A DNA stretch of 64,000 bases from Verrucomicrobiales bacterium. GTDB taxonomy: Bacteria; Verrucomicrobiota; Verrucomicrobiia; Limisphaerales; UBA11358. The position numbers and the translations under genes are program-made. A model generated the notes under the pieces. The model saw nothing but the letters and a program-made list of their open reading frames with translations. It searched no databases and had not been told where the DNA came from. This document shows positions 1-64,000 of this stretch, in pieces. How positions within the stretch are numbered: position 1 is the first letter of the stretch; each line of letters begins with the position of its first letter. The stretch is from NCBI GenBank assembly GCA_028712475.1, contig JAQTQB010000005.1:43408-107407 (forward strand), written 5' to 3'.

Positions 1-2
1 CC

Positions 3-101
3 AAGGATATCATGCCCGACGCGCTGCATCCGAACGAGACTGGCTATAAAATCTGGGCCAGCGCCATGGAGCCGAAGTTGAAGGAACTGCTGTCGAATTA
101 A
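3..101 (+). CDS. C-terminal fragment of an SGNH/GDSL-type hydrolase (5-prime end lies outside the window)
   Basis: The frame is open from the window edge to TAA at 99-101. The translation ...[32 protein letters not shown] carries the D-x-x-H-P-N-x-x-G-Y block typical of SGNH hydrolase C-termini. Confidence 0.5.
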
Positions 102-142
102 GTGGAGCGCCGGGCACCGTCCCGGCTCGTTGGAAATTTAAA

Positions 143-204
143 AGCTCCACATTCCAAGCTCCAACCTCCAGAGAAGCTTCCAGCCTCAGGCATCAAACTG
201 AGGC
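143..204. repeat. Heptamer array (NNNTCCA x4, 143-170) followed by a 7-bp-stem hairpin (gcctcag/ctgaggc, 183-204) that spans the bioA stop codon
   Basis: Read directly: agctcca cattcca agctcca acctcca, then gcctcag-gcatcaaa-ctgaggc. There is no U-tract, so I do not call it a canonical terminator. Confidence 0.55.
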
Positions 205-1737
205 CTGCCGTCTGGGATTTGATGCTTGGTTCTTCACGGGGAAAATTTCCGTCACCGCTTCGCACAGCGTTGAAACCATCTTCTGCAATTGCGCCTTCGT
301 CGTGCAATAGGGCGGCATCAGCACAATTACGTTTCCTACAGGCCGCGTCAGCACGCCGCGCCGCGCCATCGCCTCGCATACGCGGATGCCGGCGCGGTCG
401 CGCAGGACAAACGGCTCGCGCGTCCGCCAGTTTTTAACAAGTTCAATTCCCGCGACCAGTCCGACATGGCGCACGTCGCCGATGTTTGGCAGCGACCAGA
501 GCGATTGCAGCACTTCGTGCAGATTTTTCTGCAACTGCGCGCGCTGGCGGATGGATTTTTCCGTCTGCAAAATTTCCACGCTCGCCACCGAGGCCGCCGC
601 GCCGAGCTGGTTGCCGGTGAAACTGTGGCCGTGGAAAAAAGTTTTAAACTCCTCGTATTCGCCAAGGAACGCGTCAAAAACTTTTTGCGTCGTGAGCGTC
701 GCCGCCATCGGCAGGTAGCCGCCGGTCAGGCCTTTCGCCAGGCAGAGAAAATCCGGCTGAACAGCTTCGTGATGAGAGGCGAATAAGCCATCGTAGCGGC
801 CGACGTGAGGAGGCTCTAATTTTTTCCGGGAATTTGGAATGAGCCTCCTCACGTCGGCTGCTACGATGCCAGTGCGGCCAAACCCAGTCATCACCTCGTC
901 CGCTATGAGCAGTGCGCCGTGGCGGCGCGCGATGTCCGCGACTTGTCGCAGCCAGCCGTCCGGCTGCGGAATCATTCCTGCCGCGCCTTGCATCAATGGC
1001 TCGAAAACGAATGCCGCGTAAGGATTCCCTTTTTTCTTCTGGGTGGAAAATTTCTGCTCCACTTCGCCGACACACTCCCAGTTGCACTTCCGATAATTCC
1101 GCGCGTCGGCGCGTTCCGGCTTGGCGCGGTTGAACGGACAGCGGTAGCAATACGGCGACATCACCTTGTCCGTCCTGAACAGCATCCCGCCGTAGGCCCG
1201 GTGAAACAGATCAATGTGGCCGAGCGAAACCGCGCCAATCGTGTCGCCGTGATACGCGCCGTCCAGCGAGAGAAATTTAGGAGTCACGGCTCGCGAGGAA
1301 GCTCGTCCCGCCGTTTTACCACGTGTGCGGCGCGTGAATTCATAGGCGAGCTTGAGCGCGACTTCCAACGCTGTCGAGCCGTCGTCGGAAAAGAAAACCT
1401 TCTCCAATTTCGGATTTCGGATTTCGGATTTCGGATTGGCTGCCTGAACCAGCTTTGCTGCCAGTAAAGACGCCGGTTCATTCGCATAGCCCAGCGCGGA
1501 GCTGTGGGAAATTTTCTTCAACTGCCGCGCGATGGCGGAATTGATCTTTGGATGCTGATGGCCGTGAAGATTGGTCCAGATGGAGGAATTGGCGTCGAGA
1601 TATTCCCTGCCGCGCACGTCGCGCAGCACTGCGCCCTGGCCGGAGGCGATGACGATAGGCTCGCGCTTGAGCCAGTCGCGCATCTGCGTGAAGGGATGCC
1701 AGACAAACTTCCGGTCGAGTTGGGCGAACTTGTTCAT
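193..1737 (-). CDS. bioA: Adenosylmethionine-8-amino-7-oxononanoate aminotransferase (BioA) with extra in-frame insert segments
   Basis: 514-aa ORF with class-III aminotransferase/BioA blocks: VWHPFTQM, SSIWTNLHGH, FFSDDGSTALEVALKLA, LLIADEVMTGFGRTG, DFLCLAKGLTGGYLP. Its ATGA start overlaps the bioF stop. Confidence 0.93.
   Translation of the reverse strand: MNKFAQLDRKFVWHPFTQMRDWLKREPIVIASGQGAVLRDVRGREYLDANSSIWTNLHGHQHPKINSAIARQLKKISHSSALGYANEPASLLAAKLVQAANPKSEIRNPKLEKVFFSDDGSTALEVALKLAYEFTRRTRGKTAGRASSRAVTPKFLSLDGAYHGDTIGAVSLGHIDLFHRAYGGMLFRTDKVMSPYCYRCPFNRAKPERADARNYRKCNWECVGEVEQKFSTQKKKGNPYAAFVFEPLMQGAAGMIPQPDGWLRQVADIARRHGALLIADEVMTGFGRTGIVAADVRRLIPNSRKKLEPPHVGRYDGLFASHHEAVQPDFLCLAKGLTGGYLPMAATLTTQKVFDAFLGEYEEFKTFFHGHSFTGNQLGAAASVASVEILQTEKSIRQRAQLQKNLHEVLQSLWSLPNIGDVRHVGLVAGIELVKNWRTREPFVLRDRAGIRVCEAMARRGVLTRPVGNVIVLMPPYCTTKAQLQKMVSTLCEAVTEIFPVKNQASNPRRQASV
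789..868. repeat. 80-nt palindromic element (28-nt arms, 24-nt loop) embedded in frame in bioA
   Basis: Arm 789-816 is catcgtagcggccgacgtgaggaggctc. The reverse complement of arm 841-868 is catcgtagcagccgacgtgaggaggctc, a 27/28 match. The element encodes the extra BioA residues IVAADVRRLIPNSRKKLEPPHVGRYDG. Confidence 0.9.
1407..1437. repeat. Heptanucleotide tandem repeat (ATTTCGG)x4.4 inside the bioA coding sequence
   Basis: Direct reading gives atttcgg atttcgg atttcgg atttcgg att. On the coding strand it translates as NPKSEIRNPKL. Confidence 0.92.
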
Positions 1738-2906
1738 GGCTTCAAGGTATTCAGCGCCGCAAGCAGTTCAGCTACGTCTTCCGCCGAGTGTGCAGCGGTC
1801 AGCGTGATCCGCAACCGCGCCGCGCCGCGCGCCACGGTCGGATAACGAATGGCGGGAATAAAAATGTTTTGCTCGCGCAGTTTTGCAGCCAGGTCAACGG
1901 CCTTGGTTTCGTCGCCAATCATGAGCGGGATGATGGCGCTGGGAATTGCGGATTGCAGATTGCGGATTGCGGATTGAAATTCTGCAACGCGCGACCGCAG
2001 CTTTTCTTTGAGTGATTTACCGGCGGCAGATTGAACGACTTGAATTCCTGCCGTGGCTGCCGCGGCGGCGGCGGGAACGGGCGCGGTGCTGAAAATGAAA
2101 CTGCGGGCGCGGTGCATGAGAAGATCAATCAGCGGACGCGAGCCGCAAATGTAGCCTCCGCTGGCGCCGAGCGCCTTGCCAAGCGTGCCCATCTGGATTT
2201 CAATCCGGCTGCCGACACCAAGCTCTTCCGCAAGGCCACGCCGCTTTTCCCCGTAAAGCCCGGTCGCGTGCGCTTCGTCCACCATGAGCCAAGCGCCGTA
2301 TTTGTCCTTGAGCATGACGATTTCCCGGAGCGGTGCGGTGTCGCCGTCCATCGAAAAAATGGATTCAGTGACGATTAGGACGCGCTTTCGATGTTGGATG
2401 TGTTTTTTTGCCCACATCAACTTTTCTTCCAGGTCGTTCAGATCATTGTGGGCAAAGACGCGGAGCTTTGCGCCGCTCAAGCGCGCGCCGTCCACGATGC
2501 AGGCGTGGACAAGTTTGTCGAGAATGATGATGTCGTCCTTGCCTAGCAGCGCGCAAATCGTGCCGGTGGCGGCGGCGTAACCGGTGGAAAATGTCAGCGC
2601 GGCCCCGGTCTTTTTGAAAGCAGCGAGTGTTTCCTCCAGTTCGTGAAACGGCGCAAGCGAACCGCAGATGAGCCGGGACGCGCCCGCGCCCGCGCCAGAT
2701 TTTTCGACCGCTTTGATCGCGGCCTCTTTAAGCGCCGGATGATTGGCGAGGCCGAGATAATCGTTGGAAGAAAAATTCAGAAAAGTTGTGCCGGCGATTT
2801 TGATTCTTGGCGACTGCGGTGAATCCACCCGGCGCAGTTCGCGGTGCAAGCCTTGTGCGCGCAAGGCTTCAAGGCGCTGGTTCAATTCTTCATCGAACGG
2901 ATTCAT
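1734..2906 (-). CDS. bioF: 8-amino-7-oxononanoate synthase (BioF)
   Basis: 390-aa ORF with an alpha-oxoamine synthase signature: NFSSNDYLGL, GAGASRLICG, LMVDEAHATGLYG, and GTLGKALG containing the PLP lysine. It lies immediately upstream of bioA and overlaps it. Confidence 0.92.
   Translation of the reverse strand: MNPFDEELNQRLEALRAQGLHRELRRVDSPQSPRIKIAGTTFLNFSSNDYLGLANHPALKEAAIKAVEKSGAGAGASRLICGSLAPFHELEETLAAFKKTGAALTFSTGYAAATGTICALLGKDDIIILDKLVHACIVDGARLSGAKLRVFAHNDLNDLEEKLMWAKKHIQHRKRVLIVTESIFSMDGDTAPLREIVMLKDKYGAWLMVDEAHATGLYGEKRRGLAEELGVGSRIEIQMGTLGKALGASGGYICGSRPLIDLLMHRARSFIFSTAPVPAAAAAATAGIQVVQSAAGKSLKEKLRSRVAEFQSAIRNLQSAIPSAIIPLMIGDETKAVDLAAKLREQNIFIPAIRYPTVARGAARLRITLTAAHSAEDVAELLAALNTLKP
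1945..1976. repeat. Heptanucleotide tandem repeat (ATTGCGG/ATTGCAG)x4.5 inside the bioF coding sequence
   Basis: Direct reading gives attgcgg attgcag attgcgg attgcgg attg. On the coding strand it translates as FQSAIRNLQSAI. Confidence 0.9.
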
Positions 2907-2913
2907 CGGGGGA

Positions 2914-2991
2914 ATTTACGATTTGAGACTTGCGATTTACGAGCCAAAAGACTCACTGTCGCGTCAATCGTAAATCGCATATCGTAAATTT
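2914..2991. repeat. Two inverted heptamer arrays (ATTTACG family) forming a long imperfect hairpin in the bioF/amidohydrolase intergenic gap
   Basis: Left array, 2914-2941: atttacg atttgag acttgcg atttacg. Right array, 2969-2989: cgtaaat cgcatat cgtaaat, which is the reverse complement of atttacg atatgcg atttacg. About 27 nt separates them. Confidence 0.8.
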
Positions 2992-4234
2992 ACATCGGCG
3001 GAACCGCCCAACGGCCATCAATCATGCTGGCCTTCACATTTCCCGCGTGGGCGAGAACGGTTTCGTAAGCGTCGGCGGATTCTGCCCCGGCTGGAATCGC
3101 AATCAAATCGGCGAAAGCGTTTTTGGCAAGCTCGCCAGTCTGTCCGGCCAGACCCAGTGCGCGGGCACCGTTGACGGTGGCCATGCGGAGAATTTCCAAC
3201 GGCGAAATAGTTTTATCGGCGGCTGCAAGCTGGCGCATCTCTTCGAACATGTTGAGTTCAGGTTTTTGCTTTCCGGTCTTGCGCGTCGTGGCCAGGCTGT
3301 CCGTGCCGAGGCAGAGGTTGGCGCCCGCGTTGGCAAGCCGTTCGCGCAGAAACGGCGCATGGCGGAAGTAATCATGGCTGCGCGGGCAATGCACGATGTT
3401 GACGCGGTGTTTGCCGAGCAGGGCGGCGTCGCCGCGCGCGAGATAGTTGACGTGGATGGCAAGCAGGTTTTCGCCGAGAATTTTATGGCGGGCGGAATGT
3501 TTCACGGGCGAACCGATGCCGCAGTCGCTCATGTCGCGCTGGTTCCGCTTAAGCCAGTCGAACATTTTGCCGCGCGCGTGCAGGAACATCTCAAATTCCT
3601 CCCCGGATTCAGAGATGTGGGTGCAGATGCGCCACTTTTTCTTGCGCGCAACCTCCGCGCTCAAGCGCAGCAATTCGGGCAGGGTGGAGTAGGGCGCATG
3701 GGGCGAAAGCGCGGCGTAACAGCGGGCGTGGGCCAGCGAATCAATTGTCTCGACGGTTTCGCGTAAAATTTCCTTTGGCTCACGGCGTGCGCGGATACCG
3801 GTCATTTCGAGAAACGAAAACACGCGCAACGGCGTGGCGTCCCAGGTTTCCGGCAGCAGGTCCGGCATGGCCTCGATGTCGGCAACGGTGGTCGTGCCGG
3901 TTTTCAAAAGCTGGTGCGCACCGCGCAGCCAGGAGTGGGCGTAGTTGGAGTAGCTCCAGCCGGTTTTGGCGGCGGTGATCAGCGAGATCCAGTCGGTGAA
4001 TGTTTTCGGCGGCGGCAACTGCCCGGCCATGTCCGTGTAATCCAGATGGCAGTGGGCGTTGATAAGCCCGGGCAGCAAGATTACTTCGCCGAGGTCAAAA
4101 ACTTTTTCGCCAGACTGCGGTTGCAAGTCCGCCCATGAACCGACAGCGCGGATGCGGTTTCCAGAAATCAGGACGGCGCCGTTTTCAATCGGCGGCTGCG
4201 AGACCGGCAGAATCGTGCGGGCGCGGAGAATCAC
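2990..4234 (-). CDS. Amidohydrolase-superfamily protein (chlorohydrolase/aminodeoxyfutalosine-deaminase-like)
   Basis: 414-aa ORF with the metal-binding motif LPGLINAHCHLDYT, a downstream HISE motif and GTDS. The subfamily cannot be fixed without a search. Confidence 0.78.
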   Translation of the reverse strand: MILRARTILPVSQPPIENGAVLISGNRIRAVGSWADLQPQSGEKVFDLGEVILLPGLINAHCHLDYTDMAGQLPPPKTFTDWISLITAAKTGWSYSNYAHSWLRGAHQLLKTGTTTVADIEAMPDLLPETWDATPLRVFSFLEMTGIRARREPKEILRETVETIDSLAHARCYAALSPHAPYSTLPELLRLSAEVARKKKWRICTHISESGEEFEMFLHARGKMFDWLKRNQRDMSDCGIGSPVKHSARHKILGENLLAIHVNYLARGDAALLGKHRVNIVHCPRSHDYFRHAPFLRERLANAGANLCLGTDSLATTRKTGKQKPELNMFEEMRQLAAADKTISPLEILRMATVNGARALGLAGQTGELAKNAFADLIAIPAGAESADAYETVLAHAGNVKASMIDGRWAVPPM

Positions 4235-4236
4235 TG

Positions 4237-4590
4237 CTAGACTCCGGCATCACGGCGGACTTTTTTCAGCTTGACGGCATCCTGATGCTTGTGCGCCTTG
4301 AATTTGTTGTGCTGCTTGCGGATTTGCTGCTCGATTTTTTTGGTCACGCGGTCAATCGCCGCGTAGAGGTCGCTTTCCACATCTTTGGCAAACAGGTCGG
4401 GGCCGCGCACGGCAAGGCGCATGGAGCATGAGAATTGTTTTTCCGGCACGCGCGTATGATCATGTTCAAGCGTGACGCGGGCATCAATGGCCCTTGGGTC
4501 GAAGTGATCCAGTTTTTTGATGCACTTCACGACATGCGCCTCGATGGCTTTGGTCAGGGTCAGGTTGTGAGTCGAGAGAATCAATTTCAT
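4237..4590 (-). CDS. hpf: Ribosome hibernation promoting factor (short HPF/RaiA family)
   Basis: 117-aa ORF MKLILSTHNLTLTKAIEAHVVKCIKKLDHFDPRAIDARVTLEHD... is typical of sigma-54 modulation protein/S30EA family N-termini. Confidence 0.87.
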   Translation of the reverse strand: MKLILSTHNLTLTKAIEAHVVKCIKKLDHFDPRAIDARVTLEHDHTRVPEKQFSCSMRLAVRGPDLFAKDVESDLYAAIDRVTKKIEQQIRKQHNKFKAHKHQDAVKLKKVRRDAGV

Positions 4591-4710
4591 GTCTTAAAGA
4601 TGTGACTGTCGCGCGAGTAAATCCAGTTTTCTTGATAAATTTTTTTGTGAAGCGAGAGTCATGCCAATTTTTCTTGTCTTTGGCCGGAACTGGTTTAACT
4701 TGCCGCGCAA

Positions 4711-6213
4711 ATGGTTCAGGGTTTGCAACTCTCCACGCGCTTGACGCAGTCAATGGTGCTTGCGCCGCAGCTCCAGCAATCGCTGGCGCTGCTGCAAGCT
4801 CCCACACTGGAACTCAAGGCCCTCGTCGAACAGGAACTGCAGCAGAATCCAGTCCTTGAAGAGGTCGAAGGTTCCGAAGTCGAGCTGCCGGACAAGCCTG
4901 TCGAAGAAATGGGCGAAAACAGCGACGCCACCGCCACCGCCGATCCCTCCGAACGCGCCGAGGATGCGCCAGTGGACGTGGAAAAGGCCGACGACGCGCC
5001 AGCCGATGATTTTCAGGAGGAATTTGACAAGCTTGTGCAGCTGGACCAGGAGTGGCGCGATAATTTTTCCCAGACGAACGCCCCCATCCGCCAGTCCACC
5101 GAGGATGAAGAACGGCGGCAGTTCATGTTCGACTCGCTCACCTCGGGAACTTCCTTCACGCAAATGTTGATGGATCAGGCGCGTGAATCTGATTTGACTG
5201 CGGACCAGCAAGCCATAGCCGAGCTCGTCATCGGCAACATTGACGATTACGGCTATCTCAAGGCGACGGTCGAGGAGATTTCCACGGCCAACAATCTTCC
5301 GGCCGATAAAATTGCTGAAGTCCTCAAAGTCATCAAAACCTTTGATCCGGCCGGCACCGGTGCGGGCGATCTGCGCGAATGCCTCATGCTCCAGCTCGAG
5401 CGCAAAGGCCAGCAGGACTCGCTCGAATACCGCATCATCCGCGATTTCATGGAGGCGCTGGGCAAACGCCGCATCCCCGAAATCGCACGCGGAACCGGGC
5501 GCGATGTGGACGAAGTCCAGGAATCCCTTGCTAAGATCGCACATCTGGAGCCGCGCCCCGGACGCGCCTTTCTGCCGGACACGGACCAGTTCGTTTCGCC
5601 CGAAGTGTTCGTGACCAAAGTCGGCGATGATTTCACCGTCGCCACCAACAACGACAACGTCCCGCATCTTCGCATCAGCAACGTTTACAAGGATCTCATG
5701 GCGCAGGGCGAGAACAACGCCGAGGTGAAGAATTACATCCGCGAGAAGATCCGCGCCGGAAAATTCCTCATCAAGAGCCTGCACCAGCGGCAGCAGACCA
5801 TCGGCAACATCGGCCGGGAGATAGTCAAACGTCAGCGCGAGTTCATGGAAAAAGGCGTCGCGCATCTGAAGCCGATGACGATGGCGCAGGTAGCCGAAGT
5901 GGTCGGCGTGCATGAAACCACCGTGAGCCGCGCCGTTTCCGGCAAATACATCGAGACGCCGCAGGGCATTTTCGAGATGAAATTTTTCTTCACCGCCGGC
6001 TTGCAGACCGCCTGCGGCACCGGTGTTTCCAACACGAGCGTGAAGGACATGATCGCCGAAATCTTTAAGAACGAGAATCCCAGCAAGCCGTTGTCCGACC
6101 AGGAAGTCGTGAAGATGGTCGGCGAAAAAGGCATCACCATCGCGCGCCGCACCGTCGCCAAATACCGCGACGAGTTGAACATCCTCCCGTCGAATCTGCG
6201 CAAGGTTTATTGA
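4711..6213 (+). CDS. rpoN: RNA polymerase sigma-54 factor
   Basis: 500 aa. It has the glutamine/leucine-rich region I (LAPQLQQSLALLQAPTLELKALVEQELQQNPVLEE), an acidic region II and the C-terminal RpoN box ARRTVAKYR. Confidence 0.96.
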   Translation: MVQGLQLSTRLTQSMVLAPQLQQSLALLQAPTLELKALVEQELQQNPVLEEVEGSEVELPDKPVEEMGENSDATATADPSERAEDAPVDVEKADDAPADDFQEEFDKLVQLDQEWRDNFSQTNAPIRQSTEDEERRQFMFDSLTSGTSFTQMLMDQARESDLTADQQAIAELVIGNIDDYGYLKATVEEISTANNLPADKIAEVLKVIKTFDPAGTGAGDLRECLMLQLERKGQQDSLEYRIIRDFMEALGKRRIPEIARGTGRDVDEVQESLAKIAHLEPRPGRAFLPDTDQFVSPEVFVTKVGDDFTVATNNDNVPHLRISNVYKDLMAQGENNAEVKNYIREKIRAGKFLIKSLHQRQQTIGNIGREIVKRQREFMEKGVAHLKPMTMAQVAEVVGVHETTVSRAVSGKYIETPQGIFEMKFFFTAGLQTACGTGVSNTSVKDMIAEIFKNENPSKPLSDQEVVKMVGEKGITIARRTVAKYRDELNILPSNLRKVY

Positions 6214-6340
6214 ACGGCTTTGCCCCTTTTCGTTCAGCGCCTTCACATGCACGGATTCAGGGCGAGAAATCTCCACAATGATGTTACTGAATCCTTCGTT
6301 GACGCAGGCAGATTTCTGGCGGCGCGGAACCGGCGGAGAT

Positions 6341-8206
6341 TTATTTCACGTCCTTTAACTGGAAACGCACGCTGGCGACGCCGGCCTTCAAGTCTATCTC
6401 AACCGGGACGGCGGTTTTCCTGAAAGTTTCCAGCATCGCGGCATTGTCCGAAAGCACGTCGGCGGTAAATCCGATGATGCCTTGTTGCGTTGCCACTTTT
6501 GCCAGATGCCGCAGCAAGAAGACGGCAATCCCGCGCTGCCTGAAATCTTCCTGCACCACGATGGCCACTTCCGCCCAGTTGGTTGCCGGGTCGCGATAAT
6601 AACGCCCGACGGCGATGAGCCGCTGGCGGCCTTCCCACACGATCTCGCCGGTGATGGCCATCGCGTCGTGATAATCCAGCGTGACCATTTGCTGAAGCGT
6701 TTCATGCCGCAGATGCCGGAGCGTTCCAAAGTAGCGCTGATAAATCGTCGCCGTCGTGTGCGAATAAAAAAGTTCCTTCAGCAAATTTTCATCCGTCGGC
6801 TGGATGGGCCGGAAATGAACCTTCAAGCCGCCCTGAAATTCATGGTCGGTCTCAAATTTTTTCGGATATGGCTGCAAACCTTGCGGCAGGGCGATCTGAT
6901 TCGGATGAACCAGCCGGGCTTCACGCGCCTGCTGCATCAGTTCATCGCGGAATTTCGGATGCGCAATGTGGATGAGCGCCAGCACCCGTTCGCGCACGGA
7001 TTTCCCGTGCAGACAGGCCACGCCGTATTCGGTCACGACATAGTGGACATCCGCGCGCGTGGTGACGACGCCCGCTCCGGTCTTGAGCCAGGGAACGATC
7101 CGCGAAACCGAGCCGTCGCACGTGGTGGAGGGCAGGGCGATGATGGGCTTGCCATTTTCCGACCGCGCCGCGCCACGCACAAAATCCACCTGCCCGCCGA
7201 AGCCGCTGTAAAATTTCCCGCCGATTGAATCCGCGCAGACCTGCCCCGTCAAATCCACTTCGATGGCCGAGCTGATGGCGATCATGTCGCGGTTGCGCGC
7301 GATCTGGAACGGGTCGTTGGTGAACTCGGTGGGGCAGAATTCAAACGCCGGATTGTCGTGAATGTAATCGTAGAATTTGCGGTTGCCGAAACAAAAGCTG
7401 GTGACGATTTTCCGGGGCAGAAGCGTCTTGCGCCTGCCGTTCAGCACGCCTGATTCGATCAATGGCACGACGGCTTCGGTTATCATTTCCGTGTGCATTC
7501 CGAGGTCGCGCTTGTTTTTCAACGCGGCCAGCACCGCGCTGGGAATCGCGCCGATGCCGGTCTGCAACGTCGCACCGTCCGGCACGAGCGATTCGATGAA
7601 CTCGGCGATCTTTTGCGCCTCAGGCGTGATGGGCTCCATCGGAAATTCCAGCACCGGCAGTTCGCTTTTCACCATTGCGTCGAGTTCGCTCACATGGACA
7701 AAGCTGTCGCCGAGCGTGCGCGGCATGTTGGGATTCACTTCGGCAATGACAAAATCCGCCGATTCGACGGCGGCCTTGACCACGTCCACAGAAACGCCAA
7801 AGCTGCAAAAACCGTGCGCGTCCGGCGGGCTGACCTGGACGAGCGCCACATCAAGGTGCATCCGTTTTTCGCGGAACATGCGTGGGATTTCCGACAAAAA
7901 CAGCGGCGTGTAATCGGCCACGCCTTCGTTGACCGCGTCACGGACGTTGGCGCCGATGAAAAAAGAATTCTGCCGGAAATGTTCCAGCAGATCGCGCCGC
8001 GCATACGGGGCCGGGCCGTGGGTAAGGATGTGCAGCACCTCGACGTCGTAAACTTCCGGCGCGCGCGCCGCGAGCGCCTCGACAAGCGCCTGCGGTGCCG
8101 CGCAACCCGAACCGATAAACACACGCATCCCGCTGCGCAGACAGTTCAGCGCTTCTGCTGCCGGTTTCCACGGAAAAAGGGATTCGTCCATAAACCAATA
8201 AACCAC
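6341..8206 (-). CDS. Acetyl-CoA hydrolase/transferase family protein fused to a C-terminal GNAT acetyltransferase domain
   Basis: 621 aa. The N-terminal 430 aa resemble 4-hydroxybutyrate/acetyl-CoA transferases (VFIGSGCAAPQ, GFGGQVDF). The C-terminal region QEDFRQRGIAVFLLRHLAKVATQQG matches the GNAT acetyl-CoA binding motif. Confidence 0.85.
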   Translation of the reverse strand: MVYWFMDESLFPWKPAAEALNCLRSGMRVFIGSGCAAPQALVEALAARAPEVYDVEVLHILTHGPAPYARRDLLEHFRQNSFFIGANVRDAVNEGVADYTPLFLSEIPRMFREKRMHLDVALVQVSPPDAHGFCSFGVSVDVVKAAVESADFVIAEVNPNMPRTLGDSFVHVSELDAMVKSELPVLEFPMEPITPEAQKIAEFIESLVPDGATLQTGIGAIPSAVLAALKNKRDLGMHTEMITEAVVPLIESGVLNGRRKTLLPRKIVTSFCFGNRKFYDYIHDNPAFEFCPTEFTNDPFQIARNRDMIAISSAIEVDLTGQVCADSIGGKFYSGFGGQVDFVRGAARSENGKPIIALPSTTCDGSVSRIVPWLKTGAGVVTTRADVHYVVTEYGVACLHGKSVRERVLALIHIAHPKFRDELMQQAREARLVHPNQIALPQGLQPYPKKFETDHEFQGGLKVHFRPIQPTDENLLKELFYSHTTATIYQRYFGTLRHLRHETLQQMVTLDYHDAMAITGEIVWEGRQRLIAVGRYYRDPATNWAEVAIVVQEDFRQRGIAVFLLRHLAKVATQQGIIGFTADVLSDNAAMLETFRKTAVPVEIDLKAGVASVRFQLKDVK

Positions 8207-8406
8207 CGTTGCAAATCAGCTGCAAAAAATCAGCAACAAAATTTTGCCGTGAAGATTCCCCGGTCGGCCTTGCATTGATTTGGTGGACAGGCCGGGGCGG
8301 GCAGAATCAATGATAAAGCAAGATTTGGCGAGGTTTTCGCAATGGCGTCCCTGAATTCTTCGTTGACGGTGCGAGGTTCGTAGGTAGAATTTCCCAATCG
8401 GTTTGA

Positions 8407-9510
<1,104 letters not shown>

Positions 9511-9528
9511 GCGAAAGCAAAATTCAAA

Positions 9529-9558
9529 ACGGCGGACTGGAAACAGTCCGCCGTTTTT
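9529..9558 (+). terminator. Rho-independent terminator of gap
   Basis: Stem acggcggactg, loop gaaa, stem cagtccgccgt (11-bp perfect stem), followed by ttttt. It lies 19 nt after the gap stop codon. Confidence 0.85.
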
Positions 9559-9561
9559 ATG

Positions 9562-9673
9562 CGCTGAAGGCGCTACGGAAATTAGCCCAGGGTTGCGAGG
9601 TGGCCCGTCCGGCTCGGCCCGATCTACCCTGGGTAACTCGCAAAAAACAATTCCACCCTGAAGGGGTGGCGGA
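9562..9673. repeat. Structured repeat element, left copy (inverted partner at 14609-14707)
   Basis: The sequence cgctgaaggcgctacggaaattagcccagggttgcgagg...ctaccctgggtaactcgcaaaaaacaattccaccctgaaggggtggcgga matches the reverse complement of 14609-14707, apart from one 17-nt indel and scattered mismatches. It contains the small hairpins gcgc-tgaag-gcgc and ccaccc-tgaa-ggggtgg. It abuts the helicase stop codon. Confidence 0.85.
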
Positions 9674-9677
9674 AATT

Positions 9678-12600
9678 TTAGCTCGCAGCCGCAAGGTTCG
9701 GACGCAGATTCCACACAAAGCCGATTGAATCCAGTTGTTGTTTGCGGGCCGGAGAAATTTTGCCACGAAAGTTTGCCGTGCGCTGGCCATTGACCCATTT
9801 TCCAAGCCGCTTTTGCTCGAGCGAAATATGTTCGCGGGATTTTTGCGGGACGTTGCAATGACCGTGAATTTTTCTGAACTCGACGAGTGCTGTAAACATT
9901 CTCTCCCAACTCAATGGTTCAACGAGCATCCAAATAAAACCGAGTTCATCAAGCCGCTTGGCGCGTTCTGCCATAATTGGGCGTTTATATCGTTTCGCAG
10001 CCCTTTGGTTTCTAACCCATGTTCCGAGTTCCCGGTATTTGCCAGAACGTTGAGGCACATTTGTGTGACCATGCTCCTGCTTGAACTCGACCAACTGCCG
10101 AAAATATTTCTCCCAATGATTGCTGTTTGGATCCCAATCAAAGCCCAACTCATCGAGCCGACGGGATCGCTCCGCATCAAGCAATCCTTTATTATTGATC
10201 ACTCTTTGTTCTGAAACCCAATCTGCAAGTCTCGGATTTTCTTTGCAACGCTGGGGCACAAGACAATTCCCATGTGCTTGCTTGTATTGTTGGAGCGCGA
10301 GGAACATTGCGTCCCACGCCTGAGCAGCCGTCAGTATATTGCCGCGTTGATTGAGCATTGGCAGTGCGCCTCGTCGCTCAACAATCCACTCGAAGCCAAT
10401 TCCATCCAAAGCAGCCATGCGTTCAGCTTTTAATTCTCCATGCTTTTTGAATCGCCGTTGCGTGGCAACCCAGTTGGCAAGTTTGCGATTGCCTGACCAT
10501 TGCCCCGGAACTCGGCAATGACCATGCTCACTTTTGAATGCTTGGAGAGCTTCGAGCATTTTCCCCCAGCCCTCGTCATCGGATGAAACTCCACCATGTT
10601 GCGGCGACCAGTCGAAACCAAGTTCATCGAGTCGTGCAATCTGTGTTGAGTCAAGTTTCCCCTTTCGACGATCCCGGCGTTGAATTGTCACCCACCAGCC
10701 AAGCTTTCTATTCGGGACAAATTTCTGCGGGACATTTGCATGATCATTTTCCAGACGGAATTGTTTGAGCACTGCAAACATTGCTTCCCACGCTTGTCCG
10801 GGCGGTCGCCCACCAGACCAGCTAACGCGCCATGAGAATCCGAGCGCATCAAGTGCGGTGATGCGTTTGGCAGATAGTTTCCCAGCCACTTTGCGCGCTC
10901 TTTGAACTGCAACCCAACTGGCCAGCTTTGGATTCTTTGACCATTTCGTCGGAACGCGGCAGTGCCCGTGTTCAGAGTGGAATTGCCGGAGCATTTCAAA
11001 CATTTGTTCCCACTGTTTGGAAAGCGGTTGCCATTCAAAACCGATGCCGTTGAGCCTTTGTTCGCGCGCCGCGTCAAACTCGCCATTCTTTTTGAATTGC
11101 CGCTGGGTCACCATCCACCTTCGCAATTGCGCATCCATGACACTGTCACGCGGTTTTCCGTTGTGCATTGGCCGTAGATACTGAACCAACTTCGCGAACA
11201 TGGTTTCCCATTCACCATCATTCGTGTTCCAAGCAAAACCGATTTCGTCCATCTGCCGCACTTGGTCAGCCGTCAGGTTGTTCCGTTGCTTTGCTGCGCG
11301 CTGGTGATAAACCCACCGTGCCAGTTCTGGATTTGCCTGCCAATCGGCGGGAACATTGCAATGCCCGTGCAGCTTGAAGAATTCGCCCACTTCAGAAAAC
11401 ATCTCACTCCATGTGCGCGACACAGGTTTGTGAAAATCCGGCGGCAATTTCGGCGCTGGCGTGCTCTTGTTCCGCTGCCAAATAAATCCAACCGCATCCA
11501 AAGTGCGAAACCGCGCATCGCTTAATTGTCCGGTTTTTTTAGCCCTTCGCTGTGTCAACACCCAGCGGTTTAGCTTGGCCGTCTCGTCATCAATGACTCT
11601 CACGATTGAAGCGCCATTTGCAGACGCGCATTTTTTGAATCGCTCGAACATTTCAAACCACTGCTTGTCAGTGTTTGGAGGCGCAGGTGTCCATGGGAAA
11701 TCAATTTCGTCTAACCGCTTCTTAATTTCGACTGGCAGCGTTCCGTTCTTGAGTCGTCTCCGTTGCTCGGTCATCCAGTTCGCCAAGCCCGGATAATTTT
11801 TGTCGAGATGTGAAACTGCCAGATGTCCATGCTCGGCTTTATGTGCGAGCAGTGCTGCAATCCTCTCATTCAAATCTTTGGCCGGCGGCAAGGCGTTGGG
11901 CGCTTTCCACTCAAAGCCGATTGAGTTTAGTCGGCCTTCGTAGTCCTTGTTCAGTTTGCCTTGGTTGCCCTTGTATCTTTGGGCGGACACCCATCTACCG
12001 AGCAGTGGGTTCTCCTTCCATTTGACCGGCACAAGCGTGTGGCCAAACCGTTCTTTGTAAGCACACAACTCCGCGAATCGTTCATCCCAAGTAGCCACGC
12101 CACCCGTCCACTCAAATCCGATTTTCTCCAGCATCGCAATCCGTTCACTAGACAGCTTGTTGCGACCGTAATCAACGCGCTGGGAGCTGACCCACCTTGC
12201 AAGCTTCTTGTTTTCCTTCCAATTCAAAGGGACGAAGCAATTGCCAAAACGATTTCGGTAATCCAAGAGCGCAAGATAATATGTCCGCCATGTGCTGGCG
12301 TGCGGCGACCATTTGAATCCGATGCGGTCGAGCAGTGCGATTTTTTCTTCCTCTAGCACCCCATCTTTTTGCAGCACGCGCTGATTTACGACCCAAGTTG
12401 CAAGTTTCTGATTTTCCGGCCAACGGGCGGGCATGTCGCGATTCCCATGCTTCTGCTGATAAGCCAAGAGTTGTCCATAACGCTCAAACCAACCTTCACC
12501 AATCGCATCAAGACACGCAGCGGTAATTGATTGTCGCAAACTATCCAGCGAAATCTCCGGGCCAATCATTTCCAAGCGTTCACGAATACGACTTTCATCA

Positions 12601-14573
12601 AAGCCGCCAGTCCGTCCGCGTTGGATTCGCATATCGTCTATGATTTGCGACAGCAAATCATCCTGCTCTTTCAACGCTTGAAGGACTTTCCAAATCTCGT
12701 CGAAGTTGCTCCGCAGAACGGCTTGCTCAACCGTTTCGCCTCGCGTCTTCTCCACATAAAGCGGCACGAGCACATACCCGAATTGCTTGCCGGGCGACCG
12801 ACGCATCGCGCGACCAGTCGCTTGAACAATGTCAACCATGCTCCGGCGCGGCGCGAGAAACGCGACCATGTCAACCGCAGGCACGTCAACTCCTTCAGTC
12901 AAACATCTGGCGTTGGAAAGAATCGCGTGCGGCGCTGACTTGAACCCACGCATGACGCGCTCACGATAGGCGGTAGGCATCGCGCCTTCGATATGCTCGC
13001 AATGGAATCCCTGCAAATGATTGGAGATGCCCGCCGCTCCATCAGAGGTAAAAGATTTTGCGGCATCCACTCTTGAGTGAAACGTGAAAACCTTCGAGAC
13101 GTTGTATTTCTCAATGGCAGATTTTAGGGCGATTTGATTGGCAACCTGACGCGCTTTGATTTCTTCGCCTTTAACCAAGACAATCCCGCGCCGGAGCAAT
13201 TCGTCATTCACCATGTCAGAAGTAACTTCTGAAATGATGACTTTGTAATCAGAAATAATTCCTCGCTTCGCCGCCTCGCTGAATGGCAGACGGTAAACAA
13301 TCGGGCCGTAAGTCTCCCGTTTGTCCATCGAGAAAACAAGTTGGGCACCGCCATCTTTGTTTTTGGCGAGTGGATTGTAATGTCGCGGGGTGGCGGTCAC
13401 GAACAGACGTTTGTGGATGGAAATGTTTTTATCTTCCAGCGCAAAACCAAAGTTGCGGCCTTCGCGTCCGGCGGTCTTGTGCGCTTCATCAAACACGGCA
13501 AAGTCAAACGCCTCGCCCGGCTTCATCGCCCCGCCAACGACGGACGCGGATTGGTAGGTGGAGAAAATCATTTTCACGCCGGCAAAAGGTGCGTCCAGAA
13601 AACTCCGCACGCTCGCGGTGTCGGTGGAGACTTGAAAGTCGAGGTCGGATTGTTGCGTGGTGAGCGCGTCTATGCCTTCCTTCACGGTCGGGTCGGAGCA
13701 GACGCAGAGATAGGCGAGACCCGGCAATCGGGTTTCGCGCAGCCATTCGTGAAGGGTCTGCCGCAGCAACGCAAGCGAAGGCAGCAGGACGAGAATCTTG
13801 CAACCAGCATTGGTGGGGCGAGGCTCCTGACGAGCCGGTTCGGTGGAATTTCCAGCACGGCTCGCGGGGACGCTTGCCCCACAGGCCTTCGCAATATGTT
13901 CAGCCACCCAAAGTGCAACGAGCGTTTTGCCCGTGCCGCAAGCCATGATCGCGGAAACGCGGTCGTGTGTTTGCAGCGCGGGGAGCAAGGCGTCCAGCGC
14001 TTCGGTCTGGTGCGGGAGCGGTGATTTTTTCGGCGCGATGAAAGCGGTGTCGGCCAGCCACGCTTCCATCGCGCGGAAGTCACCGGCTTCCAAACGATCC
14101 AAGTCCGAGCCACGGATGCAGAAGAAACCCTGGCGGTCATTGAGGACGGCGGGCAGTTCGTCGCAGTTGGTGAGCAGCACGCGGCTGTGGATGCGCGAAC
14201 TATCGGCCAGTCCGATGAAGGTGGAGAGTTCACGCCACGTCAGCGCCGGGCGTCCGGTGCGGAACTTGATTTGATAGGCGTTGAACTGGCCGAGCAAAGT
14301 TTGCAACACGCCGTCCACGCCCTGATCCTGCTGCGTGAGGCCGAGATTTTTGAGGATGTCGAGCGGGACGGAACCGTGCGGCCAGACTTGCGCGGCGTCG
14401 TATTTCCGTTGCGTGGCGAGATAGGCTTCGGCGAAAACTTCAAACGCAGCACCGCGAGATTGCTCGTCGGGCAGCGCGGCAATCTTCTGTTCCAATTCAG
14501 CAAAGCTGGTCAGGCCAGAGAACAAATGTCGCTGGACGAAGAAGGTCGCTTTTGGATGGCGAGCCGTTGCCAT
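9678..14573 (-). CDS. Large nuclease-helicase: N-terminal PD-(D/E)xK-like module, SF2 (type III restriction Res-like, DEAH) helicase, and 13 tandem helicase-associated (HA) domain repeats
   Basis: 1631 aa. The N-terminus has FEVFAEAYL...GVDGVL...YQIKFR, a restriction-endonuclease-like D...(Q/E)xK pattern. Helicase motif I is ACGTGKT, motif II is FDEAHK and motif VI is QATGRAMR. Thirteen repeats of about 67 aa follow, with the pattern W-x3-F-x2-L-x2-(F/Y)-x4-GH-x2-VP ... L-x-WV-x2-QR ... L-x2-(I/L)GF-x-W. Confidence 0.9.
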   Translation of the reverse strand: MATARHPKATFFVQRHLFSGLTSFAELEQKIAALPDEQSRGAAFEVFAEAYLATQRKYDAAQVWPHGSVPLDILKNLGLTQQDQGVDGVLQTLLGQFNAYQIKFRTGRPALTWRELSTFIGLADSSRIHSRVLLTNCDELPAVLNDRQGFFCIRGSDLDRLEAGDFRAMEAWLADTAFIAPKKSPLPHQTEALDALLPALQTHDRVSAIMACGTGKTLVALWVAEHIAKACGASVPASRAGNSTEPARQEPRPTNAGCKILVLLPSLALLRQTLHEWLRETRLPGLAYLCVCSDPTVKEGIDALTTQQSDLDFQVSTDTASVRSFLDAPFAGVKMIFSTYQSASVVGGAMKPGEAFDFAVFDEAHKTAGREGRNFGFALEDKNISIHKRLFVTATPRHYNPLAKNKDGGAQLVFSMDKRETYGPIVYRLPFSEAAKRGIISDYKVIISEVTSDMVNDELLRRGIVLVKGEEIKARQVANQIALKSAIEKYNVSKVFTFHSRVDAAKSFTSDGAAGISNHLQGFHCEHIEGAMPTAYRERVMRGFKSAPHAILSNARCLTEGVDVPAVDMVAFLAPRRSMVDIVQATGRAMRRSPGKQFGYVLVPLYVEKTRGETVEQAVLRSNFDEIWKVLQALKEQDDLLSQIIDDMRIQRGRTGGFDESRIRERLEMIGPEISLDSLRQSITAACLDAIGEGWFERYGQLLAYQQKHGNRDMPARWPENQKLATWVVNQRVLQKDGVLEEEKIALLDRIGFKWSPHASTWRTYYLALLDYRNRFGNCFVPLNWKENKKLARWVSSQRVDYGRNKLSSERIAMLEKIGFEWTGGVATWDERFAELCAYKERFGHTLVPVKWKENPLLGRWVSAQRYKGNQGKLNKDYEGRLNSIGFEWKAPNALPPAKDLNERIAALLAHKAEHGHLAVSHLDKNYPGLANWMTEQRRRLKNGTLPVEIKKRLDEIDFPWTPAPPNTDKQWFEMFERFKKCASANGASIVRVIDDETAKLNRWVLTQRRAKKTGQLSDARFRTLDAVGFIWQRNKSTPAPKLPPDFHKPVSRTWSEMFSEVGEFFKLHGHCNVPADWQANPELARWVYHQRAAKQRNNLTADQVRQMDEIGFAWNTNDGEWETMFAKLVQYLRPMHNGKPRDSVMDAQLRRWMVTQRQFKKNGEFDAAREQRLNGIGFEWQPLSKQWEQMFEMLRQFHSEHGHCRVPTKWSKNPKLASWVAVQRARKVAGKLSAKRITALDALGFSWRVSWSGGRPPGQAWEAMFAVLKQFRLENDHANVPQKFVPNRKLGWWVTIQRRDRRKGKLDSTQIARLDELGFDWSPQHGGVSSDDEGWGKMLEALQAFKSEHGHCRVPGQWSGNRKLANWVATQRRFKKHGELKAERMAALDGIGFEWIVERRGALPMLNQRGNILTAAQAWDAMFLALQQYKQAHGNCLVPQRCKENPRLADWVSEQRVINNKGLLDAERSRRLDELGFDWDPNSNHWEKYFRQLVEFKQEHGHTNVPQRSGKYRELGTWVRNQRAAKRYKRPIMAERAKRLDELGFIWMLVEPLSWERMFTALVEFRKIHGHCNVPQKSREHISLEQKRLGKWVNGQRTANFRGKISPARKQQLDSIGFVWNLRPNLAAAS
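13813..13882. repeat. Imperfect 70-nt palindromic element in frame within the helicase gene, between motif I and motif Ia
   Basis: Arm 13813-13837 is gtggggcgaggctcctgacgagccg. The reverse complement of arm 13858-13882 is gtggggcaagcgtccccgcgagccg, a 19/25 match. The loop contains ggaattt, as does the bioA element loop. It encodes CGASVPASRAGNSTEPARQEPRPTN. Confidence 0.7.
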
Positions 14574-14608
14574 GCGGAAAGAGTATCAATTCATTCTGCG
14601 AAGAAAAG

Positions 14609-14707
14609 CCTCCGCCACCCCTTCAGGGTGGAAATAATTTTTGGGGCGTTTTCCTAGGGTAGCTCGTTCCTCGCAACCCTAGGCTAATTTCCGTTACGCC
14701 TTCAGCG
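14609..14707. repeat. Structured repeat element, right copy (inverted partner of 9562-9673)
   Basis: See 9562-9673. It begins 36 nt upstream of the helicase start codon. Confidence 0.85.
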
Positions 14708-14716
14708 TATTTGAAT

Positions 14717-14800
14717 TCACTTCGTCGTCTGCGGCGTTTCCTGAATCACTTTTTTCTGCTCCAGCTTTTCCAGCTTGGGCGCGATGAACAAGCCACAGTC
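14717..14800 (-). pseudogene. Relic duplicate of the msrA 3-prime end (last ~25 codons plus stop)
   Basis: The minus-strand frame reads ...CGLFIAPKLEKLEQKKVIQETPQTTK*. The C-terminus of the intact MsrA is ...GYCRVVIAPKLEKLEKAKVIQTEPQTGKN*. DNA 14729-14787 aligns with 15349-15407 at roughly 78% identity by hand alignment. Confidence 0.65.
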
Positions 14801-14810
14801 GCGCATCATT

Positions 14811-15065
14811 TCAGCGATACACTTCGCGCCTGTGCCCGACGGTGATGACGAGGATTTGCAAAACGCGGTCATGGATTTCGTAAATCACCCGGTAATCGCC
14901 GATGCGAATCCGCCACGCGTCGCGGCCTTTGAGTTTTTTCACGTCCTGCGGGCGCGGGTTGGTTTCCAATCCGGCCAGCCGCGCCAAAACCCGCCTGGCG
15001 ATTTCATCCGGCAGACGATCCAGTTCCTTCTGAACCGACTTGGGCAGGATGACTTAAAATTTCAT
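14811..15065 (-). pseudogene. RelE/ParE-family type II toxin with an in-frame TAA at codon 4
   Basis: The minus strand reads ATG AAA TTT TAA GTC ATC CTG..., giving MKF*VILPKSVQKELDRLPDEIARRVLARLAGLETNPRPQDVKKLKGRDAWRIRIGDYRVIYEIHDRVLQILVITVGHRREVYR*. The ATG overlaps the antitoxin stop in a classic ATGA junction. No ATG, GTG or TTG occurs in frame within the first ~35 codons after the stop; the first is GTG at 14951-14949, too far in to give a full-length toxin. Confidence 0.8.
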
Positions 15066-15292
15066 TTTGCCTTGCGGCTTCGGCTGGCGCGGTAGCTCGT
15101 CAGGGTGGCGCACTGGCCGGCGGCAACTTCGGAATGCGCCCGGTCGTGCAGGACGTCGTAAGCCTGTATGTCGGCCAATTCTTCTTCGGCTGCGCGAAGA
15201 TGCTCGTAAGTCTGCAAATCAAGCACGACGCCGGTGCGTTTGCCCTTGGCATCTGTGAGAAACTGTTCACTTTTGACGGCCAGCGTTTTCAT
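15062..15292 (-). CDS. Type II antitoxin (Phd/YefM- or RelB-like)
   Basis: 76 aa, MKTLAVKSEQFLTDAKGKRTGVVLDLQTYEHLRAAEEELADIQAYD.... It sits immediately upstream of the RelE/ParE-like frame with a 4-nt overlap. Confidence 0.75.
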   Translation of the reverse strand: MKTLAVKSEQFLTDAKGKRTGVVLDLQTYEHLRAAEEELADIQAYDVLHDRAHSEVAAGQCATLTSYRASRSRKAK

Positions 15293-15333
15293 TGGAAAAT
15301 TTTAACCGATTCCAAATTATTCGCAACTCGTTA

Positions 15334-16005
15334 CTAATTCTTCCCGGTCTGCGGCTCGGTTTGGATCACTTTTGCCTTCTCCAGTTTTTCCAGCTTGGGC
15401 GCGATGACGACCCGGCAATAGCCCTGGCTGGAATTGTTGTCGTAGTATTCCTGGTGATAATCCTCGGCCTTGTAAAATTTCTTGAGCGGCACGATTTCCG
15501 TGACGATGGGATTATGGAAATCCGCCTGCGCCGCCAGCTTGGATTTTTCCGCGAGCAGTTTCTGTTTCTCATCACGATACAAAATGATGGAGCGATACGA
15601 CGTGCCCACATCCGCGCCCTGACGGTTTAACGTGGTCGGGTCGTGCGCCTGCCAGAAAACTTCCAGCAGCTTGCTGTAGGAAATTTTTGCGGGATCAAAT
15701 TCAATCTCCGTGACCTCGGCGTGGCCGGTCGTCTCGGTGCAGACCTGCTGGTAGGTCGGATTTTCCGTGGTGCCGCCGGCAAAGCCGCTGGTCACGGAAA
15801 CCACGCCGGGCAGCCGTTCAAACACGGCCTCCATGCACCAGAAGCAGCCGCCGCCGAGATCGGCGATTTCAGTTTTGTTCGTCGCGGACATTTTGGATTC
15901 AGTTGTGTTTATAACTGACTTGGTTGATTGAGCCGGTTGTTCTGCACGCGAACAAGATAAATTCAACGCGCCTACAGCCAGCAGGAGAGGGAGAATGTTT
16001 TTCAT
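15334..16005 (-). CDS. msrA: Peptide-methionine (S)-S-oxide reductase MsrA with an N-terminal lipoprotein-type signal
   Basis: 223 aa with the signal/lipobox LLLAVGALNLSC and the catalytic GGGCFWCMEAVF. Confidence 0.93.
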   Translation of the reverse strand: MKNILPLLLAVGALNLSCSRAEQPAQSTKSVINTTESKMSATNKTEIADLGGGCFWCMEAVFERLPGVVSVTSGFAGGTTENPTYQQVCTETTGHAEVTEIEFDPAKISYSKLLEVFWQAHDPTTLNRQGADVGTSYRSIILYRDEKQKLLAEKSKLAAQADFHNPIVTEIVPLKKFYKAEDYHQEYYDNNSSQGYCRVVIAPKLEKLEKAKVIQTEPQTGKN

Positions 16006-16066
16006 TTTGGTTTCAATGTCTGCCGGTATGTCGCGCCCGAACAGGGGAACCTTACACCCTTTTCAA

Positions 16067-16261
16067 TCAATCCGCCTCGGGCTTGTCCAGATGCTGGCCG
16101 GGCGGCGGCGGCGGGGACGGATGGACTCCGCCGTGTTGCTCGCTTTCATTGTTGGCGGCATTTTTAGCCTGCTGCTTGGCAATTGAATAAGCCTGGGCAA
16201 ACGCGGAACCCGCCACAAGCAACGCACAGAAAAATGCGATGGGCGTTCTCATAAATGTCAA
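16067..16261 (-). CDS. Small secreted hypothetical protein (probable true start at the ATG at 16252)
   Basis: Signal peptide MRTPIAFFCALLVAGSAFAQA, then a proline run. It is directly adjacent to the prc stop. No family was recognised. Confidence 0.45.
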   Translation of the reverse strand: MTFMRTPIAFFCALLVAGSAFAQAYSIAKQQAKNAANNESEQHGGVHPSPPPPPGQHLDKPEAD

Positions 16262-18634
16262 TCATCGCGCGATCAAGGTGCGGCTGGCAGACAAAAGCGA
16301 GATGTAATCCTCAAGAATATGTTCGGCCTCGGTGAGCGCCGGATCCGGCGGCGGTGATTTTTTATCCGTTGCCGCCGCAACGGCGCTGGTTGAACCAGCC
16401 GATGTAATTTTATTCGTCCTGGCAAAAGCGCTGTCGGACGATGCCTCGCCGTTTGTTTTGAAATAGCTGTCAAAATTGGAATCGTAGTCGTAGGTGGCTC
16501 CAGATGCGTGATTCGTCGTGGTTGTCAACGACATCGGTTCCGGCAGTCCAGGCTGCTCGGAATTCTTCACGGTGATCTCGTAGGTTTTCATGCCCGATGC
16601 CTGCCGCGCCTCCCGTTCCTTGTCGCGCGCCTTCTGGCGGGCCTGGTTCGCCCGCCGTTCCTTGATCTGCTCGCGTTCGTTCAGCGACGCGGTTTTATCG
16701 GCCTGCATTTTTTTGAACTGCTGGATGTCCTGCTGGATGTATGCAAAATCCTGATTGCTCATGACCCGCGCTTCGGAATGAAGGCGGAGGTCGGCGAGAA
16801 ACGGTTCCACCAGGTTCAGCTTGTCATATTTCACGCTGGGGATTGTGTCCCACGGCAGCGGGTTTTCCAGCGCGGTCTCGCCGATGTCGGGTGAATAATT
16901 AAACACGTCCGGCAAAATGATGTCCGGCACGACGCCTTTCAACTGGGTCGAAGCGCCGCTGACGCGATAGAATTTACGGATGGTGATCTTGACCGTGCCG
17001 GGGTCGTTCGTGGCGGTAGGCATGTAGGGCCCTAGCGGGTTCAGATTTTGCACGGTGCCTTTGCCGTGGGTGGAAATATCGCCGATGACAATGGCGCGCC
17101 CGTAATCCTGCAACGCGGCGGCGGCGATCTCGGCGGCGGACGCGCTGAAACGGTTGATCAACACGGCGAGCGGACCGCCATAAAGCACGGACGAATCAGT
17201 GTCGGCATCCACTTTGACGCTGCCGTCCGGCGAGCGGGCGAGGACGATGGGGCCGTCTTTGATGAACAGGCCGGTGAACTTGATGGCTTCCTCCAGCGAG
17301 CCGCCGGGGTTGCTCCGCAAATCGAGGATGATCCCGTCCACTTTTTCCTGCTCCAGTTTTTTGATCAGCATGGCGACATCTGTCGTGGTGCTTTTGACGG
17401 AATGACTGGCGCTGCCGGGCAGGTCAATCGTGGCGTAAAACGAGGGCAGGTCAATGACGCCGATGCGGTTGGTGCCGCCGTGGCCGTTGGGCATTTCGAT
17501 GAGCTTCGCCTTGGCCTCGGAATCTTCGAGCTTGATTTCGTCGCGGGTCAAAGTCACGACGTGACGCGCGGTCCGGTCAGCCGCCGGGCTGATGGTCAGC
17601 CGCACCTCGGTTCCCTTCGAGCCGCGAATGAGCTGGACGACCTTGCCGAGTTCCATGTCCACCACGTCCACCGGCGGCTTGCCGCCCTGCGCCACGGCGA
17701 CGATGCGGTCTTTTTCATTCAACTGCCTGCTCTTGTCCGCCGGGCCGCCACGAAGAATTTTGCTGATGGTGCAATAGCCGTCGTCCTCCGTCAGTTGCGC
17801 GCCGATGCCGAAGAGCGAAAGGCTCATGTTGATGGAAAAATCCTGCGCGTGCTGGTTGTTCAAATAATCCGTGTGCGGATCATAGGCATGAGCCATTGCG
17901 TTGAGATAGGCCTGCAAAACATCCGTGCTGTCCCAGTTCGTGGCCATGTGGAAATTCCAGCGGTAATGCTTCGCGAGCGTCTCGGCGATGTCGGCGGGCG
18001 CGGTTTTGGACAGGGCGATGACGGCGTTGTCGTTGGTCGCCGAAAGTTCGCGGCTCAATTTTTCCTGCAAATACTGGTAGCGCAACTGGTCGCGCCAGAG
18101 CTGCTTCGCCTCGTCCAGATCCTTCGGATATGGCGCATGGCGGCGGTCAATCAAAATCCGGTCGCTGCCGGTGAATTTGAATTTGCCATGCTTCAGCAAA
18201 TCTTCCACATAAGCGTCATGCTCGCGCAGGCGTTCGAGGAAACGCTGATAAATCTCAAACGCCGGTGTCAGGTCGGCAATGCCCCTGGTCGTAATCGTAA
18301 GCCGGTCGAGATTGGTCCGGTAGTGCGCGAAGCCTGCGATGTCCGATTGCAGGAAGTTCTCGCGGCGCGGATCCAGCGTTTCAATGTAGCCATCGAGAAA
18401 GCGTTCTGACATCTCCGCGTCCAGCGGTTGCTGTGAGTAATGAAACTCCTCCAGCAGCCGGGCGGTGACGTAGGCGATGCGTCCGTCGTTCGGGCCGGGC
18501 GACAACGCCCCCGGAACGGCCGCCGTCGTGGCCGGGCTGGCGATGATGCTGATGATGATAGAACAGCCGAGCAGGACGCTGGACGCGATGACGGCTGGCG
18601 TTTTAATCTTTAGATGGCGCATGATGATTTGCAA
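16262..18634 (-). CDS. prc: Carboxy-terminal processing (tail-specific) protease, S41 family
   Basis: 790 aa with a Prc-type N-terminal domain (FLDGYIETLDPRRENFLQSDI), a PDZ region, the S41 core (LRSNPGGSL, the catalytic serine context) and FYRVSGASTQLKGV. Confidence 0.9.
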   Translation of the reverse strand: MQIIMRHLKIKTPAVIASSVLLGCSIIISIIASPATTAAVPGALSPGPNDGRIAYVTARLLEEFHYSQQPLDAEMSERFLDGYIETLDPRRENFLQSDIAGFAHYRTNLDRLTITTRGIADLTPAFEIYQRFLERLREHDAYVEDLLKHGKFKFTGSDRILIDRRHAPYPKDLDEAKQLWRDQLRYQYLQEKLSRELSATNDNAVIALSKTAPADIAETLAKHYRWNFHMATNWDSTDVLQAYLNAMAHAYDPHTDYLNNQHAQDFSINMSLSLFGIGAQLTEDDGYCTISKILRGGPADKSRQLNEKDRIVAVAQGGKPPVDVVDMELGKVVQLIRGSKGTEVRLTISPAADRTARHVVTLTRDEIKLEDSEAKAKLIEMPNGHGGTNRIGVIDLPSFYATIDLPGSASHSVKSTTTDVAMLIKKLEQEKVDGIILDLRSNPGGSLEEAIKFTGLFIKDGPIVLARSPDGSVKVDADTDSSVLYGGPLAVLINRFSASAAEIAAAALQDYGRAIVIGDISTHGKGTVQNLNPLGPYMPTATNDPGTVKITIRKFYRVSGASTQLKGVVPDIILPDVFNYSPDIGETALENPLPWDTIPSVKYDKLNLVEPFLADLRLHSEARVMSNQDFAYIQQDIQQFKKMQADKTASLNEREQIKERRANQARQKARDKEREARQASGMKTYEITVKNSEQPGLPEPMSLTTTTNHASGATYDYDSNFDSYFKTNGEASSDSAFARTNKITSAGSTSAVAAATDKKSPPPDPALTEAEHILEDYISLLSASRTLIAR

Positions 18635-18696
18635 ACTTCGACCGAATATAGCGCAATTCGTTCAGCAAGGAAAACATTTTGAGCGCGGCGAAATTA

Positions 18697-21069
18697 TTAT
18701 GTTCCTCCGTTTTTGCGGGACGGGTTGCGCCGGACCTTCACAAGCACAACCATGACAGCAACCCACACACATCCCCACCCAAACCAATCGCCATGCCGGT
18801 TGTAAAAGGTCGGCGCGGGTTTTTCAGCCGGCAACGGCAGTTCCATGGTCATCCAGCCGGGGCCGTAAATGCCGCCGGTGGCGTCCTTGAAAACCTGCCG
18901 CACCCGTCCGTGCGTGTCTATCCAGCAGGTCACGCCGTTGTTGCAGGAGCGCACGAGCGGCAGGCCGTTTTCCACCGCGCGGAAAATCCCGGCGGCGGCC
19001 TGCTGCCATTGCTCCGCGCCTTCGCCGAACCAGCCGTCGTTGGTCAGGTTCACAAGAAAATCAATGTCATCGCGGGCGGAATCGCGGGCGGTCTGCGGAA
19101 ACATGTCTTCAAAGCAGATCAGCGGCGCGGTCTTGATGGGAGCGCCGGCCTCCGGCCCGGCATTCAGGGAAATCACATTTATTTCGGGCCGGGCCGGAGG
19201 CCGGCGTTCCAATTCAAAACTCCCGGGTTTTTCGCCGGCTTCGTAGCCGCCGGTGATGGGCGTGAGCCATTTCACGAATGGCAGCCAGCGCACGAGCGGA
19301 ATGTATTCGCCGAAGATGACGAGCTTTTGCTTGTGATAGACGCTGACAAATTTTCCATCCGGGTCGAACAGGAACGCGGAGTTGAAAACGTCGTAATCAT
19401 TTTTGCCCTTCGCATCGGGCCGCCACACGGCGTCGTCCGCATTAAACATCATCCAGACGTGATGCGCGCGGACGAGGTTGGTGATGGCGGCGTAGCTGGC
19501 CTCGTCGAATTCCGGCAATGCCGATTCCGGCCAGATGAGCAGGTCGGTTGAACCTCTCACCTCGTCCGTCTGCCCGTTTGGCGGGGCGATGGTGGAGGAA
19601 GCCAAAGCCTTTTCCGTGAGCGCGAGCAATTGCTGAAAGCGATTTGAATTTGCGCTCGAGTCCCAAATCATGCTTTGCGGCACGCTTGGCTGAATCATCG
19701 TAATGCGGAGCGGGGCAGGGCTGAAACTGGAGTCTGGCTTGGCCCGCATTTGAAAACTGCCGGTGGCAAACAAAATGGCGACGACGAGCAGCGGCAGAAA
19801 AACTTCCGGCTGCCAGGCAAAGCGCGCGTCCGGCTTGGAAAAAATGGCGAGCATTGCCGAGAACAGCGACAACGAAACCCACACGACCAGAAACGAAACG
19901 CCATAAACACCCGTGACCGCCGCGATTTGAATAAGCGGCGTAAGCTGATATTGGGACGTGCCGAGCATGTTCCACGGAAACCCGCCGAGGAAACGTGCGC
20001 GAATCATTTCAAGGCCGACCCAGGTTGCCGCGCCCGCCAGCGCCCAAAGATTTCGCCTTGTCCAGGTGCCGGCTCCAATTTTTCCAGCGAAGAGCCACGT
20101 CCAGACGGCAAAGTAAAGAGCCATGAACGCGCTCAACGCGACCCAGCCCAAAACCGGATAGCCCGCCACGGGAATCAGCAGCAGCCAGTAAAGTGATGCG
20201 AGCCAGAATGAAATTCCGGCGACGTAGCCGACGCGAAAGGCATCGCCGCCAGATTGACCAAGCGCGGCGACGAGCATCAGTGCAGGCGCGACCCACGCAA
20301 AACCGGCGATGCCGGGGTTGGGAAATGCTGCGGCCAGCAAAAGCCCGGCGACGATGGCCAGCAGGTAGCCGCTGCGGATGAACAGTTCGTTCCAGACACT
20401 TTTGAGAATGGTGAATGGTGAATAGCCATCCACAAACGTCGGCCCCGGCTTCGTGCATTTCGCGGCCTTCTTCAAAACCGACGGACTCGCGTTGACGACC
20501 ACGGCTTCGCGCGAACCGCGCCACACGGCGAAATCGGCAGAGGAATTTCCGGCGTAATCAAAACCGCGCGCGCCAAATTTTTCCGTTAGCAGCTTGAGCT
20601 TGTTTTCGCTCCGCAAATTGGTTTTGCCGTCGCTGCCCAGCACTTCGTCAAACAAACCGACGTGACTGGCGACGGGCAGGGCCATTTGCAAGTCCGATGC
20701 AGTGGCGAGAATCAGTTTTCGCCCGCCAGATTTTTGTTCGCGCAGAAACGCCAGAAATTTTTCGTGATAGGGCAGGGTGACGGGATCAATTTTAATCCGC
20801 CGTGCCAGTTGTTTTTTTAGAAAGGCGCGGCCGCGCATCCACCAGACCAGGACGGGCAGAAGCCAGAACGGATTCCGCCGCAGCAAACGCGCGAGGTGTT
20901 CCCAAAGCAGGTCGGTCTTGATGAGCGTGCCGTCCAGATCCACCACGAGCGGGATTTGATTTGAGGGCGGCGCGGCTGGCGTTGACGGCATAGGGATGAT
21001 TAACCGTTGAGCGCGCGGTGGGGCAAGGTTTTTTTGGCCGGGAAACGGACGGGGCATCTCGTGATTCAC
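18697..21069 (-). CDS. lnt: Fusion protein: N-terminal HAD-IB-like phosphatase domain plus apolipoprotein N-acyltransferase (Lnt: polytopic membrane domain and CN-hydrolase domain)
   Basis: 790 aa. HAD motif I is VVDLDGTL, motif II is LATAS, and GNSSAD is motif-IV-like. Multiple TM helices follow, then a CN-hydrolase domain with LIWPESA and the catalytic-Cys context PLICFEDMF. The start overlaps the upstream gene in an ATGA junction. Confidence 0.85.
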   Translation of the reverse strand: MNHEMPRPFPGQKNLAPPRAQRLIIPMPSTPAAPPSNQIPLVVDLDGTLIKTDLLWEHLARLLRRNPFWLLPVLVWWMRGRAFLKKQLARRIKIDPVTLPYHEKFLAFLREQKSGGRKLILATASDLQMALPVASHVGLFDEVLGSDGKTNLRSENKLKLLTEKFGARGFDYAGNSSADFAVWRGSREAVVVNASPSVLKKAAKCTKPGPTFVDGYSPFTILKSVWNELFIRSGYLLAIVAGLLLAAAFPNPGIAGFAWVAPALMLVAALGQSGGDAFRVGYVAGISFWLASLYWLLLIPVAGYPVLGWVALSAFMALYFAVWTWLFAGKIGAGTWTRRNLWALAGAATWVGLEMIRARFLGGFPWNMLGTSQYQLTPLIQIAAVTGVYGVSFLVVWVSLSLFSAMLAIFSKPDARFAWQPEVFLPLLVVAILFATGSFQMRAKPDSSFSPAPLRITMIQPSVPQSMIWDSSANSNRFQQLLALTEKALASSTIAPPNGQTDEVRGSTDLLIWPESALPEFDEASYAAITNLVRAHHVWMMFNADDAVWRPDAKGKNDYDVFNSAFLFDPDGKFVSVYHKQKLVIFGEYIPLVRWLPFVKWLTPITGGYEAGEKPGSFELERRPPARPEINVISLNAGPEAGAPIKTAPLICFEDMFPQTARDSARDDIDFLVNLTNDGWFGEGAEQWQQAAAGIFRAVENGLPLVRSCNNGVTCWIDTHGRVRQVFKDATGGIYGPGWMTMELPLPAEKPAPTFYNRHGDWFGWGCVWVAVMVVLVKVRRNPSRKNGGT

Positions 21070-24002
21070 GGCGCGACCGACACGTTATCGAACAGCGTGG
21101 AGTTCAGCACGGAATTGTTGTGCGCGGTGACGGCAAAACCCGCCAGCAGGTTTTTGTTCATGGGAATCCTGACGCTGCCGGTGGAAACCCAGTTCGTGCC
21201 ATCGGCGGAAACGTAGCCGATGAAAATATTGCCGCTGCGCGTGAGCTTCAGCCAGTGCGGCACTTTTACCGCCGGCCCGTCGGTGCTGGTCGTGAGATTG
21301 TCTGTCGCCGCGCGCGATTGAAACACGGAACCTCCCAGTCCCGTGAAACCCACAAATGCGTATTTCGCCCCGGCGGAAATATTTTCGCGCAGCATCACGC
21401 CGGCCTTTGCCCATGGGTCGGTGTATTGAAACGACTGGACGCGCGCGATGATCTGGCCGTCGCCCGCCAGCGGCTTGTAGGCAAAACGAAACGCATCGGC
21501 GCTTTCCCAGATGTCGCTGCCGGAGGCGAGCAGATGAAAATTACCGTTCAGGAAAGTTGTCTCGCCGGGCAAACCAACATCGCCGATGTCCGCATCCTGC
21601 CAGCCATGCGGCAAGGTCGGCGGCGCGACGTGCAGCGCACTGATCCATTGGGCGAACACGGCCACGGCCTTTTCATCCACGACATTTTTGGCGAGCGGCG
21701 GCATCTGGTTTTCACCGGCAAGGCTCATGCGGCGGAACAAAATTGATTTGTTCGTGTCGCCGGGCGCGATGATTTTTGCGCCGGTGATGCCAAGCGGATT
21801 TTGCACGGGGCCGTTGATGAGATTCTGCTTCGCAAGCGGCGTGTCGAAGCGCGCATCAAAGAACGCGCCCGCGCCGCCGGGGCGATGGCATTGCGCGCAA
21901 TTGGCATCGAGGTAGGAACGGATTCGCAAATTCGGCGATGCGTGCGGGTCGGCGATGGCGGCAAGTTTGGGCAGGCGGGAAATTTTCTTTTCGTCGAGCG
22001 GCATGTCAAACAGCGCGAGGTGATTCAACGTGCGAAGCTGGTTGTCAGTGACGCCGTTCGGATACTTGAAATCGCCATTCAACTGGCGCGTTTTCACGCC
22101 GAGAACACCGCCGGAGATTGTCGTGTGGCAGGTGATGCAATCCTGCCGGCCGGGATAAAACCATTTTTGCGTGCGCGAGCCGGCCGCAGTTTTGACTTCG
22201 ATGTCCTCGTTCGTTCCCACGGAAACCAGATCCGCATCGCTATTATCCGCGCGCCATTTGTAGCTCGCGCCATAGACGGTGCCGTCCGTGTCGCGAACGA
22301 GCAGGCGCGTCTCAAGGCGGTGGAGAATCCGGGGATTCGTGTCGTCCACCGGCAGTTGGAAATCTTTCACGAACACCGTGCCGGCGGGGAATGTCCATTC
22401 GCCCGTTTCCGAAAAATTGATTTTGGAATTCGCCGGCACCACGAGCCAGCGCGACTTCACCGCGCCATCCGACCACAGCGGCGAATTGACCGTGTAAGGA
22501 ATCAGCGCGTCGGCGGGCGTAAGTTTTTCGAGGTCGGCGAACGCGCCGGTTTGCGAGAGGAGATTTGGCAAAACTTTGGCCGGCGGTGGCGGGCCGCCGC
22601 GTTGCAGTTTGTAAATGCACCCGCCGATGCTGCTCATCTGGCAGAGATAAATTTCGCCGTCGGCGTCCGTGCCAAAGGATGAGAGGCCGGTGTAATCCGT
22701 GCCTGCGTTCGGGCCGGGGCCTTTGGGCAGGACGCAGAGCAGCGTTTTTTTGAACGGCGTGGTCGTCTCGTCAAGCGCCCAGACGGTGCGCATGACGTTG
22801 TCGCCAAAAATATATTTGCCGCCGAGGTCGCGCGCGAATTCTTTGCCGCGATAAACATAACCGCCGATGACCGCGCGGCCTTCGCTGTGCGAATAATCCA
22901 GCGCCGGCCCGCGGCTCGTGCCGATGAACGGGGCGGCCATTTTGCCGAGCGTGCCTTCGCAGCGGTTCCACTGGAAATTAAGGCCGGACTCGCCGGATTC
23001 GATCACGTCAATCTCTTCGCGCGCGCTTTCGCCGACGTCGCCGATGAAAATTTTCCCGCCCGGCGCGTCGTAAGACATGCGATGCGGACTGCGCAGGCCG
23101 AGGCAGAAAAATTCCTCCAGCACATTCGACTGGCCGACGAACGGATTGTCGTTCGGAATGAAATAATTTGCGGTGAAGCCGCCAGTTGGCTGGCGTGGCG
23201 GAGCGTGGCTCACATCTCCGCCGCGACAATCCACGTCCACGCGAAAGACGCCTGAATAAAGGCTTTTATTGATGATCTGGTCGTTGTCGCCGACGGAATT
23301 GTCACCGTCCGTCCAGTAAAGGAATCCATTCGTGGGGTGGAAAAACATTCCGCCGCCGTGATGCCAGACGGTCTGGTTGGTGAGATCCACGAAAGTTTTC
23401 ACCGAGCCGGGAATGGCGACGCCGTCCGCGTCGAGCTTGTAGCGTTCGAGACGGTCGTGATAGGTGCCGGGCAGAACCGGATCGGGCCGGGTGGTCGGAC
23501 TGCCGGCGACGGTGCCCGGTTTGACCCAGGTGTAATAGACGAACATGAAATGATTAGTGGCGAAGCCGGGATGAAATGCGATGCCCAACAGCCCGGAATC
23601 GTCCCAGCCCTGGCATTGGCTGCTGATGTCGAGGATGAGTTTTTTCTCCATCGCGCCGGGAGTGTTTTGAAACGTCCACACGCGGCCTTCACGTTCCCAG
23701 ACGCAAAGTTCGTCCGTGCCAGGAACGGACGTAAGGCCGGTGCTGTTGGTGAAAACGAGATTGGTGAACGCGACGACGGCGGACCAGTTGCCGGAAATGC
23801 CCGGCGCTACTTCGGGCATCGTGCCGTTGAGAAATGCGCCGACAGGCGGACGATTGGTGAGGCCGTAGGGTTTGGCGGCGGCGTGGAAAATGAGGCCGCC
23901 CAGCAAAGCGAGGGACAGCAGCCATTGGCGGTTTTTGAAAAACGTCTTGATCACAACCGGGACGCGCACAAGTTTCGCCGCCCCGCGCGCGGCGTCAACC
24001 AA
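21066..24002 (-). CDS. Secreted multidomain protein: PQQ-dependent sugar dehydrogenase-like beta-propeller, c-type cytochrome motifs, and a C-terminal concanavalin/LamG-like domain
   Basis: 978 aa with an N-terminal signal anchor. GIAFHPGFATNHFMFVYYT is typical of soluble glucose/sorbosone dehydrogenase folds. There are two CxxCH motifs (CITCH, CAQCH). The C-terminal ~190 aa are beta-rich (DIWESADAFRFAYKPLAGDGQI...). Confidence 0.78.
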   Translation of the reverse strand: MVDAARGAAKLVRVPVVIKTFFKNRQWLLSLALLGGLIFHAAAKPYGLTNRPPVGAFLNGTMPEVAPGISGNWSAVVAFTNLVFTNSTGLTSVPGTDELCVWEREGRVWTFQNTPGAMEKKLILDISSQCQGWDDSGLLGIAFHPGFATNHFMFVYYTWVKPGTVAGSPTTRPDPVLPGTYHDRLERYKLDADGVAIPGSVKTFVDLTNQTVWHHGGGMFFHPTNGFLYWTDGDNSVGDNDQIINKSLYSGVFRVDVDCRGGDVSHAPPRQPTGGFTANYFIPNDNPFVGQSNVLEEFFCLGLRSPHRMSYDAPGGKIFIGDVGESAREEIDVIESGESGLNFQWNRCEGTLGKMAAPFIGTSRGPALDYSHSEGRAVIGGYVYRGKEFARDLGGKYIFGDNVMRTVWALDETTTPFKKTLLCVLPKGPGPNAGTDYTGLSSFGTDADGEIYLCQMSSIGGCIYKLQRGGPPPPAKVLPNLLSQTGAFADLEKLTPADALIPYTVNSPLWSDGAVKSRWLVVPANSKINFSETGEWTFPAGTVFVKDFQLPVDDTNPRILHRLETRLLVRDTDGTVYGASYKWRADNSDADLVSVGTNEDIEVKTAAGSRTQKWFYPGRQDCITCHTTISGGVLGVKTRQLNGDFKYPNGVTDNQLRTLNHLALFDMPLDEKKISRLPKLAAIADPHASPNLRIRSYLDANCAQCHRPGGAGAFFDARFDTPLAKQNLINGPVQNPLGITGAKIIAPGDTNKSILFRRMSLAGENQMPPLAKNVVDEKAVAVFAQWISALHVAPPTLPHGWQDADIGDVGLPGETTFLNGNFHLLASGSDIWESADAFRFAYKPLAGDGQIIARVQSFQYTDPWAKAGVMLRENISAGAKYAFVGFTGLGGSVFQSRAATDNLTTSTDGPAVKVPHWLKLTRSGNIFIGYVSADGTNWVSTGSVRIPMNKNLLAGFAVTAHNNSVLNSTLFDNVSVAP

Positions 24003-24083
24003 TTATCCCGCCGCAATCCACCGATAATTATTCGCAAGCGACCGGCAGCAGAAATGTTTCCAGACGACTACTCTCCCGCCCGC

Positions 24084-24911
24084 ATGAAAACTCTAAATCA
24101 GAAACTCGCGGTCGTTTTGACCGGCTTGACAATGTTGACCGGCACGCTGCCCTCGCACGCGGATGAACGGTTTTTCACTTACATCTATGACGCCGACGTG
24201 ATTCCCCAGGGCCGCTGGGAATTTGAACAATGGCTCACCTACCGCAAGGGTTATGACGGCGACAATCATGATTACGACCGATACATCTGGGATTTCCGCG
24301 AGGAGATGGAATACGGCCTGACGGAAAAGTTGAGCGGCTCGCTTTACTTGAATTTCCGCCAGGAGCAGATGGTCGCGCAACAGGCGGGATTGTCGGACTC
24401 CAGCGAATTTTCGTTCAAGGGCGTCTCCGCCGAATTTAAATACCAACTGCTCAATCCCAACACCAAGCCCGTGGGTGTGGCGCTGTATTTCGAGCCAACC
24501 TACAATGGCAACGAGCAGGAACTGGAGTATAAGCTGATCGTCTCCAAAAATATTGGCGACCACTGGGTGCTGGCGGCCAACGCCGCATTCGAGCAGGAAT
24601 GGGAGCAGGAGGACGCGGCCACCAAAATGGAATCGGTGCTGGAATTCACGGCCGGTGCCGCCTACCGCTTCACGCCCAACTGGTCGGGTGGTATTGAAGG
24701 GCGCTATCATTCGGTCTATGAAGGCACGACGTTGAACGAACATCTCGGCACCGGCTGGTTTCTGGGGCCGAACATTCACTACGGCACCGACAAATGGTGG
24801 GCGACCCTGACCGTGCTGCCGCAGATCGCCGGTAATCCGACTGACGACGGCATCAATCTCACCGAACATCAAATTTTCGAAACGCGGCTTATTTTCGGCA
24901 TCAGCTTCTGA
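24084..24911 (+). CDS. Putative outer-membrane beta-barrel protein
   Basis: The start is chosen at MKTLNQKLAVVLTGLTMLTGTLPSHA, a signal peptide within the longer track ORF 23337..24911. It has an alternating amphipathic beta pattern and ends in ...RLIFGISF, the C-terminal aromatic residue typical of OM barrels. Confidence 0.6.
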   Translation: MKTLNQKLAVVLTGLTMLTGTLPSHADERFFTYIYDADVIPQGRWEFEQWLTYRKGYDGDNHDYDRYIWDFREEMEYGLTEKLSGSLYLNFRQEQMVAQQAGLSDSSEFSFKGVSAEFKYQLLNPNTKPVGVALYFEPTYNGNEQELEYKLIVSKNIGDHWVLAANAAFEQEWEQEDAATKMESVLEFTAGAAYRFTPNWSGGIEGRYHSVYEGTTLNEHLGTGWFLGPNIHYGTDKWWATLTVLPQIAGNPTDDGINLTEHQIFETRLIFGISF

Positions 24912-25006
24912 CGCGCCATGAAAAGTTTCTTTCATGGTCACCGGCCGGGACGAACGGCGGCTTGTCCCGGGCATCGGCGGCGCAGCAGCACAGCCCTGCC
25001 TAAATC

Positions 25007-25555
25007 ATGAGCGATTGGATTCATCGGATCATCGCACCCTCGGCGATCATCATCAGCGCCGGGGCGATCCCGTGCTACGCCACGACGTATCTGACGGTCG
25101 GGCAGGCGCAGAAAATCTGCTTCACCAACGCCACGCAATTCATCGCCGCCGACGTGACGCTCACGTCGGAGCAGAGGAAGGCCATCACCAAAGATTCCGG
25201 CGTGCGCGTCCGGCTGGACACGCAGAAAGTCTGGCGCGTCCAGAACGGCGACAAATTCATCGGCTGGTTCATTCAGGACGAAGTGCTGGGCAAGCACGAA
25301 TATATCCAATGGGTGCTGGCGCTCAACGCCGACGGCAGCGTGCGGCAGATCGAGATCCTGGATTACCGCGAAACCTACGGCTACCAGGTCCGCGATGAAA
25401 AATGGCGCGCGCAGTTTTATGGCAAGCAACATGGCGCGAAACTCAAGCTGGACGACGACATCAAGAACATCAGCGGCGCGACCTTGAGCAGCCGTCACAT
25501 CGCCGACGGCGTCAAACGGCTGTTAAGTTTTTATGAGCTTGTCCTCAAGAAATAG
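25007..25555 (+). CDS. Periplasmic FMN-binding domain protein (candidate flavinylation substrate)
   Basis: 182 aa with a hydrophobic N-terminus. The C-terminal NISGATLSS matches the (S/T)GAT flavinylation core of FMN_bind domains (NqrC/RnfG type). Confidence 0.78.
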   Translation: MSDWIHRIIAPSAIIISAGAIPCYATTYLTVGQAQKICFTNATQFIAADVTLTSEQRKAITKDSGVRVRLDTQKVWRVQNGDKFIGWFIQDEVLGKHEYIQWVLALNADGSVRQIEILDYRETYGYQVRDEKWRAQFYGKQHGAKLKLDDDIKNISGATLSSRHIADGVKRLLSFYELVLKK

Positions 25556-26522
25556 TTCGGAGCGCGGCTGTGTGCGAAGCATCAGCCGCAGCCCTCACGA
25601 ATTGTCCGATATGCTGCGGCTGGGTCTGCGACCACATCTGCGCTCCGAACCCAAAATCCGCCGCTGCCGTCCGTTGCTCGGCACGTTCGTGGAGATCACC
25701 GCTTCGGGAAACGCCTGGCACCGTCTCGGTCTGAACCCTGCGCTTGACTTGCCGAGCCGTTGTTCGGCGTTCCATGAGGCCGTTGACGCCGCCTTTGCGG
25801 CGATGAAAAAAATCCAGAACATGATGAGCGCGCATGACCCGGCCAGCGAACTCTCGCTGCTCAATCGCGAAGCGGCGCACCGGATTGTCACCGTGAGCCG
25901 GGAGACGTATGAAGTCCTGCGCCGTGCCGACCGGATGGCGGTTGAATCCAAGGGGGCGTTTGATTACACCGTCGCGCCCACCTTGGCACGCTGGGGGCTT
26001 TTGCCGGCTACGTTGCAATGTGAGAATGCCGGGAACTGGCGCGATGTGCTGCTGCTGCGCCGCCGGCAGGTGCGTTTTCTTCGTCCGCTCACGCTGGATC
26101 TCGGTGGCATCGCCAAAGGGTTTGCGGTGGACCAGGCCATCGAAGTGTTGCGCGAACACGGCGTCGCGTCCGCCATGGTGAACGCGGGCGGCGATCTGCG
26201 TGTGTTCGGCGCGCAATCATCCAGGATTCATCTGCGGCATCCCTCGCAGCCGCAACAGTTCGCGCACCGCATCGAACTGGCGCAGGCCGCGCTCGCCACG
26301 TCATCACCGTGCTTCACGGAGAAAAATCTGCACGGACAGCGGGTGAGCCATCTTGTTGATTCGATCCGGCAGACGGCCGTCACCGGCGTCATCAGCGTTT
26401 CCGTGCGCGCCCAGGAATGTTGGCTGGCCGATGCGCTGACGAAAGTCGTGCTCAACGCGCCGCAACTCGCGCAAAAAATGCTGGCGAAATATGGAGCCGA
26501 GGCTTTCGTGCTGACCGCCTGA
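25533..26522 (+). CDS. apbE: FAD:protein FMN transferase (ApbE family). The start is uncertain, with an alternative ATG at 25611.
   Basis: ApbE blocks are present: MGTFVEI-like LLGTFVEITA, SELSLLN, FDYTVAP and LDLGGIAKGFAVDQA. Confidence 0.87.
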   Translation: MSLSSRNSSERGCVRSISRSPHELSDMLRLGLRPHLRSEPKIRRCRPLLGTFVEITASGNAWHRLGLNPALDLPSRCSAFHEAVDAAFAAMKKIQNMMSAHDPASELSLLNREAAHRIVTVSRETYEVLRRADRMAVESKGAFDYTVAPTLARWGLLPATLQCENAGNWRDVLLLRRRQVRFLRPLTLDLGGIAKGFAVDQAIEVLREHGVASAMVNAGGDLRVFGAQSSRIHLRHPSQPQQFAHRIELAQAALATSSPCFTEKNLHGQRVSHLVDSIRQTAVTGVISVSVRAQECWLADALTKVVLNAPQLAQKMLAKYGAEAFVLTA

Positions 26523-26527
26523 TTTTT

Positions 26528-26561
26528 TAACCGTGTCCATGCGTGTCCATCCGTGGTTAAA
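26528..26561. repeat. Small palindromic/direct-repeat element in the apbE-membrane gene spacer
   Basis: In ttaaccgtgtccatgcgtgtccatccgtggttaa, the motif cgtgtccat is repeated at a 10-nt offset. The outer arms ttaaccg / cgtggttaa are imperfectly complementary. Confidence 0.55.
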
Positions 26562-26570
26562 TTTTGAGAA

Positions 26571-27014
26571 ATGAAACGACGTGGACTGCAAATGGGCCGA
26601 CGCCACCGCCGCACGCTTTACGCGGCGAGCCTCGCGCTGTTTCTTTCGGGAATTTCCTGGGCATGGATTTATCACCTGGACGAAGCCGGGCGGGCAGGGG
26701 AAGAACTGATGCGGATGAAAACGTCGCTCATCGCAGTCCACGGTTTCAGCGCGATGGTGTTTGTGCTGCTGCTGGGAACCTTGCTCGCCGGTCATGTCCG
26801 CCGCGCATGGCACGCGCACAAGAACCGCAAGAACGGAGTTTTTTTCCTCACGATGGCCTGCCTGCTGACGCTTTCCGGCTACTTGCTTTATTATCTGGGC
26901 GATGAACATGTGCGCGCCGTCGTCAGCAACTTTCATTTGTGGCTTGGTGTGACGGCCCCGATGTTATTGATCTGGCACATCTGGCTGGGCCGCCGCGCCA
27001 CTCGGCGTGATTGA
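26571..27014 (+). CDS. Four-TM histidine-rich membrane protein (possible di-heme cytochrome b-like / DUF4405-like)
   Basis: 147 aa with four predicted helices. Conserved-looking His residues lie in or near the helices (IYHL, AVHGF, AGHV, FHLW, IWHIW). The family assignment is tentative. Confidence 0.55.
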   Translation: MKRRGLQMGRRHRRTLYAASLALFLSGISWAWIYHLDEAGRAGEELMRMKTSLIAVHGFSAMVFVLLLGTLLAGHVRRAWHAHKNRKNGVFFLTMACLLTLSGYLLYYLGDEHVRAVVSNFHLWLGVTAPMLLIWHIWLGRRATRRD

Positions 27015-27051
27015 GCGTTGAACAACGCCTTGAACATGGCAGACTGTCAAC

Positions 27052-28047
27052 GTGCGCGAACTTTCTAAACGCCCTCAAAAAATCGGCGAAACCGCTGAAG
27101 CCGTCGCCGCGCCTGCGTTCACCGAACGTCCGGTGTGGCGCGCGGTTGGCGATGGCTGGCGGCATCTGCACGGCAGCGTGCGCGGCGCGGGCGCGAGCTT
27201 CGAGTGGCACGACTTCAAGGCGAACGTGGAATTTGACTGGGGCAAAAGTTTTCATCCCGGCAGCATCGAAGTCTGCCTGAACCTCGAAGGCGAAGGCCGC
27301 GTCAGTCTCAACAAACAGGAAGCGGTGTTCGCACCGTTGACCGCCGGATTCTACCGGCGCGGCGAACAAACTTTGCCAGCCACGCGATCGGCGAACCAGC
27401 GGCATCAGTTTCTCACCGTCGAGATGTCGTTCGATTTTTTGCGGCGGCATCTGGGCGAATTCGTCACCTCGCTGCACCCGCTCGTGCGCGAAGTCGTGGC
27501 CGGGCAATCCGAAAAATCCGCCGTCGCGCCGTCCACGCGCCTGACCAGCCGCCAGCAGCAATTGCTCGCCAGCCTGCGCGAGGCCCCGGTGCTGGCGCTC
27601 GCGCAATCCGTCTGGTATCAGGCCAAGGCGCTGGAAGTAGCGGCGGAATTTTTCTTCGTCGCGCCGGGCGAACAGGAATTATTCTGCCAGCGGCAGCAGC
27701 GCATTGCCGCCGAGCGCGTGGAAAAGGTCGTCGCCGTCCTGCGCGAAAAATTATCATCGCCGCCCGCGCTGGAGGAACTCGGACGCGCCGCCGGTTGCAG
27801 CCCGTTTCATTTGAGCCGGACATTTTCCACGGCCACGGGCATGACGATCCCGCAATACACGCGGCAGTTGCGGATGGAGCGCGCGGCGGAACTGTTGAAG
27901 TCGGGCAGGTTCAACGTCACCGAGGCTGCGCTGGAGGTGGGCTATTCGAGCTTGAGCCATTTCAGCCAGGCATTTCACGAGACCTTCGGCTGCTGTCCCG
28001 GCCTTTATCCGCTCAAAACGCCGACGCAGCAAACCGCGCTCAAATAA
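27052..28047 (+). CDS. AraC-family transcriptional regulator
   Basis: 331 aa. The C-terminal HTH pair is LEELGRAAGCSPFHLSRTFSTATGMTIPQY ... VTEAALEVGYSSLSHFSQAFHETFGCCP. Confidence 0.86.
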   Translation: MRELSKRPQKIGETAEAVAAPAFTERPVWRAVGDGWRHLHGSVRGAGASFEWHDFKANVEFDWGKSFHPGSIEVCLNLEGEGRVSLNKQEAVFAPLTAGFYRRGEQTLPATRSANQRHQFLTVEMSFDFLRRHLGEFVTSLHPLVREVVAGQSEKSAVAPSTRLTSRQQQLLASLREAPVLALAQSVWYQAKALEVAAEFFFVAPGEQELFCQRQQRIAAERVEKVVAVLREKLSSPPALEELGRAAGCSPFHLSRTFSTATGMTIPQYTRQLRMERAAELLKSGRFNVTEAALEVGYSSLSHFSQAFHETFGCCPGLYPLKTPTQQTALK

Positions 28048-28322
28048 ACAACCAGCCGGAGTGATGACGGTCCGGCGGCGGAGTCGCTGGGATGGCGTGA
28101 TGGTTCTGATTGGCCCGCGGTGATTTTTGCGGCTCGACAGGTTGGGAGCCGCGCAGTATGTATGGCTTCATGGTGTTCGCTTTTCGTTTCAGTGTTTTCT
28201 GGGGCGTGAGTCCCACAACTTGTGGCTCGGCACCGCTCACGCGGCGCAACCCACGTTTATCCCGGAGAGCAGACACCGTTTTCACTTTCATCGCCAGCCA
28301 TACTGTCTAGGCGGCAGAGCGT

Positions 28323-28760
28323 ATGGCAACTATATCAAAGTCATCCAAAGTAGCGTGGTCGGTTGCTTTGTGTGTTTGCGCTGCCCTTGTGATTGGGAGC
28401 GTGGCCCGGACTTACTTGATTATTCGCACCGACCGAATTCGCACGCATGTGACGCTGCATTTTAGCAACGGAGAGCACGACATTATTTTTGGTGCACCGG
28501 CAGGCAGATATCTTATCCATTTTGCTAGTGACCCCAAGGCTGCGACATCGGGAGTGTTTCCTGCTACGAATGTTATGGGCTGTCACATTATGACCAGCAT
28601 TGACAGTTCGATCGGTCAGTCCATTCTCAAGCCGACAAGCGCAGAGCACATGTCATTTGTGATTTCCGGCAGCGACGCGTTTCAAGCGCAGAAGCTATCT
28701 GTTTCAGTTTCTGGAGTGGGGCCGGCAGGAGTTTACATGGATGTGAGACCCACGTTTTGA
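28323..28760 (+). CDS. Orphan membrane-anchored hypothetical protein
   Basis: 145 aa with an N-terminal TM segment (VAWSVALCVCAALVIGSV). It lies in a ~1-kb stretch of lower G+C and poor coding signal, and I recognise no homology. Confidence 0.3.
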   Translation: MATISKSSKVAWSVALCVCAALVIGSVARTYLIIRTDRIRTHVTLHFSNGEHDIIFGAPAGRYLIHFASDPKAATSGVFPATNVMGCHIMTSIDSSIGQSILKPTSAEHMSFVISGSDAFQAQKLSVSVSGVGPAGVYMDVRPTF

Positions 28761-29104
28761 TGATGCCGCCTCCTATGAGGGTTCATCGGTCAAGCGCTAA
28801 GTGAAGGGCTTCATTTTTTAAAAAGTGTTTTGGTTTTATTCCGGTCAGCGTCTCCGTCCGCAAGGCGTTGAAGTTGCCTTCAAGCTCATCCTCCTATCCG
28901 TGCGTCAACCCAGCGGTTGAGCACATTAAAACGTATGCGATCGTTTTTGGCGGACGGAGCGGGGCGGCTCATTCTAACTCACGGGTGAACGCTCATTCAC
29001 CCAAGGCCGTGTGCGAGCGCATCGCCATGCGTCGCGGACGGCACAGCGCGCCTCCCCGTCAAATCTAAAATGAGATTCTTGCAAAATCCGTCCGGCCTGA
29101 AATA

Positions 29105-30004
29105 ATGCGCCGGCACCAATCCACAACATCTCACATTATGAAATTCAACCTTGCCCATCTGCTTGCCTTCACCTGCGGCTTCACGCTGGCGGGCAGCCTC
29201 GCCTTTGCCGCGCCGATTCCCGATTACTGCCAGACCGGCGGCTTTGCGCTCGGCTGCCAGGCGTGGACGTTCAAGGAATTCACCGTGATGGAGGCCATCC
29301 AGAAAACGGCGGAGGCGGGCGGCAAGGTCATTGAATTTTTTCCCGGCCAGAAATTCAGCCCGGAACAGCCCGGCTTGAAATTCGACCACAACGCCACTGA
29401 CGAAATGATCGCGGCGGTCAAGACGCAGTTGGAAAAATCCGGCATCCGGGCGGTGAATTATGGCGTCGTTGAAATCCCGAAAGATGAAGCGGCCGCGCGG
29501 AAAATTTTTGAATTTGCCAAAACATTCGGCCTCTATGGCATCACCACGGAGTCCGTGGACGCGATTGACACGATTGAGAAGCTGGTGAAGGAATACGACA
29601 TCCGCGTGGGCTTTCACGACCATCCGCGCCGCCCGCTCGATCCACTCTACAAAATGTGGGATCCCGCCTACATCTTGAGCGTCGTCAAAGACCGCGACCC
29701 GCGCATTGGTTCCTGCGCCGATGTTGGACATTGGGTGCGTTCGGGTTTGGATCCCGTGGCCTGCCTGAAAATTTTGGAGGGGCGCATCATCAGCTCGCAC
29801 ATGAAGGATTTGAACAAAAAATCGCCATCCGCCCATGATGTTCCCTTCGGCACCGGGGTCTCAAACATCGCCGGAGTCCTGGACGAATTGAAACGCCAGC
29901 ATTTCGCCGGCAACGTCTCGATTGAATACGAATACGACTGGAAGAGCTCATTGCCGGAGGTGGCCCAATGCATCGGCTTCGTGCGTGGTTATGGCAGCCG
30001 GTAG
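29105..30004 (+). CDS. Secreted sugar phosphate isomerase/epimerase (xylose isomerase-like TIM barrel). The likely start is the ATG at 29138.
   Basis: Signal peptide MKFNLAHLLAFTCGFTLAGSLAFA. The motifs GFHDHP, GSCADVGHW, SSHMKD and VSIEYE are typical of AP endonuclease 2/xylose isomerase-like TIM proteins. Confidence 0.84.
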   Translation: MRRHQSTTSHIMKFNLAHLLAFTCGFTLAGSLAFAAPIPDYCQTGGFALGCQAWTFKEFTVMEAIQKTAEAGGKVIEFFPGQKFSPEQPGLKFDHNATDEMIAAVKTQLEKSGIRAVNYGVVEIPKDEAAARKIFEFAKTFGLYGITTESVDAIDTIEKLVKEYDIRVGFHDHPRRPLDPLYKMWDPAYILSVVKDRDPRIGSCADVGHWVRSGLDPVACLKILEGRIISSHMKDLNKKSPSAHDVPFGTGVSNIAGVLDELKRQHFAGNVSIEYEYDWKSSLPEVAQCIGFVRGYGSR

Positions 30005-30117
30005 CCGGTTCAATCGGAGCGCCGATGCGGAGACCCTGCATGAAAAAATTCTTCCCTGTCCAGCTGGTGCGTGCCAAAACTATTCAATCAACTGTTTTGC
30101 TATGACGCGCCACAACA

Positions 30118-31506
30118 TTGGATATGAACAACAAGCTGGCTGCTCGAAATAAGTTCGCGCGCCGCCGCTTTCTGCAACTGACCGCGCTGGCGGCCGGATC
30201 GGCAGCGCTGGGTTTCCCGAACCTGCTCCCGGCGCGGGGCGCAAATGAAAAGTTGAACGTCGGCTTCATCGGCCTGGGCGGCCAGGGCCGCAGCCGGTTG
30301 AAGGAGATTCTGGGTTGCGACGTGAACGTCACCGCCTTGTGCGACGTGGACGAAAAGCAAACCGGCGAGTGCAGAAAAATTTTGGAGACGACGCCTTACA
30401 CGCCCAAAACCTGCCTGGACTATCGCGAACTGCTTCAAACAGATCTGGACGCGGTCGTCATCGCCACGCCGGATCACTGGCACGCGCCCATCGCCACGGC
30501 GGCGTTGAAATCCGGACGGCATGTGTTCTGCGAGAAACCGCTGGCGCATTGGATTTATGAAGCGCGCGAACTTCGTCTGCTCGCGCAGCAAAATCCCCGG
30601 CTTGTCACCCAGATGGGCAATCAAGGCAGCGCCTCGCCAAACATGCGCCGTGCGATCGAGTTGATTGCCGGAGGTGTCATTGGCAAGGTTCGTGAAGTTC
30701 ATGTCTGGGTGCCCCGGAGCAAATCGTTCAAGCCGGGCCAGCCCGTCCCCGTGGGTGAAGATGCCGTTCCCGCCGGATTGCATTGGGATGCCTGGCTTGG
30801 CCCGGCGCCATTTCACCCTTACAAAAAGGGGATTTATCATCCCGAAGCCTGGCGTGCCTGGTATGATTTTGGCGGCGGCTCAATCGCCGACTGGGGTTGC
30901 CACGGCTTGAACCTGCCGTTCCGCGCGTTGAAACTGGACTATCCGACACGCATTGAAACTGACGTTCCCGGCAAGCCGGTCGCCAGCTACCCGGAGCATG
31001 TCCGCATCCGTTTTGATTTTGCCGCGCGCAACGCCCTGCCGCCGCTGACCATCTGGTGGTATGATGGCGGACGGTTGCCGCCCGCTGACGTCGTGCCAAA
31101 GTCAATCGTCAGCTACTACGGAGAGATGCCGGCCGGCGGCGTTTTGATTCTCGGCGACAAAGGTTTCACCTTTGGCGCCCCGCATCCAGGGGCGGATTAT
31201 ATCCAGCTTGCCGACGAGAAGAAATTATCCGGCATCTTGCGCTACCAGCCCGGCGGCAACATCCCGGAATCACTGCCGCACAGCCCCGGCCACCTTAATG
31301 AATGGACGCTCGCCTGTGCCGGCGGCCCGCCGACGTTCTCCAGTTTTGAAGTGGGCGGGCACCTCACGGAAATAGCCCTGTCCGGCGTTGTCGCGCTGCG
31401 CAGTGGCAAGACACTGGAATGGGATGGCGAAAAAATGACCGCAACCAACACGCCCGAAGCCGGGAAATACATCAGGCCGGATTACCGCACCGGCTGGAAG
31501 ATATAA
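30118..31506 (+). CDS. Gfo/Idh/MocA-family oxidoreductase with a TAT signal
   Basis: Twin-arginine leader ARRRFLQLTALAAGSAALG. The Rossmann segment is LNVGFIGLGGQG, with DAVVIATPDHWHAP and EKPL. Confidence 0.88.
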   Translation: MDMNNKLAARNKFARRRFLQLTALAAGSAALGFPNLLPARGANEKLNVGFIGLGGQGRSRLKEILGCDVNVTALCDVDEKQTGECRKILETTPYTPKTCLDYRELLQTDLDAVVIATPDHWHAPIATAALKSGRHVFCEKPLAHWIYEARELRLLAQQNPRLVTQMGNQGSASPNMRRAIELIAGGVIGKVREVHVWVPRSKSFKPGQPVPVGEDAVPAGLHWDAWLGPAPFHPYKKGIYHPEAWRAWYDFGGGSIADWGCHGLNLPFRALKLDYPTRIETDVPGKPVASYPEHVRIRFDFAARNALPPLTIWWYDGGRLPPADVVPKSIVSYYGEMPAGGVLILGDKGFTFGAPHPGADYIQLADEKKLSGILRYQPGGNIPESLPHSPGHLNEWTLACAGGPPTFSSFEVGGHLTEIALSGVVALRSGKTLEWDGEKMTATNTPEAGKYIRPDYRTGWKI

Positions 31507-31611
31507 AAAATGATTGGCGCGCAATCCGTTTTGGGTATCGTGAGCCGGTATAAAAACGGCAGGCATCGCGAGCAGAACCCTGTTTGCCATGGCGAATAAA
31601 AACTTAACAAC

Positions 31612-32160
31612 ATGAACGACTCGACTGATAAAAAACCAAACGGTTCCGGCGAAAGCCCGTGCTGCAATTGTGACTACACGCTGGCCTTTCTGTTGTTGCG
31701 CGGCTGGCTGGCGGTGCGCGCCATCCTGGCGGGCATTGAAAAATTCGGAGCCTACAAAACCATCCAGCAACCGTTTATTGACCCCGCAACCGGCCAGCCA
31801 GACCCCAATGCGGTGGTGGACATAAAAGTGAAGTTTTATTCGCTGGCAAATTACAACGGCATCCCGGCGTCCTTGCAGGGCAAGTTTGCCAACGAACCGT
31901 TGCTGCCCCATTTCGCCACGGCGGCCTTCAACTTTCTGCTTGGTCCGGCGCTCATCATCACCGGCGTGATGTTGTTGATCGGCCTCGGCACGCGGATATC
32001 ACTGTTCGTGCAAGGTTTGATTTATATTGCGTTGACCGTGGGCTTGATTTTAATCGGACAAAACGACGGGCCTCCTTACTTGGGCATCCACCTCGCCCTT
32101 GTCGCGTTCGCGCTGATGCTCGCCAAACACAACAAGCTCGCGCTTCTCAAAAAATGGTAA
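31612..32160 (+). CDS. DoxX-like polytopic membrane protein
   Basis: 182 aa with 3-4 hydrophobic helices (LAFLLLRGWLAVRAILAGIEKF...). It lies between two periplasmic oxidoreductase genes and overlaps the next gene by 7 nt. Confidence 0.55.
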   Translation: MNDSTDKKPNGSGESPCCNCDYTLAFLLLRGWLAVRAILAGIEKFGAYKTIQQPFIDPATGQPDPNAVVDIKVKFYSLANYNGIPASLQGKFANEPLLPHFATAAFNFLLGPALIITGVMLLIGLGTRISLFVQGLIYIALTVGLILIGQNDGPPYLGIHLALVAFALMLAKHNKLALLKKW

Positions 32161-33497
32161 ACCAGCCTTTCACCCGCCGGGAATTCATCAGCACCACCGC
32201 CGCCGCCGGGGCTGGTTTGTTGCTGGCTTCTTGCAGCCCCGACAGCAGCCAGAAAGCAGCCGGTCCCAAAAATCCGGCGCTCAATAAAATCAACATCGCG
32301 CTCGTCGGCTGTGGCGCACAAGGGCAGGTGCTGCTTGATTCGCTGCTCGTGATCGAAGGCATCCGCCTGGCGGCCATCGTGGACATCTGGGACTACAACC
32401 GCACCAGCAACGTCCGCCGGCTCAAAAGCCAGGGCGTGGAGGTCAACGGTTATGAGAACTTCGAAGACCTGCTTGCGCACGAAAAAGATTTGCAGGCGGT
32501 CATTGTCGCCACGCCGGATTTCTGGCACGCCCCCATAACGAATGCCTGCCTTAAAGCGGGATTGGATGTGTATTGCGAGAAAATGATGAGCAACACCATA
32601 GAAGGCGCCCGTTCCATGGTGCAGACGATGCGGGAAACCGGCAGACTGTTGCAGATCGGCCATCAGCGCCGCAGCAACCCGCGTTATATGTTTGCGCTCA
32701 ACCGGCTGGTGCGGGACGCGAAGCTGTGCGGACGGCTCACTGCGGCCAACGGGCAGTGGAACCGCGCGGTCTCCGAAGATCTGGGCTGGCCGAAAAAATT
32801 CACCATGTCCCCCGAAGAACTCGCCAAATATGGTTACAAGGACATGCACCAGTTTCGAAACTGGCGCTGGTTCAAAGGCCTTGGCGGCGGTCCCTTGTCC
32901 GATCTTGGCGCGCATCAGATTGATATTTTCAACTGGTGGTTTGGCGTCATGCCCTCGTCGGTCATGGCCAGCGGCGGCGTGGATTACTACAAAAACCACG
33001 AGTGGTATGACAACGCGATGGTGATTTACGAATATCCGTTGCCGACCGGAATGGCGCGCGCGTTCTATGAGGTGCTGACGACGACGAGCGCGGGCGGCGG
33101 TTATTTTGAAATGTTCATGGGCGACGAAGGCACGATCAAAATGTCGGAGAATCCCCTTATCACCAAGCTTTACCGGGAAGAACGGGCGCCAGCCTGGGAC
33201 GATCTGGTGGCAAAAAATTATCTGCGCGCCAGCGCCGTCGCCGCCCCGACAGGTGACGCCGACAAAGTGGATGTTCGTGAAACGGCCCCACTCCTGCAAT
33301 ATGAAATCCCGGTCACGTTCAACAAAAAAATCCACCAGCCGCATCTGGAGAATTTTTTCAACGCCATCCGCGGCAAGGCCAGATTGAACTGCCCGGCGGA
33401 CGAGGCGTTCTCCAGCGAATACGTCATCCACAAGGCGAACGAAGCCATCGCCGTGCGAAAAACGATTGCCATCACCCCCGAAGAGATCGAAGCTTGA
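32154..33497 (+). CDS. Gfo/Idh/MocA-family oxidoreductase with a TAT signal
   Basis: Leader TRREFISTTAAAGAGLLLASC. It has INIALVGCGAQG, AVIVATPDFWHAP and EKMM. Confidence 0.88.
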   Translation: MVNQPFTRREFISTTAAAGAGLLLASCSPDSSQKAAGPKNPALNKINIALVGCGAQGQVLLDSLLVIEGIRLAAIVDIWDYNRTSNVRRLKSQGVEVNGYENFEDLLAHEKDLQAVIVATPDFWHAPITNACLKAGLDVYCEKMMSNTIEGARSMVQTMRETGRLLQIGHQRRSNPRYMFALNRLVRDAKLCGRLTAANGQWNRAVSEDLGWPKKFTMSPEELAKYGYKDMHQFRNWRWFKGLGGGPLSDLGAHQIDIFNWWFGVMPSSVMASGGVDYYKNHEWYDNAMVIYEYPLPTGMARAFYEVLTTTSAGGGYFEMFMGDEGTIKMSENPLITKLYREERAPAWDDLVAKNYLRASAVAAPTGDADKVDVRETAPLLQYEIPVTFNKKIHQPHLENFFNAIRGKARLNCPADEAFSSEYVIHKANEAIAVRKTIAITPEEIEA

Positions 33498-33508
33498 AGC
33501 CATAACGT

Positions 33509-34174
33509 ATGAAAAAAATGTTTTTGAAATTGTCCGTGGCTGCCGCCTTGCTCGCCGTCACCACCGTGTTCGCCGATGATCAGGTGGTTCTGAAAACTGA
33601 TCTGCCCAAGCCGCTGTTCGTCGGCACGCCGGTTCCCATCAAGCTGCCAAATCTCGAGCCTGCCCGCACCGGCAAGCGCCCTGATTTCATGGTTCCCGCC
33701 GGCACGGTGAATCTCGCCAAGGGCAAAAAAGTTTCCGCCAGCGACAACGATCCCGTCATCGGCACGCTCGATTTGATCACCGATGGCGACAAGGAAGGCG
33801 ATGAAGGTTCGTGGGTGGAACTCGGGCCCGGCAGGCAATGGGTGCAGATTGATCTTGAAAAAGACGCGAACATTTCCGCCGTCCTGATCTGGCATTTCCA
33901 TTCGCAGGCGCGGGTTTACTTTGACGTGGTCGTGCAGGTTTCCGACGACCCGAAGTTTGAAAAGGACGTGAAGACAATCTTTAACGCCGATGCCGCCAAC
34001 GAACTTGGTCTCGGCGCGGGCAAGGACTTTGCCTACATCGAAACCTACGAAGGCAAGTTGATTGACGCAAAAGGTGTCAAAGGCCGTTACATCCGGTTTT
34101 ACAGCAAGGGCAACACGACCAACAAACTGAATCACTACATCGAGGTCGAAGTGTTTGGCAAGCCCGCCGCCTGA
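33509..34174 (+). CDS. Secreted discoidin (F5/8 type C)/galactose-binding-like domain protein
   Basis: Signal peptide MKKMFLKLSVAAALLAVTTVFA. WVELGPGRQWVQIDLEKDANISAVLIWHFH ... RYIRFYSKGN matches the F5/8-C pattern. Confidence 0.75.
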   Translation: MKKMFLKLSVAAALLAVTTVFADDQVVLKTDLPKPLFVGTPVPIKLPNLEPARTGKRPDFMVPAGTVNLAKGKKVSASDNDPVIGTLDLITDGDKEGDEGSWVELGPGRQWVQIDLEKDANISAVLIWHFHSQARVYFDVVVQVSDDPKFEKDVKTIFNADAANELGLGAGKDFAYIETYEGKLIDAKGVKGRYIRFYSKGNTTNKLNHYIEVEVFGKPAA

Positions 34175-34385
34175 ACGAAGCGCAGCGTTCACGCCGCTTC
34201 ATCGTTCGTGGCGAAAAGTTTTCTGGTTGAAACCGGGCTTGAAGTTTTTGAGGGTTCAAGCGGGCTGAAGCCCGCGCTCCGGCTGCAACGAGATCAAGCT
34301 TACGACGCCATCACTTAAAATCCGTTGGGCGATCTTTATCGCCCTTGCGCTGCTCGCGCTTGCCGTCCGCCTCCCGCAACCCGGC

Positions 34386-35804
34386 GTGCGGCCGATGCAC
34401 ACGGACGAATCCATCAACGCCTACATCGTCGGCCAGTTGCTTGCCGGAGAAAGCTTTCACTACGACCCGCAGGATCGTCACGGCCCGGCGCTCGCCGCCG
34501 AAACCCTGCCGTTGGTCAAATTGCTTGGCGTAAAAAAGTTCGCCGACCTGACCGAACCTCAACTGCGCATGGTTCCCGCCCTCACAGGAGCCGTCACCGT
34601 TTTACTATTTGGCGCGGGCGTGGAGATATTTGGATTCACAGCGTGCATCATCGCTGCGCTGCTGTTCGCCTTCGCGCCGCTGCCGGTTTATTACAGCCGC
34701 TATTTCATTCATGAAACCTTGTTTGTCGCCGCCACCCTGGGGCTGATTCTTTCCGGCGGGCGGGCGCTTAAAAAAAAATCCCTTCTGCCCGCCGCGCTTG
34801 CCGGAGGCTGCGCCGCTGTGATGCTCGCGTGCAAGGAAACGGCGGTCATCCACTTCTTCGCACTGGCCGTTGTTCTGATTGCCCGCTGTTTGGGAACGCC
34901 GGCCTCCGGCACGGCCCGGACGAAAGAATTTTTGAAACACGTCGTGCCGGAGACCGGCGTTCCGTCCGCAAAGATAATTTTCACCGCCGCCGCAGTTTTT
35001 ATCTTCACCGTGATTTTGCTGTTCACCTGGTTCGGCCAGAACTGGCCGGTGTTTTTAAATTTGCTGGACGCGATTCCACGCTTCGCCGACCGCGCCGGTG
35101 GCCAAGGCCACGAAAAGCCGTTCTGGTATTACTCAACCCTCCTCGGTGGCGGCTGGTCGGGCGCGGTGATTCTTGGTCTGGCGGCGCTGGGCATTTTTCG
35201 CGCGTTCAAATCGGGCCGCAGGCTTTGGGTCGTCATTTACGCGTTGCTCATCGCCGTGATTTACAGCGCGATTCCCTACAAAACTCCGTGGCTCGCTCTG
35301 AACCTCTGGCTGCCGCTGGCAATTCTCGCAGGCATGGCGCTCGAATGGATTTGGTTCGCCACGTCAAAACTTCCCATCCGTGTTTTGGTTCTGGTTTTCA
35401 TCGGTGCGTTAGGAATTTTAATCGCCCATGACACGCGGCAACGGGTGTTTGTGAATCCTGCGGGCGAAAAAAATCCCTATGCCTACGCCCATACTTCCGA
35501 AGATTTGCTGCGCCTGCCGGCGCGTCTGGAGGAACTGGCGCGGGAAAACAAAATTCAAAATCCGCTCATCGCCGTGGTCGCCGCCGATGCGTGGCCGTTG
35601 CCCTGGTATTTGCGGAAATTTCAACAGACCGGCTTCTGGCAGCCGGGGCAGGAGACCGGCCCGGCGGATTTTTTCATCACCACGACGGATGTGCACGGCA
35701 CGCTGGCAGAGCGATTGAAAGATTTCCGCCCGGAATTTTTCGGCGTCCGCCCGGAAGTCCTGATGATTCTCTGGACGCCGCTGCCGGCTGGAAACAAACC
35801 ATGA
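34386..35804 (+). CDS. GT-C-fold-like polytopic membrane protein (TIGR03663/Agl23-like family). The annotated GTG start probably truncates the first TM helix.
   Basis: 472 aa with RPMHTDESINAYIVG near the N-terminus and many TM helices. The same frame is open upstream from 34269 and encodes a TM-like segment, KIRWAIFIALALLALAVRL, but no ATG, GTG or TTG occurs there. Confidence 0.72.
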   Translation: MRPMHTDESINAYIVGQLLAGESFHYDPQDRHGPALAAETLPLVKLLGVKKFADLTEPQLRMVPALTGAVTVLLFGAGVEIFGFTACIIAALLFAFAPLPVYYSRYFIHETLFVAATLGLILSGGRALKKKSLLPAALAGGCAAVMLACKETAVIHFFALAVVLIARCLGTPASGTARTKEFLKHVVPETGVPSAKIIFTAAAVFIFTVILLFTWFGQNWPVFLNLLDAIPRFADRAGGQGHEKPFWYYSTLLGGGWSGAVILGLAALGIFRAFKSGRRLWVVIYALLIAVIYSAIPYKTPWLALNLWLPLAILAGMALEWIWFATSKLPIRVLVLVFIGALGILIAHDTRQRVFVNPAGEKNPYAYAHTSEDLLRLPARLEELARENKIQNPLIAVVAADAWPLPWYLRKFQQTGFWQPGQETGPADFFITTTDVHGTLAERLKDFRPEFFGVRPEVLMILWTPLPAGNKP

Positions 35805-36637
35805 GCGAACCGGTCATCCATGTTTCCAAACATCAAGCAATGGCAACGCAGTTTCAGGTGCGCATTGCTGACGAGGAGAAAAGCTACGCCGCGCAAGCGG
35901 CACAGGCCGCGTTTGCTTTGACGGACAAGCTGGAATCGCACTTGAGCCGCTTCCGCGCCAACAGCGACATTTCCCAAGTTGCACAACTGGTGCCCGGCGA
36001 AAAACTGCGCTTGAGCGAACCGGTTTTCGCCTGCCTTGAGATCGCCAAAAAAATGGAGACTGCCACGCGCGGCGCATTTTCCGTGACCGCCGCTGCGTTG
36101 AAAACACAAGCGGCGTTGCCACAATGGTCGTTGTTTTCCAAAGAATTTTCCATCCGCTGCGACGGCGGCAAACTGGATTTTGATCTGGGCGCGATCGGCA
36201 AAGGTTTTGCGCTGGATCGCATGGCGGAAGTTTTGCAAGAGTGGGATTGCCCGGCATTCCTGCTCGTGGCGGGCGGCAGCAGCATCCTCGCGGGTGATGC
36301 GCCTGCGGGAACGACCGGCTGGTCGTGCGGACTGGGCGATGATCATTCGCCGCACCGTTACTGGCTGAAAAATTGTTCCTTGAGCGGCTCCGGCCTCGTG
36401 GTGAAGGGACAACATATTTTTGATCCGCGCACCGGGACGGTTGCACAGCGCAAAAATCGTGCGTGGGCTTTGGCCGACAGCGCCGCCGAATCAGACGCAC
36501 TCTCGACCGCCTGCATGGTCTTGGATGAAGTGGAAATCGCCGGGGTCGTCGGGGAAAGCCATGACTGGCTGGTCTTTTTGGAAGAGCTTGGAACGTGTCG
36601 TTGTCTTGGCTGTCGCGCCTCCCCGCCGCGTGCTTGA
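35801..36637 (+). CDS. Second ApbE-family FAD:protein FMN transferase
   Basis: The start is chosen at MSEPVIHVSKHQAMATQFQV..., an ATGA overlap with the upstream stop. ApbE blocks are present: SDISQVAQL, FDLGAIGKGFALDRM, IFDPRTG. Confidence 0.84.
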   Translation: MSEPVIHVSKHQAMATQFQVRIADEEKSYAAQAAQAAFALTDKLESHLSRFRANSDISQVAQLVPGEKLRLSEPVFACLEIAKKMETATRGAFSVTAAALKTQAALPQWSLFSKEFSIRCDGGKLDFDLGAIGKGFALDRMAEVLQEWDCPAFLLVAGGSSILAGDAPAGTTGWSCGLGDDHSPHRYWLKNCSLSGSGLVVKGQHIFDPRTGTVAQRKNRAWALADSAAESDALSTACMVLDEVEIAGVVGESHDWLVFLEELGTCRCLGCRASPPRA

Positions 36638-36639
36638 TT

Positions 36640-37197
36640 TCAGGACGCGGCTGGCTCTGGCGCCGGTTTTTTGGCGACGATGACGGCAGCCGGGCGCAAC
36701 AGGCGTTCGCGGAGCTTGTAGCCCCTGCGGATCTGCTGGACGACATTGCCTTCCGGCACGCTTTCGGTTTCCTGTTGCGACACCGCTTCGTGAAATGTGG
36801 GGTCGAAGGCCTTGCCGGTGGCATCCACTTCTTCCAGACCGGATTCGGCGAGGACGCCCTTGATCTGCTGTTGAATCATGGCGATGCCGGCCTGCAAGGA
36901 GGCAATCCCGGTTTGCGGGACTTGCGCGGTCTGCGCGGCGGCCTGCGCCATTTCAAAATTATCCAGGATGGGGAGCAGTTTCTGGAGCAGGGAGGCGTTG
37001 GCGAACTGGGCCGCCTCGGTTCGTTCACGGGCGGCGCGTTTTTTGTAATTTTCAAAATCAGCGGTCACGCGCAGCAGCCGTTCCCAATGCTCATCGGCCT
37101 TGGCGGCACGGGTCTGGAGTTCGGCCAGTTGCTCCGGCGTCAGTTCGAGCGCTACGACTTCATCGTCAACATCAGCCATGTTTTCTTCTTTCTTCAT
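36640..37197 (-). CDS. grpE: Nucleotide exchange factor GrpE
   Basis: 185 aa with RVTADFENYKKRAARE, LLPILDNFE, and the C-terminal GYKLRERLLRPAAV. Confidence 0.93.
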   Translation of the reverse strand: MKKEENMADVDDEVVALELTPEQLAELQTRAAKADEHWERLLRVTADFENYKKRAARERTEAAQFANASLLQKLLPILDNFEMAQAAAQTAQVPQTGIASLQAGIAMIQQQIKGVLAESGLEEVDATGKAFDPTFHEAVSQQETESVPEGNVVQQIRRGYKLRERLLRPAAVIVAKKPAPEPAAS

Positions 37198-37280
37198 GCA
37201 AATTGTTTCGTGTAAAAATAAAATCTTGCCGGCAGATTAAACCATCCGCCGGAATCCGCAACCGGGATGAAGCGGCGTGA

Positions 37281-40200
37281 TCAGTATGCCGGGACGAGCT
37301 TTTGAAATTCCGGCCGGTTGCGGATGGCATTGAAACGCGTATCCTTGCGGGCTTCGACGATGAGGTCGAGCGCCATCGAGTTGGTCAGGAGCCGTCTGGA
37401 ACTCATCTGGATGGCAATGCCAAGATTTTTCAACGAGTCGTCAGTTTTTCCGTTGATTGATTGGAACGCGGCCAGATCGAAACGCGGTTCAGGCTTGTCG
37501 GGCAGCAGCACGACGAGTTTTTGCAGCGCGGCTTCAAGTTTGGCGTAGTCGCCGAGCATTGCGGAAATCTGTGCCATCGCGGTGACATTTTCTGGACGGG
37601 CGTTCGGGTCGGCCAAAGCCTGGTCAAACAACGCGGCGGCCTGCCGGAACAGTTCGGTGGCGCGGTTGGTTTCCTGCATCTGGTTGTAAAGGCTGCCCAA
37701 GTTCAGGATGTTCTGGAAGTTGGTCGGATTGGCGATTGCCTCGCTTTGCAGTTTTTGCAATTGCTCCTGAATGTGGCCGCGTTCGGCGGATTGCAGCTTG
37801 AAATCCTTCAACTGGTTGATGAGGTTTTTAATCTGGTCGTTGTAGGGGTCAAGCTTGATGCAGGTCTGGGCAACAATCAGCGCGTCCTCCAGCCGGTTGA
37901 ACTGGAGCAGGAAGTTGACGTAGCGATAAACGGCCTCCGGGCTGTAAGGGCAGAACGCAAATGCCTGTTTGAAGGCAAAGTCGGCTTCCTTGATCAGTGC
38001 CTGCCTTTCCGCCTCGTTTTTCGGGGCATATTCCGGAGGGCAATCCCGGCCCAGCCGCCACGCATAAACCCCGGCGATTGAACTGCGCAGTTTGGAAAAG
38101 GCCTTCTGCCCGCCGTCATCGCGGATGAATTTGCGGTCGCCCTTGAAGCCGGCGTAATTGTTACCGACATAAAGTCTCTGGGAGAAATCCGAGATTTCCT
38201 GCGGCTTGGTGTCGTAAGTGATCCAGTTGCCGATGAGCCGTTCGGAATACTTGCTCCAGAACTCATGGTCGCGCTTGAAAACCTCCGGGGGCAGCGACGG
38301 CAGCGGATTGCGGTTGATTTTCATGATGATGCCAAAAGGCGTCTCGTAGGGATACATCCAGTCGAGCGGGAAACTTTCCTCGATGTAAAATTCATTGGTC
38401 GGGTTGTGGTCGAAAATAACCTTGCATAACAGGCCGTTGATCATCATCACGGCGACCTGGCCGGAAACCTGCACACGGCCGTTTTCCACTTTGACATTTT
38501 CGCCGGGACGAAGCTGTCCCAGCGCCTGCCGGCGCGCGACGTCATCGGTGTATTGCTGGAAACATTCCTGTGAATCTTGCGGCGACGGGATGTAAATCTC
38601 GTTGGGCGGATAAACTCCTTCAGCCCGGCGGCGTGCTTCGACTTTTGCGCCTAATTTTGTGAACGGCACGTCCAGGACGGTGTAGGCGAGGCTCGACAGG
38701 CTGCGAACCAGCGGATTTTTTTCACCCAGCAATTTTACAAATTCCCGGAAGAACGGCGGATCCTGCTGCTGGCTGCGGAAATATTGCGAGCGCAGATAAT
38801 CCAGATAAGTTCCGTCGGCGAGCGCATTTTGGGTGATAAGGTAGCAATCGCGGCGGTCAAAATTTTGATCCTGCTTGGGCTGGCAACTGTGCGGGATGAA
38901 GCTCTCGCAAAAAATCATGTAGGTCGGGCAAAAACGGCCGGGGTCGGTGCCGCCGAAAACAATCGAGTCGCGCGCCATTTCGGGATAGACAAGGTCGCCT
39001 TTCGGACCTTTCATCGCTTCCGCGCGGAGCTTGGCGTCGTAAATCATTTTGCCATCTGGTCCGACAAAGGGCGGGGTGAACATGTCGTGGCCGAACCAGT
39101 AGCCAAACCAGTGGTTGCGCTGCTCGCTCTTATACCAGTGGGACAGACCGGACCAGACCGGCATGGCCGTGAAGATCAGGAGCACAATCAGAACCGGCCC
39201 GCGTTGGCGGTAGGCCAGCAACGCCAAGATGAAAATGGTGGCGGTCGCCACTAGAATGAGATTGGCGAAAATCGGCAGTCCGTATTGGTCGGTTTCAAAA
39301 GCCTTGGCGACGTAGTGCGGCAGTTGGAACAGGCTTATTTCCCCGGCAGGGCCAAAATAAAGCCGGCCTGCCGCATCCACGAGGCAATATACCGCCAGCA
39401 CCAGGGCGATGCCGCCGCCCAGCAATCCCCAGCGCCGGAATTTCAGATAATGCGTGGCCATGTAGGCCGACAGCAGCGCCAGCCCGTAGCCGATCATGAT
39501 GGCCACCACCGCGTGGGAGGCGCAAAAGAACACCTTGCTCTCCTCCGCCTGCTGGCGGTCGGGCGACGTGTTCATGATCATGGTCAGCAAAATGCCGACG
39601 CAGAAGTAAATGGCCGTCAGCCCGATGATCCAGGAACGTTCGCGGTTCTTCATTTTGAACAGGAAGAAGAACGGCAGGAGGGCGATGAAAAGGCAGACCC
39701 AGCTGAACGAACCCGCGAGGCCATCCACCAACAGTCCCAGTTGCATCATGAAGCGATAAGGATCGGCAAACACGTCCGTTGGGCTGGCTTTTTCATACTG
39801 GCCGCGAGTTAGCGCATGGAAAAAACCTTCCACCGTGCGCGGATAACCCCATTGCATCGGCGGACACGTCATGCCCGAGATCGGCTCGTAAAAATAAAAT
39901 GAAGCCCCGACCGCATAAAGAATTCCCATGAAAATGACCGATTTCCATTCCGTTCCGATGCTTTTGGTTTTGAGGCTCAACCAGAAGCAGGCCGCGATCG
40001 AACCAATCCCCACCATGTGGAAAATGGCGATGAACATCGGGCTCAAGGCGTTCAACGCGGGAAACCATTTGGCGGCGAGTGCCATGCAGCCCAGCAAATA
40101 GATGATGCTGTTGCCCAAAAAAAGATCGCGACCGAGACGGGGCAGGGCGGCGGCGATGCAAACCTCGATGCCCATGGCAGCCACGAGCATGGTCTGGTGA

Positions 40201-40853
40201 ATCGTCGCGCACACGCCGAAGAAAAACATCGCGATGTAGAGATAGCGTCTTTGGTGCGGCGCATAAATCCAGCGCAGAAGGCAGAGCGCCACCACCATCA
40301 GCCACGGCACGTCAAAAATCGAGATGCGGTTGATGACCACCGATTCTTTCCACATGAACCCGTCGAATCCCAGCATCAGCCCTGCGACGATGCCCGTGAC
40401 CACGCAGATGAGGTTCTCCCATTTGCGGTTCATTGTTTTCAATTCTTCGATGCCCTCGATGAGCATGCTGCTGCCGCGCGACACCATCAAGCCGACCAAA
40501 CCGCACGCCATCGCCTCGGCAAACGATTCGCCCACCTCCACCCGCCAGGCCACGTTGCCGAACGGCACGATCACCGTCCACAGCCATGAATAAATCGCCC
40601 AGAACGGATAGCCCGGCGGATGCGGAATGCCCGCGTAAAAGGACGCCGTGCAAAGCTCGCCGGAATCTTCCAGCGTCACTTCCGGCGCGAGCGTCAGCAG
40701 ATAAGCCGTCCACACCACGCCGAAACTGATGGCCATCACCAGCCAGTCCATCCTACGGAACAACGGGGGAACTTTGACGGGGACGGGTTTGGCGACCGGG
40801 GCATTGGTCGCATTCGGTTTCTTGCCCTGTGCTTTGCTTTTGTCTTTGCTCAT
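37281..40853 (-). CDS. DUF2723 (TMEM260-like, GT-C-type) polytopic membrane protein with a C-terminal TPR region
   Basis: The motif SFYAGIPHPPGYPFWAIYSWLW is characteristic of DUF2723. There are more than 10 TM helices and TPR-like helical repeats in the last ~250 aa. The start is chosen at MSKDKSKAQGKK. The track ORF extends to 41090, but that extension looks non-coding. Confidence 0.83.
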   Translation of the reverse strand: MSKDKSKAQGKKPNATNAPVAKPVPVKVPPLFRRMDWLVMAISFGVVWTAYLLTLAPEVTLEDSGELCTASFYAGIPHPPGYPFWAIYSWLWTVIVPFGNVAWRVEVGESFAEAMACGLVGLMVSRGSSMLIEGIEELKTMNRKWENLICVVTGIVAGLMLGFDGFMWKESVVINRISIFDVPWLMVVALCLLRWIYAPHQRRYLYIAMFFFGVCATIHQTMLVAAMGIEVCIAAALPRLGRDLFLGNSIIYLLGCMALAAKWFPALNALSPMFIAIFHMVGIGSIAACFWLSLKTKSIGTEWKSVIFMGILYAVGASFYFYEPISGMTCPPMQWGYPRTVEGFFHALTRGQYEKASPTDVFADPYRFMMQLGLLVDGLAGSFSWVCLFIALLPFFFLFKMKNRERSWIIGLTAIYFCVGILLTMIMNTSPDRQQAEESKVFFCASHAVVAIMIGYGLALLSAYMATHYLKFRRWGLLGGGIALVLAVYCLVDAAGRLYFGPAGEISLFQLPHYVAKAFETDQYGLPIFANLILVATATIFILALLAYRQRGPVLIVLLIFTAMPVWSGLSHWYKSEQRNHWFGYWFGHDMFTPPFVGPDGKMIYDAKLRAEAMKGPKGDLVYPEMARDSIVFGGTDPGRFCPTYMIFCESFIPHSCQPKQDQNFDRRDCYLITQNALADGTYLDYLRSQYFRSQQQDPPFFREFVKLLGEKNPLVRSLSSLAYTVLDVPFTKLGAKVEARRRAEGVYPPNEIYIPSPQDSQECFQQYTDDVARRQALGQLRPGENVKVENGRVQVSGQVAVMMINGLLCKVIFDHNPTNEFYIEESFPLDWMYPYETPFGIIMKINRNPLPSLPPEVFKRDHEFWSKYSERLIGNWITYDTKPQEISDFSQRLYVGNNYAGFKGDRKFIRDDGGQKAFSKLRSSIAGVYAWRLGRDCPPEYAPKNEAERQALIKEADFAFKQAFAFCPYSPEAVYRYVNFLLQFNRLEDALIVAQTCIKLDPYNDQIKNLINQLKDFKLQSAERGHIQEQLQKLQSEAIANPTNFQNILNLGSLYNQMQETNRATELFRQAAALFDQALADPNARPENVTAMAQISAMLGDYAKLEAALQKLVVLLPDKPEPRFDLAAFQSINGKTDDSLKNLGIAIQMSSRRLLTNSMALDLIVEARKDTRFNAIRNRPEFQKLVPAY

Positions 40854-41126
40854 TTGCCGGATAACATTTTGTAAGGCCGCATAGTTGAAAGGCATTGCTG
40901 GTATTTGTCCATCAAAAACGACGTGCTTAATAGACGGGTGAACGTCAAATTCGTTCAATTTGCCTGTGCTGACAAGGCAGGGCAGGGCAGTCAGATCAAA
41001 CCGCCGTGTCACCAATTTTCCTGAAAAATAGCCGGCCAAAGAAGTCAAACTGCCGAAAAAGATGACGCGGAACGCGCTTCGTTTGCTCAATCACCCAATG
41101 CTTGCCCACCAAATCAAGCAAGGCCG

Positions 41127-43052
41127 CTATTGCGGTGGGAACGCGCGCCAAGTGATGCTGACGTTCTGATAGCCCATGGCAATTCCAAAAATGTCCGTCG
41201 CCGTGAGGTTCACGCTCAAATGATTCCCAACCACAGAGACTTCGGCAGGATCCACGCTCACATAAGAAATCGTGGCCGGATAGCCGCCGCCAATGGGCGA
41301 TGGAATGGCATTCACGTCACCAATCGAACCGGAGTCGTCAAAAATCGCCGAGTTGATGATGACCTGAAAATCGCTGGGGATGAACCCAAAGTCCAGGCTG
41401 TCCAGATTCGTAGAGATGGACATGCCAAAGCCACCAACAGAGAAGTAATCATCCGGATAATTTATGGTCTGTTCGATGGCAGGCCGGGCGGCGGCGATGC
41501 TGATGTTCGCATCCACCGGGTCAAGCGCGCTATTATTGGTCTGGCCGATGGTGCCTTGATAGACGACAAGGAATTTGGTGCCGGAGGGTGCCGGGCCGGG
41601 ATAAGTCATGTTCGCGCTGCTGCCGTCCGGCAGAATGCCGCCCGATACCATGTCGCTCAAGTTCGTGTGCTGGACGAGGGACCGGTTTCCGCTGGCATCC
41701 TCTTCAAACAAGGAGAACGCACCGTTGTAGAAATCCTGGCCGGAAGTGTTTTTGTTCGTGAACGTGTAGATGTCTGTATTGGTGTCCCAATTAAAGCCCA
41801 CGTCCAATGTCCCGCGAAAGAAATAATCCAGAATGCCCGCGCTATATTCCACCGCTTTGGGGATGAGAATGTCGTGATAAGCCTTAAGAACATTATCGTC
41901 TTGAATCGTGCTGGAAACTTCAAGGACGCGCCCGCTTTTTCTGGTATAAGCACCCAGATATGTGAGCGCGCTGTGATTTGCAAAAGAAATCCCATCGCCG
42001 GTTTTATCGAGATAAATGCGATTGACCAGTTCTTCGTCTTTCAATAGAACCGTCCTGACTCCATTCCCCAAGGTTGTTCTTTTTTTGGGGTAGTCCGTGC
42101 TGGTTTGCAACGAGGGATAGGGAAAGTAATGCTTGGAGTAATCCTTGTCGCTTAGTTTGAAGTATTCACGGTAGGTCGTAGTTCTCCCGATGAAATTTCC
42201 GTTGCTGAATTCGGCGAGGCCTAGTTTTTTGCCGGAAACATTATTTTTATCATCGTTGAGAGCCTGGGTGTTCCCTGTGTAAAAATCCCTGTCCCAAAAA
42301 TCCTGCATTTTTGTGAAACCAGCCGCGCGCCAGTTCAACAAGTTGGCTGAATAATTCAATTGCTGCCAATGGTCTGCGCCATATTGCTCCATGGCACTAT
42401 AATAAGGAGGCCAAAAACTCAAATGCTGTTCGTTACGGACGTGTTGAGGTTGACTCGTATCTTGCAGCAGATGAACAACGTCTCCAAGACCTCGAAACAT
42501 TTGAGCTAAAAAACTGTTGCGAATGATTGGGTTGGCATTGGTCAAACCTTGCCATTCGTTTTGTCGCACGTTTTGCCATGTCCATTCATTCATCGTATTG
42601 AAATTTGGAAAAGGCAGCCGAGAATTTATACCGGGTTCATTGAACCATGCGGCCCAATTAAAAGAATTCACACCATATATTTGGTTTCCATCAAATTCAA
42701 CCGGCGGAATATCTGAAAGGCCTTGGCCATTCAAAGGATTGTAAAAATGATTATATGATCTGGCTCCGCCAGCGTCCTCATAGAGGTCATCTTCCCGAAT
42801 TGCTCCAAGAGACATCCAGCCAAATTCTCCGCCGATAGGCCGATAATCTCCACCGAATGGAAACAGGAGTTGGCCGCTAGGATCGGTTACAGTAATTGTA
42901 TTCAAGAATTCCTTGTATCCGTCCGACTGTGCAGAAACGATGGAGGCCGCACTCATGGTAATATGTTGATGCACGACAACTTCGTGTGCAACGGAGACGA
43001 ATGGGAGGCTCAACGCCAGCAACATCAAAGCAATTGCATTATTTTTCATCAT
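41127..43052 (-). CDS. Secreted protein with an N-terminal zinc-dependent phospholipase C/P1-nuclease-like domain and an uncharacterised beta-rich C-terminal half
   Basis: The start is chosen at MMKNNAIALMLLALSLPFVSVAHE, a signal peptide. The motifs HQHIT, SYNHFYNPLNGQGL and LGDVVHLLQDTSQPQHVRN match the metal-ligand blocks of the Zn-PLC fold. The gene has lower G+C than its surroundings. Confidence 0.62.
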   Translation of the reverse strand: MMKNNAIALMLLALSLPFVSVAHEVVVHQHITMSAASIVSAQSDGYKEFLNTITVTDPSGQLLFPFGGDYRPIGGEFGWMSLGAIREDDLYEDAGGARSYNHFYNPLNGQGLSDIPPVEFDGNQIYGVNSFNWAAWFNEPGINSRLPFPNFNTMNEWTWQNVRQNEWQGLTNANPIIRNSFLAQMFRGLGDVVHLLQDTSQPQHVRNEQHLSFWPPYYSAMEQYGADHWQQLNYSANLLNWRAAGFTKMQDFWDRDFYTGNTQALNDDKNNVSGKKLGLAEFSNGNFIGRTTTYREYFKLSDKDYSKHYFPYPSLQTSTDYPKKRTTLGNGVRTVLLKDEELVNRIYLDKTGDGISFANHSALTYLGAYTRKSGRVLEVSSTIQDDNVLKAYHDILIPKAVEYSAGILDYFFRGTLDVGFNWDTNTDIYTFTNKNTSGQDFYNGAFSLFEEDASGNRSLVQHTNLSDMVSGGILPDGSSANMTYPGPAPSGTKFLVVYQGTIGQTNNSALDPVDANISIAAARPAIEQTINYPDDYFSVGGFGMSISTNLDSLDFGFIPSDFQVIINSAIFDDSGSIGDVNAIPSPIGGGYPATISYVSVDPAEVSVVGNHLSVNLTATDIFGIAMGYQNVSITWRAFPPQ

Positions 43053-43383
43053 TGCTCCTCTTGATAGAAAACAAAATTGCCGCAACAATCGCCGAAATAA
43101 TTGTTCCAAGAACCGTATTCATGAGGATACAAATCAGATCGTCTGTAAAAATGCCGTTGAATGGTGCTGTGGGCATTTTGTTCCCAATTATCAAGTATAC
43201 AGGAAGGCCGATTACACCTCGGATTAAAGCAAAAAACATTGCCACGCCACCCTCGCCGCTTCCATGTGCAAAAAGATGGAAACAAATAATCACAAAAAAA
43301 GTAAAAGCTGCAAACAGCAAGCCACCACGAATTGCAACTTTTGCTACTGCACAAAGTTTTGTTTTTGTTTCTGGATTTTTCAT
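43039..43383 (-). CDS. Small 3-TM membrane protein, hypothetical
   Basis: The start is chosen at MKNPETKTKL. It has three hydrophobic helices. G+C is about 40% by hand count of lines 43081-43200. It lies 7 nt downstream of the giant gene stop and overlaps the next gene start by 14 nt. Confidence 0.5.
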   Translation of the reverse strand: MKNPETKTKLCAVAKVAIRGGLLFAAFTFFVIICFHLFAHGSGEGGVAMFFALIRGVIGLPVYLIIGNKMPTAPFNGIFTDDLICILMNTVLGTIISAIVAAILFSIKRSNDEK

Positions 43384-43390
43384 AGTTTTT

Positions 43391-46300
43391 TCAAAAGGAA
43401 TCAATTTTCCACGCGCCGTTCTCCTTAACAAATTCTATCGGAAATGTGATGGCTTGTCCGTCAATCGTTTGCTGGAAATAGTATTCAGCCGTGTCACCAT
43501 TAACAAAAACTGGCTTCAGTGTTCCGATCTGACCAATGGCGGAAATGGTGGTGACGGTGCCAAGATCAAGAAATGACTGCCGGTATTTGTCTGCCGAGAG
43601 GCTGGAGAAATCCGATGCCGCGCCCGGAATGTCGGCAGCGGCAATCCGGGCGGTCATGTGGTTCCAAACCGCCAGCACGGGGTCCGCATCTCCACTCGGA
43701 GCTGTGCATAGAATCACGCGGTTGTTGCCGGTGTCGGCAATATAGAACAGGTCGTTGGTGAAATTATTGACCGCAGCCACCGCATACGGCTGGCTTAAAT
43801 TGGTGGTCACTGCGTAGTCAATGCTGGACGCGGTGATGCTGAAAAACCCGCTTGCCGGAAATTTGAATTTCTGGATGCGGTTGTTGCCGGTGTCCGCCAC
43901 ATAAACGCCGCGCGTGCCAACGCAGAGGTTGACCGGCCCACTGAATTGTCCCAAGGCAGTGCCATTGGTTCCCGCCACGCCTTGAACCGAACTTCCCTGT
44001 GCCAGCACGATCCGGTTGTTCCCTGAATCCACGACATACAACGTGCCGACCGAATCATAGGTGAGTCCCTTGGGCGCATTGAACTGGCCGACGGCACTAC
44101 CCGCTGCGCCGAAGGAGGCGATGAATGCGCCGGTCGTCACTGCGAATTGCTGAATCCGATGGTTGCCGGAATCCGACACCGAAATGCTCTGACCGTCGGG
44201 AGTGACCGCGACATCGAACGGGGCATTGAACGCGCCGTTAGTTGTCCCGGAAATTCCGTTTGTAAATCCGATGACACCTCGAACACCAAAATTCGTGTCC
44301 GCCGCGAATGAACTGCTTGTCGGCTTCAATTTCCAAACCTGATTGCTGGCGCTCACGGCCACATAAACATTGCCCGCTGCGTCCACGTCAAAGCCCGACG
44401 GATTCGTGCCAACGCTGCTCAAGGAGCGGATGGTGCTGCCGTTGGTGCTGAATTCCGTAAGCGTCGCAGCGCTGCGCGACAAAACGTAAAGATTGGTGCC
44501 GATCAATTTTAAATCCACCGGGTCGGTGATGCTGGCGAACGTCGCCACCGTCGGCGGCATCTGCACATTGATGCGGATTGGCTGATTAATCTCGTCCAAG
44601 GCCACGGCGTTCCATCCGCCCACGCTGGAAAAGCGACCCGTGGTGGTCTGAATCGTAACGACCGGGAAGTATTCGCCGTTGGTCGCGTAAGCGTGGGTGA
44701 TGGAATTCAGATTGTTGGTGACAAAATCGGCAAGGCTGTCGCCGTTGAAATCATAAGCCGCCTGCTGAAAGGTTCCGGGCATATTGGTCTGAACCTGGAA
44801 CGTGACGGTCAACGGAGCAAAGCCGGCAATCGGCGTGGCCTGGAGTTGAACCGGATTGTTCAGGCTGCCATTAGCATTGGTGGTCGTAATGATGTTGATT
44901 GAAGCAACATTGGTGCTTCCGGTCAAATCTTCGAGCAAGGCTGTGATGATGTTGGTGCCCGCATCCAACGGCACGTTCAAGGCGTTAAAGTTTGTGCCAT
45001 TCACAAAGGCCAGAACGCCATTGACCGTGACTTGTTTCAGAGAACCAGCGGTGAAATTCCCGCTGACGTTCACCCTTGACGCGTTGAACGAGACATTGTT
45101 GACAGGATTGGTGATCGAAATGGTTGGCGGAACAGAATCCAGAACCAGAGTGGTCTCCTCCCATGTCTGATGCGCGTTTGACGGCAATCCCCGGAGTCCG
45201 ACCCAGACATCATGCGCTCCCTGATTTGTGCCGAGGCTTACCGTGAGATTGGATGACGTGTAGGCTGTCCACGTTGCCCCCGCAAAATTCGTGCTGTCCA
45301 CCAGCAACGCGAAGTAAGACGGCACGCCGCCCAAAACCGTGATGATGCCGCTGACGATGTTGGTGCTGACGTATTGATTCGCAAACGAGAAAGCAAAGCT
45401 GATTTTGTTCGGGTCGGCGCCGTTCAGATATTCCTGCAAATTATTGGTGCCATCACTGTCATAGTCACCGAGCGGATCCAAACCACCATGGCCGAAATAG
45501 TTTGTTTCCCAAGTCCCCAGCGCGCCGTCGGGATTCGCCAGATAATCCGGCAGGCCCGACCAATAGGTGCCGGCCGGATAACCGATGATGTTCGGATTGA
45601 AATTCGTTCCAGTGTAATATCCACCGCTGCCAATCTGCACGGAAACCATGTCATCCAGAAAATTCGCAAGGGGAACATTGGTTGGAAAATAGACCCAGAA
45701 TGATGTCAGCCCGGACGAATCCGTAGTCAAGGTCAGGCTCGTCTCCGCAATGCCATTCGTGGCCGTGGCAAGCTGGACTGCGCCACTGACAATTGCGACA
45801 GCTTCCTCGATGTTGGTCAGCGGTGCTGAACCGGCTCCGGTGAGTTGCACCGTCACCGGCAGAAACATCCCGGCGGCGTTCGTCTGATATTGACCGCCGG
45901 TTATCTGAAATTTCGGAATGACAATGGTTAGTTGCAAATTGGTTCCCACCCCCAGCCCGCCTTCAGGACTGGCGGCATAAAAGTTGATCGTGCAATTGGT
46001 GTTGACCGTATCAAAGGCATAGGCAAACACCTCGACCTCCCCGTTGGTGCCGGTATCAAGTCTTAAATCGGAGAATTCATTGTATTGAATAACCTCCGCA
46101 TCCGAATTGGTATCCAACCATAAATCACCTTGGGCAACCCGGACATAGACCGGTGCATTGGTCAACGGATTGCCCGCCAAATCGGTGACCCGAAATTGAA
46201 ATGATTGCGCCAGGAAAGGATTAGCGCAGGCCCCAGCCTGGATGATTTGAGGTTTGGGTTCAACGGGATTGTAGTAAACAGAGTAGGGCCGGGTATAGTC

Positions 46301-49300
46301 AGGCTCGTTTGATGAATATGTCGTCCCATATCCAAGCTCATAATCGCTTCCATCACCGGCACCCCAAGCATACAACTTTCCGTCTGATGCAAGCGCGACG
46401 GAAAAGTCATATCCAGCAACGACCATTGCAGCCTTGAACGCATTGGTCAATTGCAAAGGCAAATACGTCTCGCCACTGTAATCGCCTATCCCAAGTTTTC
46501 CATTATCTTTATCGCCCCAAGACCAAATGTTTCCTGCACTGTCCACGGCAAACGAATCATACCTCCCGCCCGCGACTTGGACGGCATTGCTCAAACCTAT
46601 CACTTGCACAGGCCGGTTAGTCTTATTGCCGCTCTGACCATTCCCCAATTCACCACTATAATTTGCTCCCCAGGCCCAGACTAACCCGTTGGACTGAACT
46701 GCTAGACTGTGATGTGCACCGGCAGCAACTTGGGCGATGTTGGCCAGATTTGTTACAAGAACTGGCGTTTGAGAATCGGTATAATTACCATTGCCTAACT
46801 CTCCAAAAAAATTGTAGCCCCAGGCTTTCACAGTTCCATCCGCTAAACGAACCAATACTTGATCAAATCCAGATGCCACTTGAACGGCGTTGGTGATCCC
46901 AGCAATCTGGGCTGGTGTTGAATTGCTGCTTCCTGTCCTATATATGTCTCCCCAGCCCCAGACAGTTCCATCAGATTCAACAACCAGTGAATTATAGCCT
47001 CCTGCCGCAATATCAACGACATTAGTAAGTCCAGGCACAGGCACAGGTGTTAGCTGATAGTCGCCAGAGGCGACAGTCCCAAGTTCACCAGACCAATTAT
47101 CGCCCCAGGCCCAAACAGTTCCATTTTCAGCAAGCGCCAACGCGTGATATTTCCCGGCAGAGATTTTAACAATGTTCGTCAGGCCTGGAATTTCTTTTGG
47201 GACGCTAGTTCCATAGTATTCAGAGGCGGCACCACCCAAAACTTCCCGACCCCAAGCCAAAACATGTCCATTGGGCTTCAGATAAAATGCAAAATCATCT
47301 CCAGCAGAAATCATCGGCATCTGTGAATGCTCCTTAAAAGTTGCTGTCACAGAATTTGTCCCGCTCCAAGCCGTCACGCTGACGAAACAATCGGCATTGG
47401 TTGTTAAAGGCAGAAACAGATAAACGGCAGCCATGCCATTTGAGTCGGTTCTTAAAGCAATGGAATTTGTCGTTGTTCCATTGGTGGATGTGGTTAATCC
47501 GCCTTGGGCGGCAGTGAAAATCAGCGGTGCGTTGGTCAAAATCACACCGTTGGTGCCGGTGATTTTCACGGCCAAGGCAATTGGGAGAAGACTGCCCGGC
47601 GCGCCGCATTGATAATTTCCTTTGTCAATTGTCAGTTGCGGCAAAACACCATTGTAATAATTTGTCGGATCGGTGCCGTTGAGATATTCGTTCAAGTTGC
47701 TCACGCCGTCGCCGTCGTAATCGCCACTGCCGGTTTGGGTATAATTGCCGAGCCATTTCCATTCCCACCAGTCGGGCAGGCCGTCGTAATCGGAATCTTC
47801 ATTCACGGGATAATGGTAGCCGGGGTCGGGTGTGTTGGTGTCGGCATAACCACCGTCCTGTGGCGCGTAGGTGGTCATTGTTCGGAGTTCCGCCAGCAGA
47901 TTGGGATTGATGTTCGTCGTGCCCGCATTCCGAAGACCGCTGGCATCGGTCAGATAATAACTGCCCGCACCGGCGCTTTGAAAGGGCAAGTCGCCTATGC
48001 CGATGGGATTGCCAAAATCATTATAATCGGGGTAGAACCCGTTGTAACTGCCGCTGAAGTGGCCGCCAGAATTGTCGAAGTTCATGTCAACCAAGATGCA
48101 GTTGGTCATGTTAAAACCCCAGCTTGTGGTTGATCCCTCTCCAACCAGCGAATAGTTATTCTCGTCGCCAGAATCGGGCGTGTTGGCAAAGGTCGCGTTC
48201 TGGGCGAAAAGGGACGCGCCCCCGTAGAGGCCCACCAGATTGACATTGGTGCGCACATTGGCCATCAGCACGTTTCTCAAATTCAGGGTCAGTGATTGAT
48301 AACTGCTGACCTTCACACCGTTCTGGCAGTTGGCCATCTGCACATTGGTCAAGTTCACGGTGCCCCCGCCCATGATGGCCGTTTGCGCAAAGGCAAAGCG
48401 CATGTTTTGCAGTGAACTCGTGCTGCCGGTGAGCCACAATGCATCAGCGGCGTAATAGCCGTCCGGGGCGCCCGTCGAGCCGCCGATGTTGTCGCCCACG
48501 CTGTTGTCGTCTTTCGCCGTGAATATCACCGGACGATCAGCCGCCGCATTTATTTTTATGGCCTGAATGCAAATATAAGCATTGTTCGTGTATTTAAGCA
48601 CCGCGCCACCCTCAAAGATATTGGTTCCCCAAAGGAGCACGTTGCCGCTGATGTAATAGGTCGTGTTGCTCTGAAAGGTGTAGTTGGTCTGGCTGCTGTT
48701 GACCGTTTGATAATCCAGCACGAAACCTTGCGTTGGCAACGCGGCTTTGGCCATGAGCATGGGCTTGGAGGCGTCGTTTTTCGCCAGCCGTTGCGGTGGC
48801 AACGCCAGATGCCGGGAAGCCGTATGCGAATTCTTGCCGGAACCCGACTGCATCGCCGTCAGGGGCAAAGCCGCCAACCCGTCAGCAATGGCGTCCACCG
48901 GCACTTCCTCCACCAGAAACTGCCGCCCGTCGAGTTGCTGCCATTGCTTGCCCACCAATGCCTTCGCATCCTTCGCCCCCGCCTCTTTCGCATTCTGCTC
49001 CAGCAAAAATGCCCGCCCCGGTATCATCTGCATCGTGCCGAAACCAAGGCTTTGATCGGTCAGGGCCAGCCCCGTCTGCTCCGGCAATTTTGTTGTTTGG
49101 ATGGTCGGCTGCGGAGGCGCAAAGAACTCGGTCAGGACTTGAAGCCGGGCAGTGCCGGGGTTCAGGCCGAATGATTCGGGTGTCGGCGGCTGTTGCCGCA
49201 GGATTATGTCCTGCTCAAACCCGGCCTTGGTGTAGGTGTAGCGCAAATCCGCCTTGAAATCCGTGAACGCATTTTGATAGACCACTTGGTTGTTGCCCAC

Positions 49301-49726
49301 CACGACCCCGATGGAATTTGTCAGTTCGGCGATCAACACGCTGTTCTTTCCGTCAAAAAAACTCAACCCGATGGGCCGGCTTTTCAGGTGCTGCCCGTCC
49401 GGGGTCACCAGTTCAATCTGGCCTTTATAAATGTCGCCGGGGAAATAGGCCTGATGCTGGCCGCTGGTCGCCGCCGCCGTGCCGTTGGGCAGAATATCAA
49501 TCCATTCCCTGGATTCCACCCATTGTCCATTCCGCTGGTGGTGCATTCCCGTCTCCAGTTCGGTGTAGCTGTGGATGCAATTGGTGCCATTCTCCACGGT
49601 GGTCTTGCTCACCACACGCCAGTCCGCCCCGCGCCCGGTGACAAAATAACCAGACTGCGCGCGGGCAAGGCCGGCAACGAGAACCGCAGCGAGCATGACA
49701 ACCGGCCAGTTCATTTTTGATTTCAT
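43391..49726 (-). CDS. Giant secreted/surface protein (2111 aa) with a beta-helix-like region, a 7-blade RCC1 propeller, Ca-binding D-x-D-x-D-G-type motifs, Ig-like segments, an NHL propeller and a C-terminal NTF2/SnoaL-like module
   Basis: The signal peptide is MKSKMNWPVVMLAAVLVAGLARAQ. There are seven RCC1-type repeats, for example AGKYHALALAENGTVWAWGDNWSGELG. DSDYDGLPDWWE, DYDGDGVSNLNEYLNGTDP and DYDSDGTNNLQEYLNGADP are present. There are five NHL-type repeats, for example GQFNAPKGLTYDSVGTLYVVDSGNNRIV. Confidence 0.85.
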   Translation of the reverse strand: MKSKMNWPVVMLAAVLVAGLARAQSGYFVTGRGADWRVVSKTTVENGTNCIHSYTELETGMHHQRNGQWVESREWIDILPNGTAAATSGQHQAYFPGDIYKGQIELVTPDGQHLKSRPIGLSFFDGKNSVLIAELTNSIGVVVGNNQVVYQNAFTDFKADLRYTYTKAGFEQDIILRQQPPTPESFGLNPGTARLQVLTEFFAPPQPTIQTTKLPEQTGLALTDQSLGFGTMQMIPGRAFLLEQNAKEAGAKDAKALVGKQWQQLDGRQFLVEEVPVDAIADGLAALPLTAMQSGSGKNSHTASRHLALPPQRLAKNDASKPMLMAKAALPTQGFVLDYQTVNSSQTNYTFQSNTTYYISGNVLLWGTNIFEGGAVLKYTNNAYICIQAIKINAAADRPVIFTAKDDNSVGDNIGGSTGAPDGYYAADALWLTGSTSSLQNMRFAFAQTAIMGGGTVNLTNVQMANCQNGVKVSSYQSLTLNLRNVLMANVRTNVNLVGLYGGASLFAQNATFANTPDSGDENNYSLVGEGSTTSWGFNMTNCILVDMNFDNSGGHFSGSYNGFYPDYNDFGNPIGIGDLPFQSAGAGSYYLTDASGLRNAGTTNINPNLLAELRTMTTYAPQDGGYADTNTPDPGYHYPVNEDSDYDGLPDWWEWKWLGNYTQTGSGDYDGDGVSNLNEYLNGTDPTNYYNGVLPQLTIDKGNYQCGAPGSLLPIALAVKITGTNGVILTNAPLIFTAAQGGLTTSTNGTTTNSIALRTDSNGMAAVYLFLPLTTNADCFVSVTAWSGTNSVTATFKEHSQMPMISAGDDFAFYLKPNGHVLAWGREVLGGAASEYYGTSVPKEIPGLTNIVKISAGKYHALALAENGTVWAWGDNWSGELGTVASGDYQLTPVPVPGLTNVVDIAAGGYNSLVVESDGTVWGWGDIYRTGSSNSTPAQIAGITNAVQVASGFDQVLVRLADGTVKAWGYNFFGELGNGNYTDSQTPVLVTNLANIAQVAAGAHHSLAVQSNGLVWAWGANYSGELGNGQSGNKTNRPVQVIGLSNAVQVAGGRYDSFAVDSAGNIWSWGDKDNGKLGIGDYSGETYLPLQLTNAFKAAMVVAGYDFSVALASDGKLYAWGAGDGSDYELGYGTTYSSNEPDYTRPYSVYYNPVEPKPQIIQAGACANPFLAQSFQFRVTDLAGNPLTNAPVYVRVAQGDLWLDTNSDAEVIQYNEFSDLRLDTGTNGEVEVFAYAFDTVNTNCTINFYAASPEGGLGVGTNLQLTIVIPKFQITGGQYQTNAAGMFLPVTVQLTGAGSAPLTNIEEAVAIVSGAVQLATATNGIAETSLTLTTDSSGLTSFWVYFPTNVPLANFLDDMVSVQIGSGGYYTGTNFNPNIIGYPAGTYWSGLPDYLANPDGALGTWETNYFGHGGLDPLGDYDSDGTNNLQEYLNGADPNKISFAFSFANQYVSTNIVSGIITVLGGVPSYFALLVDSTNFAGATWTAYTSSNLTVSLGTNQGAHDVWVGLRGLPSNAHQTWEETTLVLDSVPPTISITNPVNNVSFNASRVNVSGNFTAGSLKQVTVNGVLAFVNGTNFNALNVPLDAGTNIITALLEDLTGSTNVASINIITTTNANGSLNNPVQLQATPIAGFAPLTVTFQVQTNMPGTFQQAAYDFNGDSLADFVTNNLNSITHAYATNGEYFPVVTIQTTTGRFSSVGGWNAVALDEINQPIRINVQMPPTVATFASITDPVDLKLIGTNLYVLSRSAATLTEFSTNGSTIRSLSSVGTNPSGFDVDAAGNVYVAVSASNQVWKLKPTSSSFAADTNFGVRGVIGFTNGISGTTNGAFNAPFDVAVTPDGQSISVSDSGNHRIQQFAVTTGAFIASFGAAGSAVGQFNAPKGLTYDSVGTLYVVDSGNNRIVLAQGSSVQGVAGTNGTALGQFSGPVNLCVGTRGVYVADTGNNRIQKFKFPASGFFSITASSIDYAVTTNLSQPYAVAAVNNFTNDLFYIADTGNNRVILCTAPSGDADPVLAVWNHMTARIAAADIPGAASDFSSLSADKYRQSFLDLGTVTTISAIGQIGTLKPVFVNGDTAEYYFQQTIDGQAITFPIEFVKENGAWKIDSF

Positions 49727-49797
49727 TTTTCCTTCCGATGTTTTTTCCGCAAATCAAGACCGCTGCAAAATTTGTTTTACGCACCACCTCACCCCGG

Positions 49798-49831
49798 CCC
49801 TCTCCCCCAACTCTGTTGGCGGAGAGGGGGG
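49798..49831. repeat. Palindromic element in the leader of the giant gene
   Basis: ccctctcc(ccc)-aactctgttggc-ggagaggg(ggg): 8-bp G/C-rich arms with a 15-nt interval between them. Confidence 0.6.
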
Positions 49832-49890
49832 AAACTTTCGCCGTCGCCCTGGCTGCTTAAGATTCATTTCCAGACGCCAGACCCCATTTT

Positions 49891-50604
49891 TCATTTCATC
49901 ACGCGGTCGGACGGGAGTTGAAACTCCAGGCGGACGCCCGCATTGGCGGAATCAGTGTGCGGCCATTCGGCATCGGCGGCAAACTGGATTTCGCGCCGCC
50001 GGGCAATGATGTCGTTCACGGCGGTTTCCAACTGCCGGCGGGCGGTGGTGGCATCGCCTTGTGCGCCGGTCTGGTCGCCTTGCACGCCTTGATAATCCAC
50101 CAGCGCCGTTTGCAGCGCGGTGATTTTGGCGGGCGTGATGCCGGGCAGCGCGTCGGTGGCGAGCTTGCTTAAAATATTTGCGGCGGTCTGCTCCAGCAAA
50201 CTGCGGCTGTTGTAAAACTGCTGGCCCACGCCGTAGTCCTTCAGCTTCACCGGCCCGGTGGCGTCGTATTTCTGCCGGGCGCGTTTCTGCACTTCCTGAA
50301 TCTTGTTCACGAGGTCATCCATCAATCCGCTTTCCTCGGCGGTGACGCCCTGTTTGCCGGTGGTTCCCTGCACGGCCTGCGCGCCCAGGTTGCGCGCGGC
50401 GGCAATGGCGGTCGTCAAGCCGGTGACTTTGGCGGCGTCAATTCCACCAACGGCGAGCGTGGCGGCATAGGCCGGTTTTTTGGCGGCGGCGGCAATTTCT
50501 TCGGCCCCGCTCAATTCATCGAGCAAGGATTGATTGACGATGCCCCGTTTGGGCGTGGTTTTCGGCGCAGGTGCAGGAGCGGGTGTCGGCGTGGGATCGG
50601 GCAT
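49891..50604 (-). CDS. Orphan hypothetical protein with a proline-rich N-terminus and a predicted helical body
   Basis: 237 aa beginning MPDPTPTPAPAPAPKTTPK..., then an Ala/Gln/Thr-rich region that is probably alpha-helical. It has no signal peptide and I recognise no family. The frame has good coding-like composition. Confidence 0.6.
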   Translation of the reverse strand: MPDPTPTPAPAPAPKTTPKRGIVNQSLLDELSGAEEIAAAAKKPAYAATLAVGGIDAAKVTGLTTAIAAARNLGAQAVQGTTGKQGVTAEESGLMDDLVNKIQEVQKRARQKYDATGPVKLKDYGVGQQFYNSRSLLEQTAANILSKLATDALPGITPAKITALQTALVDYQGVQGDQTGAQGDATTARRQLETAVNDIIARRREIQFAADAEWPHTDSANAGVRLEFQLPSDRVMK

Positions 50605-50610
50605 GATTAG

Positions 50611-50638
50611 TTTATGGTTGAGGGTTGATGGTTGAGAG
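50611..50638. repeat. Heptamer array (TTGAKGG family x4) directly upstream of the orphan gene start
   Basis: Reads tttatgg ttgaggg ttgatgg ttgagag, ending 7 nt from the ATG at 50604. Confidence 0.75.
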
Positions 50639-50715
50639 CATTGGCGAAAGCAAGGATTTTTAACCAGTCACGGCAGGCGGGCGGGCTGATTTGGCGTAAC
50701 TGGTTGAAAACAAGC

Positions 50716-50946
50716 TGACACGGCAGGAATTTAGCGTTTCCCGGCAGAAAATCAGGGCTTCCCGGCTGGAAAATAAGGCCGCACGGCTGGTGGCCAGCAT
50801 CACCCGGCAGAAAGACAGCATCACCCGGCTGGAAAACAGGATTGCCCGGCAACCGGACGGTGTTTCCCGGCGACTTTTTATCTCCGCCCGGCTGACGGAC
50901 AGGTTTCTCCGGTAGGAAAACATTGCCGGACGGCTGGCGGCTGGTG
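50716..50946. repeat. Eleven-unit, exactly phased 21-bp repeat array (consensus about ttyCCCGGCwGraaaacAGg)
   Basis: The core CGG(C/T) starts at 50721, 50742, 50763, 50784, 50805, 50826, 50847, 50868, 50889, 50910 and 50931. That is ten successive intervals of exactly 21 nt. Confidence 0.9.
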
Positions 50947-51012
50947 CCCCAGACATCGGCAGTGCCGGGAACCGGCTTGACTTTAGGCAATGAAAACTTC
51001 CCGCGTCTAACA

Positions 51013-51057
51013 GACGCAAGAGTGGCGACGCAAGAGTGGCGACGCAAGAGTGGCGAC
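51013..51057. repeat. 14-bp perfect tandem repeat (gacgcaagagtggc) x3.2
   Basis: Direct reading gives gacgcaagagtggc gacgcaagagtggc gacgcaagagtggc gac. It is preceded by the small palindrome gcgtc-taaca-gacgc. Confidence 0.92.
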
Positions 51058-51310
51058 AATTTCCTTGATTGGTGAAACTAAATTCATTGCCGGACAGGGT
51101 TTTAGTTTTGCACGGATGCGAAGTCAACAATCTTTTCCATTTATTTTAGAAATTCATAATCGTGGCAGCGGATGTGAGTCCGCTCGGATTTCCCAAATAA
51201 TGGAGCTGCTTGCGTCGGCTACCACAGGGTTTTGAAAAAGCTTCGTTTGCTTTTTTATTTCCAATCCGCCGTCGGTTTGGGCAGCATTCAGCAAATTTCG
51301 GAAGCAAATC

Positions 51311-52054
51311 ATGTATCAAGGGAAAAAAATTGTCGTCGTCATGCCCGCCTATAACGCGGCGCAGACTGTCACCAAAACCGTGGATGAAGTCCACCAGCAG
51401 CAGATCGTGGATAAAATCATCCTCGTGGATGACCGCAGCCGCGATGACACGGTGCAGGTGGCGTCGTCGTTGCTAGGCGTGTGCGTCCATGTCCACGAGA
51501 AAAACACCGGCTACGGCGGCAACCAGAAGACGTGCTACCGGCTTGCGCTCGAGGCCGGTGCGGACATCGTCATCATGGTCCACCCGGATTATCAATACAC
51601 GCCCAAGCTGATTCCGGCGCTGGCCTGCATGATTGCGAACGACCTGCATCCGTGCGTGCTGGCCAGCCGCATTTTGGGCGGGTATTCGCTGCAAGGCGGG
51701 ATGCCGGGCTGGAAATATGTGGCGAACCGTTTTCTCACGCTGGCGGAAAATATTCTGCTGGGCGCAAAACTTTCGGAATACCACACGGGTTACCGGGCGT
51801 TTTCCAAGGAGGTTTTGCAGAAGCTTGACCTGTCAAAAAACTCCGACGATTTCGTGTTCGACAACCAGATGCTTGCGCAGATCCTCTGGCACGGCTTTAC
51901 GATCGGCGAAGTGAGCTGCCCGACGAAATACTTCAAGGAAGCGTCGTCCATCAATTTCCGGCGCAGCGTGAAATACGGCTTCGGCTGCTTGAACGTCGGG
52001 CTGAAATTCCGGCTGGCAAAGATGGGGCTGTGCCGGTCGGATCTGTTTCCCTGA
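51311..52054 (+). CDS. Family 2 glycosyltransferase (polyprenyl-phosphate sugar synthase-like)
   Basis: 247 aa with the GT-A signature VVMPAYNAAQTV, ILVDDRSRDDT and VMVHPDYQY (DxD-like). It is short and soluble-type, like Dpm1/GtrB relatives. Confidence 0.87.
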   Translation: MYQGKKIVVVMPAYNAAQTVTKTVDEVHQQQIVDKIILVDDRSRDDTVQVASSLLGVCVHVHEKNTGYGGNQKTCYRLALEAGADIVIMVHPDYQYTPKLIPALACMIANDLHPCVLASRILGGYSLQGGMPGWKYVANRFLTLAENILLGAKLSEYHTGYRAFSKEVLQKLDLSKNSDDFVFDNQMLAQILWHGFTIGEVSCPTKYFKEASSINFRRSVKYGFGCLNVGLKFRLAKMGLCRSDLFP

Positions 52055-52111
52055 TCTGCGCAATCAAAAAACGCAAGGCCTCTCAAAATCCACTTCAAAG
52101 GCTTCCTGCCT

Positions 52112-53503
52112 TCATTTTGGAACGGGCCGGTGATAAATGAACCACCCGTAGCCGCCGATGCTAAAGTCAGGGATGAGGGTGTTAACAGAGTTCGGCCAGC
52201 CGCTGATTTTCACCGGCTTGAAGTCTTCTGCATTTGACAATTCAACGGATCCGGTTACGCGGCGGCTTGAAAGGTTGATCAGGACAAGGAACTCATCATT
52301 CGCATCCTTGCGCAGGAAGCTGACAATTTCTCCCGGAGCCGTGTTCTGAAGCCAGGCAACATCCCCGTTATAAAAGGCAGGGTATTGTTTGCGGAGCTTG
52401 ATTAAATCCCGGTAAATGTCGCGCAGAGGAGGGCGTCCGCCGGAGTTCCAAAATACCGGCATTTTTTCAAACAAGGCCGGATCTGCGGACTCGGTGGCAT
52501 CGCCCACTTCCATGCCGTTATAAAAGAGCGGGACGCCGTCGAGCGTCAACATCAACACCTGTGCCGCGAGGGCTCCATTCACGCCGTAACGCGCCACCGC
52601 CCGGATTTGCTCGTGGTTGTCGGTGAATCGCAGATGCATCGCGCCCTTGGGGAACTGCTGATCGGTGTGTTCCCACGAATCTTTTATGAAATAGGCAGGC
52701 ACCACGCTGTTCATGACCGTATTCAGCGTGCCAATCAGCGCCCATGAAGAATCCACGTCGAAAGCTTTTTCAAGCAGCGCCGGCTTGGCCCCGGCGTCAG
52801 CAAGAATAACGACTTGGGGATTGATCTTCTCAAGTTCAGTCCGGGCTGCCTCCCAAAAATCCATCGGCACCGTTGGAGCCACGTCGCAACGAAACCCGTC
52901 CACGCCAAAATCCTTCAACCAGTATTCCATCATTCCAATCATGTAGCGGCGAACCTCTGGATTCGCATAATTCAACCCGGCCACATCCGTCCAGGCAGGG
53001 TCGGGGGGGATAATCGCACCATTCGTATTCTGCAGGTAAAATTCCGGATGTGACATGAGAACGCTGTCCCAGGCAGTCTGGCCGGCGACAATATCCATGA
53101 CCACTTTCATGCCGCGCTTGTGGGCTTCCCCGACCAGTCGTTTGAAATCATTGGCGGTGCCATAGGCGGGGTTGATGGCATAAAAATCGCGCACCGCGAA
53201 CGGGCTTCCGATGGAACCTTTCTTCATCTTTTCGCCTGTCGGGTGGATTGGCATGAGCCAGAGAACGTCCACACCAAGATCGTTTAATTCATCCAGCCGG
53301 GCGGTAATAGTATTGAAATTCCCTTCCTTGGAGAAGTTTCGTGGAAAGATTTCATACACAACCGCACTCCGGAGCCAGCCGGGTGACTTGTGAGCGCCTG
53401 GAGCGGACGCATCCGCCGCTGAAACAACAGTGGGATGAATCGCCAACCAGCCGATGAATGCTATGACGAGCAGGTATCGCAGTTTTTGTTGGGTGCTGTT
53501 CAT
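52112..53503 (-). CDS. Secreted GH13 alpha-amylase-family glycoside hydrolase
   Basis: The start is chosen at MNSTQQKLRYLLVIAFIGWLAIHPTVVSA, a signal peptide. GH13 regions are present: DVLWLMPIHP, GMKVVMDIV, GVDGFRCDVA and FTDNHEQ. Confidence 0.88.
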   Translation of the reverse strand: MNSTQQKLRYLLVIAFIGWLAIHPTVVSAADASAPGAHKSPGWLRSAVVYEIFPRNFSKEGNFNTITARLDELNDLGVDVLWLMPIHPTGEKMKKGSIGSPFAVRDFYAINPAYGTANDFKRLVGEAHKRGMKVVMDIVAGQTAWDSVLMSHPEFYLQNTNGAIIPPDPAWTDVAGLNYANPEVRRYMIGMMEYWLKDFGVDGFRCDVAPTVPMDFWEAARTELEKINPQVVILADAGAKPALLEKAFDVDSSWALIGTLNTVMNSVVPAYFIKDSWEHTDQQFPKGAMHLRFTDNHEQIRAVARYGVNGALAAQVLMLTLDGVPLFYNGMEVGDATESADPALFEKMPVFWNSGGRPPLRDIYRDLIKLRKQYPAFYNGDVAWLQNTAPGEIVSFLRKDANDEFLVLINLSSRRVTGSVELSNAEDFKPVKISGWPNSVNTLIPDFSIGGYGWFIYHRPVPK

Positions 53504-53675
53504 GGGTTTTGAAGGGTTGAATTGATTTAATGAAGCATGTTTTCGGCATGCATTTTCAGGTGACAGAGAAGACCTTACCAAAAGGCCTAATAGCTGTCCA
53601 GCAACACAAACGGATAATTCCATCTCCGTATCTTTGCGCCTGGTCAAGCCGATTCCGGGTGGTCAGCGTGCGGTT

Positions 53676-54224
53676 TCACTTCGCAATCATCCCGCTCGCG
53701 CGGGCATAATTGAAGATGCCGCCGGCGTCCACGACCGGCCGCACATCGCCGAGCGGTTTGAAATGATGAACCTTGCCGGTGGCCTTGACAGTAACGGTCG
53801 CGGCGTCGAGGTCAACGGTCACGATGTCACCGGTTTTCAGCACGTCGCAGAGGCGCTCGGTGATTTCGCAGGGATATAGTTCACCGGTGGCGACGCAGTT
53901 GCGGAAGAAGATGCGCGCGAAACTTTCCGCGAGCACGAGATGGCAGTTGGCGGAACCCATCGCAATGGGCGCATGTTCCCGCGAGCTGCCACAGCCGAAA
54001 TTCTTGCCGCCAACGACGATGGGATAATCGCTGTCGAGCTGGCCTTCCTTGACGTAACGGACAGGGTAGAGCGATTTGGGCAGGCCGTCGAGGGCGTGGC
54101 TGCCGAGCTTTTCGTATTCCTCGGCAATCGTAGGCACGAGGTTCAGAAATTGCGCGGAGATGATCTGATCTGTGTCAATGTTGTCGCGCACGACGTAAAC
54201 AGGCCCGGTAAATACACTTTGCAT
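53676..54224 (-). CDS. leuD: 3-isopropylmalate dehydratase small subunit (LeuD/aconitase swivel-domain family)
   Basis: 182 aa with NIDTDQIISAQFL, GKNFGCGSSREHAP and SFARIFFRN. Confidence 0.84.
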   Translation of the reverse strand: MQSVFTGPVYVVRDNIDTDQIISAQFLNLVPTIAEEYEKLGSHALDGLPKSLYPVRYVKEGQLDSDYPIVVGGKNFGCGSSREHAPIAMGSANCHLVLAESFARIFFRNCVATGELYPCEITERLCDVLKTGDIVTVDLDAATVTVKATGKVHHFKPLGDVRPVVDAGGIFNYARASGMIAK

Positions 54225-54325
54225 GGGGCCAATGTGCCGCGCGGGAATAAAATTTTCAATCAGATTTCAGCGATCCGCCAAGGCTTCAACCTTGCCGCTG
54301 GTGATGAAATTTCTATAATCCGTCC

Positions 54326-55627
54326 GTGCTCGACATCAAATTGATTCGCGAAAAGACGGATTTTGTCCGCGCCCGGCTCGCGCTGCGCGGGGCAGGGGAC
54401 GAAAAGCTCATTGAGCAAATCCTGCAGGCCGACGAACAGCGGCGCACAATTTTAACAGAGGCCGAATCGCTCAAATCCCAGCGGAATCGCGTGTCGAAGG
54501 AAATCGGCGCGTTGATGGGACAGAAAAAAAATGAGGAGGCCGAGGCGAAGAAAAAGGAAACGCGCGACCTGGGCGACAAGATTGCCGGGCTGGACAAGCT
54601 CGTGAACAAGGCCGACGCCGAGCGCGACGCGTTGATGCTCCGGCTGCCGAATCTGCCGCACGAATCCGTGCCGCCGGGCAAAACAGCGGAGGATAATCCC
54701 GAAGTCCGCGTTCACGGCGAGAAAATAAATTTCAGCTTCAAACCCAAATCGCACGTTGAACTGTGCGATTCGCTCAAGCTGGTGGATTTCGCGCGTGCGG
54801 CGAAACTTTCCGGCAGCGGATTTCTGCTCTACACGAATTGGGGCGCGCGGCTGGAACGGGCGTTGATCCAGTTCCTGCTCGATCTGCACATCACGGAACA
54901 CGGCTACACGGAAGTTTCGCCGCCACTGATGGTCGGCGAGCAATGCCTGGTCGGCGTAGGGCAATTCCCAAAATTCAAAGACCAGTATTACGGCGTGGCC
55001 GAGGGCGACGATGCAAAAAATCTCGGCAAACTGTATTTGATACCCACGGCGGAAACGCCCGTGGCGAACATTCATCGGGAAGAAATTCTGGCGGAGAAAC
55101 AATTGCCGATTCGTTACTGCGCCTACACGCCGTGTTTCCGTGGCGAGGCGGGCGCGGCGGGCGTCGGCACGCGCGGCATGATCCGCGTGCATCAGTTCGA
55201 CAAAGTTGAGCTGATCAAAATCGTGAAGCCGGAGAACGGTTACGACGAACTGGAGAAGATGGTTTTGAACGCTGAAAAAGTTTTGCAACTCCTCGGCCTG
55301 CATTACCGTGTCATCATGCTTTGCACGGGCGACATGGGTTTTGGCAGCGCGAAGACTTACGACATCGAAGTCTGGGCGCCAGGGCAGGGGAGCTATCTGG
55401 AAGTTTCGAGTTGCTCGAACTGCGAAGACTTCCAGTCGCGCCGGATGAACCTGCGTTTCAAAGCGGAAAGCGGCGAAAACAAATTCCCGCATATCCTGAA
55501 CGGCAGCGGCACGGCCTTGGCGCGGCTGTTCGTCGCGCTCATCGAAACGCACCAGCAAGCGGATGGCAGCGTGAACATTCCCGCGCCATTGCAGCCATAT
55601 TTGAAAACCAATTGTATTTCCATTTAA
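54326..55627 (+). CDS. serS: Seryl-tRNA synthetase
   Basis: 433 aa with an N-terminal coiled-coil arm (MLDIKLIREK...) and class II motifs (YLIPTAE, FRGEAGAAGVGTRGMIRVHQFDKVE, NGSGTALARL). Confidence 0.96.
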   Translation: MLDIKLIREKTDFVRARLALRGAGDEKLIEQILQADEQRRTILTEAESLKSQRNRVSKEIGALMGQKKNEEAEAKKKETRDLGDKIAGLDKLVNKADAERDALMLRLPNLPHESVPPGKTAEDNPEVRVHGEKINFSFKPKSHVELCDSLKLVDFARAAKLSGSGFLLYTNWGARLERALIQFLLDLHITEHGYTEVSPPLMVGEQCLVGVGQFPKFKDQYYGVAEGDDAKNLGKLYLIPTAETPVANIHREEILAEKQLPIRYCAYTPCFRGEAGAAGVGTRGMIRVHQFDKVELIKIVKPENGYDELEKMVLNAEKVLQLLGLHYRVIMLCTGDMGFGSAKTYDIEVWAPGQGSYLEVSSCSNCEDFQSRRMNLRFKAESGENKFPHILNGSGTALARLFVALIETHQQADGSVNIPAPLQPYLKTNCISI

Positions 55628-55631
55628 GTTG

Positions 55632-55704
55632 AACCACCAAGACACAAAGACACAAAGGAATTTTCCCCATTCACTTTTCTTGGTGTCTTGGTGACTTGGT
55701 GGTT
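55632..55704. repeat. Long imperfect palindrome (25-nt arms) between serS and glgA
   Basis: Left arm aaccaccaagacacaaagacacaaa. The reverse complement of the right arm 55680-55704 is aaccaccaagtcaccaagacaccaa, a 22/25 match. The loop is 23 nt. Confidence 0.8.
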
Positions 55705-55715
55705 TATTTCCGCGA

Positions 55716-57203
55716 ATGAAAATTCTTCTGGCCATCAGCGAAGTTCATCCGTTCTCCAAGACCGGCGGACTGGCCGACATGGCCGGGGCGCTCGGCAAGG
55801 CGCTGGCGCACGCGGGTCACGAAGTTCGAATTGTCACGCCATTGTATCGCGGCATCCGCGAAAAGTTTCCAGCCATGCGCCGCGTGGAGTGGCAGTTCAA
55901 TCTGCCGCTCGGCGCGAAGTGGGAGCAGGGGAATTTGTGGGCTCTGGAGCTTGAAAAAGGGCTGACGGTTTATTTTATCGAGCATCCGGGATTTTTTGAT
56001 CGGCCGGGAATTTATCAGGAGAACAACATCAGCTACGCGGACAACGCCGCGCGGTTCATTTTTTTCTCCAAGTGCGTGGCGCAACTGGCGCGCTATTCGC
56101 CGTGGCGGCCGGATGTGGTTCATGTTCACGACTGGCAATCGGCACTCGTGCCGGTGTTGATGCTCCATCAAAAACGGGCTGAAGGGTGGGGGAATCCGCC
56201 GCCGACGTGCCTGACGATTCACAATCTGGCTTATCAAGGCATCTTCCCGGCGGGCGCATTTGCGCTGACAAACCTGCCAGCAGAATTTTTCACGCCGGAC
56301 GGCGCGGAGTTTTACAAGCAATTAAACTGTCTCAAGGCGGGCATTGTTTTTGCGGACGCCATCACTACGGTCAGCCCGCGTTATGCGCGAGAAATCACCA
56401 CCGAGTCGCTGGGTTGCGGCCTGGATGACCGGCTGCGCCAGCGGAGAAAGCAGCTTTTTGGAATCCTCAATGGCGTGGATTATGGTGAGTGGAACACAAC
56501 GAAAAATTCGTTTTTACCGCACGCTTATACAGTCACACGGCTGGCAGGAAAAGCGGCCAACAAACTGGCGCTGCAAAAAGAGCTTGGCCTGCCGCAACGA
56601 AAGGATGCGCCTTTGTTCGGCACGATTTCCCGGCTCGCCGAACAAAAGGGCGTGGACATCGAACTCGGCGCTTTGGAGGAGATGTTGAGTTCGGACATCC
56701 AGTTTATTTTGCTTGGAAGCGGTTCGTCGGTCTTTGAACGCGGCTATCAAAAACTCGCGAAGCGTTTCCCGGACAAGGTGGCCGTGCGGGTCGGCTACGA
56801 CGAAGGACTGGCTCATCGCATTGAGGCGGCGTGTGATTTTTATCTCATGCCATCGCAGTTTGAACCGTGCGGCTTGAACCAGATGTATAGCTTGCGTTAC
56901 GGCACGGTTCCGGTTGTCCGCGCCACCGGCGGCCTAGATGACAGCGTGATTGATTTTACACAGGACACGATGCGTGCCAACGGGATAAAATTCCAGGAAT
57001 ACTCGGCACGCGCACTGGCCAAGGGCATCCGCAAGGCGCTGGCAATTTACGGACAACCGGAATTGTTCCGCCGCTTCCGGCAAAATGCGATGCGCGCGGA
57101 TTTTTCATGGGAGCAAACCGTTGGCGAATATTTGAGGGCTTACGACGCGGCGAAGGTTTTCAGCGCTGGACAAGATTCACAAACCGCCGGGCGCGTTCCG
57201 TGA
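55716..57203 (+). CDS. glgA: Glycogen synthase (ADP-glucose type, GT5)
   Basis: 495 aa with the N-terminus MKILLAISEVHPFSKTGGLADMAGALGKALA and later HDWQSAL, PSQFEPCGLNQMYSLRYGT. Confidence 0.95.
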   Translation: MKILLAISEVHPFSKTGGLADMAGALGKALAHAGHEVRIVTPLYRGIREKFPAMRRVEWQFNLPLGAKWEQGNLWALELEKGLTVYFIEHPGFFDRPGIYQENNISYADNAARFIFFSKCVAQLARYSPWRPDVVHVHDWQSALVPVLMLHQKRAEGWGNPPPTCLTIHNLAYQGIFPAGAFALTNLPAEFFTPDGAEFYKQLNCLKAGIVFADAITTVSPRYAREITTESLGCGLDDRLRQRRKQLFGILNGVDYGEWNTTKNSFLPHAYTVTRLAGKAANKLALQKELGLPQRKDAPLFGTISRLAEQKGVDIELGALEEMLSSDIQFILLGSGSSVFERGYQKLAKRFPDKVAVRVGYDEGLAHRIEAACDFYLMPSQFEPCGLNQMYSLRYGTVPVVRATGGLDDSVIDFTQDTMRANGIKFQEYSARALAKGIRKALAIYGQPELFRRFRQNAMRADFSWEQTVGEYLRAYDAAKVFSAGQDSQTAGRVP

Positions 57204-57537
57204 CGGCGGCGCTCGGATTATCCGCCCGCCAAGGGGCGTTCCATAAAACGTAAAACTCAAAATCGGTCGCTTCGCGCTTGTGACTTTGCTGGAACCCGGC
57301 GAGGCGCGGACGCATGATTTCTTGAGCGGCAGCCAAGGCGATTTGTGCATTTTGTGGATCACCACCCGGCCAGAGTTTGGGCTGGATTTGAAACCGTGAA
57401 ATTTCTCCGCCCGGCCCGACGGCCTTATCATCATCGCCGCTTTCAATCATAGAAAGTGCCGACCAGCGATCCATCGCCGACACGGGCGCAACCAGCACAA
57501 AGCCGAGTAAAAATAGGATGGCCAGTCGAATTGTCAC
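57160..57537 (-). CDS. Small secreted lysozyme-like/SLT-type transglycosylase domain protein
   Basis: 125 aa with a signal peptide, then LSMIESGDDDKAVGPGGEISRFQI, which resembles the E-S-x catalytic block of SLT domains. Its 3-prime end overlaps the glgA 3-prime end by 44 nt (convergent). Confidence 0.5.
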   Translation of the reverse strand: MTIRLAILFLLGFVLVAPVSAMDRWSALSMIESGDDDKAVGPGGEISRFQIQPKLWPGGDPQNAQIALAAAQEIMRPRLAGFQQSHKREATDFEFYVLWNAPWRADNPSAAVTERARRFVNLVQR

Positions 57538-57698
57538 ATTAGACCAATAAGCCGGCAGCCATCAACCCGTCAACACCAGCTTTCAAACAATTAAATATAA
57601 CAGACATTGTGGCACTAGAACAAAGCTGTTTAAATCTTGATGATGATTTCTGGACAACTGGGCTGGTTTGGTGAATATATTGTCAAACCATTAAAATT

Positions 57699-57998
57699 AT
57701 GACACTAACAAAACGCGACCTCGTCATCCGCATCAGCAGCGAAACCGACCTCGGCCAGCAGCAGGTTTTTGATGTGGTGCAAAAAACCCTCGACTATATC
57801 ACTGAATCGCTGGCCAAGGGCGACAAAGTGGAACTGCGAAATTTTGGCGTTTTTGAAGTCAAGGTTCGCAAGGCACGAGTCGGGCGGAACCCGAACAAGC
57901 CGGAAACCGATGTGCCCATCCCTGCCCGCTCGATGGTCAAATTCAAGGCCGGCAAGGAAATGCGCGCAGAAGTTTTGAAGCTGCCGGCAAAAGCCTGA
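57699..57998 (+). CDS. HU/IHF-family DNA-binding protein (IHF-beta-like)
   Basis: 99 aa with LRNFGVFEVKVRKARVGRNPNKPETDVPIPARSMVKFKAGKEM, the typical DNA-binding arm. Confidence 0.9.
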   Translation: MTLTKRDLVIRISSETDLGQQQVFDVVQKTLDYITESLAKGDKVELRNFGVFEVKVRKARVGRNPNKPETDVPIPARSMVKFKAGKEMRAEVLKLPAKA

Positions 57999-58084
57999 CT
58001 CCAAAGTGAAGCCAGCCGGAAATCTTGAAAAGGATTTCCTGATTTGCTGTTTTCCAATTTCAAAATCTTCCTTACCCTTGCGGC

Positions 58085-59341
58085 ATGGAACGATTGCCTG
58101 GATTTCGCGACTTTTATCCCGAACCGCTCCCGCATCAGGATGTGTGGAGCGCCGACGCCCGTCAGCACATTTTTGACAAATGGCGTGGAACCGCCCGCCG
58201 CTACGGTTTCCGTGAATACGACGGCCCACCGCTCGAACCACTCGAACTATTCACGACGAAGAGCGGCGAGGAAATTGTCGGGCAACTTTACAACTTCGTG
58301 GACAAGGGTGAACGCGCCGTTTCGCTCCGCCCCGAAATGACCCCTACCCTTGCGCGCATGGTGGCCGCGCACGAACGCAACTACAAAAAACCCATCAAAT
58401 GGTTCGCACTCCCGCAACTGTTCCGCTACGAACGCCAGCAGAAAGGCAGGCTGCGCGAACATTTTCAATTCAACGCCGACATTATCGGGGAAACTGATCC
58501 GGCGGCGGATGCGGAATTGATCGCGCTGCTGATAGACACCCTGCGTTCCTTCGGCCTGGCCAGTGAGGATTTTGTCATCCGTTTGAGCAGCCGCAATGCG
58601 TGGCATGATTTCTTCAAGCATGGCGGCGGCGACATGGCGCACGAATACGCCTTTTACCAGATCGTGGACAAACTCGAACGCGAAGCCACGGAACACAGCG
58701 ACGAGAAACTTCGCGCACTCGGTTTCTCCCTCGAAGCCGTCGATGCCTTCATTGAAAAAGGGGCGCCGACGATTGAGTTGCAAAGCATCCTCGACAATCT
58801 GGCCGCGCGCGGCCTGCGCGATTTCGTGAAAATTGATTATCGCGTCATTCGCGGCCTGGCGTATTACACCGGCGTTGTGTTCGAGGCGTTTGATCGCAAG
58901 GGCGAATTCCGCGCCATCGCCGGTGGCGGGCGCTACGACAATCTCGTCAAGCTGATCAGCGGCGGCAAAGTGAATCTGCCCGCGCTCGGCTTCGGCATGG
59001 GTGATGTGGTGCTGCTGGAAATCCTCAAGGCGCGCGGCCTGCTGCCGCAATTCGACGCCAGCGTGGACGTTTTTGTTTTGATCGAAGACGAAAACCTCCG
59101 CGCGCCTTCGCTGAAACTCATTCAAGATTTGCGCACGGCGGGATTTGTTGTGGAGTATTCACTCACGCCTGCCAAATCGGACAAGCAATTCAAACGCGCA
59201 CAGGAGTTGAAAGCCGCGTTCACAGCCAAACTTGAAAGCGAATCCTATGTGCGCATCCGCAATTTGAAGTCACGCGATGAAGTGGTGGCAGGTGTCAGCG
59301 ATGTGGCCAATCACTTGCTGATCAAGACGAACCCTCAATAA
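58085..59341 (+). CDS. hisS: Histidyl-tRNA synthetase
   Basis: 418 aa with PGFRDFYP, RPEMTPTLARM, FRYERQQKGRLREHFQ and GGGRYDNL. Confidence 0.95.
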   Translation: MERLPGFRDFYPEPLPHQDVWSADARQHIFDKWRGTARRYGFREYDGPPLEPLELFTTKSGEEIVGQLYNFVDKGERAVSLRPEMTPTLARMVAAHERNYKKPIKWFALPQLFRYERQQKGRLREHFQFNADIIGETDPAADAELIALLIDTLRSFGLASEDFVIRLSSRNAWHDFFKHGGGDMAHEYAFYQIVDKLEREATEHSDEKLRALGFSLEAVDAFIEKGAPTIELQSILDNLAARGLRDFVKIDYRVIRGLAYYTGVVFEAFDRKGEFRAIAGGGRYDNLVKLISGGKVNLPALGFGMGDVVLLEILKARGLLPQFDASVDVFVLIEDENLRAPSLKLIQDLRTAGFVVEYSLTPAKSDKQFKRAQELKAAFTAKLESESYVRIRNLKSRDEVVAGVSDVANHLLIKTNPQ

Positions 59342-59351
59342 ACCTTCAGCC

Positions 59352-59383
59352 AAACAAAAAAGGCGTGGCTTTCGCCCCGCCTT
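59352..59383 (-). terminator. Probable rho-independent terminator of the rpsP-trmD-rplS operon (minus strand)
   Basis: On the minus strand: aaggcgggg-cgaaag-ccacgcctt followed by ttttttgtttgg. It lies between convergent hisS and rplS. Confidence 0.7.
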
Positions 59384-59403
59384 CGTGAAATTGGTTCGTC
59401 GAA

Positions 59404-59781
59404 TTACTTCGACGGTGTGGACACGGCTTTTTGCTGTTTTTCGTTGACCAGCGTCGCGCCCTTGCCGAGGCGTTTGCGCAGGTAGGTCAGTTTCGCGCGG
59501 CGCACTTGGCCGTGACGCTCAATTTCGATCTTGTCCACTCGCGGCGAGTGCAGCGGAAACACGCGTTCCACACCTTCGCCATAGCTGATGCGGCGCACGC
59601 TGAACGTTTCGTTCAGGCCGTGCCCGCGTTTGCCGATGACGACGCCCGCAAAAACCTGGATGCGTTCCTTGTCGCCTTCGACCACTTTGGTATGCACTTT
59701 GACCGAGTCGCCAACGGCGAATTTCGCGTCGTCTTTGCGATATTGTTCCGATTCAATTTTTTCTTGTAATGCCTGGTTCAT
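59404..59781 (-). CDS. rplS: 50S ribosomal protein L19
   Basis: 125 aa with [29 protein letters not shown] and RRAKLTYLR. Confidence 0.96.
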
Positions 59782-59795
59782 AATCTTTTAAAATT

Positions 59796-60464
59796 TTATT
59801 TCAACAAATCCGGCCGTTGCTTTTCCGTCCGCAACTTCGCCTGTTTGCGCCGCCACTTCTCGATCTCGGCGTGGTTGCCGGACATCAATACTTCGGGAAC
59901 TTTCATCCCGCGAAACTCCGCCGGCCGCGTGTATTGCGGATATTCCAGCAGCCCATGGCTGAAGGATTCATCGTGCGAACTTTCGTCGTCACCCAAAACT
60001 CCGGGCAGCAACCGCGTCACCGCGTCAATCACCACCATCGCGGGCAGCGCGCCGTTCGTCAGCACATAATCACCGATGGACAATTCGTCGTCGGCCAGCG
60101 CCTCGCGCACGCGCTCGTCAAAACCTTCGTAACTGCCACAGACCAGAAGCAGGTCGTCCTGCTGCGCCAGCTCGCGCGCAATGGACTGGTCAAAATTCCG
60201 CCCTGACGGCGACAACAAAATCACTCGCGTCTTTTCGCGCTGCAAACTTTCAATCGCTTCAAAGAGCGGTTCAACTTTCAGCAACATTCCCGGTCCGCCA
60301 CCGAATGGACGATCATCCACGGTCTTGTGCCGGTCGTGCGCCCAATCGCGCAGGTTATGGATTTTTAAATCCAACAAGCCCGCCTCGCGCGCCCGCTTCA
60401 CGATGCTTTCATCGAGCGGCCCGGCGAACATCGCCGGAAACAGCGTTAGCACGTCAATTTTCAT
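59796..60464 (-). CDS. trmD: tRNA (guanine37-N1)-methyltransferase
   Basis: The start is chosen at [21 protein letters not shown]. It has [13 protein letters not shown] and [13 protein letters not shown]-like [14 protein letters not shown]. Confidence 0.94.
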
Positions 60465-60483
60465 CCGTGCCTTAAATTTCCAC

Positions 60484-60729
60484 TCAACTCGCCGGCTTAT
60501 GTTCGACGATTTCAACCGAGCAACGCAGTCCTTTTTTCGCACTGCCGGCAAGCAAGAGCGAGCGGATCGCGTTGATCGTTATGCCCTGCCGCCCGATGAT
60601 CTTGCCAACGTCCTGCGGGTCGAGGCGTAATTCATAAACCGTCGTGCCTGCACGTTCCACCGGCGTGACGGTCACCGCGCCGGGATTTTGGACGAGTCCC
60701 TTGACGACATATTCCAAGAACGCCTGCAT
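60484..60729 (-). CDS. KH-domain RNA-binding protein (YlqC/UPF0109-like)
   Basis: 81 aa with [20 protein letters not shown], a GxxG KH motif. It occupies the canonical position between rpsP and trmD. Confidence 0.85.
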
Positions 60730-60746
60730 CGCGGAATAAAATAAAA

Positions 60747-61004
60747 TTAGGCCGCGGCCGGAACCGCCTTGCTCAACTTCTTGATGAAGCTGGCGACGGT
60801 GTCGCTCGGTTGCGCGCCTTTGCTGATCCAGTATTGGGCGCGGTCGAGTTTGAGCGAAAAATTGTCGCCCGGTTTCAACGGTTGATACAAGCCGATTTCC
60901 TCGATGAACTTGCCATCGCGGGGACTGCGGCCGTCGGCTACTACAATGCGAAACACCGGGGCGTTCTTCGTCCCGACGCGCTTCATGCGAATTTTTACTG
61001 CCAT
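60747..61004 (-). CDS. rpsP: 30S ribosomal protein S16
   Basis: 85 aa, [42 protein letters not shown]. Confidence 0.96.
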
Positions 61005-61035
61005 AAGTTTTTCAAAAGAGCGCGGAAACTATCAG

Positions 61036-61596
61036 TTGCACCGTATTTGGCAAGCCTTGTTTTATGAGAAAACGTCTCTTGCCGACAGGGTCAATCGCTG
61101 GTTTGCTAACGGCGTGAGCATTCCCTATGAGGAAGTGTTGGACGGCACGACGTTGCCGCGTTCCGCGCCCGGTGTGCGGCATGAACTGATTTGCGAACGT
61201 CTGCATACCGCGATGGCGGCGAGCGTGGCGAATCTCGGCAGCACGCAACTGCTCGCGCCGCGCACGAAAATCCGCGTTGCACATTCAACCACCATTTGTC
61301 CCGACCTTGCGCTGATCACGGCCGCCACGGGCAGGCTCTGGCTGGCCGTGGAAATTGTCCACACGGGCGACCATCATGCTGACACGGTCATAAAAAAGGA
61401 AATCTACGAACAGGTCCGCGTGCCGCGGCTGTGGATGATTGATCCGCGCTATGACAACGTGGAGATTTATCACAGCACGGAATTCGGCCTGGCGTTGAAA
61501 GGGATTCTGGCCGGGAGCGAAGTGTTGTCGGAAAAACTGGTTCCCGAATTTCAATTTGTCATCGCCGAATTGTTTGCCGCGCCCACGGCAAAATGA
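61036..61596 (+). CDS. Uma2-family (DUF820) putative endonuclease. The start codon is uncertain; TTG at 61036 is used.
   Basis: ICPDLALI ... WLAVEIVHTGDHHADTVIKKEIYEQVRVPRLWMIDP matches the PD-(D/E)xK Uma2 pattern. The upstream part of track ORF 60904.. overlaps rpsP and is not credible. Confidence 0.72.
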   Translation: MHRIWQALFYEKTSLADRVNRWFANGVSIPYEEVLDGTTLPRSAPGVRHELICERLHTAMAASVANLGSTQLLAPRTKIRVAHSTTICPDLALITAATGRLWLAVEIVHTGDHHADTVIKKEIYEQVRVPRLWMIDPRYDNVEIYHSTEFGLALKGILAGSEVLSEKLVPEFQFVIAELFAAPTAK

Positions 61597-61687
61597 CCCA
61601 GACATCCACATTTTTAAACAGGCTTTTGGTTGAACGGAAAGGCGTGATGGCTTGTCTCAATGTTGAAAGGTAAAAAACAATAAACTT

Positions 61688-62029
61688 ATGAACAAAATCA
61701 AACTGATTACTGTTGCCGCCGCCGCTTTTTTGGTGGCGGGATTCACATCAAGCCTGTCCGCCGCAGACGCGGGCAAGGAAAACACCATCACGGGCAGCAT
61801 GACCTGCGGCAAATGCACGCTGCATGAAACCAAGAGCTGCCAGAACGTCGTCCAGGTCACACAGGACGGAAAAACGGTCAACTATTACCTGAAGCATAAT
61901 GGCACGAGCAAGGATGCGCATGAAGCTATTTGCAAAGGCGGTTCTGAAAAAGTGACCGTCACCGGCACCGTTGAAGAAAAGGACGGCAAGGAAATTTTGA
62001 CCCCGACCAAGATCGAGCCGGTCAAATAA
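61688..62029 (+). CDS. Small secreted cysteine-containing hypothetical protein
   Basis: 113 aa with the signal peptide MNKIKLITVAAAAFLVAGFTSSLSA and four Cys residues (CGKC...C...C). I do not firmly recognise a family. Confidence 0.55.
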   Translation: MNKIKLITVAAAAFLVAGFTSSLSAADAGKENTITGSMTCGKCTLHETKSCQNVVQVTQDGKTVNYYLKHNGTSKDAHEAICKGGSEKVTVTGTVEEKDGKEILTPTKIEPVK

Positions 62030-62046
62030 ATTGGGATCTCAACATC

Positions 62047-62088
62047 CAACCGCCGCTGGAATTTTATTTCTGGCGGCGGTTGAATTTT
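62047..62088 (+). terminator. Hairpin terminator candidate whose right arm lies in the last codons of convergent hisA
   Basis: caaccgccgc-(16 nt)-gcggcggttg, a 10-bp stem followed by aatttt. Confidence 0.55.
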
Positions 62089-62819
62089 ACACAGTCCTCG
62101 TAATTCACGCCGCTGCCGCCAAAAATATCCAGCGCCGAGCCGATGGTCAGGTCAACCTTCCCCTGCCCTAGCCGCGTGACGGTTTCCAAATCTGCGAGCG
62201 AATTTGCACCGCCGGCGTAGGTGGTCGGAATCGGCGACCACCTGCCAAGCTTTGCCACGAGTTCGCCGTCAATGCCCCGGCATAAACCTTCCACGTCCAC
62301 GGCGTGAATTAAAAACTCCGCGCAGAATTCGGAGAACTTTTTCAGCGTTTCTGCATTGACCACAAGTTCCGTGAATTTCTGCCAGCGGTCGGTGACGACG
62401 AAATAATCTTCGCCGCGCCTGCGACAGCTCAAATCCAGCACGAGCCGGGCTTTGCCAATGGCCTTGGCCAGTTCGCCAAGCCGTTCCCAATCCACGCGGC
62501 CTTCGCGAAAAACCCAGCTCGTGACGATGACGTGCGACGCCCCGGCCTCAAGCCAGCCACGCGCGTTTTGCACATTGATGCCGCCGCCAATTTGCAGTCC
62601 GCCTGGAAACGCTGTGAGCGCGGAGCGTGCTTGGGCGTCATTGCCGGAGCCGAGCATGATGACGTGACCGCCGTAGAGGGTGTCACGCTTGTAAAGTTCG
62701 GCGAACCATGCGGCGGAACGGTCGGAGACAAAGTTCGTGCGCAGGCCGGCATCGCCGAGCGTGCCGCCGACGATTTGCTTTACTTTACCTTCATGCAGGT
62801 CAATGCAGGGACGAAACAT
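62064..62819 (-). CDS. hisA: ProFAR isomerase, HisA (HIS6-like long form)
   Basis: 251 aa with MFRPCIDLHEGKVKQIVGG, GGLQIGGGI, HAVDVEGL and YAGG. Confidence 0.87.
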   Translation of the reverse strand: MFRPCIDLHEGKVKQIVGGTLGDAGLRTNFVSDRSAAWFAELYKRDTLYGGHVIMLGSGNDAQARSALTAFPGGLQIGGGINVQNARGWLEAGASHVIVTSWVFREGRVDWERLGELAKAIGKARLVLDLSCRRRGEDYFVVTDRWQKFTELVVNAETLKKFSEFCAEFLIHAVDVEGLCRGIDGELVAKLGRWSPIPTTYAGGANSLADLETVTRLGQGKVDLTIGSALDIFGGSGVNYEDCVKFNRRQK

Positions 62820-62871
62820 GAGTTCAGGCTAGATTCACGCAACGAAAGTTCAAAGCTGAAAGATGAAGCAA

Positions 62872-62899
62872 AAGCCGCTCCGGTTTCCCAGAGCGGATT
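62872..62899 (-). terminator. Probable rho-independent terminator of the transglutaminase-like gene
   Basis: The minus strand reads ccgctc-tgggaaaccg-gagcgg followed by cttttgcttcatctttc. Confidence 0.55.
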
Positions 62900-62937
62900 T
62901 GATTGCAGTGTCACCACAGGCCAAGCCTACAAATTTT

Positions 62938-64000
62938 TCACTTCCAGACAAAGGCATCGCCGAAGCATTTGGACATGTTGCCGAGGTTTTGCAGGTATTC
63001 GTCTACCCGATACGCCGGGATCGAATCCGACAGGGACTGATACTCGTATTCCAAAACCAACTTTTTGCCGACCCGGCGAGTCTGCTTCCGGAACACAAAG
63101 GCAGGATCAGCAATGTTCTTGGTTTCCCTTTCGTAGGTCCAGGTTGTCGGGATGGTGATTTCCGTCCGCAGAATCTGGTGTTGCGGGTAACTTACGGCCA
63201 GCGGCAATTTCCGCTGCATGTCCACGGGCTTCTTGACGAATGCTGCGATGGAAAAGGGATAAAAATCACAGCGATATTTTTTGTTTTTGTCCGATTTAAT
63301 CCAAGCGTTGTCGATCGTGTAAAATTCCGTGACTTGGAACCGGTTTTGCGCTTCGTCGTCGAAGATTTCGACCGGCGAGGCCATCATGGTTCCCGGGTAA
63401 CTCCCCGCGTAGAAATGGGTATAGGTCTTTTCGATCTCGCTGCGCTTTGTGTTCGCAAACATCTCCCGCAGACTTTCGGCGTCCCGACCTTCCGCCACGG
63501 TGACGACTTTCAGGTCGGAGACACCCTGCTTTCTACCGAGGTCAAAGTTTTCCGTGATGGTCGTCAGCGGCAGTCCGGTCGTCTGGGGGATAGGCGTCAA
63601 CGAAGCGGTCTTCGGGGAAATCACCAAACCACAGCCATAGTTCGGCAGATAATGCATCGCCAGCGAACCGCGCTGATATCCCGCCGTGGGATCCAACCAC
63701 CAGGTCTGGCCGTCAATTCGCACCACGGTGATACAATGGTCAAAGATGCCGGCTGACGGCAGCCAGTCCTGGATCGTGTGTCGTGCCTGCGTGTTCACCA
63801 AAACTGGATAAGCCTCTATTCCCAGCCCGCGCAGCAGCGTCACATACAACAGCGACTTGTCTTTGCAATCGCCAAAGCGCTGCGAAAAAACCGTCGAAGG
63901 ATCCGCTGGTTTGTTGGCACTGACCCCGATTTCGATCCCAAAATACCGGATTTCATCCTGAACGAACCGGAGCACGGCCAGAACCTGCTGCTCCCGGCTG
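62938..64000 (-). CDS. Transglutaminase-like cysteine protease-fold protein with a C-terminal DUF3858-like region (N-terminus outside the window)
   Basis: The frame stays open to the window edge. QRFGDCKDKSLLYVTLLRGLGIEAYPVLV holds the catalytic Cys context, and FDHCITVV holds the His context. Confidence 0.8.
   Translation of the reverse strand, partial: SREQQVLAVLRFVQDEIRYFGIEIGVSANKPADPSTVFSQRFGDCKDKSLLYVTLLRGLGIEAYPVLVNTQARHTIQDWLPSAGIFDHCITVVRIDGQTWWLDPTAGYQRGSLAMHYLPNYGCGLVISPKTASLTPIPQTTGLPLTTITENFDLGRKQGVSDLKVVTVAEGRDAESLREMFANTKRSEIEKTYTHFYAGSYPGTMMASPVEIFDDEAQNRFQVTEFYTIDNAWIKSDKNKKYRCDFYPFSIAAFVKKPVDMQRKLPLAVSYPQHQILRTEITIPTTWTYERETKNIADPAFVFRKQTRRVGKKLVLEYEYQSLSDSIPAYRVDEYLQNLGNMSKCFGDAFVWK

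Follow-up and report, generated by a model that had tools for sequence, protein, structure and literature searches.

In the partition loci R1 parC/ParR, pSK41 parC and F sopC/SopB a tandem repeat array heads the operon, and an adaptor encoded by the same operon binds this centromere cooperatively, forms a curved or helical complex and autoregulates the promoter. Classical curved DNA is built from three to six tracts with a phasing of ~10.5 bp, which lie directly upstream of the -35 element. CsrB/RsmZ and the TRAP-binding trp leader carry many evenly distributed motifs that are bound by many copies or subunits of one protein. The iterons of plasmids such as RK2, F, P1, R6K and pPS10 are direct repeats of 17-22 bp. 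Their spacing puts the sites on the same helix face, and a shift by half a turn abolishes the cooperativity of binding (PMC4980987). In type III toxin-antitoxin systems tandem nucleotide repeats are found upstream of a protein gene and are specific to it (PMC3401426).

Here we analyse a 21-nt repeat array in a stretch of 64,000 nt (the window) from a Verrucomicrobiales bacterium. It matches none of the known families, as iterons, par centromeres, ToxI and CsrB each differ from it in defining features. The array is a previously undescribed, phase-locked, non-coding repeat which fronts a family of ~240-residue proteins in Verrucomicrobiota. The first-pass annotation of this DNA knew of no described element with such a structure, and our literature searches, which found no described equivalent, as well as the Rfam searches agree with it.

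The contig of the window (174,660 bp) carries housekeeping-type genes. The array lies in an intergenic gap of 706 bp (50605-51310), confirmed as first reported, which is flanked by a minus-strand gene whose ATG is at 50604 and, from 51311, by a glycosyltransferase gene on the plus strand. It is located upstream of the minus-strand gene (49891-50604), and its sense strand is the minus strand. On this strand a unit consists of the core TTYCWGCCGGG and, after it, about ten variable bases. In a 21-nt register print from 50716 the CGG occupies columns 6-8 in all eleven units (plus-strand positions 50721, 50742 and so on to 50931), giving ten intervals of exactly 21 nt, which agrees with the strict phase described at first. 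The eleven units then counted at 50716-50946 are confirmed and represent the best-conserved part, but the array is longer: together with a conserved first, a conserved terminal and one degenerate unit it comprises 14 in-phase units (50692-50985, minus strand), as seen from register prints, pattern enrichment, the orthologue in a related locus and the family census. In the following WIN denotes the window's own locus, and L002, L003 etc. denote related loci. The orthologous array of L002 has 12 CCGG, each exactly 21 nt from the next.

The array exceeds chance. The pattern CCCGGC-N15-CCCGGC (up to one mismatch) has 11 matches in the 64-kb window, eight of them within the array, compared with 1.3 expected in the window; none of 100 shuffles exceeded 6. 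With Tandem Repeats Finder two stretches of period 21 were recovered (50721-50772 and 50784-50850). The best conserved unit in comparisons across loci is the terminal one, TGTTTTCAACCAGTTACGCCA (50692-50712, minus strand). It is kept in L002, L003, L005, L006/L061, L047 and L051, has the consensus TTTTCAAC-N3-TTACGC across clades and is still recognisable as ATTTCAACGAAC in a group of loci which we call the ACGAACGG clade. Eight of nine positions match WATCAANNNNTTR, which we take to be the IHF consensus and regard as a lead only. The first unit, TAAAGTCAAGCCGGTTCCCGG (also given as TAAAGTCAAGCCGG; 50965-50985, minus strand), was delimited in the alignment of WIN with L002. Its AAAGTCAAGCCG portion is kept in relatives, and in L003 and L049 the unit reappears as KVKP when the frames are translated.

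Studying the relatives reveals that period and position of the array are conserved throughout the family. A stretch with a periodicity of 21, 42 or 63 nt is present within 900 nt upstream of the gene homologue at 69 out of 92 loci and at only two out of 77 controls, so the array does accompany the homologues of this orphan gene. The periodic segments are almost confined to -250 to -800 from the gene, the orientation of the array to the gene is fixed in all loci, and the arrays have 6-19 units. Of 538 unit spacings 88% are exactly 21 nt; the phase is thus kept in relatives; its loss there had been named at first as a sign of a neutral repeat. While the unit consensus varies between clades, the period is constant. 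Because 53 distinct arrays keep the 21-nt period although their unit sequences have diverged beyond recognition, the spacing appears to be under selection, a proposal of the first-pass annotation that is strongly supported by these arrays. The type of array follows the adjacent gene and not the genome; in L014 and L044, two paralogous modules of one genome, the unit sequences differ.

Close pairs of arrays differ by whole units, which shows that the array evolves by whole units. This also brings up the possibility that the array is a neutral minisatellite, carried along in front of the gene, whose period is maintained by unequal crossing-over alone. Five close pairs show gain or loss of units in steps of 21 or 42 nt, divergence in near-identical pairs is faster in the array than in its flanks, and contigs often break at the array. 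We nevertheless consider this very unlikely, because position and period are retained family-wide: place, orientation and period are the same down to ~40% protein identity. In addition the mean self-match is nearly flat with distance (0.56 at lag 21, 0.53 at lag 42, 0.51 at lag 63 and ~0.25 at other lags), and a match that barely decays is better explained by selection on a consensus than by recent local duplication. The units also hold conserved core blocks, and the first and the terminal unit are conserved. In viral contigs GCCGGG spaced at 21 nt was matched 70 times, in each case by an unrelated perfect simple or coding repeat. An antisense relation of the units to the gene, in which a perfect inverted core is present at 50269-50279, is not a family-wide feature (mean antisense score 6.9, sense score 7.7).

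Two minus-strand frames are open across the array and both start with TTG, just as noted at first. One, which we call the PG frame, has 150 codons (50607-51059) and is called as gene P0001 by the pipelines; the other encodes 156 aa (50660-51130). According to the pipelines, and as one of the initial suggestions, the PG frame encodes a heptad-repeat peptide of the type xF[LQ]PGxx. The frame is indeed open over 183 codons in L002, where it is again called as a gene (P0002), and a stop-free forward frame exists in 14 of 22 arrays compared with six of 22 on the reverse strand. Conversely, eight of the 22 arrays have no open forward frame, and a second frame is as open as the PG frame. In close pairs the differences in the gene sum to 121/72/259 over the three codon positions, whereas none of the nine pairs shows a preferred codon position in the array (e.g. 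5/6/8, 22/24/21 and 10/16/13). These closer pairs were decisive, WIN and L002 being too diverged for counts by codon position or of synonymous and non-synonymous changes. The codon-like 3-periodicity that should accompany a translated repeat was looked for and not seen: there is no signal at lag 3 in the arrays, and the information of the columns is 3-periodic in only one out of 45 arrays, while in 15 out of 45 it lies in contiguous blocks. Furthermore, 34 unit spacings are 20 or 22 nt and none is 18 or 24 nt. Most relatives have no ATG in the PG frame, which is broken in L005, L052, L056 and L059 and shifted in register in L003. The seemingly synonymous differences between units, taken at first as a sign of translation, simply fall outside the nucleotide-level core; all 23 of the 23 units read CCG at the 'Pro' codon, although CCG makes up 52% in the usage of the genome. 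The PG frame has no Pfam match and a single database relative. We therefore reject the peptide, giving it hardly any credence, and judge the frame 50607-51059 to be untranslated.

The minus-strand gene behind the array encodes a protein of 237 aa (49891-50604), predicted to be all-helical and without assigned function, for which we found 172 homologues and 749 representatives of 50%-identity clusters. Neither this protein nor the two array ORFs could be assigned to a family in Pfam, NCBIfam, PADLOC or PHROGs. The AlphaFold model (pLDDT 88.5) contains two helices of ~57 residues; Foldseek against the PDB and a family-profile search of PDB sequences gave no significant match, the best being the helical sensor domain of McpS (TM 0.5, E 0.07). 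Array, leader and the gene of the ~240-aa helical protein travel together as a module of ~1.3 kb, and the leader between array and ATG is as well conserved as the gene. In Verrucomicrobiota this module usually precedes variable genes for large secreted proteins. In the window this 'cargo' position, downstream of the module gene, is taken by a secreted protein of 2111 aa that has a signal peptide as well as RCC1 and NHL repeats (43391-49726, minus strand), elsewhere by other large secreted proteins (RCC1, Kelch, LamG, RHS, Sel1, PEGA).

Several further elements surround the array. Upstream of it lies a sigma-70-like promoter candidate, TTGACT-N17-TAAAAC (51099-51127, minus strand), identified by motif match across relatives, which may act as a promoter. 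A strict consensus scan misses it because its -10 element has no T at position 6. At 470-610 nt upstream of the ATG, WIN, L002, L004, L005, L050, L051, L052 and L059 all carry the corresponding motif TTGAC-N17/18-TAAAAAC, and the candidate marks the 5' limit of sequence conservation in the WIN clade. Between it and the array, a perfect 14-bp tandem repeat with 3.2 copies, GACGCAAGAGTGGC on the plus strand, occupies 51013-51057 (Tandem Repeats Finder, 100% matches, score 90), and L002 has two diverged copies at the same place. On the other side of the array the repeat finder detects an inverted repeat with 19-nt arms of 84% complementarity (50657-50710), formed by the terminal unit and CGTGACTGGTTAAAAA. 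It belongs to the minimum-free-energy fold, is not followed by a U-tract and is not called by the terminator scan; this hairpin is conserved only among the closest relatives and in none of the other clades. Directly 5' of the ATG, CA-rich heptanucleotide repeats (CTCAACC/ATCAACC; 50610-50636, minus strand) were reported by Tandem Repeats Finder with period 7/14, and the motif precedes the ATG in L047, L049, L063, L103 and L105 as well. No Shine-Dalgarno sequence was found before the ATG at 50604, and no hidden 7-nt sub-period joins the 7-, 14- and 21-nt repeats of the region.

The explanation we prefer, with somewhat less than even confidence, is that of an array of DNA binding sites on the same helix face, with phased A/T tracts (curved DNA), which controls the module. 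A unit of 21 bp corresponds to two helical turns and bears an A/T-rich patch and a G+C-rich core; 6-19 such units would therefore show the same surface on one face, and their small intrinsic bends would add in phase. The resulting curved scaffold would be bound cooperatively by a protein, and the bound protein would set the transcription of the module gene and perhaps also of the gene behind it. We infer that the array acts as DNA and not as RNA, that a protein, either the module's own or a nucleoid protein, binds to it, and that its effect is on transcription. A same-face DNA array had been among the first suggestions, there in connection with sigma-54. The face-phased array is compatible with our results, but a sigma-54 promoter of the GG-N10-GC (-24/-12) type was not found when the sequence between array and ATG was read directly: in the sole candidate, TGGTTAAAAATCCTTGC, GG and GC are 2 nt too far apart, and the equivalent stretches of L002, L059 and L063 also have no such promoter.

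We count it in favour of a DNA element that in several clades the arrays lie upstream of predicted promoters. The family-wide retention of the period while unit sequences diverge, the motif-like conservation in blocks inside the units, and the start of homology between module copies within the array speak for it as well. L009, L107 and L123 have sigma-70-like sites 20-60 nt before the ATG, downstream of the array. The ACGAACGG clade has a conserved CTTGCCA-N17-TTTTAT block between array and gene, tolerates insertions of ~200 nt between the array and this block, and has the end of the upstream gene at most 40 nt before the array. All promoter calls given here are consensus matches, and a census of sigma-70 consensus sites across the loci gave too few to place a promoter generally. 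The bend per unit, computed in silico from wedge values, is predicted to be 13.6°; arrays with permuted columns give 9.6° and gene DNA gives 4.7°. The comparison is partly circular because column permutation breaks A-tracts. In predicted curvature 33 of 53 arrays rank within the top quartile, with a value of 22° per unit for WIN. Equally, we count the missing signal of RNA structure in favour of DNA: the fold of the minus-strand (gene-sense) leader, the only strand folded, has an unremarkable z-score of -1.8, and Rfam gave no relevant match, neither in the window at gathering score nor in 50550-51350 at E<=5.

With phased A-tract DNA the array would share A/T patches in helical phase, a large planar bend predicted in silico and a sequence that drifts while the phase stays. 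It differs in having one tract per 21 bp over 130-400 bp, a conserved G+C-rich core in the units and a variable distance to the promoter. Some observations do not fit our preferred explanation. For the module protein no DNA-binding fold was found in model, structure and profile searches, and the differing units in paralogous modules of one genome argue against a single host factor. In the WIN clade conservation of a promoter-like element is limited to the one upstream of the array, the 104 nt between array and ATG show no convincing promoter, and the WIN array is probably transcribed. The sense strand has more C than G in 45 of 53 arrays, as in leader and gene, which fits a transcribed, unstructured RNA and was counted against a DNA element.

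A role of the minus (sense) strand at the RNA level is possible. The array would then be part of a long 5' leader, transcribed from the promoter-like element in front of it. Its 11-19 motifs at even spacing would each bind a copy of some protein, perhaps the product of the module itself, and would autoregulate translation or stability or sequester the protein, with a logic like that of ToxI/ToxN, TRAP or CsrB but another protein and another unit. We regard this as doubtful, if a serious alternative. Besides the promoter candidate upstream of the array in the WIN clade, where conservation stops, it can draw on the constant orientation of array to gene, on a sense-strand skew (C>G and A>T) like that of the leader, on a leader that, from the array to the ATG, is conserved to the same degree as the gene, on the association of array type with the adjacent gene rather than the genome, and on the conserved basic motifs QKRARQKY and RRREIQF of the module protein. 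Yet in other clades no promoter could be placed upstream of the array and good candidates lie downstream, no structure is predicted within a unit or across the array in the folded sense leader, the units are just ~56% alike, and it is hard to see what a period that is an exact multiple of the DNA helical repeat would mean for RNA. The module protein has no known RNA-binding fold and is, counting K/R and D/E in the translation, about neutral. The ends of the Logan contig L001 were considered as transcript ends and dismissed, as they coincide with repeats.

Among the RNA systems, type III toxin-antitoxin loci are similar in that a repeat array lies upstream of a protein gene, and their order of promoter, repeats, palindrome and protein gene is, with the inverted repeat as a possible palindrome, also that of the WIN clade; in other clades it seems that the promoter follows the array. 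ToxI consists of 5.5 near-identical 36-nt copies that form pseudoknots, whereas our arrays have 6-19 degenerate 21-nt units without a comparable fold. A candidate for the palindromic terminator of ToxI is the inverted repeat without U-tract at 50657-50710. The protein, an all-helical bundle without PADLOC match, is not an endoribonuclease of the ToxN, CptN or TenpN type. Like CsrB/RsmZ and the TRAP-binding trp leader, the array has many evenly distributed motifs for what may be many copies of one protein, but in contrast to CsrB/RsmZ it shows no GGA enrichment, no motifs in hairpin loops and no Rfam match, and the strict 21-nt spacing is unlike CsrB. A CsrB-like sponge on the plus strand, as proposed at first, is not supported: the orientation of the array is fixed to the minus-strand gene and thus opposite to such an RNA, and GGA occurs nine times on the plus strand compared with 6.3±2.1 in shuffles. 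In the 64-kb window no CsrA-like match was found (best E 0.08).

Returning to an array that acts as DNA, its purpose could also lie in DNA transactions of a mobile or recombining module, i.e. as iteron-like origin, centromere-like site, transposase or recombinase sites or recombination hotspot; in the hotspot version the array would move the module before new cargo genes. Module copies that share 94-98% identity over a stretch extending from the array until 80 nt beyond the gene do occur in unrelated flanks, twice within one MAG, and the homology between copies begins inside the array. In near-identical pairs the array is the fastest-changing part, again by whole units, and the downstream cargo is variable. 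Nevertheless we find such a function improbable. Neither integrase, transposase, Rep nor partition NTPase was found beside the annotated loci, tblastn of the module protein gave no match in 72,556 plasmids and none in phages, no copy of a unit is present at the 3' boundary in the window, and the two-copy case could reflect a mixture of strains in the MAG.

The size range of iterons takes in a unit of 21 bp (PMC4980987). Like iterons, the array would present its units on one face, adjoins the gene of its presumed cognate protein and diverges in sequence with that gene. Iterons, however, come as three to seven near-identical units on plasmids and are bound by a winged-helix Rep, while the array is chromosomal, has no plasmid relatives, contains 6-19 degenerate units and precedes the gene of an all-helical bundle without Pfam or PDB match; DnaA boxes or an unwinding element, as in iteron origins, were not identified here. 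Compared with par centromeres, the scanned proteins include no ParA, ParM or TubZ-type NTPase and no ribbon-helix-helix or HTH adaptor, and the genes behind the module encode secreted proteins.

A more far-reaching idea is that the ~240-aa protein and the array form a new type of cognate protein-repeat pair. The protein would polymerise with one protomer per unit, on DNA or on the mRNA leader, the unit of each paralogue would have co-evolved with it, and the filament would gate expression of the downstream genes for giant secreted or RHS-type proteins. We offer this as speculation and think it unlikely, but if true it would be a regulatory principle without described precedent in bacteria. Binding of the protein to its own array would, if real, amount to a new nucleoprotein regulatory system.

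Because annotation pipelines call the array a protein, it also points to a systematic annotation error. What looked like a single odd repeat is a family-wide element, with 53 distinct arrays linked to a protein family of ~750 clusters at 50% identity, and a clean natural case of selection on spacing and not on sequence. To our knowledge genetic tools for Verrucomicrobiota are few, and hardly any cis-regulatory elements are known from them. In this phylum the array marks an uncharacterised module that opens loci encoding very large secreted proteins.

The intergenic gap that carries the repeat (50605-51310) is flanked by the minus-strand gene of a 237-aa protein (49891-50604) and, on the plus strand, by a gene for a family-2 glycosyltransferase (51311-52054), in agreement with the first-pass annotation, which had given its size as 706 bp and the divergent flanking genes at 50604 and 51311. 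The eleven strictly phased units described there could be reproduced as well, since a print in 21-nt register from 50716 places CGG at identical columns in all eleven. The pattern CCCGGC-N15-CCCGGC with at most one mismatch has 11 matches in the window, eight of them within the gap, versus 1.3 expected. Read on the minus strand, the array extends to 14 in-phase units, from 50985 to 50692, with the core TTYCWGCCGGG followed by about ten variable bases.

Other repeats accompany the array. An inverted repeat is found at 50657-50710, and a perfect 14-bp tandem repeat of 3.2 copies (51013-51057) separates a promoter-like element from the array. Two diverged copies of the latter occupy the equivalent place in the related contig L002, and the loci L049 and L005 appear to carry similar CGCC-N-TCTCGCG repeats; the copy number alters the frame relation of an upstream ATG (51087) to the open frames, which is relevant only in case of translation. 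CA-rich heptanucleotides (CTCAACC/ATCAACC, 50610-50636) stand immediately 5' of the ATG of the 237-aa gene and, in similar form, just before that of its relatives in L047, L049, L063, L103 and L105, which represent several clades. No Shine-Dalgarno sequence is present at the starts preceded by them, and translation may start there from an unstructured region. Inside the 237-aa gene, the ARQK codons of the conserved motif QKRARQKY contain the core as a perfect inverted match, TTTCTGCCGGG (50269-50279, plus strand), which is also seen in L002 to L004. Antisense pairing of core and gene was considered, but such matching is not family-wide and is probably coincidence. In the spacer that separates the 237-aa gene from the giant gene behind it, a G+C-rich hairpin CCCCCTCTCC...GGGGGAGAGGG (about 49800-49835, minus strand) resembles a dispersed REP-like palindrome, and the Logan contig L001 stops exactly there.

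A word-indexed search finds 172 homologues of the 237-aa protein, and an exhaustive one yields 749 representatives of 50%-identity clusters, nearly all of them stand-alone proteins of 235-260 aa. Among its conserved features are an N-terminal MxDPxPxP and two basic motifs, QKRARQKY and RRREIQF. AlphaFold models it with confidence (pLDDT 88.5) as an all-helical protein in which two helices span about 57 residues each. Structural and profile searches gave no significant match, the best being a helical sensor domain (TM 0.5), and no family was found in Pfam, NCBIfam or PADLOC. Fold, profile and family searches revealed nothing that marks it as a nucleic-acid binder and nothing that speaks against such a role, and no plasmid or phage relatives were found.

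The annotation had suggested searching relatives for co-occurrence of the repeat with this orphan gene, and the two are indeed associated. Loci were taken from species-representative genomes (46; for the most part MAGs of Verrucomicrobiota, from Limisphaerales, Pedosphaera and Chthoniobacterales) and from metagenomes (80). A 168-nt stretch whose self-match reaches 0.45 or more at a lag of 21, 42 or 63 lies no further than 900 nt upstream of the gene in 69 of the 92 loci that have 500 nt or more of upstream sequence, versus 2 of 77 stretches of control DNA, and whole-locus scans place periodic segments almost exclusively at -250 to -800. The 53 distinct arrays have mean self-matches of 0.56 (lag 21), 0.53 (lag 42) and 0.51 (lag 63), against about 0.25 at other lags. 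Successive units (n = 538) are spaced by exactly 21 nt in 88%, by 20 or 22 in 6% and by 42 or 63 in 2% of cases, with a median of 11 units per array (range 6-19). The unit sequences vary widely: TTYCWGCCGGG, AATTTCACGAACGG, TTTTCAATATCGACAC, GCGATAAAATCACCC, TTCTGCGGNCATATC and CCTTAAYTTTC-N-ACCGC all occur. Four loci (L010, L013, L020, L029) come from MAGs titled Actinomycetota, Bifidobacteriaceae, Klebsiella or Bifidobacterium, yet gene and array are otherwise verrucomicrobial; probably the labels are wrong or the contigs mis-binned.

A translated minus-strand heptad peptide had also been proposed, and four independent tests argue against it. The 150-aa product of this frame (50607-51059) has a single database relative, P0002 (49% identity), encoded on the 1.4-kb contig L002. 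This is the orthologous locus, where 12 CCGG at exact 21-nt spacing precede a homologue of the 237-aa gene, and its array differs from that of the window by exactly one unit; this pair alone is too diverged to settle the coding question. Between close pairs, differences by codon position sum to 121/72/259 in the adjacent gene, the expected coding pattern, while the arrays show none (e.g. 5/6/8, 22/24/21, 10/16/13). The codon-like 3-periodicity suggested as a check is likewise missing: self-matches of the 53 distinct arrays give no lag-3 signal, and column information within units is 3-periodic in only 1 of 45 arrays and forms contiguous blocks in 15. Unit lengths slip by ±1 nt in 34 cases and by ±3 in none. 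The frame is without ATG in most relatives, has stops in L005, L052, L056 and L059 and a register shift in L003; a second frame is equally open, and in 8 of 22 arrays every forward frame is interrupted. The array core is constrained at the nucleotide level, because the 'Pro' codon is CCG in 23/23 units of the window and L002 although CCG accounts for 52% of the Pro codons in window genes; in the following codon the third base takes all four values. In the arrays of L016 (671-972) and L009 (3689-3843) TGA stands where sister units have TGG, TGC or TTA, in the most 'protein-like' frame, which could mislead recoding searches; a nucleotide motif accounts for it easily.

On the question whether the array acts as DNA or RNA the evidence points both ways. 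Several points count for DNA: 21 nt correspond to two turns of the helix, an A/T-rich patch and a G+C-rich core occur together in the units, and neither folding of the gene-sense leader nor Rfam gave an RNA structure signal. In L009, L107 and L123 good forward sigma-70-like sites are confined to the region 3' of the array, 20-60 nt from the ATG. The ACGAACGG clade, a large one, has a conserved CTTGCCA-N17-TTTTAT block about 110 nt upstream of the ATG, with a small covarying hairpin behind it. This clade tolerates some 200 nt of inserted sequence between block and array, and its upstream gene stops at most 40 nt before the array. In a wedge-model calculation with a partly circular control, the predicted bend is 13.6° per unit versus 9.6° after column permutation (33 of 53 arrays reach the top quartile; window 22° per unit). 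For a leader RNA speak a promoter-like TTGAC-N17/18-TAAAAAC upstream of the array in the clade of the window, where conservation ends, the 104 nt before the window ATG, which contain no evident promoter, and the excess of C over G on the sense strand, which 45 of 53 arrays share with the leader. As these points are mixed and a general census of sigma-70-like sites is too sparse to place the promoter, we propose only tentatively that the array would act as a DNA-level scaffold, and consider a motif array in a leader RNA only somewhat less likely.

Indels between arrays measure 21 or 42 nt (five pairs). The near-identical pairs L015/L017 (one MAG) and L014/L087 have few or no differences in leader and gene; their arrays diverge by 4-9% and, in addition, by whole units. 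The array-to-ATG stretch is about as conserved as the gene. Homology between loci sets in at the array or within it and runs to about 80 nt past the stop codon of the gene; L015/L017 (98%) and L087/L095 (94%) share this segment of roughly 1.3 kb alone, and their flanks are unrelated. L015 and L017 are contigs CAVTWB010000017/18, with both copies near contig ends. The double copy would reflect either a recent duplication or mobility of the module, or else a bin of mixed strains. Between array and promoter-like block L082, L086 and L073 carry an insertion of about 210 nt ending in inverted repeats GACAATAGCCCAGCC ... GGCTGGGCTATTGTC, resembling a miniature inverted-repeat element; L087/L095 and L017 have unrelated insertions at that spot.

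Comparable in layout are iterons and their Rep protein (17-22 bp, cooperativity dependent on phasing; PMC4980987), centromeres built of repeats together with their adaptors, and the ToxI repeats upstream of toxN (type III criteria; PMC3401426), which all set a repeat array beside the gene of a cognate protein. Each identity was rejected on a defining feature: the adjacent protein has no Rep fold, the proteins scanned include no partition NTPase, no ToxN-like nuclease is present, and the units are degenerate ones of 21 nt. The inverted repeat at 50657-50710 has no U-tract, and the terminator scan does not call it. A CsrB-like sponge fails on GGA content, orientation and Rfam, and the supposed sigma-54 enhancer link lacks the -24/-12 spacing when the sequence is read directly. 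No description of the element was found in Rfam or the literature searched, consistent with the earlier statement that no such structure was described. The array is real, conserved, non-coding and phase-locked, and makes up, together with its gene, a so far undescribed Verrucomicrobiota module, placed among 'phased repeat arrays paired with an adjacent gene'.

The gene 3' of the module is variable and usually encodes a large protein with a signal peptide, with domains including RCC1, Kelch, LamG, RHS, Sel1 and PEGA; the window has a 2111-aa RCC1/NHL protein there (43391-49726, minus strand). In the loci L004, L007, L031, L040, L099 and L123 as well, the product of the next gene is mostly very large and secreted, for instance an RHS-repeat protein in L040, LamG/HYR/PKD in L099 and Kelch in L123. 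The module may head loci for surface or toxin-like proteins.
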